Source: Candidatus Moraniibacteriota bacterium | GTDB taxonomy: Bacteria > Patescibacteriota > Minisyncoccia > Moranbacterales > GWC2-37-73 | NCBI GenBank assembly: GCA_038318455.1 | Contig: JBBQCF010000001.1 | Span: 1 to 53,411 of the forward strand | Reading direction: 5' to 3' | DNA length: 53,411 nucleotides | Part shown: in pieces, positions 1 to 53,411 of the stretch | How positions within the stretch are numbered: position 1 is the stretch's first letter | Layout: the number at the start of each line of letters is the position of its first letter | Program-made: the position numbers and the translations under genes | Notes under the pieces: model-generated | Told to the model about the DNA's origin: nothing | The model's database searches: none | The model's input: only the letters and a program-made list of their open reading frames with translations

Positions 1-8840: not shown

Positions 8841-8856
8841 GAAATATAAACGCTAA

Positions 8857-10830
8857 CTATTCTTTTTTGTCTGCTGGTTTCTCTGATTCAGCATCTTTTT
8901 TTGCTTGGTTAGTTTCTGCATCGCTGGCAGATGAGCCTGCCTCGGCGGTAGACGGGTCAACATCAGCTTCTTTGACGTCTTGCCCTTCAGCGCCAGCGTT
9001 GGCTTCATTTTTTGCTTTTTCAGCTTCTTGAGCAGCTGCATAAAGTTTTTCGCCAATCTTTTGCGCTGCTTGACTCAAAGTTTCTGTTTTAGCTTTGATG
9101 TCATTCAAGTCCTCACCATTTTTCACTTTGTTAAGTTCTTCAATAGCTTCTTTCACTGGCTTAGTTTCCTCTTCGGTCACTTTGTCACCACCATCCTTAA
9201 TAGCTTTTTCAGTGGTGTAGACAAGTGTGTCAGCCATGTTGCGAGCTTCAACCAATTCTTTTTTCTGCTTGTCTTCATCTGCATGCATTTCAGCATCTTT
9301 TTTCATTTTTTCAATTTCTTCTTTTGAAAGACCAGATGATGCTTCGATTTTGATTGATTGAGATTTTCCAGTGGCCTTATCCTTAGCGGTAACATTCAAG
9401 ATTCCATTTGCATCGATGTCAAATTCAACTTCAATCTGTGGAACACCACGAGGAGAAGGTGGAATTCCATCTAGCAAGAATTTTCCAAGTGTCTTATTTC
9501 CAGAAGCAACTTCGCGCTCTCCTTGAAGGACATGAATTTCCACACCTGGTTGATTGTCAGCGGCTGTTGAAAATGTTTGCGTCTTTGAAGTTGGCACAGT
9601 CGTGTTTCTTTCAATAAGTGGAGTTGAAATTCCTCCCATAGTTTCAATTCCCAAAGTAAGAGGTGTCACATCCAAAAGCAAAACGTCTTTCACTGATCCT
9701 TCAAGCACTCCTCCTTGAATCGCAGCTCCAAGCGCCACAACCTCGTCAGGATTCACTGAAATGTTTGGTTTTTTGCCAAAGAATTTCTCAACTGTGGCAA
9801 GAACAAGTGGCATGCGAGTCATTCCTCCCACCATCACAATTTCATTAATGTCAGACACGGAAAGTTTTGCGTCGCTAAGTGCCTTTTTTACTGGCTCTAA
9901 AGTTTTTATCACCAAATCTCCCACCAATTCTTCCAATTTTGCGCGACTCATTTTCATCACCAAATGTTTAGGGCCTGATGCATCAGATGTTATAAATGGT
10001 TGATTAATTTCAGTGTCAGCAGCAGTTGAAAGTTCAATTTTAGCTTTTTCAGCAGCTTCTTTGATTCGTTGCAATGAAAGTGGATCTTTGGAAAGATCAA
10101 TTCCTTCTTGTTTTTTGAATTCAGAGATAATCCACTCAATAATGATTTGATCAAAGTCATCTCCTCCAAGATGAGTGTCACCGTTGGTTGATTTCACTTC
10201 CACTGTGTCGCCTCCAACTTCCAAAACGGAAATATCAAAAGTTCCTCCACCCAAATCATATACTGCAATTTTTTCATCATTCTTTTTGTCAAAACCATAA
10301 GCAAGAGCTGCAGCTGTCGGTTCATTGATAACACGACGAACATTGAAGCCTGCAATTTCTCCAGCTTCTTTGGTGGCTTTTCGTTGAGCGTCATCAAAAT
10401 AGGCAGGAACAGTGATCACAGCATCAGTAATTTTTTCACCAAGTTTTTCTTCCGCATCAGCTTTTAGTTTTCCTAAAATCATCGCAGAAATTTCTTGTGG
10501 AGAATAATCTTTGTCTCCCATAGTTACTTTGACATTTTCTCCAGCATGCACAATTTTGTATGGCATCAATTTTTCATCGCGTTGAACTTCAGTGTCGTGA
10601 TATGCGCGACCAATGAGGCGCTTGATTGAATACAAAGTATTGGCAGGATTGGTTACTGATTGACGCTTTGCCAAAAGACCAGCCAAACGTTCACCAGTTT
10701 TTGAGATTGCCACCATTGAAGGTGTGGTACGATTTCCTTCTTTGTTTTCCAAAATTTCTGGCTTTCCACCAGTAACGATAGCCATTGCACTGTTTGTTGT
10801 TCCAAGATCGATTCCGAGAATTTTACTCAT
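8857..10830 (-). CDS. dnaK: Chaperone DnaK (Hsp70)
   Basis: It shows [17 protein letters not shown] and the EKAK/substrate-binding region, plus an acidic and Lys-rich C-terminal tail. The likely start is [10 protein letters not shown] at 10830; the track starts at 10845. Confidence 0.97.
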
Positions 10831-11030
10831 ATATTTTTTCAGCAATCAACATGCAAAATATTTGCAAACTGACCACAAAATTATTATTTACTTTTTATTG
10901 ATTAATTATTTATTGCCTATTTTATTGTTTGTGCTATCATTTCAGTAGAGCTAGCCACAACGTTGTCAGCTTTGCCCACTGGGATATTTAACTTATGCCC
11001 ATGTGGGCTTTTTTATTACTGGTGATTTTT

Positions 11031-11639
11031 TTATTCAACTACAACTCTTGCCGCTCTGATAACTTTGTCCCCAATTTTATATCCCTTAGTAAGAACCTGC
11101 TTAATTTTATTCTTATATTTGTGATCAACTTTGCAATCAGCGCATTGCTTGTCTTCAATTGCTTCGTGATAAATTGGATCAAAATTATCACCAACCCTAG
11201 CCTCAATTTCCTCCACTCCATTTTCCGTCACAATATCTTCTAATTGCTTTTGAATATACATAATACCAATCACCCATGAATTATCTTTCTGCTCAACTGG
11301 CACATGCGCAGTTGAAGCATGGAAATTATCAATTACTGGCAGAATTTGCAAAATGATATTTTGCGCAGCATACCTAACTAAATCTTTTTGCGACTCGGCA
11401 CTTCTTTTTTTATAATTTTCAAAATCTGCCTGACATCTTTGCCATCCGTCTAAATTTTCAGCAGCCTTTTTCTCAAGAATTTGAATCTCATCTTCCTCAA
11501 CGGCAGACAAGTTTTCTTGTTCAACCACGATTTCCTCGCCTGCATCGTTATGCGAAGCATCGCGTGCAAGTTCTTCTATATCTTTAATGTCTTTTACATC
11601 TTTTTCTGCCTTGTCTATTTTTTTATCCTCTTTTTTCAT
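11031..11639 (-). CDS. grpE: Nucleotide exchange factor GrpE
   Basis: It is 202 aa with an acidic N-terminus, RxQADFENYKKR and a C-terminal beta domain. It sits between hrcA and dnaK. Confidence 0.9.
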   Translation of the reverse strand: MKKEDKKIDKAEKDVKDIKDIEELARDASHNDAGEEIVVEQENLSAVEEDEIQILEKKAAENLDGWQRCQADFENYKKRSAESQKDLVRYAAQNIILQILPVIDNFHASTAHVPVEQKDNSWVIGIMYIQKQLEDIVTENGVEEIEARVGDNFDPIYHEAIEDKQCADCKVDHKYKNKIKQVLTKGYKIGDKVIRAARVVVE

Positions 11640-11643
11640 ATTT

Positions 11644-12387
11644 TTATATTATATTTATAAATATTATTATCGCCATTGATGCTCCAAGCAATTTTTTCAC
11701 ATATTCAATCATCGATTTATTTTTGGCATATTCCATTCTCTTTGGACCAATAATTGCTAAAATTCCTTTTTCCCCAGAATTTAATTTATATGGAGCAATA
11801 ATCATTGAACAATTAGAGGCTTCTTGAATTGGGTTTTCTTTGCCAATAAAAATTCTTGTCTCACCTTCTTTAATACCCTTTGTGAGCTGATCAAATTTCT
11901 CATCCACATAATCTAACATTTCCACCAAACGACACATTTCATCCAGCTCCTTAAATTCTGGCTCTTCCATCAACTCTCTCATCCCAAAATCTGAAAATTC
12001 ATCGTTATCAATAAGTCCACTGATAGCAAAGTTTCCACTCACATGTGAAAGCAATTTGGCGGTTGTTCTCGTTAGCCGAGTGTTTTGTGCCTTCAATTTC
12101 AAAAATTCTCTTTGCATGTCTTGCTGCTGCGCCTTGGAAAGTTCCTTGTCTTTCATCATCTCTTCAACAAAATATCGATATCCTTTATCAGTTGGAATTC
12201 TACCAGCGCTGATATGTGGTTGATACAAATATCCTTCATCTTCCAACGCTGTCATATCATTTCGAATCGTAGCAGGACTAACTTTAAATTTATATTTCCC
12301 AACTAAAATCTGACTACCAACTGGAATTGCAGTTTGAGTATATTCCTCAATCACTGTTGCTAATATTTTTTCTTGTCGCTCATTCAT
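11644..12387 (-). CDS. hrcA: Heat-inducible transcription repressor HrcA (short, 247 aa)
   Basis: The N-terminal wHTH reads ILATVIEEYTQTAIPVGSQ...SPATIRNDMTALEDEGYLYQPHISAGRIPTDKGYRYFV. The gene is adjacent to grpE-dnaK and preceded by CIRCE. Confidence 0.9.
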   Translation of the reverse strand: MNERQEKILATVIEEYTQTAIPVGSQILVGKYKFKVSPATIRNDMTALEDEGYLYQPHISAGRIPTDKGYRYFVEEMMKDKELSKAQQQDMQREFLKLKAQNTRLTRTTAKLLSHVSGNFAISGLIDNDEFSDFGMRELMEEPEFKELDEMCRLVEMLDYVDEKFDQLTKGIKEGETRIFIGKENPIQEASNCSMIIAPYKLNSGEKGILAIIGPKRMEYAKNKSMIEYVKKLLGASMAIIIFINII

Positions 12388-12393
12388 AAATTC

Positions 12394-12421
12394 ATTATAG
12401 CAAATTATTAGCAGTCGTCAA
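12394..12421 (-). promoter_or_regulatory. hrcA promoter overlapping CIRCE
   Basis: The minus strand reads TTGACG-N16-TATAAT. The -10 ends 6 nt before the hrcA ATG and there is no SD, so a leaderless mRNA is possible. Confidence 0.55.
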
Positions 12422-12434
12422 GTCCGAGTGCTAA
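12408..12434. promoter_or_regulatory. CIRCE operator upstream of hrcA-grpE-dnaK
   Basis: TTAGCAGTC-N9-GAGTGCTAA matches 17/18 consensus arm positions and lies 20 nt from the hrcA start. Confidence 0.9.
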
Positions 12435-12440
12435 TGAGAT

Positions 12441-12485
12441 AAAAAACAAAGAAAAAAGACTTTAACATGATATGTTAAAGTCTTT
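12441..12485 (-). terminator. Terminator of the upstream Cys-rich operon
   Basis: The 13-bp stem aagactttaacat/atgttaaagtctt is followed on the minus strand by ttttttctttgtttttt. Confidence 0.7.
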
Positions 12486-12508
12486 TAGTTTCGCGTACTA
12501 GGGCGAAA

Positions 12509-12901
12509 TTACAAATGTAGTCCCTGCGAGGATGGAAAAAATTTTCCATTCTCAATTCTTTCTTCTTGAGGAACATCTTTTTCATCTGAACGAATTTTGA
12601 AAGCCTGAATTGTTGAGACAAATCCCAATTCAGAGAGCTCTTTTGATGTGGCATCATTACAAGCAAAATTACAATCAACTTGGCACACTAAATGTTCACT
12701 ATACACAAGATGTTTAGTGTGACGTGGAGTCAAAACCACTGCGACTTTATTAGGAACGCGATGCTTCAAGTGATGACAAAAAAAATTCTCCGGGAAAATA
12801 TCTCCCAATTGAGCAATGTCACCCCTGCAATTTCCAGAAGCAATCAATTCCATAAATTCTGCGATTGAACCTTCGACAACAACACCTGTTTTCTTTTTCA
12901 T
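12509..12901 (-). CDS. Hypothetical Cys/His-containing protein
   Basis: This is a 130-aa ORF with RBS aaggagag 4 nt upstream. It contains CRGD, FFCHH and CQVDCNFACND. Confidence 0.65.
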   Translation of the reverse strand: MKKKTGVVVEGSIAEFMELIASGNCRGDIAQLGDIFPENFFCHHLKHRVPNKVAVVLTPRHTKHLVYSEHLVCQVDCNFACNDATSKELSELGFVSTIQAFKIRSDEKDVPQEERIENGKFFPSSQGLHL

Positions 12902-12995
12902 GTTCTCTCCTTGTTTTCTTGAGACAAAAAAAATAAAATACTACGCCATTGTCAATGCTACGCCTCTTGCCAAAAACCTCCTCCTCCTTGATTTG

Positions 12996-13163
12996 CTAAA
13001 AAATATCAGTGCTCGTGTTTTTGAAAATATTATCATCAGATTCCTTCATTGAACTTTCATAGCATCTTGAAATCGTCAATTGAGTTGTAACTTCAGCTTT
13101 GATTTTCTTTCGTGGCTGTTCCACTGGAACTTCCTTTGAATATCCCCTAATAAAGCAGCACAT
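12996..13163 (-). CDS. Hypothetical 55-aa peptide (MCCFIRGYSKEV...)
   Basis: RBS aaaggag lies 7 nt before ATG 13163. The 122-aa track ORF 12996..13364 is an upstream in-frame extension that overlaps the neighbouring gene. Confidence 0.5.
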   Translation of the reverse strand: MCCFIRGYSKEVPVEQPRKKIKAEVTTQLTISRCYESSMKESDDNIFKNTSTDIF

Positions 13164-13191
13164 TAACACACTCCTTTTTTTAAAAAAATAT

Positions 13192-13377
13192 TTAATCGCA
13201 ATTACAACGACAAGAAAATTCACAAGTGTCTGCGTTATTCTGGAAATTTTTTGTAAGTTCATTACGTTCAGCAATTGAAAGTCCTTGCGAGGTTGGGTTA
13301 TCATGCACACATCTTTCAGCAAACTGACATTCCAAGCATTTTTCATGTTCCATTTTTCCATCACAGGAATTTGCCAT
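13192..13377 (-). CDS. Hypothetical 61-aa Cys-rich peptide (8 Cys, C-terminal CEFSCRCNCD)
   Basis: RBS aaaaggag lies 6 nt before ATG 13377 (MANSCDGKMEHEKCLECQ...). The track ORF starts earlier at a GTG. Confidence 0.55.
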   Translation of the reverse strand: MANSCDGKMEHEKCLECQFAERCVHDNPTSQGLSIAERNELTKNFQNNADTCEFSCRCNCD

Positions 13378-13501
13378 TTCCATCTCCTTTTGAGATAAAA
13401 TTATACTACTCACTGCAATTGTTAAATTACAACAACCATATCAATCATCATATTATACACCTCTTTCCAAATTTATAAAGTCTTGCATCCCGACTTCAAT
13501 A

Positions 13502-13741
13502 CTATTTTTTTGGCACCGGATCATAACCTCCATCATTCCAAGGATGACAACGCACGAATCTCCTTATTCCAAGCCAAATTCCCTTAAGAATTCCAAATTT
13601 TTCTACTGCTTGATATGTATATTGACTGCAGGATGGGTGAAAACGACAAATCCTGCCTCCCCAAAACCAAGAAGGAATTCCGTGATCAAGCGAAAAAACC
13701 TTTTGATAAAACAATATTAACAAGAGAATTATTTTTTTCAT
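13502..13741 (-). CDS. yidD: Membrane protein insertion efficiency factor YidD
   Basis: It is 79 aa with [19 protein letters not shown]...[14 protein letters not shown], the hallmark of the family. Confidence 0.9.
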
Positions 13742-13772
13742 TTATATTTGATACTACACCGAAAAGAGACTT

Positions 13773-13801
13773 TTGTCAATAATGACAAAGTGTTCTATAA
13801 T
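13773..13801 (+). promoter_or_regulatory. Promoter of the corA-like gene, face to face with a yidD promoter
   Basis: It reads TTGTCA-N17-TATAAT. The -35 is part of the palindrome ttgtcaATAAtgacaa, whose other arm gives TTGACA-N17-TAGTAT on the minus strand. Confidence 0.55.
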
Positions 13802-13838
13802 TAGTGTAAGATCATAACTTATCGAAAAATAAAAAAAA

Positions 13839-14747
13839 ATGAAAACTGTCTCATTTAAAAATGTTACCTGGATTGACTTTGCTGACCCAAATGCAGATGA
13901 TGTTTTGTATTTGCAAGAAAACTTTGACATTCACCCATTGGCGATTGAAGAATTTGTCACACCAACATACAGGCCAAAAGCAACACAATATGAAAATTGC
14001 ATATATCTGACAATTCATATTCCCCTCTATGACATGAAAGCTCGCACGACATATCCTGGTGAACTAGACATTGTACTCACAAAAGACCATCTCATCACTG
14101 GGCACAACAAAGAAATTTTTCAGCTCGATGATTTTTTTACAAATCTAGAGGGTGCCGAAGGAAAACGCAGATTATACATGAACAAAACACCAGCACATCT
14201 TCTATACAGTATTCTTGAAATATTACTAGAATCATGTTTTCCACGCATTGATCATATTCATGAGAAATTGGAAAATATTGAAGAACAAGTTTTTAATGGC
14301 AAGGAAAAAGAGATGGTGTTTGAAATCTCTATCGTAAAAAGAGATATTCTAAATTTCAGGCGTACACTCAAGCCACAACGTCATATCATCGAATCTCTAG
14401 CGCAAATGAAGTCACCCCTCATAGCCGCCGAACTTTCTCCATATTTTCAAGACCTCACTGGCACCAATATTCGTCTTTGGAATGCGCTTGAAAGCAACAA
14501 GGAAACAATTGAATCGATGGAGGAAACCAACAATTCCCTGCTTTCAAATAAATTGGATTTTACCATGAAAGTTCTTACTGTTTTTTCTGCTGTGATGATG
14601 CCAATGACAGTATATTCAAACATTTTGGCCATGAGTGCAGATATCCCTTTCTCCAAAAGTCCACATGCTTTTTCAATTCATGTTTCCATTATGCTCTTTA
14701 TTTCTTTTTGCACTATAGTTGTCTTTAAGAACAGAAAATGGCTATAG
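13839..14747 (+). CDS. CorA-family divalent cation transporter homolog with a non-canonical pore motif
   Basis: It is 302 aa with a CorA-like N-terminal domain and two C-terminal TMs. The position of YGMNF reads LAMSA. Confidence 0.7.
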   Translation: MKTVSFKNVTWIDFADPNADDVLYLQENFDIHPLAIEEFVTPTYRPKATQYENCIYLTIHIPLYDMKARTTYPGELDIVLTKDHLITGHNKEIFQLDDFFTNLEGAEGKRRLYMNKTPAHLLYSILEILLESCFPRIDHIHEKLENIEEQVFNGKEKEMVFEISIVKRDILNFRRTLKPQRHIIESLAQMKSPLIAAELSPYFQDLTGTNIRLWNALESNKETIESMEETNNSLLSNKLDFTMKVLTVFSAVMMPMTVYSNILAMSADIPFSKSPHAFSIHVSIMLFISFCTIVVFKNRKWL

Positions 14748-14807
14748 CAGTAGACAATATGCAACATTCAAGATACAGTATTCAGTATTAAGAATAATCA
14801 AAAAACA

Positions 14808-16238
14808 ATGTTAAAAATATATAACACCCTTTCGAAACAAAAGGAAGAATTTATTCCACTCAATCCTGGTAAAGTTGGCATGTATACTTGTGGACCAACT
14901 GTTTATGGATATATCCACATTGGAAATATTCGTGCCTATCTTTTCTCTGATACAACCAGGAGATATTTGGAATACACGGGATTTGAAGTTCGCCTCATAA
15001 AAAACATTACTGATGTGGGACATCTTAGTGATGATGATGTTGCACAAGGAGATTCCGGCGAGGACAAAATGCTGAAAGCTGCACTCAAAGAAAAAAAGAC
15101 TCCGGAAGAAATTGCCAGATTTTATGAAGAATATTTCAAAACTACCGAAAAAGAACTGAACATCTTGCCTGCACATTTCTTTCCGCGCGCCACTGCACAT
15201 GTCACGCAAATGATTAAAATTGTGGAAGGCTTAATTGAAAAAGGATTTGCTTATGAAAAAAATGGCAACGTTTTTTTTGATGTCACAAAATTTTCCGATT
15301 ATGGAAAACTTTCTGGCAACACTTTGAAAAATTTGAAAGTTGGAGCAAGAATTGAAGAACATCCTGACAAAAAAAATGCTTGGGATTTTGCACTTTGGAT
15401 CAAGGCTCCCGCTGGACATGCCATGAAATGGGAATCTCCTTGGTCAACAGGTTATCCTGGTTGGCACATTGAATGCTCTGCCATGAGCACTGAATATCTT
15501 GGAAACACAATCGATATTCACACTGGAGGAGAAGATAATATCTTTCCACATCACGAAGCTGAAATAGCGCAAACCGAGTGCTACACTGGCAAGCAATATG
15601 TTAGATATTGGATGCATACTCGCCATTTGCTTTTTGAAGGAAAAAAGATGGCCAAATCAAAAGGTAATCTCTTTACACTAGAAGATATTAAAGAAAAAGG
15701 ATTTTCTGCCATGGATCTTCGCTTGCTTTTTTTATCCTCACATTATCGTTCTCAAATGGATTTTTCATGGGAAGCGCTCGAGCAAGCACATAAAAATATT
15801 CAAAAGATTAACGATTTCGTGCTTGAACTTGAATCAGTCTCGAAACGCGAGCTGATGTCTCCCCAGCATTTTGACGCAGAGAAATACAAAGAAAAATTCG
15901 AGGCTGCCATGAACGATGATCTCAACACGCCACTTGCTTTAAGCAATTTATATGAATTAATTTCGCAGTGTAATGTATTGTTCGCTAAAGATCATTTAAG
16001 CTCTGAAAGTGCCAAAGAAATATTATCGCTTTGGAAAAGAATGAATTTAGTTTTTGGTTTTGTCCTGCATGGTCAAGCTGAAATCCCCGAAGAGATTTTA
16101 GAATTAGTCAGACAACGTGAATCAGCAAGACTTGGCAAAGATTTTGAAAAATCAGATAGCCTTAGAAAACTTATTGAGGACCATGGTTTTACTTTGGAAG
16201 ACACCAAGGATGGACAAAAAATAAAGCCAGCAAAATAG
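14808..16238 (+). CDS. cysS: Cysteine--tRNA ligase
   Basis: It shows HIGN (GYIHIGNIRAY), KMAKSKGN and CysRS-typical GWHIECSAM. Confidence 0.95.
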   Translation: MLKIYNTLSKQKEEFIPLNPGKVGMYTCGPTVYGYIHIGNIRAYLFSDTTRRYLEYTGFEVRLIKNITDVGHLSDDDVAQGDSGEDKMLKAALKEKKTPEEIARFYEEYFKTTEKELNILPAHFFPRATAHVTQMIKIVEGLIEKGFAYEKNGNVFFDVTKFSDYGKLSGNTLKNLKVGARIEEHPDKKNAWDFALWIKAPAGHAMKWESPWSTGYPGWHIECSAMSTEYLGNTIDIHTGGEDNIFPHHEAEIAQTECYTGKQYVRYWMHTRHLLFEGKKMAKSKGNLFTLEDIKEKGFSAMDLRLLFLSSHYRSQMDFSWEALEQAHKNIQKINDFVLELESVSKRELMSPQHFDAEKYKEKFEAAMNDDLNTPLALSNLYELISQCNVLFAKDHLSSESAKEILSLWKRMNLVFGFVLHGQAEIPEEILELVRQRESARLGKDFEKSDSLRKLIEDHGFTLEDTKDGQKIKPAK

Positions 16239-16274
16239 CAAAAAATCTATACCAATTTTTTCGGTCAAATTAAA

Positions 16275-16309
16275 AGGCAAGAATACTGTTGTATTCTCGC
16301 CTTTTTTTC
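16275..16309. terminator. Terminator after cysS (convergent with 16308..16559)
   Basis: The stem aggcaagaatac/gtattctcgcct has one mismatch and is followed by ttttttt. Confidence 0.65.
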
Positions 16310-16559
16310 ATCTGTAACTATTTATTTCTTTTATGGCACATTCTTTTAGGTACTCAAGTAAAACTTCTCTCAACACACCGGCAGAAACCTCCAACGAATG
16401 AGCATGCATCGTGACCCAAGTTTCAAAATTATTCCAATTTATGGAAGAACTAGGAAACCCACAGATGAGCATGCCGCCATCTCTAACGGCATTTCTTATC
16501 GTCTGCATTCCAACTTCGGCCAAAACTTTGGCCTTTTCAACATCAGTAATATCTGACAT
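16308..16559 (-). CDS. Hypothetical small protein
   Basis: This is an 83-aa ORF with RBS aaggagag and a perfect consensus promoter upstream. Confidence 0.6.
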   Translation of the reverse strand: MSDITDVEKAKVLAEVGMQTIRNAVRDGGMLICGFPSSSINWNNFETWVTMHAHSLEVSAGVLREVLLEYLKECAIKEINSYR

Positions 16560-16627
16560 TCTACTCTCCTTTTTTGCTTTATTTGCCTGTTAGAACAGGC
16601 ATGCTCTCATATCTAAAAGAACTATCT

Positions 16628-16656
16628 ATTATACTCTCTTTTTGAAGATTTGTCAA
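16628..16656 (-). promoter_or_regulatory. Consensus sigma-70 promoter for 16308..16559
   Basis: The minus strand reads TTGACA-N17-TATAAT. Confidence 0.65.
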
Positions 16657-16781
16657 TAGCGCCGTAATAGCCAAATTTTTGTGCACTTTTTACACACAAA
16701 AATCACCTTTCTTGCTGTTGATTTTACTGTGTGCCCTGCTATAATAAAGAAACGACAAAAACTTTAAGATAGAAATCAAAC

Positions 16782-18179
16782 ATGGCTAAAGAATGGAAAG
16801 AATACAAACCAAAGGCGGCTCCGGCGCAAAACTATGACCCATTGCGCACTCCTCCACACAACAATGAAGCCGAGATGTCTATTCTTGGATCTTTAATGTT
16901 GGAAAAAGATGCAGTGATCAAAGTTGCCGACCTTCTCAAGGTTGGAGATTTCTATAAAGATATTCACAATCAAATTTATGAGGCAATGCTGGAGTTGTAT
17001 GAACAAAGAGAACCTTTGGACGTGCTAAGTATTTCCAATAAACTTGATGAAAAAAAACAATTGGAACAAATTGGTGGTTCAAGTTATCTTGCCTCACTGG
17101 TTGGAACAGTTCCAAGTGCTTCACACATTGTGCATTATGCCAAAGTAGTTCAAAAGAAAGCACTCCTACGAAGACTCATTAATGCTGCCAGTGAAATTAT
17201 CGAAGCAGGTTTTCGCGAAGGAGATGATGTGGAAAAAATTCTTGATGAAGCTGAACAAAAACTTTTCGCAGTTTCGCAAAAATATATCAAACAAGATTTT
17301 CTTCCAATCAAATCTATCTTGGAAGCAGCCTTTAACCGTATTGATGAATTGCACAGGGATGGCAACAAATTCCGCGGAGTTCCTACTGGTTTTGCTGATC
17401 TTGATAATATCTTGGCAGGATTACAAAAATCAGATCTTCTCATTTTGGCGGCTCGACCTTCAGTTGGAAAAACTTCTTTAGCGTTGGATATTGCACGTCA
17501 CGTGGCAGTGAGAGAAAAAGTAGCTGTGGCGATGTTCTCATTGGAAATGGGTGCCGACCAGCTTGTTGATCGTATGCTAGCTGCTGAAGCTAATGTAGAT
17601 TTGTGGCGCCTAAGAACTGGACGCATGCAAAGCGAAGGAGAAAACAATGATTTTCAACGCATTGGAGAAGCAATGGGAATTCTTTCTGAAGCTAAAATAT
17701 TCATTGATGACACGGCTAGTGCCAACATCATGGAAATGCGCACCATGGCGCGTCGCCTTCAAGCTGACAATAATCTAGGCCTCATTGTTATCGATTATTT
17801 GCAACTCATGGAAGGACGTGGTGGTGACAATCGTGTGCAAGAAATTTCTGAAATTTCTCGCGGACTCAAAAACTTGGCTCGCGAACTTAACATTCCAATT
17901 CTGGCACTCTCGCAGCTTTCCCGCGCAGTGGAAGCTCGCTCCCCTCAAATTCCAAAACTTTCTGACCTTCGTGAATCTGGTTCAATCGAGCAAGATGCTG
18001 ATGTGGTGCTTTTCCTATACCGTGAAGATCGCGAAAAACCTGATACTCCAAACAAAGGAATTGTTAAAATTATTATTGCTAAACACAGGAATGGTCCCGT
18101 GGGAGAAGTAAGTGCCTTCTTCCAAGAAAACTCTGCATCTTTCAGATCACTGGAGAAAATACATACAGAAAATCATTAG
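16782..18179 (+). CDS. dnaB: Replicative DNA helicase DnaB
   Basis: It is 465 aa with PHNNEAEMSILGS, Walker A ARPSVGKTS and IVIDYLQLM. Confidence 0.95.
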   Translation: MAKEWKEYKPKAAPAQNYDPLRTPPHNNEAEMSILGSLMLEKDAVIKVADLLKVGDFYKDIHNQIYEAMLELYEQREPLDVLSISNKLDEKKQLEQIGGSSYLASLVGTVPSASHIVHYAKVVQKKALLRRLINAASEIIEAGFREGDDVEKILDEAEQKLFAVSQKYIKQDFLPIKSILEAAFNRIDELHRDGNKFRGVPTGFADLDNILAGLQKSDLLILAARPSVGKTSLALDIARHVAVREKVAVAMFSLEMGADQLVDRMLAAEANVDLWRLRTGRMQSEGENNDFQRIGEAMGILSEAKIFIDDTASANIMEMRTMARRLQADNNLGLIVIDYLQLMEGRGGDNRVQEISEISRGLKNLARELNIPILALSQLSRAVEARSPQIPKLSDLRESGSIEQDADVVLFLYREDREKPDTPNKGIVKIIIAKHRNGPVGEVSAFFQENSASFRSLEKIHTENH

Positions 18180-18207
18180 ATTTTCTAGTTACAAGTTCTT
18201 CAAGTTT

Positions 18208-18248
18208 CAAGTTCATCAAGTCAATTGATTTCATACTTGATGAACTTG
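18208..18248 (+). terminator. Strong hairpin after dnaB (terminator-like, weak T tract)
   Basis: The 14-bp perfect stem caagttcatcaagt/acttgatgaacttg has a 13-nt loop. Confidence 0.45.
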
Positions 18249-18278
18249 ATAAACTTTTATACTTTATAAACTATTTTC

Positions 18279-18866
18279 ATGTATCCAAAAGCTTTTCAAA
18301 AATTAATAAAAAATCTTTCATCACTTCCCTCCGTTGGTCCAAAAATGGCCGAGCGTCTTGTGCTTTTTCTTTTCAAACAAGACATTGAAAAAATTCGCGA
18401 CTTTGCAGAAAATCTCTTGGAAATAAAGAACATGAAAATCTGCAAACAATGTTTCAACATTGCCGAAGATACTCTTTGCGAATACTGCAAAGACTCAAAA
18501 CGTGATCAATATTCAATTTGTGTGGTCGAAGAGCCACTGGATATCATTTCACTTGAACGCACAAAAGCCTATAGTGGACTTTATCATGTCCTTGGTGGTG
18601 TCATTCAAATTGGGGACAGTGGAGTTGAACTGAAAATTCCCGAGCTCATTTCTCGCATTGAAAATGAAAAAATTATCGAAGTTATTCTGGCCACCAATCC
18701 AACCACTGAAGGAGATGCCACTTCTCTATATCTAAAAAGAAAATTACAAGGCCTGAATATTAAAATTACTCGTCTTGGACGTGGACTTTCAACTGGCGCT
18801 GATCTGGAATATGCTGATGAGCTAACTCTTTCTGAAGCCTTGACAAATCGCAAAGTTCTGCTATAA
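18279..18866 (+). CDS. recR: Recombination protein RecR
   Basis: It is 195 aa with an HhH segment (LPSVGPKMAERL), a C4 zinc finger CKQC...CEYC and a Toprim region. Confidence 0.93.
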   Translation: MYPKAFQKLIKNLSSLPSVGPKMAERLVLFLFKQDIEKIRDFAENLLEIKNMKICKQCFNIAEDTLCEYCKDSKRDQYSICVVEEPLDIISLERTKAYSGLYHVLGGVIQIGDSGVELKIPELISRIENEKIIEVILATNPTTEGDATSLYLKRKLQGLNIKITRLGRGLSTGADLEYADELTLSEALTNRKVLL

Positions 18867-18925
18867 TAATAAGATTTCTTTAACAACAAAGCAATTCAAA
18901 AAATCCCAAGCAAAAGGAGAGAAAA

Positions 18926-19210
18926 ATGAAAATTCTAATGCAAAAACCGGCAGTAAGTATGGACGCAGCTAAAAACATGTTGCGCGACGCTTTTTTCAGA
19001 CTAGCATCAGAAAACATCTTGCCCCTGCCAGATGTGAGAGAGTTTGTTTCTACCTTTCCTCCATGCAAAACTCCTCATAAATTTGACATGGAGCTCTGCG
19101 CAAAAGTAGAAAAGGAAGGAAAGGATATGCTCTTTACCGGGTATGTTTTATGTAAAGAAGAAAACTTGAGGTGTCTAGAGCTAAGCTACAGACTATCAGG
19201 TCAGAGATAA
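18926..19210 (+). CDS. Hypothetical small protein
   Basis: This is a 94-aa ORF with RBS aaaggagag upstream and a terminator downstream. Confidence 0.6.
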   Translation: MKILMQKPAVSMDAAKNMLRDAFFRLASENILPLPDVREFVSTFPPCKTPHKFDMELCAKVEKEGKDMLFTGYVLCKEENLRCLELSYRLSGQR

Positions 19211-19224
19211 ATTTATCTCAAAAA

Positions 19225-19257
19225 ACCCCACACCAGAAACTGGCTGTGGGGTTTTTC
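19225..19257 (+). terminator. Rho-independent terminator
   Basis: The stem ccccaca/tgtgggg is followed by ttttt. Confidence 0.6.
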
Positions 19258-19261
19258 ACAA

Positions 19262-19290
19262 TAAAAAAAATACCGACATGACATCGGTAT
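19262..19290 (-). terminator. rplU terminator
   Basis: The stem ataccga/tcggtat is followed on the minus strand by tttttttt. Confidence 0.55.
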
Positions 19291-19356
19291 TTCTATATTT
19301 TTTTTATTGCAACAGCGCATCCCATGTTTCATGCTTTATGTTCCATGCTCCATGTC

Positions 19357-19665
19357 TTATGCAATTTTGGTAATTTCCACTTCAGTATAAAGTTGCTTAT
19401 GACCAAATTTAACTTTATATCGCTTCTTTGGTTTATGCTTGATTCCCCAAACTTTCTTGTGACGTCCTTGCTCAACAAGTGTTCCCTCAACGATTGCACC
19501 TGCTATCATTGGAGTTCCAATCTTTACATCTTTTTCATCTCCAATAAAAAGCACTTCTTCGAATTTGATTACAGTCCCAGCTTCTCCTTCAAGTTTTTCA
19601 ATCTTGATTTTGTCCCCAACAGCTACTTTGTATTGCTTTCCACCTGTTTTAATAATTGCCAACAT
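19357..19665 (-). CDS. rplU: 50S ribosomal protein L21
   Basis: It is 102 aa and starts MLAIIKTGGKQYKV, with KKVWGIKHKPKKRYKVKFGHKQ. It is monocistronic here, with no rpmA downstream. Confidence 0.95.
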   Translation of the reverse strand: MLAIIKTGGKQYKVAVGDKIKIEKLEGEAGTVIKFEEVLFIGDEKDVKIGTPMIAGAIVEGTLVEQGRHKKVWGIKHKPKKRYKVKFGHKQLYTEVEITKIA

Positions 19666-19690
19666 GATCGTATATAAGTAAATTGTTATG

Positions 19691-19851
19691 AGAACCTAGT
19701 TCAAAAATAATTTTCTACTGCAACTTGCTTATTTTGGCTGCAAATTACTCAAAAATCGTCGCCAGACCTACGGGTATGACTCCTCATTTTTCCTAATTTT
19801 CGCTCAAAATAATCTTCGTTTCGTGACGAAACTATCTTTGAGCTAGGTTCT
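19691..19851 (-). ncRNA. Structured 5' leader of rplU
   Basis: A 15-bp closing stem pairs agaacctagttcaaa (19691-19705) with tttgagctaggttct (19837-19851) and encloses about 130 nt, including the hairpin gtttcg-tga-cgaaac. It begins at the predicted transcription start site. Confidence 0.5.
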
Positions 19852-19856
19852 AAATC

Positions 19857-19885
19857 AGTATACCTAAACTTAGGAAAAATGTCAA
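19857..19885 (-). promoter_or_regulatory. rplU promoter
   Basis: The minus strand reads TTGACA-N17-TATACT, directly after the alaS stop. Confidence 0.6.
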
Positions 19886-19888
19886 TGT

Positions 19889-21796
19889 TTATTCCAAGAT
19901 TGCCTTAATGCGCCTCACTCCAGCACTGGAAGCTTCTTCTTTTTGAATCTTAAAATGACCGAGTTCTGCAGTATTTTTAGCATGTGGCCCGCCACAAATC
20001 TCTCTGCTGACAATCTGACCTTTTTCATTAATAACTGAATAAACAGTCACTTTTTCGCCATATTTAGCTTCAAAGACGCCCATTGCATTTATTTTTTTGG
20101 CTTCATCTAGTGTCATTTCTTCTCTCACAACATCAAGCTTGGCAGAAATTGCAGCGTTAACGAGCTTTTCAACTTCAATCTTTTGCATATCGGTCATTTT
20201 CTCACTGTGAGAAAAATCAAAGCGAATACGCTCTGGTGTTATGTTTGAACCTTTTTGAGTCACATGATTACCCAAAACTTGTCTAAGTGCGGCTAGCATC
20301 AAATGAGCAGCCGTGTGAAGCTTGGCTGTTTCCTCTCCTGAATCTTGCAGACCTCCCTTAAACATTCCCGCAGAAGCGGTGCGAGAAAGGTCTTGATGCT
20401 TTTTCAATTCTTCTTCGAATTCTTTTTCTACTTTCTTCTTATCAAATTCAATACCTTTTTTTTCTATTTCCTCAAAAAACATTTCCAAGGGAAAACCATA
20501 AGATTGATAAAGCTCAAATGCATCCTTTCCATTTATTGCATTGCCCAATATTCCGGGCACGCCATCTTGTATAACATTATACAGATCGAAGGCTTTGAGT
20601 CCTCTTTCCAAAGTTTTTCTAAATTTTTCTTCTTCTTTTTTCAATTCAGCAAAAATATTTTCACGATTTTTCTTGAGTTCAGGATAAGTTTCTCCATACA
20701 TCTGAATCACGATTTCACTAATGCTTACAGAAAAATCCTTTTCGATACCGATAAGTTTTCCGTATCTAACTGCACGTCTAATAAGTCTACGCAAAACATA
20801 TCCTGCGCCAGTGTTTGAAGGCACTACACCATCGCCAATCAAAAAAGTTCCCGCTTTCAAATGGTCAGCAATTATTCTGAAAGATCTTTTCACATCTTCA
20901 CTTTCTCCATATTTTTTTCCAGAAAGTTCTTCTATTTTAGAAATAATTGACTCAAATAAATCAGTCAGAAAAATATCCGATGTGCCATTTTTCACGGCCA
21001 CTATTCTTTCAAGTCCTCCACCAAAATCAATGTTGCCTTTTGGCAAAAGTTCAAAACCATTTGGGGTTTTCATATATTGCATGAAAACATTGTTTCCAAT
21101 TTCCAAAAAACGTCCACAATCGCAATTGACGTGGCATGGCAGATTCTTGAATTCTGAATTCTCATGCAATTCAAGTTCAGCTCCAAAGTCCCAAAACATT
21201 TCACTATCTGGCCCACCTGGTTCGCCTATGGGCATATTGTCTGGAACTCCCGCACGTGACCACCAATTCTTTTTTTCTTCATAATAAAAAATCTTTCCGT
21301 CTTGCATTCCATCGCGCTCGGAAAAATCGACATCCTTAGCTTCAATTCCTAGTGCTTTAAATTCTTTTTTCCAAAATTCAACAGCCTCTGTGTCACGCGG
21401 AATTCCAAGCTTTTCATTTCCGCGAAAAACTGTAATGAAAAGTTTTTCAGGATCAAGCTCAACTTCTTTAATCAAAAATTCAAACATCCAAGCAATTTGC
21501 TCTTTTTTAAAATAATCACCCAAAGACCAATTGCCAAGCATTTCGAAAAATGTTGTGTGTCTATTGTCACCGACTTCTTCAATATCTTGGGCGCGAAAAC
21601 ATTTCTGTGAATCAACCAACCTATTCCCCTCTGGATGCTTTTCTCCAAGCAAATACTGCACCATAGGCTGCATTCCTGAACCCGTAAACAATGTTGTTGG
21701 GTCATTTTCTGGCAAAAGCAAGGCCGATGGAATAATTGCATGCCCCTTGGATTGGAAAAAGTCTAAATATTTTTTGCGAAGTTCATTTGCAGTCAT
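19889..21796 (-). CDS. alaS: Alanine--tRNA ligase (short form, ends after the editing domain)
   Basis: It starts ELRKKYLDFFQSKGH and carries the editing motifs HTAAHLM and CGGPH. It ends at ...GVRRIKAILE with no coiled-coil or C-Ala region (635 aa). Confidence 0.93.
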   Translation of the reverse strand: MTANELRKKYLDFFQSKGHAIIPSALLLPENDPTTLFTGSGMQPMVQYLLGEKHPEGNRLVDSQKCFRAQDIEEVGDNRHTTFFEMLGNWSLGDYFKKEQIAWMFEFLIKEVELDPEKLFITVFRGNEKLGIPRDTEAVEFWKKEFKALGIEAKDVDFSERDGMQDGKIFYYEEKKNWWSRAGVPDNMPIGEPGGPDSEMFWDFGAELELHENSEFKNLPCHVNCDCGRFLEIGNNVFMQYMKTPNGFELLPKGNIDFGGGLERIVAVKNGTSDIFLTDLFESIISKIEELSGKKYGESEDVKRSFRIIADHLKAGTFLIGDGVVPSNTGAGYVLRRLIRRAVRYGKLIGIEKDFSVSISEIVIQMYGETYPELKKNRENIFAELKKEEEKFRKTLERGLKAFDLYNVIQDGVPGILGNAINGKDAFELYQSYGFPLEMFFEEIEKKGIEFDKKKVEKEFEEELKKHQDLSRTASAGMFKGGLQDSGEETAKLHTAAHLMLAALRQVLGNHVTQKGSNITPERIRFDFSHSEKMTDMQKIEVEKLVNAAISAKLDVVREEMTLDEAKKINAMGVFEAKYGEKVTVYSVINEKGQIVSREICGGPHAKNTAELGHFKIQKEEASSAGVRRIKAILE

Positions 21797-21880
21797 AAAA
21801 TGATAAACTTATAGATTAATACAGCAATTATGTACTTATGATATCTCAAAAAAAGACTTTAGTAAAGAATATAACGACAT

Positions 21881-21913
21881 AAAAAAAGAGAGTGGCAAAC
21901 CTGCCGACTCTCT
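21881..21913 (-). terminator. Terminator of the 22614-21922 small-gene operon
   Basis: The stem agagagtcggca/tgccactctct has one bulge and is followed on the minus strand by ttttttt. Confidence 0.65.
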
Positions 21914-21921
21914 ATTATTTT

Positions 21922-22080
21922 TCACAGCACCAACAACAAAAGTGCAAACAAATTCTTCACAAAACGATCATGCGCCTTAGAATTAACCAGTATTGGACCA
22001 TGAGATCCACAGTTACAAGATTTTTCTTTACATACGCACTTTCTCACTGAAACTCCAATTAACACTCTTTTGTTTTGCAT
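21922..22080 (-). CDS. Unlisted 52-aa Cys-rich peptide with a hydrophobic tail
   Basis: RBS aaaggggga lies 3 nt before ATG 22080. The product is MQNKRVLIGVSVRKCVCKEKSCNCGSHGPILVNSKAHDRFVKNLFALLLLVL. It is below the ORF-track size cutoff. Confidence 0.5.
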   Translation of the reverse strand: MQNKRVLIGVSVRKCVCKEKSCNCGSHGPILVNSKAHDRFVKNLFALLLLVL

Positions 22081-22099
22081 GTTTCCCCCTTTAAAATGA

Positions 22100-22333
22100 T
22101 TATTTAATCATTTTTTTAATTTCCTTTTCTATTCTCTCCCAATCATTACTGGTGAATCCTTTGCGAAGCTCATCTTTTTTCTTAAGCATTGCAATGATAT
22201 CTTCAACAGCTATGTCATGATTTTTCTCCAATTCTCTTTCAGCGTCCCTAATGGCATCCTTAGTATAACTAAGGAGTTTCATTTCATGTTCTTCGGCAAT
22301 TTTCAAAACAAAATCTTTCAAATAAATAATCAT
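22100..22333 (-). CDS. Hypothetical small helical protein
   Basis: This is a 77-aa ORF lying 5 nt downstream of the preceding ORF. Confidence 0.6.
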   Translation of the reverse strand: MIIYLKDFVLKIAEEHEMKLLSYTKDAIRDAERELEKNHDIAVEDIIAMLKKKDELRKGFTSNDWERIEKEIKKMIK

Positions 22334-22338
22334 ATTTT

Positions 22339-22614
22339 TTATTGGCGACCCAGTGTGTTTATCTGGTGTTTAAATTTAATTAATTCTGCTTGCATTTGAA
22401 CATGCGCGGCAGTCATCTTCTTGTATTCATTTTCCTTGGCGGTAAATTCTTGTTGCAATCGCTCTTGCTTGTGCTTAAGCTCTCGCATGGCAAGCTCCAC
22501 TTCAATCAAGGAATGTTCTATTTTCTTCACATCTGATTGCTTAAGCATAGACTCCATTTGCAATCTTTTCTTTTGTGCAATCAAAGCGAAATCTTTATCG
22601 TTTAAATTATTCAT
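22339..22614 (-). CDS. Hypothetical coiled-coil protein
   Basis: This is a 91-aa ORF rich in K/E/Q. Confidence 0.6.
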   Translation of the reverse strand: MNNLNDKDFALIAQKKRLQMESMLKQSDVKKIEHSLIEVELAMRELKHKQERLQQEFTAKENEYKKMTAAHVQMQAELIKFKHQINTLGRQ

Positions 22615-22678
22615 GTTTTTTTTAATTTAATTATTTCTCACTCATTTGAAATCATATTTATTTGCCTATTATACAGCA

Positions 22679-22710
22679 AAAAACTCCCCCAGTAAAGGAG
22701 GAGTTTTTAA
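22679..22710. terminator. Bidirectional terminator separating the paralog array from downstream genes
   Basis: The stem aaactcc/ggagttt is extended by partial pairing of the adjacent c and g runs and is flanked by an A-run and a T-run. Confidence 0.6.
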
Positions 22711-22735
22711 GTAATTTATCCTAGATATATTGTTA

Positions 22736-22799
22736 TTTTTTGCATTTGCATTTTTGCATTTTACTTTACAACTTTACAAACTTGTAGCTTGATAAACTT
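22736..22799 (-). repeat. Array-edge stub: a copy of the inter-paralog spacer plus the first 11 nt (ATGCAAATGCA) of a paralog
   Basis: Bases 22736-22822 align almost base for base with 23996-24083. The stub reads MQMQKITIYLG and then stops. Confidence 0.8.
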
Positions 22800-24011
22800 T
22801 TACTGCCACTTGCTCATCATAATTCCCAAATCTTTTGTATTCACAACATTATCAAAATTTATATCAGAAATATTTTCAACATGAAGCCAGTTGGAGACTA
22901 GGGTTGTGAAATTTGAAATTGAATAGGCTAGTCCTGCCGATGATCCAATAATAATAGGAACGCCATTAGCATTTTGATTTCCATTTTCATCAATCACATA
23001 AAGATATGCAGTTTCTCCATTTATAAATGTTCCTTGATTGAGAGAAAATGAAATATTATTGTCTGACCATGTCGTGACAGGCTGAATCTCACAGTGAGTG
23101 CTGCTTGCCAAAGTATTTCCATTGCAGATCTCAACTCTAGAGAAAGCATTATCCACGTATATTTCTCCAAAATCCGTATCCAGATTTTCAAAATCCAAAG
23201 CTGGCGGATTCACATAACTTGTACCACTGTTATCAAAGCCTATATGTCCAGGTATTAAAGGTAGTGATGTTCCTGAATATTTAATAAAATTATTTCCATC
23301 GCTCATCAGAATTCTATTCAAATACATTTTCACGCTATGGTTTGTAGCATCAACTGAAACCTCAACTCTATTCCAAGCTCCAATCTGCATTGGACGAGGA
23401 TAGCAAAAAGTACCTCCGCCTCCATTGGCCCCCTCATCTAAAATTGGCCAAGTAGTTACATATTCAGTAAAGGAAATCCTTGTACCAACACCATTTTTAT
23501 CATCCCAAATCCTAACAAATTTATTTGTACCTATAGGACTGCCATCCACTTTAAAAGATGACATATTGGTCTTTATCCAAAAAGTAAAATACAATTTATC
23601 CATACTTCCCACTCCATTTTTAGGCCATCCCACACTTGCCTTATATCCGTGAGTATAATAATGAGCAGTTCTAAAACCTCTTTGCGCTCTTGATGTTGTA
23701 TATTTTGTTGGAAAAACATTATTTGTAAGTTCATAGACCGTGGTTGGCACATTGTCCATATCAGCCAATCCATTATAAGTATTCTGGTTATCCACAGTGT
23801 CCCAAAGCTGTGGGGCGGGACTATTTTTTATGCCAAAACTATTTCCTACGATATCGATCTGCTGTCCATCGCTCACTGTGCCAATAAGGTTGGAAATACT
23901 TACTTCAGCATTTGCATCTTGCACCAAACAAAATCCTAGCAGAAAAATTGCTAAAAATATTTTTATGAAATTTCTTCCACCAGCTGACGGATTTTCTTTT
24001 TGCATTTGCAT
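22800..24011 (-). CDS. Secreted ConA/LamG-like jelly-roll protein with a C-terminal dockerin-like module (paralog 1 of 4)
   Basis: It is 403 aa with a signal peptide ...LVQDANA. The C-terminus YSISNFTTLVSNWLHVENISDINFDNVVNTKDLGIMMSKWQ is shared by all four paralogs. Confidence 0.75.
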   Translation of the reverse strand: MQMQKENPSAGGRNFIKIFLAIFLLGFCLVQDANAEVSISNLIGTVSDGQQIDIVGNSFGIKNSPAPQLWDTVDNQNTYNGLADMDNVPTTVYELTNNVFPTKYTTSRAQRGFRTAHYYTHGYKASVGWPKNGVGSMDKLYFTFWIKTNMSSFKVDGSPIGTNKFVRIWDDKNGVGTRISFTEYVTTWPILDEGANGGGGTFCYPRPMQIGAWNRVEVSVDATNHSVKMYLNRILMSDGNNFIKYSGTSLPLIPGHIGFDNSGTSYVNPPALDFENLDTDFGEIYVDNAFSRVEICNGNTLASSTHCEIQPVTTWSDNNISFSLNQGTFINGETAYLYVIDENGNQNANGVPIIIGSSAGLAYSISNFTTLVSNWLHVENISDINFDNVVNTKDLGIMMSKWQ

Positions 24012-24060
24012 TTTTGAATTTTACTTTAAAAACTTTACAAACTTGTAGCTTGATAAAATT

Positions 24061-25131
24061 TTACTGCCACTTGCTCATCATCACTCCCAAATCTTTCGTA
24101 TTTATAATATTATCAGCATTAAAATCAGATACAGTTCCAAGATGAAGCCAATTTGAAATTAAGGTTGTAAAATTGGAGATTGAAAAAGTTACAGGAACAT
24201 TAACAATAGGGCCGATAAATGGATTGTTTTCAGCATCACGATTTGTTGGATTTGTACTAATTGCAATATTATCAATATCAATATAAAAACATCCAATGCC
24301 TGTATCGCCAACTTGGGATAAATTAACTTCAAATGCCATATGTTTTTTTGGCCACGCAGTACCCAGATTTAAATTTTTTCTACTCATCTTTAACACACCA
24401 TCAACCCAAAATTCCTCTGCTCCATCGGTACCGAGATCTCCTGATTGTTTTTTAATATGTATCTCATAAATATGCCAGAGACCATCACCAATAGCACTAC
24501 CTTGTGTCGCTACCCACCCAGTATTCGATTCACCATACACATTCTCAAATGGATCCATATGGTCTTGGTTCCAAAATTTCCATGTGTCATATTTATGCGC
24601 CCCAACAAAATTATCAAATTTATCAGCAACAGCTCCACTAAAAATAACTGGAGCCCCTCCCTCGCCATCACTAAATAACAATACTTTTTCCTCATCCATT
24701 ACAAGCCAAGTAAATCCATATTGATATCTTTTGTAAAAACGTACCCATATTTCATTTACAGGAGTAGCGAGGTTAATTATTACATTACCTGAACCATCAT
24801 TTTTTCCAGGAAAGAGCTCCCATGGCGGTACAGCCTGTCCTCCATGCCAAAAACGAATACCCTTTCCACTTCCACCATAAGCAGCATCAGATGTTAGCTG
24901 CGTAAATTGTCCGCTAGAGCATGAGCGAGTTGCACCAGAAGTGAGGTCATTAATAACATTTCCTCCATTTAAGATTCCATCTGGATAACTGTCAAAATTT
25001 TCAGACCAAGGAGTTACAATTTGCGCATTCACCTTTTGCACTTCAAAAAAAATTAGTAAAAAAAATATTACTAAACTTATTTTTTGAATTTCTTTTCGCC
25101 AGCTGGCGAATTTTTCTTTGTGCATTTGCAT
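24061..25131 (-). CDS. Secreted ConA/LamG-like jelly-roll protein with a C-terminal dockerin-like module (paralog 2 of 4)
   Basis: It is 356 aa with a signal peptide ...VQKVNA. It contains GLWHIYEIHIK...FWVDGVL and the C-terminus FSISNFTTLISNWLH...DFNADNIINTKDLGVMMSKWQ. Confidence 0.75.
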   Translation of the reverse strand: MQMHKEKFASWRKEIQKISLVIFFLLIFFEVQKVNAQIVTPWSENFDSYPDGILNGGNVINDLTSGATRSCSSGQFTQLTSDAAYGGSGKGIRFWHGGQAVPPWELFPGKNDGSGNVIINLATPVNEIWVRFYKRYQYGFTWLVMDEEKVLLFSDGEGGAPVIFSGAVADKFDNFVGAHKYDTWKFWNQDHMDPFENVYGESNTGWVATQGSAIGDGLWHIYEIHIKKQSGDLGTDGAEEFWVDGVLKMSRKNLNLGTAWPKKHMAFEVNLSQVGDTGIGCFYIDIDNIAISTNPTNRDAENNPFIGPIVNVPVTFSISNFTTLISNWLHLGTVSDFNADNIINTKDLGVMMSKWQ

Positions 25132-25181
25132 TTATGTATTTTCTAAAAAGCTAATGAAGCTAGGGCCTAATAAACTAACTG

Positions 25182-26198
25182 TCAGTTCCATTTCGACATC
25201 ATCGCACCAAGGTCTCTGGTATTTACAATATTATCTGAATTTAAATCAGAGTAATTTCCAGCGCCGACATGAAGCCAACTAGAAACAAGGGTTGTGAAAT
25301 TGGAGATGGAGAAAGTTGCAGGAATATTAACAATAGGTCCATTTCCATAGGAGTCAATATTGGGCGGCGTAGTGTTATATATAACCATATCATCAACATC
25401 AACATAAGCTGGGGCGCCATTGATCGGTGCTCTCATGTTACTAAGGAAGTTAAAGGTATCCCAAGGACCTCCAATAGCTCCTCCTTGTGCCTTCAGATCA
25501 CCATCAATCCAAATTCTTGATTTATTACTAGCTCTATCCAAATAAGCTTCAGCATAATGCCAAGAACCATCAGCGATACCATGATTTGTTGGAAATAAAT
25601 TTTTCCATCCCCAATTTAAATTTGAACCTACCGCATCCCCCACTCTTGCGGTTGAAATATTAGATCCACCTTGCACAATTCTGATTTCATTTCCTGAAGA
25701 TGGTCCGAAAACTTCCCAGCCATCATTATTTGAGCTACGAAAATATAGCCATTTGTGATATTGCGGTGACCAAGCAACACTATCGTAATCATAATCAAAT
25801 TTAAAACCATCTTGATAATGGATATAGAATCGCACCCAAATTTTATCAGTACCTGGGAAAACCACAGACACCGGAGAAGTTTCGATATTTTCCCCATCTC
25901 CATACCACATTCGATATCCATTGCCTCCTGCTCCATTGCCATAATTAGCAGCTGCTGTTACTTGAGATTTATTTCCTGCTGCAATAAAGGGAATGTCACC
26001 AGCTCCCCAGACGCCAAGATTATCACAAGTTGACATGGATGTTGGCTCAGAGCGTTCGGCACAATTAAAAGTAGTTTCCCATTTTCCATTGGTAAAACTA
26101 ATGTCTGCTCGTGAAACTTTAGTGCCAATCACAAAAATATTCAACACAAAAAATACTATACAAATTCTTATTAATTTTATATTTTGTATTTTTCGCAT
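25182..26198 (-). CDS. Secreted ConA/LamG-like jelly-roll protein with a C-terminal dockerin-like module (paralog 3 of 4)
   Basis: It is 338 aa with a signal peptide ...KVSRA. It contains GSWHYAEAYLD...IWIDGDL and the C-terminus FSISNFTTLVSSWLH...DLNSDNIVNTRDLGAMMSKWN. Confidence 0.75.
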   Translation of the reverse strand: MRKIQNIKLIRICIVFFVLNIFVIGTKVSRADISFTNGKWETTFNCAERSEPTSMSTCDNLGVWGAGDIPFIAAGNKSQVTAAANYGNGAGGNGYRMWYGDGENIETSPVSVVFPGTDKIWVRFYIHYQDGFKFDYDYDSVAWSPQYHKWLYFRSSNNDGWEVFGPSSGNEIRIVQGGSNISTARVGDAVGSNLNWGWKNLFPTNHGIADGSWHYAEAYLDRASNKSRIWIDGDLKAQGGAIGGPWDTFNFLSNMRAPINGAPAYVDVDDMVIYNTTPPNIDSYGNGPIVNIPATFSISNFTTLVSSWLHVGAGNYSDLNSDNIVNTRDLGAMMSKWN

Positions 26199-26239
26199 TT
26201 CACATTATGAACCTTACGAACTTGAAAATTTATGAACTT

Positions 26240-27289
26240 CTATTCCCACTTACTCATCATTATCCCCAGATCTTTTGTGTTAATTATACCATCAATATTG
26301 ATATCACTAGCATTGCCAGATCCAAGATGAAGCCAATTTGAAATTAAGGTTGTAAAGTTGGAGATTGAATAGGTTATTGAAGAAGCTATAATTGGACCAA
26401 TAAAAGGATTTCCATAGGAGTCAATATTGGGCGGCGTAGTGTTATATATAACCATGTCGTCATAAAAAACATTTGGGAAAACATTTGGCACCATAAAAGA
26501 TTGATTAGAACTAAAATATAATTTTTCCCATCCATTTTTTGATGATAAAGATCCATGTGAATAATTTACAGTCTCTGAGAAAATCCTCAACTCTCCATCA
26601 ATCCATAATTTACCAATGCCATCAGAAGCTGCATTATAAGAGCTTATTCCATATGTATCCATTTTTAAATGCATTTCATAGGAGTGCCACAAACCATCTC
26701 CATGAATATGTCCTCCCATGTGTTCTGACCAAGAATAATTATTTATTGCCAATGTATTATTGCATCGCTCTGTACAATCACCCTGGCAAACAAATCTGAA
26801 TTGATTTCCTCCAGATTCTGGTTCTAAAATTGTTTGCACAGTATCTCCTCCCGCAGTTAAAAATATTATTTTTTCCCATCCATAAGAAAGCATATCCCAA
26901 TCTATAGGATGTAGCATATACCATCGAATCCATAATTCTTTTTGTGGTGAGGGAAATATAACACCAACTTGAGCAGATGATATATTTGTCCCGGGAGCAT
27001 CCACAAAGGAAATACCGCCGCCGCCCAATCCATCGGGATTGTTTGCCCTAACATTTATTTTAGTTTTATATTCAATTTCAACAGGCATTTCTGCTGAAGC
27101 ATCTAATATTTTTGTAAGATTATCACAACTCAAAGTATCAGGATCAATCCAATCAGCACAATCAAATGTCGTCTCCCACTTTCCATTTGTAAAAGTTACT
27201 GCAGCATTTGCACTTTGAACTCCAAAAAAACTTAGCAAAAAAATTGTTAAAAATATTTTTATTAATTTTATATTTTGTATTTTTCGCAT
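26240..27289 (-). CDS. Secreted ConA/LamG-like jelly-roll protein with a C-terminal dockerin-like module (paralog 4 of 4)
   Basis: It is 349 aa with a signal peptide ...VQSANA. It contains GLWHSYEMHLK...LWIDGEL and the C-terminus YSISNFTTLISNWLH...DINIDGIINTKDLGIMMSKWE. Confidence 0.75.
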   Translation of the reverse strand: MRKIQNIKLIKIFLTIFLLSFFGVQSANAAVTFTNGKWETTFDCADWIDPDTLSCDNLTKILDASAEMPVEIEYKTKINVRANNPDGLGGGGISFVDAPGTNISSAQVGVIFPSPQKELWIRWYMLHPIDWDMLSYGWEKIIFLTAGGDTVQTILEPESGGNQFRFVCQGDCTERCNNTLAINNYSWSEHMGGHIHGDGLWHSYEMHLKMDTYGISSYNAASDGIGKLWIDGELRIFSETVNYSHGSLSSKNGWEKLYFSSNQSFMVPNVFPNVFYDDMVIYNTTPPNIDSYGNPFIGPIIASSITYSISNFTTLISNWLHLGSGNASDINIDGIINTKDLGIMMSKWE

Positions 27290-27351
27290 TTCACCCTATG
27301 AACCTTACGAACTTGAAACTTTATGAACTTCTATTCCCACTTACTCATCAT
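27290..27351 (-). repeat. Array-edge stub: a spacer copy plus the last 6 codons and stop (MMSKWE*) of a deleted fifth paralog
   Basis: Bases 27262-27351 align with 26174-26260, apart from an extra t at 27261 (ttattaat vs tattaat). Identity ends exactly after ...cttactcatcat, 14 nt from the mnmA stop. Confidence 0.8.
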
Positions 27352-27365
27352 GAAGCTTAAACCCA

Positions 27366-28466
27366 TTATTCAATAATGGTTCCACCGCCAAGCACTTCAT
27401 TGTCATCTGCATAAAAAACTGCTGATTGCCCCGGTGTGATTGCTTTTTGCCTCTCTTTAAATTCTACTTCATACAAAATCTTCGTTGCACTTGTTGCTTG
27501 TTTTTTTATTATACCACGCACCAATGGATGCCGATACCGAATTTTCACATTAACTTCCAACGGTAATTTTGGCTCCGCAACAATCCAATTCTTAAGTTCA
27601 ATTAACATGGTTTTCTTGAAAATTTCATCATCATTTTCATCATTAGTCACAATCAAACAATTATTTTCAAAATCACGTCTGACCACAAAATACGGCCCAT
27701 TGCCACCAATATTGATTCCCTTGCGTTGTCCGATTGTATAGAGCTCCAGACCATCATGCATGCCAATTTTCGCGCCAGCCGTGGTGATAATATCGCCCGG
27801 TGACAAAGTCAGATTACGTTTAATGAATTTGGTGGGGGTTTTTTCGGGTGTGAAACAAAGTCCTTGCGAATCCTCTTTATCAAAAACTGGAAGTTTTATT
27901 TTTTGGGCAATTTTTCTAATTTCTGGTTTTTTGTATGTTCCAACGGGAAACAAAATTCTTGACAATTGATTTTGTGAAAGAGAATACAAAAAATATGTCT
28001 GATCTTTTTCTTCATCAGTTGAGGTGTAGAGATGAAATTTTCCATCAATTTTTTTCACTTCTGCATAATGACCAGTTGCCACAAAGTCTGCATCCATTTC
28101 CAGCATTTTTTTGAACAAAAAATTAAATTTAATTCTTTCATTGCAAACCACGCAAGGATTTGGTGTGCGACCATTTTTTGTTTCTTCCAAAAAATAATCC
28201 ACCACTTCTTTTTTGAATTCCTTGGCAGCATTAGCCGTATAAAGTGGAATATCCAAGATTTGAGCCACTTTGCGCGCATCTTGTTGCGACTCCACGGAGC
28301 AACATTTATTCTCACGAAGTTCATCTTGCCCTGGCTCTTTCCAGAAATGCATAAAAACCCCCACAACGTCATAGCCTTGCTCTTTGAGAAGTGCAGCTGC
28401 CACCGAAGAATCAACTCCCGCGCTCATCCCCACAATTACACGTTTTTTAGCCTTTTTTTCTTTCAT
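27366..28466 (-). CDS. mnmA: tRNA-specific 2-thiouridylase MnmA
   Basis: It has a PP-loop (VGMSAGVDSS) and the catalytic region NPCVVCN. RBS ggag lies 5 nt before ATG 28466; the track begins at GTG 28472. Confidence 0.92.
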   Translation of the reverse strand: MKEKKAKKRVIVGMSAGVDSSVAAALLKEQGYDVVGVFMHFWKEPGQDELRENKCCSVESQQDARKVAQILDIPLYTANAAKEFKKEVVDYFLEETKNGRTPNPCVVCNERIKFNFLFKKMLEMDADFVATGHYAEVKKIDGKFHLYTSTDEEKDQTYFLYSLSQNQLSRILFPVGTYKKPEIRKIAQKIKLPVFDKEDSQGLCFTPEKTPTKFIKRNLTLSPGDIITTAGAKIGMHDGLELYTIGQRKGINIGGNGPYFVVRRDFENNCLIVTNDENDDEIFKKTMLIELKNWIVAEPKLPLEVNVKIRYRHPLVRGIIKKQATSATKILYEVEFKERQKAITPGQSAVFYADDNEVLGGGTIIE

Positions 28467-28511
28467 ATACACTCCATTATATGGCTATTTTCTCATTTTG
28501 TAAACAAAAAA

Positions 28512-28766
28512 TCAGCAAATTAGAGCATTTAAAATTAAAGCTTGTTTTTCTTTTTTTGTTAATTTTTTAATCCTATTTTCCTCTTTCGAAGCCAAAGAGC
28601 GGTTTTTGAATTTTTCAGAATATACCAAAACAACTGGCCGACGACCAGCAGTATATTTTGCTCCCAAAACTGAATTATTGTGCTCATCGACTCGCCTTTC
28701 CAAATCAGTTGTGATGCCAGTATAAAAAGTTTCGTCGACGCATTTTAAAATGTATACCTGCCACAT
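28512..28766 (-). CDS. GIY-YIG nuclease superfamily protein (small stand-alone type)
   Basis: It is 84 aa with VYILKC...FYTGITTDLERRVDEHN, i.e. a GIY-(x10)-YxG...R...E pattern. Confidence 0.85.
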   Translation of the reverse strand: MWQVYILKCVDETFYTGITTDLERRVDEHNNSVLGAKYTAGRRPVVLVYSEKFKNRSLASKEENRIKKLTKKEKQALILNALIC

Positions 28767-28802
28767 AATTTTATTTTATAACTCTCATAAATTTATCTCT
28801 GT

Positions 28803-28903
28803 GTCATTCCCAACTTGCCGCGCCCACCTTGGGAGGAATTGGGAATCCAGTCTTTAGTCCCACTAGTGGCAAACTCCTGGATTCCCGTTTTCACGGGAAT
28901 GAC
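28803..28903. repeat. 101-bp nested palindromic intergenic element
   Basis: The terminal inverted repeat is gtcattccc...gggaatgac. The inner pair is gggaatccag (28841-50) with ctggattccc (28877-86). The core palindrome is ccactagtgg and there is a hairpin cccgttttcacggg. Confidence 0.6.
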
Positions 28904-28950
28904 AAATTTCCGCATCTACCTAGCAAGCTAAAAAACTAATCTCTAACAAG

Positions 28951-30267
28951 CTAATTTTCGCATCTTTCCAAAAACTCTCTTTGCATTCTTTTCTTTTTAA
29001 TCACTCCCAATTTTGCAACCTTGCCAACGCTGTCAACTGACAAATCTTTCAATACTTTATCAAATTCATACACACGAGGATTCACTTCCAGCGCGATGTC
29101 ATTAATTCCTAAAAGTTTAATGCCATCAAGAGTTCTAACTCGCGAAAGAGCCACATAGCCCATGCCATATTCAAAAGATTTGGAAAGATCCATTTCGACC
29201 ATATCCAAAGTCATCCCTTGGCTTTTGTGAATCGTGATTGCCCAAGCCAAACGGAGCGGAACTTGCGAAATTGAAGCAAGTGATTTTTCATCTTCTTCGA
29301 TTGACCATTTTTCTGGCGTCGCCACAATTGTTCGCCCAGCCAATGTTTTCACAATAGGCATTCCACCCAAATCAAAACCTGTCACTTTCCCTAGTGTTCC
29401 ATTAACATATCCTCTTTCAAAATTATTTTTCACAAACATCACCACTGCACCTTCTTTGAGAATTAATTTTTCAGGCGCCAGACATCCTTTCATGATCGAA
29501 GCCGCCACAAATTCATTGCCAGCAGTTTTCATGAGGAATGTTTTACTTTCTTCTTTTATTTTTGCCAATTCCAAATTGTTGATCACATCGACATTAACAT
29601 TATGCGTGTAAAGTTTTGTCGGTGTTATATCTTTCTTGATAGATTTATTTTGTCGAGAACAAATGAGGTCAACGGTTTCTTCACTGCAAGAACGCGCGCG
29701 GATATCATTAAGAATTTTGAGCATTTGCTTGTCTTCTTGTCTATGCTGTTCTTCCAAATAACAAACCGTAGGATTCATCTCCTCCCAAGCTGCTGATTCA
29801 ACAACAAAATGTGCTTCTTGACCATATTTCGTCACTGGTGGAAGTTGAAAAAAATCTCCACACAAGATAACCTGAAGCCCACCAAACGGAGAAAATGGCT
29901 CTTTGAATTTTTTGCAAATGGTGTTCACGATATCCAATTGATGAGCATGCAGCATTGAAACTTCATCAATAATTAAAACTTTCACACTATCAAATCTGTT
30001 TTTATGATAATGTCTTTTTTTAAGCTTGGTATAATCATCTTCAGTAAAAGTGTCTCCAATTCCCATGCCTGACCAAGAATGAATAGTCTGACCATTCATA
30101 TGAGTGGCAGCGATTCCAGTAGAGGCAGTTATAGCAACTCCTATACTATTCTTTTTAAGATAATCAATATATTGCTTGAGCAGATATGTCTTACCAGAGC
30201 CAGCAGCGCCAGTGAGAAAAACATTGTGTCCAAGTTTCAGAATATCGAGTGCAGTTTTCTGTTTCAT
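28951..30267 (-). CDS. PIF1/RecD-family ATP-dependent DNA helicase
   Basis: It is 438 aa with Walker A GAAGSGKTY, TGIAATHMNGQTIHS, Walker B IIDEVSM, GDFFQLPPV and IHKSQGMT. Confidence 0.88.
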   Translation of the reverse strand: MKQKTALDILKLGHNVFLTGAAGSGKTYLLKQYIDYLKKNSIGVAITASTGIAATHMNGQTIHSWSGMGIGDTFTEDDYTKLKKRHYHKNRFDSVKVLIIDEVSMLHAHQLDIVNTICKKFKEPFSPFGGLQVILCGDFFQLPPVTKYGQEAHFVVESAAWEEMNPTVCYLEEQHRQEDKQMLKILNDIRARSCSEETVDLICSRQNKSIKKDITPTKLYTHNVNVDVINNLELAKIKEESKTFLMKTAGNEFVAASIMKGCLAPEKLILKEGAVVMFVKNNFERGYVNGTLGKVTGFDLGGMPIVKTLAGRTIVATPEKWSIEEDEKSLASISQVPLRLAWAITIHKSQGMTLDMVEMDLSKSFEYGMGYVALSRVRTLDGIKLLGINDIALEVNPRVYEFDKVLKDLSVDSVGKVAKLGVIKKKRMQREFLERCEN

Positions 30268-30337
30268 TATTTTTATATCTTACATCGCCAAAATGAAGCT
30301 ATTTTTTATTATAATTCCAATATCTATAATACATTAA

Positions 30338-30374
30338 TAAAAGCCTTTGGGAAATTCTTCCCAAAGGCTTTTTG
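30338..30374. terminator. Bidirectional terminator
   Basis: The 12-bp stem aagcctttggga/tcccaaaggctt is flanked by A and T runs. Confidence 0.7.
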
Positions 30375-30383
30375 ACTCTAGCG

Positions 30384-30674
30384 TTATTCATCGTCATATC
30401 TGCAAAATTCATGGTCCATTTCGTCTGTCAAATCATCTTCCGTTTCCGTATTGGGAAACATGCTGCAACCCGGCGTCATCTGGCATTCACTATGAAGCTC
30501 TGCCTGAAACTCGGGGTTGATGTTTTCAGCGATAAAATCATACATCGCAATTTTTCCAGACCCATCCATCATGTCGGGATCAAAATCAATGCCCCTAGTG
30601 ATACACTTGCGAACAATGTATTCGAAAAGCTCGCTTTCACTCATTTCCAAAATATCATCCAAATCAATAGCCAT
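30384..30674 (-). CDS. Hypothetical highly acidic small protein
   Basis: RBS aaaggag lies 8 nt before ATG 30674 (MAIDLDDILEMSE...). It is 96 aa and rich in D/E. The track ORF starts 21 codons earlier and overlaps the upstream gene. Confidence 0.6.
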   Translation of the reverse strand: MAIDLDDILEMSESELFEYIVRKCITRGIDFDPDMMDGSGKIAMYDFIAENINPEFQAELHSECQMTPGCSMFPNTETEDDLTDEMDHEFCRYDDE

Positions 30675-30705
30675 GAGTCCTACTCCTTTTTCACGATTTT
30701 TTTTG

Positions 30706-31149
30706 TCACATGAACAATAGTGGTACATCTGAAACAAAATCTGCGCTTCGCGAATGGCAATAATCCTTTTCCGTCATCAATTCACGAGCGTTTTCAAGCT
30801 CTACCCTGATTGCATCTTTGTAATAAATGTTTGCAAAAACATTTACATAAATTTCCTTGTTGGGGAAAAGTTTTAAATATTCAAGAAATTTTACTTCGTA
30901 TTCACCTGCCGATTCAGAGACGAATATATTGCAACTCATGGCCTTAGTCATATTGTTAATGAAATTTTTTTGGATATAGTTTTCAGCTCGCATCCTTTCC
31001 TTATTATCAAGATGATTAAGCGCGATATAAACCTTACAATAATCTCCATTTTCCATGCTTCTTATTGCTCTGTTCAGATTTATAAAGGTTAAATTATCAA
31101 TTGCAAAAAAAAGACCCGCCCTAGCAAAGACAAACGCAATTTTTTTCAT
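30706..31149 (-). CDS. Hypothetical protein
   Basis: This is a 147-aa ORF with RBS aggggga upstream. I recognised no motif. Confidence 0.6.
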   Translation of the reverse strand: MKKIAFVFARAGLFFAIDNLTFINLNRAIRSMENGDYCKVYIALNHLDNKERMRAENYIQKNFINNMTKAMSCNIFVSESAGEYEVKFLEYLKLFPNKEIYVNVFANIYYKDAIRVELENARELMTEKDYCHSRSADFVSDVPLLFM

Positions 31150-31234
31150 TTTTCAGTCCCCCTTTTTTTGGTGTGATATTAAATAAATATTAACTTTTGA
31201 AAAAACAATTAAATATTATTATACACCAACATCG

Positions 31235-31270
31235 CAAAAAAAGCAAGGCTTTGAGAGTCTTGCTTTTTTT
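31235..31270. terminator. Terminator after the TraD-like ATPase gene
   Basis: The stem aagcaag/cttgctt is flanked by A7 and T7 runs. Confidence 0.55.
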
Positions 31271-31279
31271 CCCTTGATT

Positions 31280-33421
31280 TTACTGCTTGCTCTCGTCAAT
31301 CATCTTTCTGACTTCATCCAAATTCACTTGTGGCCTTGTTCTTTGTGGTTTAAATTGCTTTGGTGCAATATATTGCATTTGCGAAAGTGACATTGGACGA
31401 TCTTTGGAAATATATGCTTTGTGCTCAATTTTTCTTTCTATCGGTTGCACTGCTTGAGTTGTCTTGGTTTTATATTTTGGAATTTCTTGCATCATTTTTA
31501 TTGGTGCAGATTGAGCTGGAGCTGATTGCTCTCTAGTTTCTTCTTGTTGTCTTTGAATTTTCTTTTCTTGATTAAGTTTTTCCTTAGCATTCATGCGTTG
31601 ATATTCCTTGAGACAATCCTTGCAAAATGTTGGCCTTTTTCCGTCTGGTGCAAATGGAATTTGAATTTCTTCAGCGCACATGTCGCAGATTGCATCAAAT
31701 TTTGGCCTTTCATCGGCAGGTTTTACATAATAATCTGGATTTTCTTCTGGCATTGGCTCTGCTTGAACTTGGGGCTCTATTATTTCTACTACAAATTTTT
31801 CAGTAACCTCTAGAGCTGGAGCAAGATCAGTCTCGCGTCTTTGTGGCACTTGGCTTGGAACAATTTGAGGTTGAATTTCAGCAGTTTTCCCATGCACTCC
31901 TTGCTCATCGTGAGAAGCCTGGAGTGCTTTGTCTTGGACTGGCTGTTTGGTCACATTTCGAGTATCAGGGGCAACAGATGGCCTTGGAGCGCTTGTAGGA
32001 GCATTTGACGGTGAATATTGTCCTGCTGGAGTAGATTGCTGAATATTTGGTCGTGTTGGAGCAAAGTTGCGACTAGCAGGATTTGGAATTGTTTGATGCT
32101 CTGGAGCCTTGTTGACGGTAGTAAAACCAGCAGCTGGCATCACCCCTGCCCAGCGAGAAATTTTATCCTCAACTTCCTCTTTGCTTGAAGCATAGCGCTC
32201 GCGAGAAGATGCGATAATTTTTTCTTCATTACTTTCAGTGTCTCCAATGTAAACTGGTGGCAAAACTTTAGCAGAAAAAGCGTCCCCCGCAATTCCATCA
32301 ATCATCAATTTCAAATAAATATTATATTTTGGCAAATTGACAATATCATTTTGCACAAATACTGGCATGAATTCTTTTTCCAAAAATTCAGCATCCATCG
32401 CACCCACGCGAAAAGAGATGATAGTTCCAGCGTTACCAAAAATAGCATCGCGAACTTTTTCATCAATTTGGGTGATATATTGATTTGCCAAAATCAAATT
32501 CAAACGATATTTTCGAGCTTCCGACAAAATGTTAGCAAAAGATTCTGTGGCAAAGTTTTGAAATTCATCAACGTATAAATAAAAATCCTTACGATCTTCT
32601 TCTGGGATATCCACGCGACCCATAGCAGCGAGCTGAATTTTGGTGATCATCATCGCTCCAAGCAGCGCACCATTGTCCTCGCCAATTCGTCCCTTAGAAA
32701 GATTAATGATCAAAATCTTATTTGTGTCCATCGCATTTCTGATGTCAAAAGACGATGTTGTTTGACCAACAATATTTCGAATAAGTGAACTGGAAAGAAA
32801 TTGCCCGACCTTGTTTTGAATCGGAGACACCACTTCTTGGAGGACTTTGTCACTCCATTTCGGAAATTCATCCACCCAAAACTGCCTAATCACAGGATCA
32901 GTTATCTTTTCCACCACTCTTTCGCGATATTTCTTATCAACCAAGATCCTAGTCACGCCAAGCAAAGTACTGCCAGGGTATTCAAGCAAGGCCAAAATAG
33001 CATTACGCAAAATATATTCAAGTCGTGGTCCCCAAGAATCAGCCCAAATCTTTTTAAAAACTCCAATGAGGCCAGAGGCCACCAAATGACGATAATCAGG
33101 ATCAACAGATTCCATAACATTAAAAGCCAAAGGAAAATTTTGATCAGCTGGGTTTAGATAGATAACATCATTAATGCGACTTGCCGGAATAGCTTTTAGC
33201 AATTTTTCTGCCGTGTCACCATGCGGATCAATATAACAAACGCCGTGACCATTTCTAATATCCTGCACCACCAGATTTTCCAGCAGGTTTGTCTTTCCCA
33301 TACCAGTCTTTCCGATAATATACATATGCCGAGTTCTGTCATCAGTTTTTATTCCGAAAACTCGTTCTTGATTTCTGAAAGTTGTTTTTGCAAAAAATGC
33401 AATTTCATTATTTTGTGCCAT
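31280..33421 (-). CDS. TraD/VirD4-like (FtsK-HerA superfamily) P-loop ATPase with a low-complexity linker and a C-terminal CxxC-x17-CxxC zinc ribbon
   Basis: It is 713 aa with Walker A IIGKTGMGKTN and Walker B FYLYVDEFQNF. A P/Q/S-rich region lies at about residues 440-560. It then carries CDMCAEEIQIPFAPDGKRPTFCKDC and a Lys-rich tail. Confidence 0.8.
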   Translation of the reverse strand: MAQNNEIAFFAKTTFRNQERVFGIKTDDRTRHMYIIGKTGMGKTNLLENLVVQDIRNGHGVCYIDPHGDTAEKLLKAIPASRINDVIYLNPADQNFPLAFNVMESVDPDYRHLVASGLIGVFKKIWADSWGPRLEYILRNAILALLEYPGSTLLGVTRILVDKKYRERVVEKITDPVIRQFWVDEFPKWSDKVLQEVVSPIQNKVGQFLSSSLIRNIVGQTTSSFDIRNAMDTNKILIINLSKGRIGEDNGALLGAMMITKIQLAAMGRVDIPEEDRKDFYLYVDEFQNFATESFANILSEARKYRLNLILANQYITQIDEKVRDAIFGNAGTIISFRVGAMDAEFLEKEFMPVFVQNDIVNLPKYNIYLKLMIDGIAGDAFSAKVLPPVYIGDTESNEEKIIASSRERYASSKEEVEDKISRWAGVMPAAGFTTVNKAPEHQTIPNPASRNFAPTRPNIQQSTPAGQYSPSNAPTSAPRPSVAPDTRNVTKQPVQDKALQASHDEQGVHGKTAEIQPQIVPSQVPQRRETDLAPALEVTEKFVVEIIEPQVQAEPMPEENPDYYVKPADERPKFDAICDMCAEEIQIPFAPDGKRPTFCKDCLKEYQRMNAKEKLNQEKKIQRQQEETREQSAPAQSAPIKMMQEIPKYKTKTTQAVQPIERKIEHKAYISKDRPMSLSQMQYIAPKQFKPQRTRPQVNLDEVRKMIDESKQ

Positions 33422-33538
33422 ATTTTTAATGACCGTATTTTCTGCGCTCGCTTCGCTTGAAAATAACTAGCGTTGTAGTTAATTCTTATTTTATTTATTG
33501 CTTACTGAATATTTAATTTTGTATATTGTTTATTGAAA

Positions 33539-34816
33539 TTATTCTATTGGCAAATTTGATGGCGCACCACCACGTTTAGCCTCAACTCGAGAAAAGGCAG
33601 GTGCCATCACATTCATATCTGGGAAATGATATATGGAAGCTAATTCTTCCGCACTGAAAACCAACATTTCACCATCCCTATTTCTGGTCCGATAACGACG
33701 AAGCAATTTTCGTTGGCGATAACGCAAGCGATTTTTTTGGTTGATGTAATTTGCAAATGTTTTTGATTTATTGTCAGGCTTCATGCTGTTCAAGTTGTCA
33801 TCATTGAACTGCTTGAGCGCTCCCCAAAAAGCAGACACGCCCAGTGCTTTGTCATAATTTTCTCTGCGTCCAAGATAAATAAAACGACCCTTGGCAGAAA
33901 ATTGCAATTTTCCAAGATTATCCTCCACCGCTTTCAGCACATCGCGCTCCCCTGGAGAAAGACGAGTGTCGAGCGGTTGTTCGTCTTTTTTCTTTTCAGC
34001 TGCAAATTCCACTGGCGTATGCCAAGCTGAAAACAGCGCAGTGAAAACATCTTTCATGTCATTTATTATCCTATCAAAAAAATGTACTTCTTTCTTTTCC
34101 CTGCCTTTCAATTTTTCAGTAAGCTCTTTTCCTTTTTTTCCAGCCCAAGATGGAGATTCTGGTGCAATCACCCACTGAAGCCACATTTGTTGACCTGGTC
34201 CAAGCTTTCCCATCACCTCCAATAAGCCTGACAATGGGTCAATCATAGTTCCAGTAATGTCTTCCTCAAAAGCCTTGTATGTTCTGATTGGATAAGCTGG
34301 GTGATTCTGAAAAGCAATATCAGCGCCCCACAAATCCCATTTACCATTAGGAATAATTTTTGGCACATCATCAACATAATCTGGAACTTCAATAATTTCA
34401 GTGTCAGGATATTGAGAATAAATAGCAGCTTCAACCAAATGGCGATATTTTTTCATGGAACGCACATAAAAATGCACCGTGCCTTGATCACTAACCATTT
34501 CAAGACTCATATAATCAGGAAACATTCCGCTGATATATGTTTCAGCCACATCAAAACCTTTCTCTACTCCAGCAAAGGCCACAAAAAGTGCCTCCATTGG
34601 TTTGGGACTTTTTTCAATATTTTTTGGTGGAATAAGTTCCAAAAGAACCCAAGAAGCTGAACCCCAGAAAGCATCCTGCACATAGCGAAGCCAATAAAGT
34701 TCAAACATAAAAAATAAAATCGGTGGCAAAACAATGAACCATGTGTAGCTCATCACCTGCCCTACCGATTTTAAATCCGTGGCTATTGATGCTATCGAAG
34801 CGAAAATAATATCCAT
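33539..34816 (-). CDS. Hypothetical membrane-anchored protein, putative partner of the TraD-like ATPase
   Basis: It is 425 aa with two N-terminal TM helices and a large soluble domain. It sits directly upstream on the same strand as the ATPase. Confidence 0.7.
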   Translation of the reverse strand: MDIIFASIASIATDLKSVGQVMSYTWFIVLPPILFFMFELYWLRYVQDAFWGSASWVLLELIPPKNIEKSPKPMEALFVAFAGVEKGFDVAETYISGMFPDYMSLEMVSDQGTVHFYVRSMKKYRHLVEAAIYSQYPDTEIIEVPDYVDDVPKIIPNGKWDLWGADIAFQNHPAYPIRTYKAFEEDITGTMIDPLSGLLEVMGKLGPGQQMWLQWVIAPESPSWAGKKGKELTEKLKGREKKEVHFFDRIINDMKDVFTALFSAWHTPVEFAAEKKKDEQPLDTRLSPGERDVLKAVEDNLGKLQFSAKGRFIYLGRRENYDKALGVSAFWGALKQFNDDNLNSMKPDNKSKTFANYINQKNRLRYRQRKLLRRYRTRNRDGEMLVFSAEELASIYHFPDMNVMAPAFSRVEAKRGGAPSNLPIE

Positions 34817-34927
34817 GTTTTTCTTGTCCTGCTGAAAATGTTTACAGACATTAATTCAACTAGGATGTTTTTCTTTTTCTTTTATAACTAACAAGTGAAT
34901 TATAACACTTCCAGCGTTTTGGTGAAA

Positions 34928-35986
34928 CTATTTTTTGATTGAATATATCCCACTTTTTGATTTAACAAAGTAGTTATTTAAGTTTATCACAATAGTTGAT
35001 TTTTTCACATGCCTGATTTCAAGAACTTTGGAAATAACTTCGTCCCTATTAAATGAGCCGTCATTTTTTTTCAAAATTTCTTCAATAACGTCTTTAACTG
35101 TTCCGCTTTTATATCCCCATTCAACCAAAGCGTAAATTCCACGTCCAACCAAGACAAAATTTTCGTCCTTAATCAATTCATTATGCACTGTTTGAGCATG
35201 AGTCTTCTTTTTATTTAAATGATATTGATCAATCTTCTTTGCAATGTCTCTAAAATGCAAAGGCTTCTTCGCTTCTTTCAGTACCAAATAAGCTTTTTCT
35301 CTTGTTCCTTTTGGAGAAATTTCTTTCCATTTAGCGATTCCCCATTTAGAAAAAGTATTTTGCTTTATCTCCTCTGAAACTTCCAAATAATGTGCGAACG
35401 CTTCTTTTGACAAATCAAATGCTGGCAATTGAGTTTTCACCAGCTTGTATAGTTCTTCAACTGAAAGAGGTTTTTTCTGGGATTTCAAAACTGTAATTGT
35501 GGCGTTCTTAGTTTTTCTCCAATTTTCAAGATCAAAATCTGGCAAAGAAAAAGATGTTTTCAATTCTCCTTTAATTTCATTGCTAATAATTCCATCAAAA
35601 CACTCAAGGAAAAAAGCTGCTGAAGCTTGTTCACTTTGCACTCCATTTCCAAGCGCAAACAAAAGCGCCTTTTCGCTCATTATGCCACCATTAAGTTCAA
35701 GAGCCAAAGTTACTTTTTCTTGTATTTGAAGAAAAAGAGGATTGTCTTTCTTTTCTTTTACCTTTTTCAGGACTTCACGAATAACCTGTCTGACACGTTC
35801 ACGCGTGATGCTATATTTTTTTCCAATTTCCTCCAAAGTCAAAGAATGTGAGTTAAAAACACCCCAACGATTGAAGATTATCTCCTGTGAACGCAAAGGA
35901 AAATAAGCCACAATTTGCTTAAGTACCTCCGAAAATATCAATTTTTCAGCAACTGCTTGCTGTTTATTCGCATTTACTGTTTCCAT
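34928..35986 (-). CDS. Sigma-70 region-4-like HTH plus HARE-HTH domain protein
   Basis: It contains LTLEEIGKKYSITRERVRQVIREVLKKV (region 4.2-like) and LHFRDIAKKI...ELIKDENFVLVGRGIYALVEWGY (HARE-HTH / RpoE-delta-like). Confidence 0.75.
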   Translation of the reverse strand: METVNANKQQAVAEKLIFSEVLKQIVAYFPLRSQEIIFNRWGVFNSHSLTLEEIGKKYSITRERVRQVIREVLKKVKEKKDNPLFLQIQEKVTLALELNGGIMSEKALLFALGNGVQSEQASAAFFLECFDGIISNEIKGELKTSFSLPDFDLENWRKTKNATITVLKSQKKPLSVEELYKLVKTQLPAFDLSKEAFAHYLEVSEEIKQNTFSKWGIAKWKEISPKGTREKAYLVLKEAKKPLHFRDIAKKIDQYHLNKKKTHAQTVHNELIKDENFVLVGRGIYALVEWGYKSGTVKDVIEEILKKNDGSFNRDEVISKVLEIRHVKKSTIVINLNNYFVKSKSGIYSIKK

Positions 35987-36133
35987 GGTTTTTTATAGAT
36001 AAATTGAATATATTAGGTTTCAAATTATATTAACACATATTAAAATTTTGTCAACCTTTTGAGCTGGATATCCAAAAATAATCAATTTTTCGCTTATCCT
36101 CATATAAACGATCGGATTTTAATATTAAGCAAT

Positions 36134-36168
36134 AAAAAAATCGGGAAGCCACAAGGTGCTTCCCGATT
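36134..36168 (-). terminator. pheST terminator
   Basis: The 11-bp stem aatcgggaagc/gcttcccgatt is followed on the minus strand by ttttttt. Confidence 0.75.
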
Positions 36169-36184
36169 TATAAACAAAAAATGC

Positions 36185-38698
36185 TTATTTTCTCAATTTA
36201 ACTTTTAATTCTTCCTCAATTTTATTCATCACATTGTTCATAGTATCATCAATCTCTTTTCCCATGAGTGTTCTCTCATTTGCACCTAAAATTATATGAA
36301 AAGCAAAGCTAGTTGTGTCATCAGCAAAATCAATGGCATCAAAAAGATCCACATCTAAAATCAGCTCTCCTCCAGCTCTTTGAATCACTTGCAAAATTTC
36401 ATCCACCAACACACCACCTTCAGCAATCATGGAAATATCCCTCGTTACAACTGGATGTTTTCTAATCGGAGCATATTCTCTTTCCTCGTTGGAAATTTCC
36501 AAAAGTTTTTCACTGTCAAATTCAAACATGACCACGCGAGTATGAATGTCAAAACCTTCCAAAACAAATGGGTTTATTTCTCCCACAAAACCGATTGATT
36601 TTTCAGACCCTTCAATTTTAATTTCCGCACTACGACTTTGATGCCAAAGTGAACTTGGCGTTTCTATTGGCACGCCATTAAAATTATCATAGTAATGATC
36701 CAAAATTCCGAGTTGAGCCAAAACATGATCAACTGCAGCTTTAGCTTCAAAAAATCCCGATTCGTGCCTCTTATCCATTTTCTCAAGTTTTGCACTTTTT
36801 TTCCCAAGAACCATTGCTCCCACGATCATATTCTTTTCTAATGGCAAGCCATCTTCACTTGGCCTGTCCGCAATGCTTTGCATAGCGATGCAGGCTGGCC
36901 AATAAACTCTACCTATTTCGAAAATATTAAATTCATTGTAATTTTTAAGATTTTCTCTAATATTTTTCAATAAGTTTGGAATAAGGCTGATTCTTAGTTG
37001 AGAATATTCAGGGCTTAGAGGCATTTCCAATTCCAAATGTTTAATATGCCCAAGCTCTGTCAAATTTGCATCAGCAGCAGAATAAAAAGAATAATTATAA
37101 ACCTCTGAAAAACCTTGTCCTGTTAATATTCTTTTTAATGCTCGTTCGAAAACTCTTGCTTCATTTTGTTTTGCACCAGTTATTGAAACTTTTGGAGCAA
37201 CGTTTTCAATTTTTTCATAGCCATAAATTCGACCAATTTCTTCAATCAAATCTTCCTGACTTTTAAGATCAATTCTAAAAGTTGGAATTTCTGTCACGAT
37301 ATAATCATTTTTAAGAGTAACCTTGAGTCCGAGAGATTTTAAAATGTTTTGACTTGTTTTTGGCGGAACTTTCACACCCAATAATTTATCAATATAAGCA
37401 AGTTCCAATTTAAGTGTCCAAGATTTTATTTTTTTAGGATAAATATCCACCACTCCTTCAAATTTTGCCCCAGCAATATGCTCCAAAATTTCCATTACTC
37501 GCACCATGGCTTTTTCAGCCAAATTTGGATCAAGATCTTTTTCAAACCTGCTTGATGCATCTGTAAATAAGGCTAATCTTGAACGAGTCCTGCGGATTGA
37601 AAGTGGTTTGAAAGTTGCAGCTTCCACAATAATTGTCTTAGTTTCACTTGAAATTCCTGATTCCTTTCCTCCCATGATTCCAGCCAATGCCAAAATCTCT
37701 TTTTCATTGGCAATAACAATATCGCCATTAATAAGTTTCTTAATGCTGCCGTCTAATAATTCAAGATCTTCTCCATCTTTTGCACTTCTTACTGTTATGG
37801 TCGCTGTTTGATTTTTGAAATTTGAATCTTGAGATTTGCTTGGAGTTTGGAGATTGGAGATTGGAAATTGCATGTCTGAGACTTTTTCAAAGTCGAAGGC
37901 ATGCAGTGGTTGACCAAGCTCCAACATGACATAATTTGTCGCATCAACAATATTATTGATTGCTTTGATGCCACAAGCTTCCAAGCGCGCGCTCATCCAA
38001 TCTGGAGAATTTTTAACTTCAACGCCACTAAGAACGGCGCCGATATAACGTGGGCAAAGTTCATCATTTTCAATTGAAACATTCAAATTCTTGGCTTTTT
38101 TGTTTTCCAAAATAAGACCATCATAATCATAATCCATCTCCCCTCCTTCAAGCGCTATAATTTCTCTGGCCATCGCCACATGACTCACTGCATCATGCGC
38201 CCTATCTGGTAAAACTTTGATATCCAAAATTTCATCTTCATTATTCATGACTTCGCCAAAAGCAGTTCCAATTTTTATTTCCTTATCTAAAAGCAAAATG
38301 CCTTCGTGACTTGCGCCTAATCCAAGTTCATCTTCAGCGCAAAGCATGCCAAAGGACTTGTGCCCTCGGATTTCAGCTTCTTTTATTTCAATTCCATTTG
38401 GAAGCATAGCACCGACAGTTGCCACTGGCACAATGTCACCCACGGAAATATTATGAGCACCACAAACGATGTTTAATATTTCATCTTTTGCAATTTCAAC
38501 TTTTGTCAGTTGCAATTTATCAGCATTGGGATGTTTTTCAATTTCCAAAATTTTTCCAACAACCACACCAGCAAAAGAACTGCCAACTTTTTCAACTGAT
38601 TCAACTTCAAAAGAATGCATGGTGATAAGTTCCGCAATTTCATTGGCTGTTTTTTTTGTTTCAGTCAGCTCTTTGAGCCAGTTGTAAGAATATTTCAT
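36185..38698 (-). CDS. pheT: Phenylalanine--tRNA ligase beta subunit
   Basis: It is 837 aa and starts MKYSYNWLKE. It has a tRNA-binding (OB) domain, B3/4 and B5 domains and a C-terminal FDX-ACB-like domain. It lies immediately downstream of pheS. Confidence 0.93.
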   Translation of the reverse strand: MKYSYNWLKELTETKKTANEIAELITMHSFEVESVEKVGSSFAGVVVGKILEIEKHPNADKLQLTKVEIAKDEILNIVCGAHNISVGDIVPVATVGAMLPNGIEIKEAEIRGHKSFGMLCAEDELGLGASHEGILLLDKEIKIGTAFGEVMNNEDEILDIKVLPDRAHDAVSHVAMAREIIALEGGEMDYDYDGLILENKKAKNLNVSIENDELCPRYIGAVLSGVEVKNSPDWMSARLEACGIKAINNIVDATNYVMLELGQPLHAFDFEKVSDMQFPISNLQTPSKSQDSNFKNQTATITVRSAKDGEDLELLDGSIKKLINGDIVIANEKEILALAGIMGGKESGISSETKTIIVEAATFKPLSIRRTRSRLALFTDASSRFEKDLDPNLAEKAMVRVMEILEHIAGAKFEGVVDIYPKKIKSWTLKLELAYIDKLLGVKVPPKTSQNILKSLGLKVTLKNDYIVTEIPTFRIDLKSQEDLIEEIGRIYGYEKIENVAPKVSITGAKQNEARVFERALKRILTGQGFSEVYNYSFYSAADANLTELGHIKHLELEMPLSPEYSQLRISLIPNLLKNIRENLKNYNEFNIFEIGRVYWPACIAMQSIADRPSEDGLPLEKNMIVGAMVLGKKSAKLEKMDKRHESGFFEAKAAVDHVLAQLGILDHYYDNFNGVPIETPSSLWHQSRSAEIKIEGSEKSIGFVGEINPFVLEGFDIHTRVVMFEFDSEKLLEISNEEREYAPIRKHPVVTRDISMIAEGGVLVDEILQVIQRAGGELILDVDLFDAIDFADDTTSFAFHIILGANERTLMGKEIDDTMNNVMNKIEEELKVKLRK

Positions 38699-38710
38699 AA
38701 AAAAATCTTA

Positions 38711-39742
38711 TTAGAATTGTTTAATAAATCGAAGGTCGCCAGAGTGAAACAGTCTGATGTCATCGATCTTATATTTCATCATTGCCAATCTTTCAAGTCC
38801 AAATCCCCAGGCAAAACCTTGATATTTATTGCGCTCATATCCCACGGCTTCAAAAACATTTTGATTCACAATTCCAGCTCCACCAATCTCGAGCCATCCA
38901 GCACCTTTGCAAGCACCGCAACCAGCGCCACCACAAACTGTGCAACTAATATCAAATTCGAAACTTGGTTCAGTAAATGGAAAATAACTTGGACGAAGTC
39001 TTACTTTGACATCTGCCTTGAAAAACTTTGAGAAAAATTGCTCCGCCACAAATTTTAGATTTCCAACTGTGATATCATCGCCAACCATCAAAGCTTCAAA
39101 CTGATGAAAAGTGTGCTCATGTGTTGTGTCTGTTGATTCATTGCGAAAAACCCTTCCTGGTGCGATGATGCGAAATGGTGGCTGGTGTTTTTCCATGAAG
39201 CGAATTTGAGTATCTGAAGTTTGCGTGCGCATTACAAGTTTTTCCTTTTTCCCTTCATTTTTTAGCCAAAAAGTATCTTGCATATCACGAGCTGGATGAT
39301 CCTTGGGAACATTTAAAGCATCAAAATTATAGAACTCCGTTTCCACTTCCCTGCCATCTGCAATTTCAAATCCCATGGAAACAAAAATATCTTCAATTTC
39401 ATATTGAATTTTGCTAAGCGGATGAAGATGTCCACGAACTATTTTTTTGGCTGGCATTGTCACATCGATTTTCTCCGCCACAAAATCAAAGCTCTTTTTC
39501 TTTAATTCATTTTCTTTTTCAGTAAAAACATTTTCAAGTTCAACTTTAACAGTGTTGGCCAATTGACCAACTTCTTTTCTTTCTTCACCATCAAGATCCT
39601 TGAGACCTTTCAGAATATTTGTAAATTCACTCTTGCGACCCAAATATTTGATTCGTAGATCATTAACAATTTCCATTGAAGTGGATTTTTCAATTTCCAC
39701 TAGCGCTTCATTTTTAATTTCTGCGATTTTTTGCTTTAGCAT
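38711..39742 (-). CDS. pheS: Phenylalanine--tRNA ligase alpha subunit
   Basis: It shows the class II motifs (HPARDMQDTF, FRNE...H, GFAWGFGLERLAM). The likely start is ATG 39742 (MLKQKIAEI...); the track uses a TTG at 39763. Confidence 0.93.
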   Translation of the reverse strand: MLKQKIAEIKNEALVEIEKSTSMEIVNDLRIKYLGRKSEFTNILKGLKDLDGEERKEVGQLANTVKVELENVFTEKENELKKKSFDFVAEKIDVTMPAKKIVRGHLHPLSKIQYEIEDIFVSMGFEIADGREVETEFYNFDALNVPKDHPARDMQDTFWLKNEGKKEKLVMRTQTSDTQIRFMEKHQPPFRIIAPGRVFRNESTDTTHEHTFHQFEALMVGDDITVGNLKFVAEQFFSKFFKADVKVRLRPSYFPFTEPSFEFDISCTVCGGAGCGACKGAGWLEIGGAGIVNQNVFEAVGYERNKYQGFAWGFGLERLAMMKYKIDDIRLFHSGDLRFIKQF

Positions 39743-39837
39743 AGATATTTTTTTCTTAATCAATGGTCTAGATTATTTTAACGTCAAAAAGCTCGGAAGT
39801 CAAAACATGTAAGCACTTTTAATTCAACATAAAATAT

Positions 39838-41043
39838 TTATTTCTTAAAAACAATTTTCACAAATCCCATTTTGCCAATTTTCAAAACCTTACCATCAAA
39901 TTCTTTTGTGATCATTGCTTGCGGATCAAGAAATTTTTCCTCATCAATAGAAACTCCTCCTTGTTCGATTTTTCGTTTGGCATCCCCCATGCTCGTGGCA
40001 TTATCTGATTTCACAAGAAGCTCCGCCAATTTCAATTCGCCTTCAACCAAAAATTCAGCCACGTCGGTTGGAATTTCTTTTTTGGAAAAAGTATTAATGA
40101 AAAATTCGCGCGCACTGCGAGCGTCATCTTCAGAGTGATAAATTTTCACAATTTCTCCAGCCAAGCGCAGTTTTGCATCGCGTGGATTCAAAGTTTCGTC
40201 TTGCATCTCCTTTTCCAATTGAGAAATTTCTTCCATTGGCACGCGCGTACAAGAAATGAAATATTTCACAATAAGTTCATCTCCCATACTCATAACTTTG
40301 CCAAACATCAAATTAGCATCGTCCAAAAGATTGATTGTATTTCCCCAACTTGAACTCATCTTGCGCCCATCAGTACCCTCAATCAAATCCATCATAATGA
40401 TGTCTTGTGGAGCTTGCTTATATTTTCTTTGAAGCTCCCTTCCTGCCAAAAGATTGAAACGTTGATCGGTTCCTCCCAATTCAACATCAGCTTTCAGCAC
40501 GACACTGTCATAGCCTTGCATCAGTGGATACAAAAGTTCGCGCAGTGAAACTCTGGTTCCTTTGTCCAATCTTTTTTTGATATTTTCTCGGGAAATAAAT
40601 TCAGCAAGAGAAAACGCATCAGCTTGCTCTGAAATCTCACCATAAGTAAGTTTTCCAAGCCAATCAGAATTTTTCACAAATTCAACTTTATCCAAATCCA
40701 AAAGTTTTCCAGCTTGTTCGAGATATGTTTTCATGTTTTCATCAATAACTTTTTGTTCAAGCATTGGACGCTCACTTTCCTTATCTGAAGTATCGCCAAT
40801 CACACCCGTAAAATCGCCCACCAAAAAAACGATTTGATGACCAAGTTGTTGCAAGTCCCTAAGCTTAAGCAGTGTTGTGGCTCTACCCAAATGGATATTA
40901 GGACTAGTGGGATCAGTGCCAAGCTTAATCCGCAATTTTTCCCCGCCAAGAAGCCTTTTTTTGAGATTTTTTGCATCAATAACCTCACTCACTCCTCGCG
41001 AAAGAATTTCGTCAATTTGCTGCTCTAATTTGTTTTTTTCCAT
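39838..41043 (-). CDS. tyrS: Tyrosine--tRNA ligase
   Basis: It has a HIGH-like motif (PNIHLGR), a KMSKS-like motif (KMSSS), GGTDQ and a C-terminal S4-like domain. The likely start is MEKNKLEQ at 41043; the track starts at 41085. Confidence 0.88.
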   Translation of the reverse strand: MEKNKLEQQIDEILSRGVSEVIDAKNLKKRLLGGEKLRIKLGTDPTSPNIHLGRATTLLKLRDLQQLGHQIVFLVGDFTGVIGDTSDKESERPMLEQKVIDENMKTYLEQAGKLLDLDKVEFVKNSDWLGKLTYGEISEQADAFSLAEFISRENIKKRLDKGTRVSLRELLYPLMQGYDSVVLKADVELGGTDQRFNLLAGRELQRKYKQAPQDIIMMDLIEGTDGRKMSSSWGNTINLLDDANLMFGKVMSMGDELIVKYFISCTRVPMEEISQLEKEMQDETLNPRDAKLRLAGEIVKIYHSEDDARSAREFFINTFSKKEIPTDVAEFLVEGELKLAELLVKSDNATSMGDAKRKIEQGGVSIDEEKFLDPQAMITKEFDGKVLKIGKMGFVKIVFKK

Positions 41044-41197
41044 ATTCCAAGTTTTGAATAAATTTATAGCTAAATATAATCCCATAATACCAATTTAAGG
41101 CTCTTTATGCAACTATTGACTTTTTTATAAAAAAGAGCATAATGATGACTTGCCGAGAAGAATTTGTTATTTAACAATATTATAAGGAGAGTGGACA

Positions 41198-41980
41198 ATG
41201 AGAATATTCCTAATCAACACCAAGTATCTAGAGGCAGTTGAAATGTGGTGGGTGCTTATGCCTGCATGGAAAAGACGTAGTTCAAGACTTTTACTGTGCA
41301 TGCTTTTATCTTTGGCAATTTTCGTATTACCAATGATGGCATTATTAGAAACATGTCAACATGACATAATTTGGATAGTACAATTTCTCTTGGGAATAAT
41401 TGTAATGTACATTTCATCAGCACTTTTAACCGTAATTGCGAAAAGCCGGATGCAGCTAGCAGCCCTAACTCTTGATTTGAAAGAAATTTCACTGCGCGAT
41501 TCACTAACTGGTTTATACAACAACAGGGATTTCATGAAAGAGCAATTGGAAATTACTATCGATCGCTGTCAAAGATACAACGAGCATGCTGTAATTTTGT
41601 TCGCCGATTTAGATGGATTAAAAATAATCAATGACAGCTACTCACATCTGGCCGGTGACAGCGCTATTGTCTCTACGGCAAAACGTATTCATGATGTACT
41701 TAGAGAGGTCGACGTTTTTTTCAGATTCGGTGGAGATGAATTCTTTATCATCACCTCAATCAAAAGTGCCCATGATTGTGAAGAAGAAATAGAAAAGATA
41801 CGCAACAGAATAATAACCGCCGTAAGTTCTAAACCGATTCATTATGGACAAGAAAAAATTTATTTATCCATTTCTATCGGAGCTCATATCATCAATCCTG
41901 AAAACGAAATTGCAAGAGAAATTAAGATTGTAGACAAGAAAATGTATGCGGTAAAGGATGCAAAGAAAAAGTTAGTATAA
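41198..41980 (+). CDS. Membrane-anchored diguanylate cyclase (GGDEF domain)
   Basis: RBS aaggagag lies upstream. It has N-terminal TM helices, an intact GGDEF motif (RFGGDEFFI) and an I-site-like REVD 5 residues upstream. Confidence 0.88.
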   Translation: MRIFLINTKYLEAVEMWWVLMPAWKRRSSRLLLCMLLSLAIFVLPMMALLETCQHDIIWIVQFLLGIIVMYISSALLTVIAKSRMQLAALTLDLKEISLRDSLTGLYNNRDFMKEQLEITIDRCQRYNEHAVILFADLDGLKIINDSYSHLAGDSAIVSTAKRIHDVLREVDVFFRFGGDEFFIITSIKSAHDCEEEIEKIRNRIITAVSSKPIHYGQEKIYLSISIGAHIINPENEIAREIKIVDKKMYAVKDAKKKLV

Positions 41981-41983
41981 AAT

Positions 41984-42019
41984 AAAGCCGGATAGATGAA
42001 AACATCTATCCGGCTTTTA
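41984..42019. terminator. Bidirectional terminator
   Basis: The 14-bp perfect stem aagccggatagatg/catctatccggctt has loop aaaa. Confidence 0.8.
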
Positions 42020-42036
42020 AATTTCTCTAAAATTTT

Positions 42037-42315
42037 CTACAAAAGTCCTAGTCTTTTCTTGGCTTCAAAAATCTGATGATCATTCATCTGACCAGTTTTT
42101 TTCATTTGTTCCAGTGTTTTCAAGATGTCAGCTTTGTTTTTTTGAATATTATCAGGAGTCATAACTTTTTTCATCAATTTCTCTCTTTCGTCTGGACTCA
42201 TTTTTTCCAGTTTTTTCATTGCCATTCTCTGCATGAATCCCATATTTTCAGGATCAAGAGGATTGGCGCTTTTCTTCTTATCATCTTTCTTCTTAAATGC
42301 ATCTAAAATTCCCAT
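42037..42315 (-). CDS. Hypothetical Lys/Met-rich small protein
   Basis: This is a 92-aa ORF downstream of secF. Confidence 0.55.
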   Translation of the reverse strand: MGILDAFKKKDDKKKSANPLDPENMGFMQRMAMKKLEKMSPDEREKLMKKVMTPDNIQKNKADILKTLEQMKKTGQMNDHQIFEAKKRLGLL

Positions 42316-42340
42316 ATCTTTTTTATTTTATAATTTAAAA

Positions 42341-43243
42341 TTACTTTTTATATTTTATTGTCAATTCATATCCAGTCACCAAAAGTGCACTCGCGATAAA
42401 AATTGAGGAATAAGTTCCAAAACCAACTCCAACCAAAAGTGCCAATGCGAAATATTTAATAGCAGTTCCTCCGAAAAGATAGATGGCCAGCAATGTTATG
42501 ACCACAGTAAGCGATGTATTAATTGAACGTACCAATGTTTCATTCAAACTTTGATTAACAACTTCGGGAAATGGAACCTTGTTTGAACTTCTAAGTAAAT
42601 TCTCGCGAGTCCTGTCATAAACAACAATGGTATCATGCACGGAGAATCCAAGAATTGTCAGTAAAGCAGCAATAAAAGGAATGCCAATTTCTATTCCATA
42701 AAAATGTCCTAGCAAGGAAAAAACACCTGTCGTAATCAATATATCATGAGCAAGCGCAACCACAGCGCCAATTCCATATTTCCAAGATTCAACTGGACGA
42801 GAAACCTTGCGAAAAGCCCAAGCGATATATGCCATGATTGCAAAAATTGCCAACAATAAGGCATTTACAGATTTTGATTTAAGTTCTCCCGAAACAGAAG
42901 AATTGAAAAAATCCACACTTGATTGAGTTGCATCTTGATATTTTGCATTAATTTTTTGCCAAACATCGATATTAGTCTTATCATCTTCAGAAGCATAGCG
43001 AACAACCATTGAATTATTTTCCAATCCTTGCAGTGTTAAACTTTTTAATTCCAAATCCTTAAGCACTTCATTAACTTCATCTTTAGCAGGAACTTGCTCT
43101 GCAAATTTCACCACCATGCGAGTTCCACCCGTGAAATCGATGTCATATTTAAGCCCCCAGACAAACAGACTTAAAATACTAAGAATCGTAATTATTCCGG
43201 AAAAAATGTAGGCGTATTTAGCTTTTCCAATGATATTTATCAT
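42341..43243 (-). CDS. secF: Protein translocase subunit SecF
   Basis: It is 300 aa with 6 TM and the SecDF-type C-terminal TM bundle. It lies 4 nt after secD. Confidence 0.92.
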   Translation of the reverse strand: MINIIGKAKYAYIFSGIITILSILSLFVWGLKYDIDFTGGTRMVVKFAEQVPAKDEVNEVLKDLELKSLTLQGLENNSMVVRYASEDDKTNIDVWQKINAKYQDATQSSVDFFNSSVSGELKSKSVNALLLAIFAIMAYIAWAFRKVSRPVESWKYGIGAVVALAHDILITTGVFSLLGHFYGIEIGIPFIAALLTILGFSVHDTIVVYDRTRENLLRSSNKVPFPEVVNQSLNETLVRSINTSLTVVITLLAIYLFGGTAIKYFALALLVGVGFGTYSSIFIASALLVTGYELTIKYKK

Positions 43244-43247
43244 ATAT

Positions 43248-44924
43248 TTATTCTTTGATAGATTTTTTATTTACACCAACAAGCCACGTTCTTCCGTGAA
43301 TCCAATCACTGATAATAACCTTGAGCATTGTTCTGGTTATTACAACAGCTGTAAACATTGAAACCACCACACCGATAAACAAAGCTGCTGCAAAACCTTT
43401 CACGAAGCCTGTTCCCATTAAATATAGAATTCCAGCTGTCAGCAAAGAGGAGATGTTTCCATCTCTAATCGATGTCCAAGCACGTTTGAAGCCCTCTTCA
43501 AGAGAATTGGCAATTGTTCTTCCGCCTCTAATCTCCTCTTTAGTCCTTTCAAAAATAAGAATATTAGCATCAACAGCCATACCGATTGAAAGCACAAATC
43601 CAGCAATACCAGAAAGTGTCAACGTTATTCCAGTTAGTTTAAAAATAGCTACCATTAATACAGTATAGATAAGTAAGGCAATCGAGGCCACCAATCCTAA
43701 GAATCGATAAAAAATAAGCATGAAAACAACCACGGCAGCAAGGCCGATTGCTCCAGCCATTAAAATACTCTTTAATGAATCAGCACCAAGCGTTGCCTCC
43801 ACGCTTTGTTGGCCAACCAACGTCAGTGGCACTGGAAGCGCACCCTGATTGAGTCTGTCAGCGATATCCTTAGCCTCTTTGAAAGTATAACCACCAGTAA
43901 TGACTGCTTGACCGTTTGTTATTTCAACTTGCACAGTTGGTGCAATTTGGAGCTCCCCATCCAAGAAAATTGCAATTTGTTTTCCAAGATTTTTCTTTGT
44001 TAGATCAGCAAAAAGCTTAGTTCCCTCATCATCAAACTGAAGCGCAACTTCTGGCTCGCCCAATCCTTGTCCATTTGAATATTGTGCAGCAGCACTTTTC
44101 AAGTTCTTTCCCGTAAGTCCCGTAGCTTGATATTTGAATTGGTCATATTGATAAGGATCTTTTATTGCAAAAGCAATCATTGCAACATGAACTTTTCCCT
44201 CATTATCACCACTGCCATTTTCAACAAATTTTATTATAAAAAGACCACGATCAGTTTCTACCAGATCAGCATTAATCTCTCCCGATTTCAACTTACCGCC
44301 AAAAGCAACTTCATCAAATGCAGTGCCGTAATCGCTCGGTTTAGATATGAAACTCAAATCACCACCATTATCTTTTGATGCTGTGTCCTCACTATTATCC
44401 TTAGCTAATTGTGCAAAATCTCCACCTTTTTTAACTTCGTCTAGAATTTTTTGAGCCTTTTCTTTGGATTGAGTGTTCAGTTGATCAAACATCTGCTGAA
44501 TTTCTTGAGAAACTGGCCCTACCTCCTTAAATTCCAAAAGTGGAGCATCTTTTATTTTTGATTTAGCTTCTTCAATGTCCTTAATTCCTGGAAGTTCAAC
44601 CACGATTCGATTCTCATTTCCACTCTTTGAAACTTGCACCAACGGCTCACCAACACCAAAAGCATTTACGCGTCTCTCAATGACTGTTTGAGCTCCCTGC
44701 ATAGCCTCTGCCACTTTCGATACCTCTATATTAGAAACATCAGCCTTGTATTCCAAGTGAAATCCTCCTTGCAAATCAAGACCAAGATTAAGCTTGGCTT
44801 TGTTGAAAAAATTATAAGCAGCAGGAATTTTACTTACAACCTGCGGATATGAAAACAATCCGCAAACCACTGCTAATAAAACAATGCCTGCGAACTTTAA
44901 TTGTAATTTTTGCTTTATATTCAT
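43248..44924 (-). CDS. secD: Protein translocase subunit SecD with an inserted parvulin-like domain
   Basis: It is 558 aa. It contains LGLDLQGG, the ...LEFKEV and ...IFLDGELQIAPTVQ P1-base motifs and a C-terminal TM bundle. Residues about 153-236 resemble a PpiC-type PPIase. Confidence 0.92.
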   Translation of the reverse strand: MNIKQKLQLKFAGIVLLAVVCGLFSYPQVVSKIPAAYNFFNKAKLNLGLDLQGGFHLEYKADVSNIEVSKVAEAMQGAQTVIERRVNAFGVGEPLVQVSKSGNENRIVVELPGIKDIEEAKSKIKDAPLLEFKEVGPVSQEIQQMFDQLNTQSKEKAQKILDEVKKGGDFAQLAKDNSEDTASKDNGGDLSFISKPSDYGTAFDEVAFGGKLKSGEINADLVETDRGLFIIKFVENGSGDNEGKVHVAMIAFAIKDPYQYDQFKYQATGLTGKNLKSAAAQYSNGQGLGEPEVALQFDDEGTKLFADLTKKNLGKQIAIFLDGELQIAPTVQVEITNGQAVITGGYTFKEAKDIADRLNQGALPVPLTLVGQQSVEATLGADSLKSILMAGAIGLAAVVVFMLIFYRFLGLVASIALLIYTVLMVAIFKLTGITLTLSGIAGFVLSIGMAVDANILIFERTKEEIRGGRTIANSLEEGFKRAWTSIRDGNISSLLTAGILYLMGTGFVKGFAAALFIGVVVSMFTAVVITRTMLKVIISDWIHGRTWLVGVNKKSIKE

Positions 44925-45099
44925 CCAGTAGTAGAAATTCGAATGGGCTTTGCCCGCAAAAATTTCGCTATATTATTTAATCTTGTTTTTATTTATTATT
45001 TACAATATTCCAATTAGTTATGATATTCTTTCAAATTCTCACTACTGGATTCATGTTCTCCATTTTATAGTATAAAAAATAAAAACGCAATATTAAGGG

Positions 45100-45126
45100 A
45101 AATGGGTTCACGATGTGAACCCATTT
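45100..45126 (-). terminator. Strong hairpin downstream of 45138..45476 (terminator-like, no clean T tract)
   Basis: The 12-bp perfect stem aaatgggttcac/gtgaacccattt has a 3-nt loop. Confidence 0.4.
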
Positions 45127-45137
45127 ATAAAACAATA

Positions 45138-45476
45138 CTATGTCTCAACTATTTCAGGGAAAAATGAGAGACATGATGGCACTGCTTGAACAACAAATCC
45201 AGTTTTTTCAAGACAAACGCATAAATCATTCATTCCGCTAGCCTGCGAACCTCCATGACCGCCAAAAACGAGAATAAAAGGTTTTTTTTCACTGCCAATT
45301 ATGCGCAGACTATTACTTCTTCTTGTAATAACAATCAATTTAGTTCTTGGAAGACTAATTTCATCCAAACATTGATTTATTTTGTCATTACAGTCTTCAA
45401 CACAAAAAGGCGTAAAAACAAAAAGACTTATAACGCCTTTGCCTTTTTTCTTTTTCTTGTCATCACACTTTGACAT
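45138..45476 (-). CDS. Hypothetical protein
   Basis: This is a 112-aa ORF with RBS gggaggt 3 nt upstream. Confidence 0.6.
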   Translation of the reverse strand: MSKCDDKKKKKGKGVISLFVFTPFCVEDCNDKINQCLDEISLPRTKLIVITRRSNSLRIIGSEKKPFILVFGGHGGSQASGMNDLCVCLEKTGFVVQAVPSCLSFFPEIVET

Positions 45477-45573
45477 ACTACCTCCCTTTATTTTTGATTT
45501 GCATTAAGAACTACTCTTACAAACAGCATAAAACAGAATATCTGTTTTGACAAATATTATAATATTAAGAATT

Positions 45574-46044
45574 TTAAATATTATTTTTCAATCCGAGTTT
45601 TTTGGCAACTTCTTTAATGATACCTTTTGAACCATCATTTATTAGGCGCGCATAAACTTCTTCAAATGTAAGCCATTCATAAGCTTTGTTTTCAAAATCA
45701 ATCCTGACTTCACCACTCTCCGTTTGAGCTGCATAGTACACTGCGTTTTTGAAAATATAAATCCCTTTATTTTGCAAAATTCGCTCTTTTTTTTCATTGC
45801 CCTTGGCAGTATAAAAATAGTGCACAGACTCACGAAAATCAGGCAGAATTTTAAGCTCACTAATACCAGTCTCTTCCAGAACTTCTCGCCTAAGTGTCTG
45901 CTCTTCAGTTTCGTCTTTTTCCATGTGACCCTTGGGGAAATCCCATTGCCAAGAGCGATATTGCACCAACAGAAACAATGTCTGGTCTTTCGTTTTTCGA
46001 TATATAACACAACCTACTGATTTTTCAAATGATAAATATTTCAT
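45574..46044 (-). CDS. Nudix hydrolase
   Basis: The Nudix box is GHMEKDETEEQTLRREVLEETGI (Gx5Ex7REUxEExGU). Confidence 0.9.
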   Translation of the reverse strand: MKYLSFEKSVGCVIYRKTKDQTLFLLVQYRSWQWDFPKGHMEKDETEEQTLRREVLEETGISELKILPDFRESVHYFYTAKGNEKKERILQNKGIYIFKNAVYYAAQTESGEVRIDFENKAYEWLTFEEVYARLINDGSKGIIKEVAKKLGLKNNI

Positions 46045-46249
46045 CTTTTAATATTTTTGAGGATTACAAACATTTTTTATTTTCACAATGTCATTATACC
46101 ACTTAAAATGAAAAACTCCACAGCATTTAGCTTTGGAGTTCTTCATTTTTTGTAAAAATTGCTATTAGCTTTTTTCACAAAAATATTTTACTCTTTGCGC
46201 ATTATTATGCCGCAAAGAATAATACAAAAAAATCAAATGTTTATTTCCT

Positions 46250-48898
46250 TTATATATCTTTCCCGCAACATTTTTTGTATTTTTTTCCAGAATTGCAAGG
46301 GCAAGGGTCATTTCGACCAATATTATCTTTATTTATAATGGTTTTTTGCACAGCAGGAGCGTTTCCACTGGCAGATTCCTCTTGAGCACCAGAGAATTGA
46401 GCAGCATTATCCTCGGCCCCATGAAATTGGATATTCTTAGGTGCTACTTGAACTTGCGCTTGAGGTGCTGCTGAAACCATTGAAATTTTGAAAATAGTTC
46501 TAACTGTCGTTGCGCGCATATTCTCCATTAAGTGCGAAAACATATGAAAAGCCTCTCGCTTATATTCAATAAGAGGATCGCGCTGTCCATAACCACGTAG
46601 GCCAATACCCTGACGTAAATAATCAATTTCATCCAAATGATTCATCCAAAGAGTGTCGATTGTTTGCAAAATGATTGCTTTTTCGATTTGTCTCATTGTC
46701 TCGACACCAATTTCTGTTTCTTTTTGAATATATGCCTCCTTGGCTTTGCCCATGACATATTCCAGCATAAGTGAAATTTTTTCAGCTGTATTTTTTGATT
46801 TATCATCCCTAATTTGCTCTAATTTCTTTTTGTCTTGCTCGGAAAATGCAAAGATATTTTGCAGTTCTGTAACAATTATCTCGATATCCCATTCATATTC
46901 CTCACCAGTACAATGCACTGAAATATTGCGCTCGATTTCTTCTTCCACATAATGCATAATTTCAGCCCTAACATCGCTAGCAGCCAAAATCTCTTTACGC
47001 TTCTTGTACACAACCTCGCGCTGTTTGTTCATCACATCATCATAATCAAGCACGTGCTTACGAGTATCAAAATTGTAGCCCTCAATTTTTGATTGAGCAC
47101 TTTCAATGGTGCGTGAAATGATGGCATTTTGAATTGGCTGATCTTCAGGTAGTCCAAGTGTATCCATCATATTCTTAAGTCTGTCTCCACCAAATCTGCG
47201 CATCAGCTCATCCTCCAAGGAAACATAGAACTGTGAAGCTCCCGGATCACCTTGACGACCAGCGCGACCTCTCAACTGATTGTCGATGCGACGAGCTTCA
47301 TGGCGTTCAGTTCCAATGATATATAGACCGCCAACTTCCCTGACACCTTCTCCTAATTTGATGTCAGTTCCTCGTCCTGCCATGTTGGTGGCAATCGTCA
47401 CTGCACCAAGTTGTCCAGCACCAGCAATAATAGCAGCTTCTCTTTCATGCTGTTTAGCATTAAGAACTTCGTGTTTGATTCCTTCTCGGGTTAAAAGCGC
47501 ACTCAAATATTCAGATTTTTCAATTGCGATTGTTCCCACCAAAAAAGGTTGTCCCGCCAAATGCGCTTCCTTGATCGTCTCAACAATAGCATCAAATTTT
47601 CCTTTTTCAGTTTTATATACAACATCAGCCAAATCTTTGCGAACCAAGATTTTATTCGTTGGGATTTCCATCACATCAATCTTATATACTTTTGAAAATT
47701 CTTCCGCGCTGGTCGAAGCTGTTCCAGTCATTCCAGCCAATTTAGCATACATACGAAAATAATTTTGAAATGTAATAGTGGCCAGCGTGCGAGATTCTTT
47801 TTGCACCTCCACATTCTCTTTAGCTTCAATTGCTTGATGAAGACCGTCACTATAGCGTCTTCCCTCCATGAGCCTTCCAGTAAAGTCATCCACAATGATA
47901 ACTTGTCCGTCCTTAACCACATATTCTTTATCAAGCTTAAACAGAACCTCGGCGCGCAGTGATTGCTCCAAGTGATGAACATAATTTATTTTTCCAAGCT
48001 CATAAATATTTCCGACTCCGAGATCTTTTTCAACTTTAGCAATTCCACTATCAGTCAATGTCACAGCTTTCATTTTTTCATCAACCTCAAAATCTTCCTT
48101 CTCAATAAGGCGTGGCACGATTCCAGCAAAACGTTGATACAATTTTGTTGATTCACTGTCGGGAGCAGAAATAATAAGAGGGGTACGAGCTTCATCAATC
48201 AAAATTGAATCAACTTCATCCACAATTGCATAATTCAATTCTCGCTGACTCATCTGCTCAAAACTTTGCACCATGTTGTCACGCAAATAATCAAAACCGA
48301 ATTCATTATTTGTTCCATAAGTAATGTCGGCATTATAAGCTTCTTTTCTTGAAATTGGTGACAGATTTTCCATCTCAACACTAACTTCATCAGTATCCAT
48401 AACCTGTGGTTCATAGATATATGAAACGTCGTGCATGATACAAGCAGTTGAAAGACCAAGTGCGTGATAAATTGAACCCATCCAATTACAATCACGCTTA
48501 GCCAAATAATCATTCACTGTCACCACATGCACACCTTTGCCAGAAACAGCATTGAGATAAATTGGCAAAGTTGAAGTCAAAGTTTTTCCTTCACCAGTTT
48601 TCATTTCTGTAATCTTTCCTTGATGCAGTGCGATTCCGCCCAACATCTGCACATCAAAATGACGTGTGCCATTGACGCGCTTGGCAACTTCTCTTACCAC
48701 AGCAAATGCTTCCGGCAAAATCTCATCTAATGTTTCACCTTTGCCAACTCTTTCCTTAAATTCCTTGGCTTTACTTTTCAAATCTTCATCGGCAAGCGCA
48801 ATCATTTTTTCTTCCCAAGAATTTATTTTTTCTACAATAGGCTTCAGCTTGTTTACCTCTTTTTCATTTGATCCGAAAATTTTACTGAATAATGTCAT
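46250..48898 (-). CDS. secA: Preprotein translocase ATPase SecA
   Basis: The canonical N-terminus MTLFSKIFGSNEKEVNKL starts at 48898. It has Walker A (MKTGEGKT), a DEAD-like motif (VDEVDS) and the C-terminal zinc motif CPCNSGKKYKKCCG. The track's extra 52 N-terminal codons cover a structured leader. Confidence 0.95.
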   Translation of the reverse strand: MTLFSKIFGSNEKEVNKLKPIVEKINSWEEKMIALADEDLKSKAKEFKERVGKGETLDEILPEAFAVVREVAKRVNGTRHFDVQMLGGIALHQGKITEMKTGEGKTLTSTLPIYLNAVSGKGVHVVTVNDYLAKRDCNWMGSIYHALGLSTACIMHDVSYIYEPQVMDTDEVSVEMENLSPISRKEAYNADITYGTNNEFGFDYLRDNMVQSFEQMSQRELNYAIVDEVDSILIDEARTPLIISAPDSESTKLYQRFAGIVPRLIEKEDFEVDEKMKAVTLTDSGIAKVEKDLGVGNIYELGKINYVHHLEQSLRAEVLFKLDKEYVVKDGQVIIVDDFTGRLMEGRRYSDGLHQAIEAKENVEVQKESRTLATITFQNYFRMYAKLAGMTGTASTSAEEFSKVYKIDVMEIPTNKILVRKDLADVVYKTEKGKFDAIVETIKEAHLAGQPFLVGTIAIEKSEYLSALLTREGIKHEVLNAKQHEREAAIIAGAGQLGAVTIATNMAGRGTDIKLGEGVREVGGLYIIGTERHEARRIDNQLRGRAGRQGDPGASQFYVSLEDELMRRFGGDRLKNMMDTLGLPEDQPIQNAIISRTIESAQSKIEGYNFDTRKHVLDYDDVMNKQREVVYKKRKEILAASDVRAEIMHYVEEEIERNISVHCTGEEYEWDIEIIVTELQNIFAFSEQDKKKLEQIRDDKSKNTAEKISLMLEYVMGKAKEAYIQKETEIGVETMRQIEKAIILQTIDTLWMNHLDEIDYLRQGIGLRGYGQRDPLIEYKREAFHMFSHLMENMRATTVRTIFKISMVSAAPQAQVQVAPKNIQFHGAEDNAAQFSGAQEESASGNAPAVQKTIINKDNIGRNDPCPCNSGKKYKKCCGKDI

Positions 48899-48971
48899 AA
48901 ATATAAGTTTTAAAGTTTTAAATTTTATCAAGCAATAGTCGTGCATATCTAACACTAATAATTCATACGCG

Positions 48972-49090
48972 TAATAACTTTCAGATATTTTCTTTTGTGG
49001 CCAATTAGTTGCGACAGCAACTCTTGAGCTTTTGAATATTATGTATTTATTCAAAAGCGTGCCAAAAAAGGAAGTATCTGAAAGTTATTA
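48972..49090. ncRNA. Structured element copy B in the secA 5' leader region, homologous to 4478-4588
   Basis: The closing stem pairs 48972-49001 with 49061-49090, with 16 perfect distal bp. One hairpin is gttgc-gaca-gcaac. The other is gcttttgaat(11 nt)attcaaaagc. Confidence 0.45.
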
Positions 49091-49117
49091 AAATACCATC
49101 ACTTTATTTCTTCAATC

Positions 49118-49146
49118 ATTCTACATCAAAAAAAACCCTACGTAAA
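49118..49146 (-). promoter_or_regulatory. Putative secA promoter
   Basis: The minus strand reads TTTACG-N17-TAGAAT, about 30 nt upstream of element B. Confidence 0.35.
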
Positions 49147-49171
49147 GCGAAAATTTGCACATATAAAATAC

Positions 49172-49200
49172 TTGACAAAATGGTAAAAAAGGAGTATAAT
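49172..49200 (+). promoter_or_regulatory. Consensus sigma-70 promoter for 49269..49733
   Basis: It reads TTGACA-N17-TATAAT. Confidence 0.7.
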
Positions 49201-49268
49201 AGATAGTTACAGTATTTTAGTGCTGTAACATATCCCATGCCTCAAAGAGGCACCAAAAGGAGTAGTTC

Positions 49269-49733
49269 ATGAAAAATTTAATGGTAGCAATTATGATGGC
49301 AGCGTTGTTTTCGGTTTTGGCTGCAGGATTAGCCTTGGCCGCTGAACCTTGCCCACCTGGCATGGCTTGTAGTGAAAACTATGAGATGAGAATTCCACAA
49401 ACTGCCAAGCAGCCCGTCATTAAAGACGGTGGCGACACAGCAGCAACAGTCGCTGCCTATCAAAAGGCAGTAGCCGAGGCTCGAGAGCGCGACCTCGACA
49501 AAACTGTCCTATACATCAAAACCTCCCAGACTGACACTTGTCTTTACTGGGAACTCGACCGCAAGGTTGATGAGTTGCTCATGAAAGACCCTACGGTCAT
49601 CATTGACCGCAAGGAATTTCTGGCACCAGCTTTTTCCATCGAAAAAATAAGTAGGTACGACGGAAAAAGTTACAACAAATGCACCGTCACGCTAGTGGTG
49701 CACTATCACAAAACAGGAGGTGACGAGAAATAA
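49269..49733 (+). CDS. Hypothetical secreted protein
   Basis: It is 154 aa with RBS aaaggag and a signal peptide ...LAAGLALAAEP. It is relatively GC-rich. Confidence 0.7.
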   Translation: MKNLMVAIMMAALFSVLAAGLALAAEPCPPGMACSENYEMRIPQTAKQPVIKDGGDTAATVAAYQKAVAEARERDLDKTVLYIKTSQTDTCLYWELDRKVDELLMKDPTVIIDRKEFLAPAFSIEKISRYDGKSYNKCTVTLVVHYHKTGGDEK

Positions 49734-49757
49734 AAAAAGTAGCCAGCGAGCTACACA

Positions 49758-49788
49758 AAAAGCGATTCAATTTGAATCGCTTTTTTTC
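49758..49788 (+). terminator. Rho-independent terminator
   Basis: The stem aagcgattcaa/ttgaatcgctt is followed by ttttttt. Confidence 0.75.
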
Positions 49789-49803
49789 ATATCTTGAAGA
49801 AAT

Positions 49804-49836
49804 TTAAAAAACCCGACATCGTTAGATGTCGGGTTT
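49804..49836 (-). terminator. Rho-independent terminator of the 49856..50671 gene
   Basis: The stem aacccgacatc/gatgtcgggtt has a T-run on the minus strand. Confidence 0.7.
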
Positions 49837-49855
49837 AGATTATTACAATATTCCC

Positions 49856-50671
49856 CTATTCTCCAGGGAATTTAACTACCACGCTTGCCAATCCAACTGG
49901 CTGATATGCAAATGTGATCTCACTCTCGCTGACTATAGCATTAAGCAATTGCGTGCTATCGATGCCGAGAGACTGTGTGATCGCCGCGCCAGAATTGTCT
50001 TTAATAGTGACAAAAACTTTTGGCGGCATTCCTGGGTAGATTTGCATGCCGGCAACGAAATGCAACGCACTTGTTGTGTCAACAAATGCCCAATAATCAG
50101 CATCTTGACACTGATCCCCAACAACATAATCCACTTGATAGCTCGCGCCATCTCCGTTGGATGATTTGTCAAAAGAACCAACCATTCCAGTGATGGCAAA
50201 ATTTACCAAAACTGGATTCATGTCCAGATTGACTGTCATGACAGCCTCTTTTTCCGCAGTGATCATTTTGGTATCACTGTATCCAGAAAAAAGTTCAATT
50301 CCATCACTGTCCATGCAGGACAGCGTAAACCAATAGGCACTGCCGGCTGGAAGATTTAATTCCGCCTTAAGTGCACCATCTACAACTGGAAAATCTTGCC
50401 TTGGCAAAGAGATTCCATCTTCAGTATAGGTCTCAATGCTCACAGCCCTAACCTTGGTCTTCTGTTTGGCCACCACATTGGCCATGGTCGCATTTAGCGT
50501 TCCGCCATGAACCGTCTTGGCTGCATCTTTGCTTGCAAATTGAATTGCAAACACAACTTTGCCAGTGCTGACATTTGCGCCCAATCCTGGATTTGGTGAG
50601 GAACCATTCGTTCCGCAACCAACCAAACCAACAAACAACATCATGGCCAATACAATCATCATCTTTTTCAT
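49856..50671 (-). CDS. Hypothetical lipoprotein
   Basis: It is 271 aa with RBS ggaggt, a signal peptide and a lipobox (LVGC|G). The sequence looks beta-rich. Confidence 0.75.
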   Translation of the reverse strand: MKKMMIVLAMMLFVGLVGCGTNGSSPNPGLGANVSTGKVVFAIQFASKDAAKTVHGGTLNATMANVVAKQKTKVRAVSIETYTEDGISLPRQDFPVVDGALKAELNLPAGSAYWFTLSCMDSDGIELFSGYSDTKMITAEKEAVMTVNLDMNPVLVNFAITGMVGSFDKSSNGDGASYQVDYVVGDQCQDADYWAFVDTTSALHFVAGMQIYPGMPPKVFVTIKDNSGAAITQSLGIDSTQLLNAIVSESEITFAYQPVGLASVVVKFPGE

Positions 50672-50835
50672 TTGCTACCTCCAAAAACTCTACCAAATTA
50701 ACCGAGGCCATACGGCCAGGGTGTGAATATTTTCTTGAATCGTTTTATTGTCAAAAAACTAATGACCTACAATATTAGCATAAAAACAGCATTTTGTCAA
50801 TGAGAAAATATCTACACTGTTTTTATGCTTCATAT

Positions 50836-50871
50836 AAAGCAAAAAGTCCCAACATCATGAAGGGACTTTTT
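50836..50871 (-). terminator. Terminator downstream of 51022..51552
   Basis: The stem aaagtccc/gggacttt is followed on the minus strand by tttttgctttat. Confidence 0.6.
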
Positions 50872-51021
50872 GCTAAACTCGAGAAATGACTATTTCACAC
50901 TATAATTCATGGAAACCTCCATGATTACTTCAGTTTGATCGTATGTCCCATTGGAAATGGGATTATTTTCATTATTGAAACTCACAGTGCTGTTATTATA
51001 ACCATAATTTCCTTTGCCAAA

Positions 51022-51552
51022 TTAAAATGCTTGCAACACCACCGATCCATCGGTTGCAACGTCTATGCACGTTCCACGCAAGAAAGCTGTTTTTCCGACC
51101 ACTAACATGGTTTTAATTTTATCAACAATCAAACTATCAGTTTTTATGGTTACCTGCACAGGAAATGCAACATCGCCTTCCAAATTTCCCTTAGCATATG
51201 TTCCGCCAACCGGAATGCCCTCTGTGATTTGAACTTTCCAAAGCAATTGAGTGGTTTTGGAAAAAGTTTTAGCCTTACATTCAGTCCACTGCAAACCAGC
51301 TGACGGTTTTGAATTTTCAATGTTTGACTTGGCGCCACCAGTTGAAACTGATGGTTTCTTTTTTAGGGTGGGCAGAGCACTACTATTTTGTTGAGCTGGA
51401 AGTGGTGTCATGGGTTTTACTTGTGCACTTGCTTGAATTGTTTTTGGAGCAACAGGTTCAACTTTTTTATTTTTAACAAACAATAAATATCCCCCACTTA
51501 CAATTCCCAAGAAAATAACCACTCCGATAAAAATTTTCAATACATTGTTCAT
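51022..51552 (-). CDS. Hypothetical membrane-anchored protein
   Basis: It is 176 aa with one N-terminal TM helix, then a P/S/K-rich linker and a globular domain. Confidence 0.65.
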   Translation of the reverse strand: MNNVLKIFIGVVIFLGIVSGGYLLFVKNKKVEPVAPKTIQASAQVKPMTPLPAQQNSSALPTLKKKPSVSTGGAKSNIENSKPSAGLQWTECKAKTFSKTTQLLWKVQITEGIPVGGTYAKGNLEGDVAFPVQVTIKTDSLIVDKIKTMLVVGKTAFLRGTCIDVATDGSVVLQAF

Positions 51553-51570
51553 TTTTTTATTTTTAAATTA

Positions 51571-52740
51571 TTAATTTATTATAAAAGGAAACTCATTCAT
51601 AAGCTCTCCAGAATAATAAAATTCATATGCCAAAGAACCAAAACTATATTTCGCATCGCCAATAGCAATTTCACTTCCGCCAACTTTTGGATCAGCATTT
51701 GGTTTTGATTGAGGAAAGCCGACATTGAAAAGTGTTCCCACAATTTCAGGTCGATATTGAATGTCAAATCCAGCTTTTCTCCATTGCTCCATCATCTGTT
51801 TAAGATATAATCCGCCATATAAATAAGAATAAAAATAATCCCCTTCTGTTGTGAGGCGCCTATATCTTTCAGCTGTAACATCTTGCGAAGTAAAGTCGAG
51901 CGCATGTTCAAATTCTGGTCCCAAATAATATTCCGAATTTTGATCCTTGAGATTATTTTCAGTGGCAATAGCTGTTGCTTCCTTGATTCCCATCACGCCC
52001 AATGAAATTTTATTTGAATTTCCAAGAATTTTAAGTGGTTCAAAAAACTTTTTATACAATTCTCGTTGTGAATGAAAAAGCCTAAGCTGCTCAACAATTG
52101 CACTAGCCACAATCAATCTTGGTTCTACTTTTGCGATTTCAGCAGCTTTGTTAATCTTGTCCTTATCCTTAGCGATAGCTATTTTGATTGTCTGCCACTG
52201 CTCATCATTCATCCAAGGAAAAATATTATCTCCACTAGCATCGGCATATTTCTCAATCAAAGGATCGTATTCAGAAAATTGCTGCTTTCCCCAATTCTGA
52301 TCGCATTTTTTCAACTCACCATCTCGCCCTGCCTCACTAAGACGAACAGATGCAGCAAAAACCATTTTCCAAACAACTATTTCCGATTTTGTTTTTTCAA
52401 AAGCTGAAAGAATATTTTTCGCATTAACAGGAGAGTAATATCCAATAGCATCAACAGCGCAAATATTTTTCAATCGCATTTCTTTTTGTTTTGACAATTC
52501 AGTTATTTTCTCATCAAGAGTAACTGTAGAATTATTTTTGCTTTCCGAGTCAGAATCCACTTTTTTTTGAGATTCAACTCCCAGCACCATTTTTCCAAAA
52601 TCTTGACTGCGCGAATCAATAGCGCCTTTCACATCAGTAATATGAAATCTTATCGCAAAAAATCCACCAACCAAAACAACGCCAATGACAGCAAACAAAT
52701 GCAAGAAAAAATTGTAGGTGTATTTTAATGTTTTTTTCAT
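51571..52740 (-). CDS. Membrane-anchored protein, possibly a divergent lytic transglycosylase-like enzyme
   Basis: It has an N-terminal TM helix. Three spaced motifs weakly resemble the SLT signatures: AIVEQ (ES-like), SLGVMGI (GLMQ-like) and LFNVGF (AYNxG-like). ATG 52740 is preferred over TTG 52752. Confidence 0.55.
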   Translation of the reverse strand: MKKTLKYTYNFFLHLFAVIGVVLVGGFFAIRFHITDVKGAIDSRSQDFGKMVLGVESQKKVDSDSESKNNSTVTLDEKITELSKQKEMRLKNICAVDAIGYYSPVNAKNILSAFEKTKSEIVVWKMVFAASVRLSEAGRDGELKKCDQNWGKQQFSEYDPLIEKYADASGDNIFPWMNDEQWQTIKIAIAKDKDKINKAAEIAKVEPRLIVASAIVEQLRLFHSQRELYKKFFEPLKILGNSNKISLGVMGIKEATAIATENNLKDQNSEYYLGPEFEHALDFTSQDVTAERYRRLTTEGDYFYSYLYGGLYLKQMMEQWRKAGFDIQYRPEIVGTLFNVGFPQSKPNADPKVGGSEIAIGDAKYSFGSLAYEFYYSGELMNEFPFIIN

Positions 52741-52904
52741 TATCCAAGACAAGCTATTATCTTTTTATTTTTCTATGTTTTAATTATATCACACTTAGAT
52801 AAATAATTACTACGAAATGCATTCCACAAAAAAAACGAGGTCTCCCTCATTTTTTTTGATTAATTAAGTTGATAAGTGTTACTTAAGTTAATTTTAACTT
52901 CTTC

Positions 52905-53411
52905 CTATGGTGCCACTTCTCGCCAACTACCAGGAGCATATACTGAACAAGGTGGGCAAGTGTTGGTACTATTCGTGCATGAAGGTCCACAGTCAGCTTG
53001 CGACAATACAACGCTTTCATTATTGCAGTCCTTTAGTCCAGTACAGGTAGCTATAATTGATTCTGATTTTCCACAATTACTCACCTCTAAACAATCAAGA
53101 GTGCTGCTACTAAAACTACAACCTGCTGGGGTATATGTGACTGGTATAGTCCCTGTTTCAGTACGAGTCCTCATACAATCACTTGTTTGAGTGAAAGTTA
53201 AATCTGCGCATTTAGTTGAAGGTAACGGAGTCCAGGAGGAATCGATGCAACATACTCCAGTAGTGTTAGTTCCATTTACGATTGTTATTCCATTGTCACA
53301 TGTCTCATCTGTGCAAATGCTAGCAGCGCAACCATTGTCAACAGCTGGGCCAGGACAAGACACGTGCTGCGTGATACCGTTATATGCCCATTCATCCATG
53401 CATGATACCAT
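52905..53411 (-). CDS. C-terminal part of a Cys-rich (probably secreted) protein; the N-terminus is likely beyond the right window edge
   Basis: The frame is open to the last base of the window. There are 26 Cys in 168 aa and no signal peptide at the edge Met. Confidence 0.6.
   Translation of the reverse strand: MVSCMDEWAYNGITQHVSCPGPAVDNGCAASICTDETCDNGITIVNGTNTTGVCCIDSSWTPLPSTKCADLTFTQTSDCMRTRTETGTIPVTYTPAGCSFSSSTLDCLEVSNCGKSESIIATCTGLKDCNNESVVLSQADCGPSCTNSTNTCPPCSVYAPGSWREVAP

What the first reader, a model, noticed from the sequence alone, without database searches (positions are those of the whole stretch)
22736..27352. Tandem array of four diverged secreted jelly-roll paralogs, bounded by gene-end stubs: a recombining surface or secreted protein cassette
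Four same-strand genes (403, 356, 338 and 349 aa) follow one another with only 41-50-nt spacers. Each gene has its own signal peptide and a variable central domain with ConA/LamG-like hallmarks (GxWHxYExH..., [FILW]W[IV]DG). Each ends in the same ~45-aa C-terminal module. Paralogs 1 and 2 start MQMQK/MQMHK, and paralogs 3 and 4 start MRKIQNIKLI. Spacers are conserved pairwise (24012-24060 with 22751-22799; 26199-26239 with 27290-27330). At the downstream edge (22736-22799) there is a copy of the spacer plus the first 11 nt of a paralog, giving a stub that reads MQMQKITIYLG and then stops. At the upstream edge (27331-27351) sit the last 6 codons and stop (MMSKWE*) of a deleted fifth copy, 14 nt from the mnmA stop. 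These stubs are footprints of unequal crossing-over, which implies an expanding and contracting gene family. The central domains differ strongly, consistent with diversifying ligand (glycan?) specificity. In an episymbiotic small-genome bacterium, this is a plausible host-interaction or nutrient-capture system without a described counterpart.
Basis: partly seen in the sequence, partly recalled or inferred. Interest (0 to 1): 0.7.

Follow-up and report, generated by a model that had tools for sequence, protein, structure and literature searches.

The report
Dockerin-tailed secreted jelly-roll protein array
A small-genome (Moranbacteria-type) bacterium carries four adjacent genes for exported sugar-polymer-binding or sugar-polymer-cutting proteins. 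All four end in the same shortened "dockerin" attachment tag, and patches of shared DNA show the genes have exchanged sequence. This is a recognisable variant of a known design rather than a new kind of system.

Summary
Four minus-strand genes (403, 356, 338 and 349 aa; spacers 41-50 nt) each have a signal peptide, a beta-jelly-roll body and a shared ~43-aa C-terminal module. A 21-nt tail stub sits upstream and a spacer plus 15-nt head stub sits downstream.

- **Bodies.** P2-P4 belong to a polysaccharide-lyase-like jelly-roll family whose relatives hit Pfam PF14099 and PF21294; the closest folds are PL36, PL14, Cip1 and PL20. P1 has a different architecture (IPT, LamG-like jelly roll, Ig) and is related only at profile level (hhalign 95.9%).
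- **Age.** The bodies diverged long ago. P2-P4 do not cluster with each other, so this is not recent local diversification.
- **Tail.** The tail is a truncated dockerin (hhalign 97.7%, E 2e-12) that lacks the first calcium loop. It occurs at the extreme C-terminus of proteins in about 870 clusters with many body types. In the genome scan it was found almost only in Moranbacteria-type MAGs, often in tandem arrays with orphan tails.
- **Exchange.** Sequence exchange is supported by a 34/35 stub match, a 48-nt perfect patch in P3/P4, and 83% identity over 166 nt between genes of different families.

Most likely function: surface-displayed or secreted glycan lyases or binders. Lyase activity and the docking partner are untested. 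Moderate interest.

The parts
27331..27351 (-). Upstream stub: the last 6 codons plus stop (MMSKWE*) of a tail module, 14 nt after the mnmA stop
   Evidence: 34/35 match to the P4 tail end plus spacer, chance expectation 0; family D5, 129 nt at 88%
27290..27330 (-). Spacer upstream of P4 (same type as the P4|P3 spacer)
26240..27289 (-). P4, 349 aa: signal peptide (27203-27289), polysaccharide-lyase-like beta-jelly roll, truncated dockerin tail (26240-26377 including stop)
26199..26239 (-). P4|P3 spacer (41 nt)
25182..26198 (-). P3, 338 aa: signal peptide (26106-26198), polysaccharide-lyase-like jelly roll, tail (25182-25319). The patch 25341-25405 is 91% identical to 26408-26472 in P4 and includes 48 perfectly identical nt
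   Evidence: (D9)
25132..25181 (-). P3|P2 spacer (50 nt, the most divergent of the five)
24061..25131 (-). P2, 356 aa: signal peptide (25024-25131), polysaccharide-lyase-like jelly roll (weak direct PF14099 hit, E 0.046), tail (24061-24192)
24012..24060 (-). P2|P1 spacer (49 nt)
22800..24011 (-). P1, 403 aa: signal peptide (23907-24011), IPT-like strands, LamG-like jelly roll, Ig-like domain (~aa 292-360), tail (22800-22931). A different family from P2-P4
22737..22799 (-). Downstream stub: a copy of the P2|P1 spacer (22752-22799) plus the first 15 nt of a P1/P2-type head (ATGCAAATGCAAAAA, 22737-22751)
   Evidence: D6 94% over 35 nt; D3 83% over 166 nt
22684..22703 (-). Terminator-like hairpin plus T-run that closes the array

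Best explanation
The locus is a co-oriented cluster, probably transcribed together with mnmA and ended by the hairpin at 22684-22703. It encodes four Sec-exported proteins built on one plan: signal peptide, carbohydrate-active beta-jelly-roll body, truncated dockerin tail.

P2-P4 belong to a polysaccharide-lyase-like family related to PL14, PL20, heparinase I and Cip1. They keep the family's invariant polar residues (R122, Y124, K140, Q169, E205, N262, D277 in P4 numbering). P1 is an IPT, LamG-like, Ig protein of a separate family.

Inferred mechanism: after export, the single-calcium-loop dockerin tail holds the proteins on a surface partner (a cohesin-like protein or an envelope component). 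There the bodies bind, and probably cleave by beta-elimination, acidic polysaccharides of a host or of the surrounding matrix.

The shared DNA blocks (tail end, spacer, gene head) are kept similar partly by protein-level selection on the tail and partly by gene conversion or recombination. The two stubs are remnants of such events.

Status of each step:
- Shown: gene anatomy, folds (predicted), dockerin homology, mosaic DNA identity, and the tail's distribution in Moranbacteria-type genomes.
- Inferred: export, anchoring, lyase activity, co-transcription and biological target.
For: - **Body family.** 17 of 50 family members hit PF14099 and 12 of 50 hit PF21294. The AF2 model of P4 has pLDDT 81. 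Its top Foldseek hits are alginate lyases Aly36B and vAL-1, AkAly30 and Cip1, at E 1e-8 to 1e-6. The P1 model has pLDDT 82.5 and hits X122, lectin-like jelly rolls and the PL20 lyase 2zzj.
- **Conserved residues.** The family invariants are retained in all three window genes. Q169 aligns with Cip1 Gln104, which corresponds to vAL-1 Gln120. The DD motif aligns with the calcium ligand Asp206 (PMC3764139).
- **Tail.** hhalign against dockerins gives probability 97.7% and E 2e-12. The tail profile finds 872 clusters, and full-length matches lie at the extreme C-terminus. Proteins matched several times by its second half are PF00404 dockerins, E down to 1e-30. There is a weak NF041540 'dockerin_GC' hit on a relative. 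True dockerins sit at the same position in homologues P0008 and P0041.
- **Recombination.**
- **Relatives.** Arrays and orphan tails.
- **Terminator.**
Against: - None of the four proteins reaches a Pfam or NCBIfam threshold on its own.
- Cip1, the only sequence-level PDB match (E 0.085), showed no measurable lyase activity (PMC3764139).
- Catalytic residues could not be mapped in three dimensions because no model coordinates were available.
- The first dockerin calcium loop is missing.
- No cohesin was found among the 30 window ORFs of at least 120 aa that were scanned against Pfam; several others, including the large truncated repeat protein at 1-3191, were not scanned.
- The tail is modelled with low confidence (pLDDT about 50).
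- Synonymous-site excess in the tails is modest: the P3-P4 tails share only 37% of codons.
Confidence: 0.6

Rival explanations
1. The bodies are non-catalytic lectin-like adhesins. They bind host or matrix glycans without cutting them, and the array provides several binding specificities on the cell surface.
For: The jelly-roll fold also matches lectin-like receptor-binding domains and non-enzymatic X122 domains. Cip1 has no demonstrated lyase activity. P1's relatives are annotated only as LamG domain proteins.
Against: P2-P4 keep an invariant Arg/Tyr/Lys/Gln/Glu set across 50 homologues from several phyla, which is more typical of an active site. Relatives are recognised by lyase Pfam models.
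Confidence: 0.3
2. The shared head, spacer and tail blocks are conserved only by function: a protein-level constraint on the tail and a regulatory element in the spacer. The stubs are old decay remnants, and the array is static.
For: The tail is conserved across hundreds of protein clusters. The P3-P4 tails share only 37% of codons. An A/AAGT-rich spacer resembling the window's occurs in another genome (L004). A spacer copy also follows the last gene in L001 and L004.
Against: A 48-nt perfect identity patch with rare codons lies inside P3/P4 bodies that are otherwise about 55% identical. The 21-nt stub has no coding role yet is 100% identical to P4's tail end. P1 and P2, from different families, share the most similar flanks.
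Confidence: 0.25
3. The tail is not a cohesin-binding module. It is a lineage-specific sorting or cell-wall attachment signal, functionally like a T9SS C-terminal domain or an S-layer anchor.
For: Homologues in other phyla carry Por_Secre_tail or other sorting tails at the same position. The first calcium loop is lost. No cohesin was seen among the window proteins scanned. The tail always ends within 0-3 residues of the C-terminus.
Against: There is clear homology to dockerin helix-loop-helix repeats with an intact DxNxDxxxNxxD loop. No processing-enzyme gene is adjacent.
Confidence: 0.25
4. One reading: one gene family expanding and contracting in place by unequal crossing-over, with central domains diversifying rapidly for new ligand specificities.
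For: Stubs and mosaic identity. Copy number varies among relatives.
Against: P1 belongs to a different ancient family. P2-P4 do not group together in a tree of 50 homologues, and each has equally close relatives in other phyla. The bodies are saturated at synonymous sites, so dN/dS cannot be estimated.
Confidence: 0.12

Closest known systems
Type I dockerin modules (Pfam PF00404), cellulosomal and non-cellulosomal
   Same: C-terminal position on Sec-exported carbohydrate-active proteins. Helix, DxNxDxxxNxxD calcium loop, helix. hhalign probability 97.7%. The tail profile retrieves genuine PF00404 proteins.
   Different: Only one canonical calcium loop; the first is replaced by (Y/F)SISNF. About 43 aa instead of about 60-70. 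It does not reach the PF00404 threshold (best E 0.065). No cohesin partner is known. In the genome scan it was found almost only in Moranbacteria-type MAGs.
Beta-jelly-roll polysaccharide lyases and relatives: PL14 (vAL-1, AkAly30), PL20 glucuronan lyase, PL13 heparinase I (PF14099, PF21294), PL36 Aly36B, Cip1
   Same: Fold (Foldseek E 1e-8 to 1e-6). Relatives of P2-P4 hit these Pfam models. Conserved Gln and calcium-site Asp align with Cip1/vAL-1 residues.
   Different: 9-16% identity to solved structures. The window proteins are below the Pfam thresholds. The family has a conserved extra C-terminal motif, VIYNTTPPNxDxxGNPFIGPI. Activity is unknown.
IPT/TIG plus LamG plus Ig surface proteins ('LamG domain-containing protein', e.g. 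Marinobacter halodurans EZI54_17070)
   Same: P1 aligns over 80-100% of its length at 31-41% identity with this family. Members hit TIG and ConA-like Pfam models.
   Different: P1 carries the Moranbacteria dockerin-type tail. Relatives in other phyla carry a T9SS tail, Ig repeats or nothing.
Tandem surface-protein gene families homogenised by gene conversion (general phenomenon, from my own knowledge: e.g. mycoplasma variable lipoprotein clusters)
   Same: Conserved 5' and 3' blocks flank variable centres. There is mosaic identity, and gene remnants sit at the array edges.
   Different: No silent cassettes, invertible promoters or repeat-based switches were seen. Every gene is complete, the bodies come from different ancient families, and there is no evidence of phase or antigenic variation.

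Membership tests
Dockerin type I (PF00404) | Sequence match to the family model at the curated threshold | tested here: not met
   Pfam scan of 13 tails: one weak hit, E 0.065. Full proteins gave no hit.
Dockerin type I (PF00404) | Profile-level homology to bona fide dockerins | tested here: met
   hhalign probability 97.7%, E 2.3e-12, tail residues 6-44. The tail profile hits PF00404 proteins.
Dockerin type I (PF00404) | Two tandem calcium-binding loop-helix segments | tested here: not met
   Only the second loop, D-x-N-x-D-x-x-x-N-x-x-D, is present. The first segment keeps the helix (TTLxSNWL) but not the loop.
Dockerin type I (PF00404) | Calcium-dependent binding to a cohesin partner | not testable with these tools
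   No cohesin hit among the 30 window ORFs of at least 120 aa scanned against Pfam. Several ORFs and the whole genome were not scanned.
Polysaccharide lyase jelly-roll families (PF14099 / PF21294; PL13, PL14, PL20) | Match to the family HMM at the gathering score | tested here: not met
   P2 scores 14 bits against a cut-off of 29.9; P3 and P4 give no hit. However, 17 and 12 of 50 homologues match at E<0.01.
Polysaccharide lyase jelly-roll families (PF14099 / PF21294; PL13, PL14, PL20) | Beta-jelly-roll fold with a concave cleft sheet | tested here: met
   AF2 pLDDT 81. The top Foldseek hits are PL36 and PL14 lyases and Cip1.
Polysaccharide lyase jelly-roll families (PF14099 / PF21294; PL13, PL14, PL20) | Catalytic base/acid and charge-neutralising residues in the cleft | tested here: inconclusive
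   Invariant R122, Y124, K140, Q169 and E205 are present in P2-P4. Q169 aligns with a substrate-binding Gln of Cip1/vAL-1. No 3D mapping was possible.
Polysaccharide lyase jelly-roll families (PF14099 / PF21294; PL13, PL14, PL20) | Beta-elimination activity on uronic-acid polysaccharides | not testable with these tools
   Needs an enzyme assay.
One paralogous family formed by local tandem duplication | Array members are each other's closest relatives | tested here: not met
   BLASTP finds no P1/P4 body similarity. P2, P3 and P4 are scattered in an NJ tree of 50 homologues. The link is remote and profile-level only.

The most novel reading that the evidence does not exclude
The Moranbacteria 'half-dockerin' tail, the conserved spacer and the gene head together form a recombination-competent junction. 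This junction would let unrelated enzyme bodies be swapped in and out of surface-display arrays, a plug-in cassette system for host-facing glycan-active proteins. It might be anchored by a partner other than a classical cohesin. The stubs, the leader+tail mini-ORF in L004 and the orphan tails in L018 and L019 would be its footprints.
Probability: 0.15. Interest if true: 0.65.

Novelty: new variant of a known kind. Interest (0 to 1): 0.35.

Why it matters
Patescibacteria depend on other cells, and how they attach to and feed on them is largely unknown. A Moranbacteria-associated, single-loop dockerin tag found on hundreds of different exported protein clusters marks a candidate surface proteome. 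It could be purified through one handle, and it points to an undiscovered docking partner. The lyase-like bodies suggest that acidic polysaccharides (capsules or biofilm matrix) are targets. An essential dockerin-domain envelope protein has been reported in a cultivated Saccharibacterium (PMC10633639), so this class of protein may be important for the lifestyle. The recombination footprints are of secondary, evolutionary interest.

Tried and rejected
- **Direct family scans.** Pfam and NCBIfam scans of the four proteins gave nothing above threshold.
- **Solved structures by sequence.** Profile searches found only Cip1 at E 0.085 for P2-P4 and nothing for P1.
- **Related contigs.** The look-up of encoding contigs failed for P0002 and P0005, whose contigs probably hold the most similar arrays.
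- **Tail homologue search.** The word-indexed search with the tail alignment returned only nine short fragments. The exhaustive representative search was needed instead.
- **Metagenome DNA scans.** The scan for tail end plus spacer found nothing. A degenerate tail pattern found two unrelated loci. No near relative with the same mnmA-alaS locus could be compared.
- **dN/dS.** The bodies are 27-39% identical with about 50% same-codon use at identical residues, which is the codon-usage baseline. Synonymous sites are therefore saturated.
- **Spacer promoters.** The promoter scan gave no more hits than shuffled sequence (24 found against 26 expected). The only spacer-linked hits place the -10 element inside the coding sequence.
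- **Mobile island.** I considered this and set it aside. GC content matches the surroundings, the neighbours are housekeeping genes, and no integrase is adjacent.
- **Repeat protein as scaffoldin.** The large repetitive protein at the left edge shows no cohesin-like sequence by eye. It was not scanned against Pfam.
Full report
**1. Observation**

The window region 22.7-27.4 kb holds four minus-strand ORFs:

| Gene | Coordinates | Length |
|---|---|---|
| P4 | 26240-27289 | 349 aa |
| P3 | 25182-26198 | 338 aa |
| P2 | 24061-25131 | 356 aa |
| P1 | 22800-24011 | 403 aa |

They are transcribed in the order P4, P3, P2, P1 and are separated by 41, 50 and 49 nt. mnmA lies immediately upstream (27366-28472; PF03054, E 3e-77). 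alaS lies downstream, after two small ORFs of unknown function.

Each protein starts with a basic n-region, a hydrophobic core and an AxA-type cleavage site. I read this from the sequence; no signal-peptide predictor was available. P1 and P2 start MQMQK/MQMHK. P3 and P4 start MRKIQNIKLI.

The last ~43 residues are 69-79% identical among the four, against 27-39% for the rest.

Both stubs exist.
- **Upstream stub.** ATGATGAGTAAGTGGGAATAG (27331-27351) lies 14 nt after the mnmA stop. With the following spacer it matches P4's own tail end plus spacer at 34 of 35 positions, with zero matches expected in shuffles. The repeat runs over 129 nt at 88% (family D5).
- **Downstream stub.** After the P1 stop there is a copy of the P2|P1 spacer plus ATGCAAATGCAAAAA (15 nt of gene head). 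It shows 94% identity over 35 nt and 83% over 166 nt (families D6 and D3). A terminator-like hairpin follows at 22684-22703.

**2. The bodies**

*P2-P4.* A search with P4 found 54 proteins. P3 and P2 were among them, at 38% and 34% identity. The hits also included proteins from Candidatus Moranbacteria and Deltaproteobacteria and a Desulfatitalea 'polysaccharide lyase'. Of 50 aligned family members, 17 hit Pfam PF14099 (Polysacc_lyase) and 12 hit PF21294 (PL14). The window proteins themselves stay below threshold; P2 reaches E 0.046.

The AF2 model of P4 (pLDDT 81, pTM 0.78) is a beta-jelly roll. Its best PDB matches, at E 2e-8 to 1e-6, are:
- alginate lyase Aly36B (6kzk);
- the X122 domains;
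- PL14 vAL-1 (3a0n, 3gne);
- AkAly30 (5gmt);
- Cip1 (3zyp).

The family has these invariant or near-invariant residues, all present in P2, P3 and P4: W120, R122, Y124, K140, Q169, E205, W229, N262 and D277.

In the only sequence-level PDB alignment (Cip1, E 0.085), Q169 falls on Cip1 Gln104. That residue corresponds to the uronate-binding Gln120 of vAL-1. The DD motif falls on the structural calcium ligand Asp206 (PMC3764139). [quoted passage not shown]

*P1.* P1 is different. BLASTP between the P1 and P4 bodies finds only the signal peptides. P1's own relatives form a family annotated at most as 'LamG domain-containing'. Members hit TIG, Ig and ConA-like Pfam models.

The P1 model (pLDDT 82.5) shows N-terminal strands, a jelly roll, an Ig-like domain at about residues 292-360, and then a helix. 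Foldseek returns X122, lectin-like jelly rolls and PL20 glucuronan lyase 2zzj.

Profile-profile comparison of the two families gives probability 95.9% and E 6e-9 over the jelly-roll core. They are remote members of one superfamily, not recent paralogs.

In a distance tree of the 50 P4-family members, P2, P3 and P4 do not group together. Each has equally close relatives in other organisms. The tree is not robust at this divergence. Even so, it gives no support for in-place diversification.

**3. The tail**

The shared module reads (Y/F)SISNFTTL(I/V)SNWLH(L/V)-x(2-4)-SD(I/L/F)NxD(N/G)(I/V)(I/V)NT(K/R)DLGxMMSKW.

- **Homologues with dockerins.** Homologues of the same bodies in other lineages carry true two-repeat dockerins at this position (P0008 and P0041). 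Others carry different sorting tails, such as Por_Secre_tail.
- **Distribution.** A profile of the four tails, searched against 1.84 billion representatives, finds 872 clusters at E of 1e-3 or better. Among the 150 best hits listed, almost all full-length matches end within about three residues of the C-terminus of proteins 50-1186 aa long.
- **Link to dockerins.** Proteins matched several times by profile positions 22-45 only are genuine PF00404 dockerins, E down to 1e-30.
- **Profile comparison.** hhalign of the tail alignment against an alignment of those dockerins gives probability 97.7% and E 2.3e-12. Tail residues 6-44 align to helix 1, the linker, calcium loop 2 and helix 2.

The tail is therefore a dockerin that has lost its first calcium loop. 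It fails the PF00404 threshold. It has only a weak NCBIfam 'dockerin_GC' echo, on a relative.

Other proteins with this tail have beta-helix, He_PIG, Laminin_G_3 or unknown bodies.

**4. Relatives**

A scan of one genome per species with the tail pattern returned 15 loci.
- Seven are from MAGs labelled Candidatus Moranbacteria or Moraniibacteriota.
- Seven are from MAGs labelled 'uncultured Bdellovibrionales'. I did not verify that label, which may be a binning or naming artefact.
- One is from an Elulimicrobium MAG.

Tail-bearing genes often sit in tandem:
- four in L013;
- three plus two in L006;
- three in L010;
- two in L001.

L004 has two full tail-bearing genes plus a 51-aa ORF consisting only of a signal peptide fused to the loop-helix half of the tail.

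Orphan or severed tails occur in three loci:
- L016, where the tail is cut off by a stop codon;
- L018;
- L019, where by eye the stub lies next to a tRNA-like sequence.

Within L001 and L004 the sequence after the stop codon is conserved between paralogs, including after the last gene. It is rich in A/AAGT motifs. The L004 spacer resembles the window's. I have no explanation for this.

The window is syntenic with L001 across secA, NUDIX, secDF, GGDEF and pheS. In L001 the tail genes lie between hpf and secA. Here they lie between mnmA and alaS. Array position and content are therefore not conserved.

**5. Recombination**

At residues identical between two genes, the bodies use the same codon in 46-58% of cases. 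This matches the codon-usage expectation of about 0.50-0.53. Synonymous sites are therefore saturated, and dN/dS is not informative.

Against that background, several patches stand out:
- P3 and P4 share 48 consecutive identical nucleotides, with 15 of 17 identical codons including rare ACG, CCG and CCC (p about 0.004).
- The P1 and P2 tails share 20 of 27 codons (p about 0.016), plus 83% identity over 166 nt of tail and spacer, although their bodies belong to different families.
- The 21-nt non-coding stub is identical to P4's tail end.

By contrast, the P3 and P4 tails share only 37% of codons. Protein-level selection therefore explains much of the tail conservation.

I conclude that gene conversion or recombination has acted on the junction blocks and on at least one body patch. 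I cannot say whether the stubs arose by unequal crossing-over, by deletion or by conversion overshoot.

**6. Function**

Best reading, with confidence about 0.6 overall: these are exported, surface-docked or released glycan-active proteins. Three are probably lyases for acidic polysaccharides. One is a LamG/Ig binder or enzyme. All are displayed through a lineage-specific single-loop dockerin.

Status of the steps:
- Domain identities rest on predictions of good confidence.
- Export is read from the sequence.
- Lyase chemistry, docking partner, co-transcription with mnmA and any host target are inferred.

The rivals are non-catalytic lectins, static constraint rather than recombination, and a sorting signal rather than cohesin binding. 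They are listed with their tests.

**7. Novelty**

Enzyme-plus-dockerin proteins, non-cellulosomal dockerins and jelly-roll lyases are all known. A dockerin-domain envelope protein has been reported as essential in a cultivated Saccharibacterium (PMC10633639).

What appears undescribed is the truncated single-loop dockerin family. It is found mainly in Moranbacteria-type genomes and has no Pfam or NCBIfam model. Its occurrence in mosaic tandem arrays with orphan tails also appears undescribed. My searches for dockerin with Patescibacteria or CPR, and for Moranbacteria with polysaccharide lyase, found no description of it. This is a new variant of a known kind, of moderate interest.

Noticed in passing
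window 1-3191 (minus strand; ORF runs off the left edge): A very large repetitive exported protein (more than 1060 aa visible). It has a signal-anchor-like N-terminus, dozens of 'KLADGSVTTAKI'-type short repeats, and long 560-840-bp DNA repeats encoding 'GNITGNAATVTNGVYS...' units. It is likely a fibrous surface protein. It shows no obvious cohesin sequence by eye and was not scanned against Pfam.
   Followed up: partly
window spacers 22752-22799, 24012-24060, 26199-26239, 27290-27330; L004 6375-6440; L001 9905-9960 and 11246-11300: The intergenic sequence that follows the tail stop codon is rich in repeated A/AAGT(T) motifs. It resembles the corresponding sequence in other Moranbacteria genomes, and it is also present after the last gene of an array. 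No sigma-70-like promoter or hairpin explains it. It may be a regulatory or recombination element.
   Followed up: partly
L004 6219-6374: A 51-aa ORF consisting of a signal peptide fused directly to the calcium-loop and helix half of the tail (…ATDLNSNGITNAKDLGIMMSKWQ*). It sits immediately upstream of two full tail-bearing genes and looks like a body-deletion derivative.
   Followed up: partly
L019 ~7914-8066: An orphan half-tail (NLNNDGIVNTRDLGIMMSKWQ*) in a Candidatus Elulimicrobium contig. It abuts sequence whose translation (…EDEGSIPFTRS) looks like a tRNA gene read through. This suggests a deletion or insertion breakpoint at a tRNA.
   Followed up: no
window 31280-33421 (-), 28951-30267 (-), 28512-28766 (-): Three genes sit just upstream of mnmA, among housekeeping genes: a TraG/VirD4-like type IV coupling protein (PF10412, PF12696) with a zinc finger, a PIF1-family helicase and a small GIY-YIG protein. 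They may be remnants of a conjugative or DNA-uptake apparatus.
   Followed up: no
window 22100-22333 and 22339-22614 (-): Two small ORFs (77 and 91 aa) rich in charged residues (possibly coiled-coil) lie between the array's terminator and alaS. Neither has a Pfam match.
   Followed up: no
P4-family alignment A3, P4 residues 279-299: A motif, (M/I)VIYNTTPPNxDxxGNPFIGPI, follows the jelly roll in about 45 of 50 family members across phyla. It is not part of known PL14 or PL20 structures, and its role (linker, glycosylation site or processing site) is unknown.
   Followed up: no
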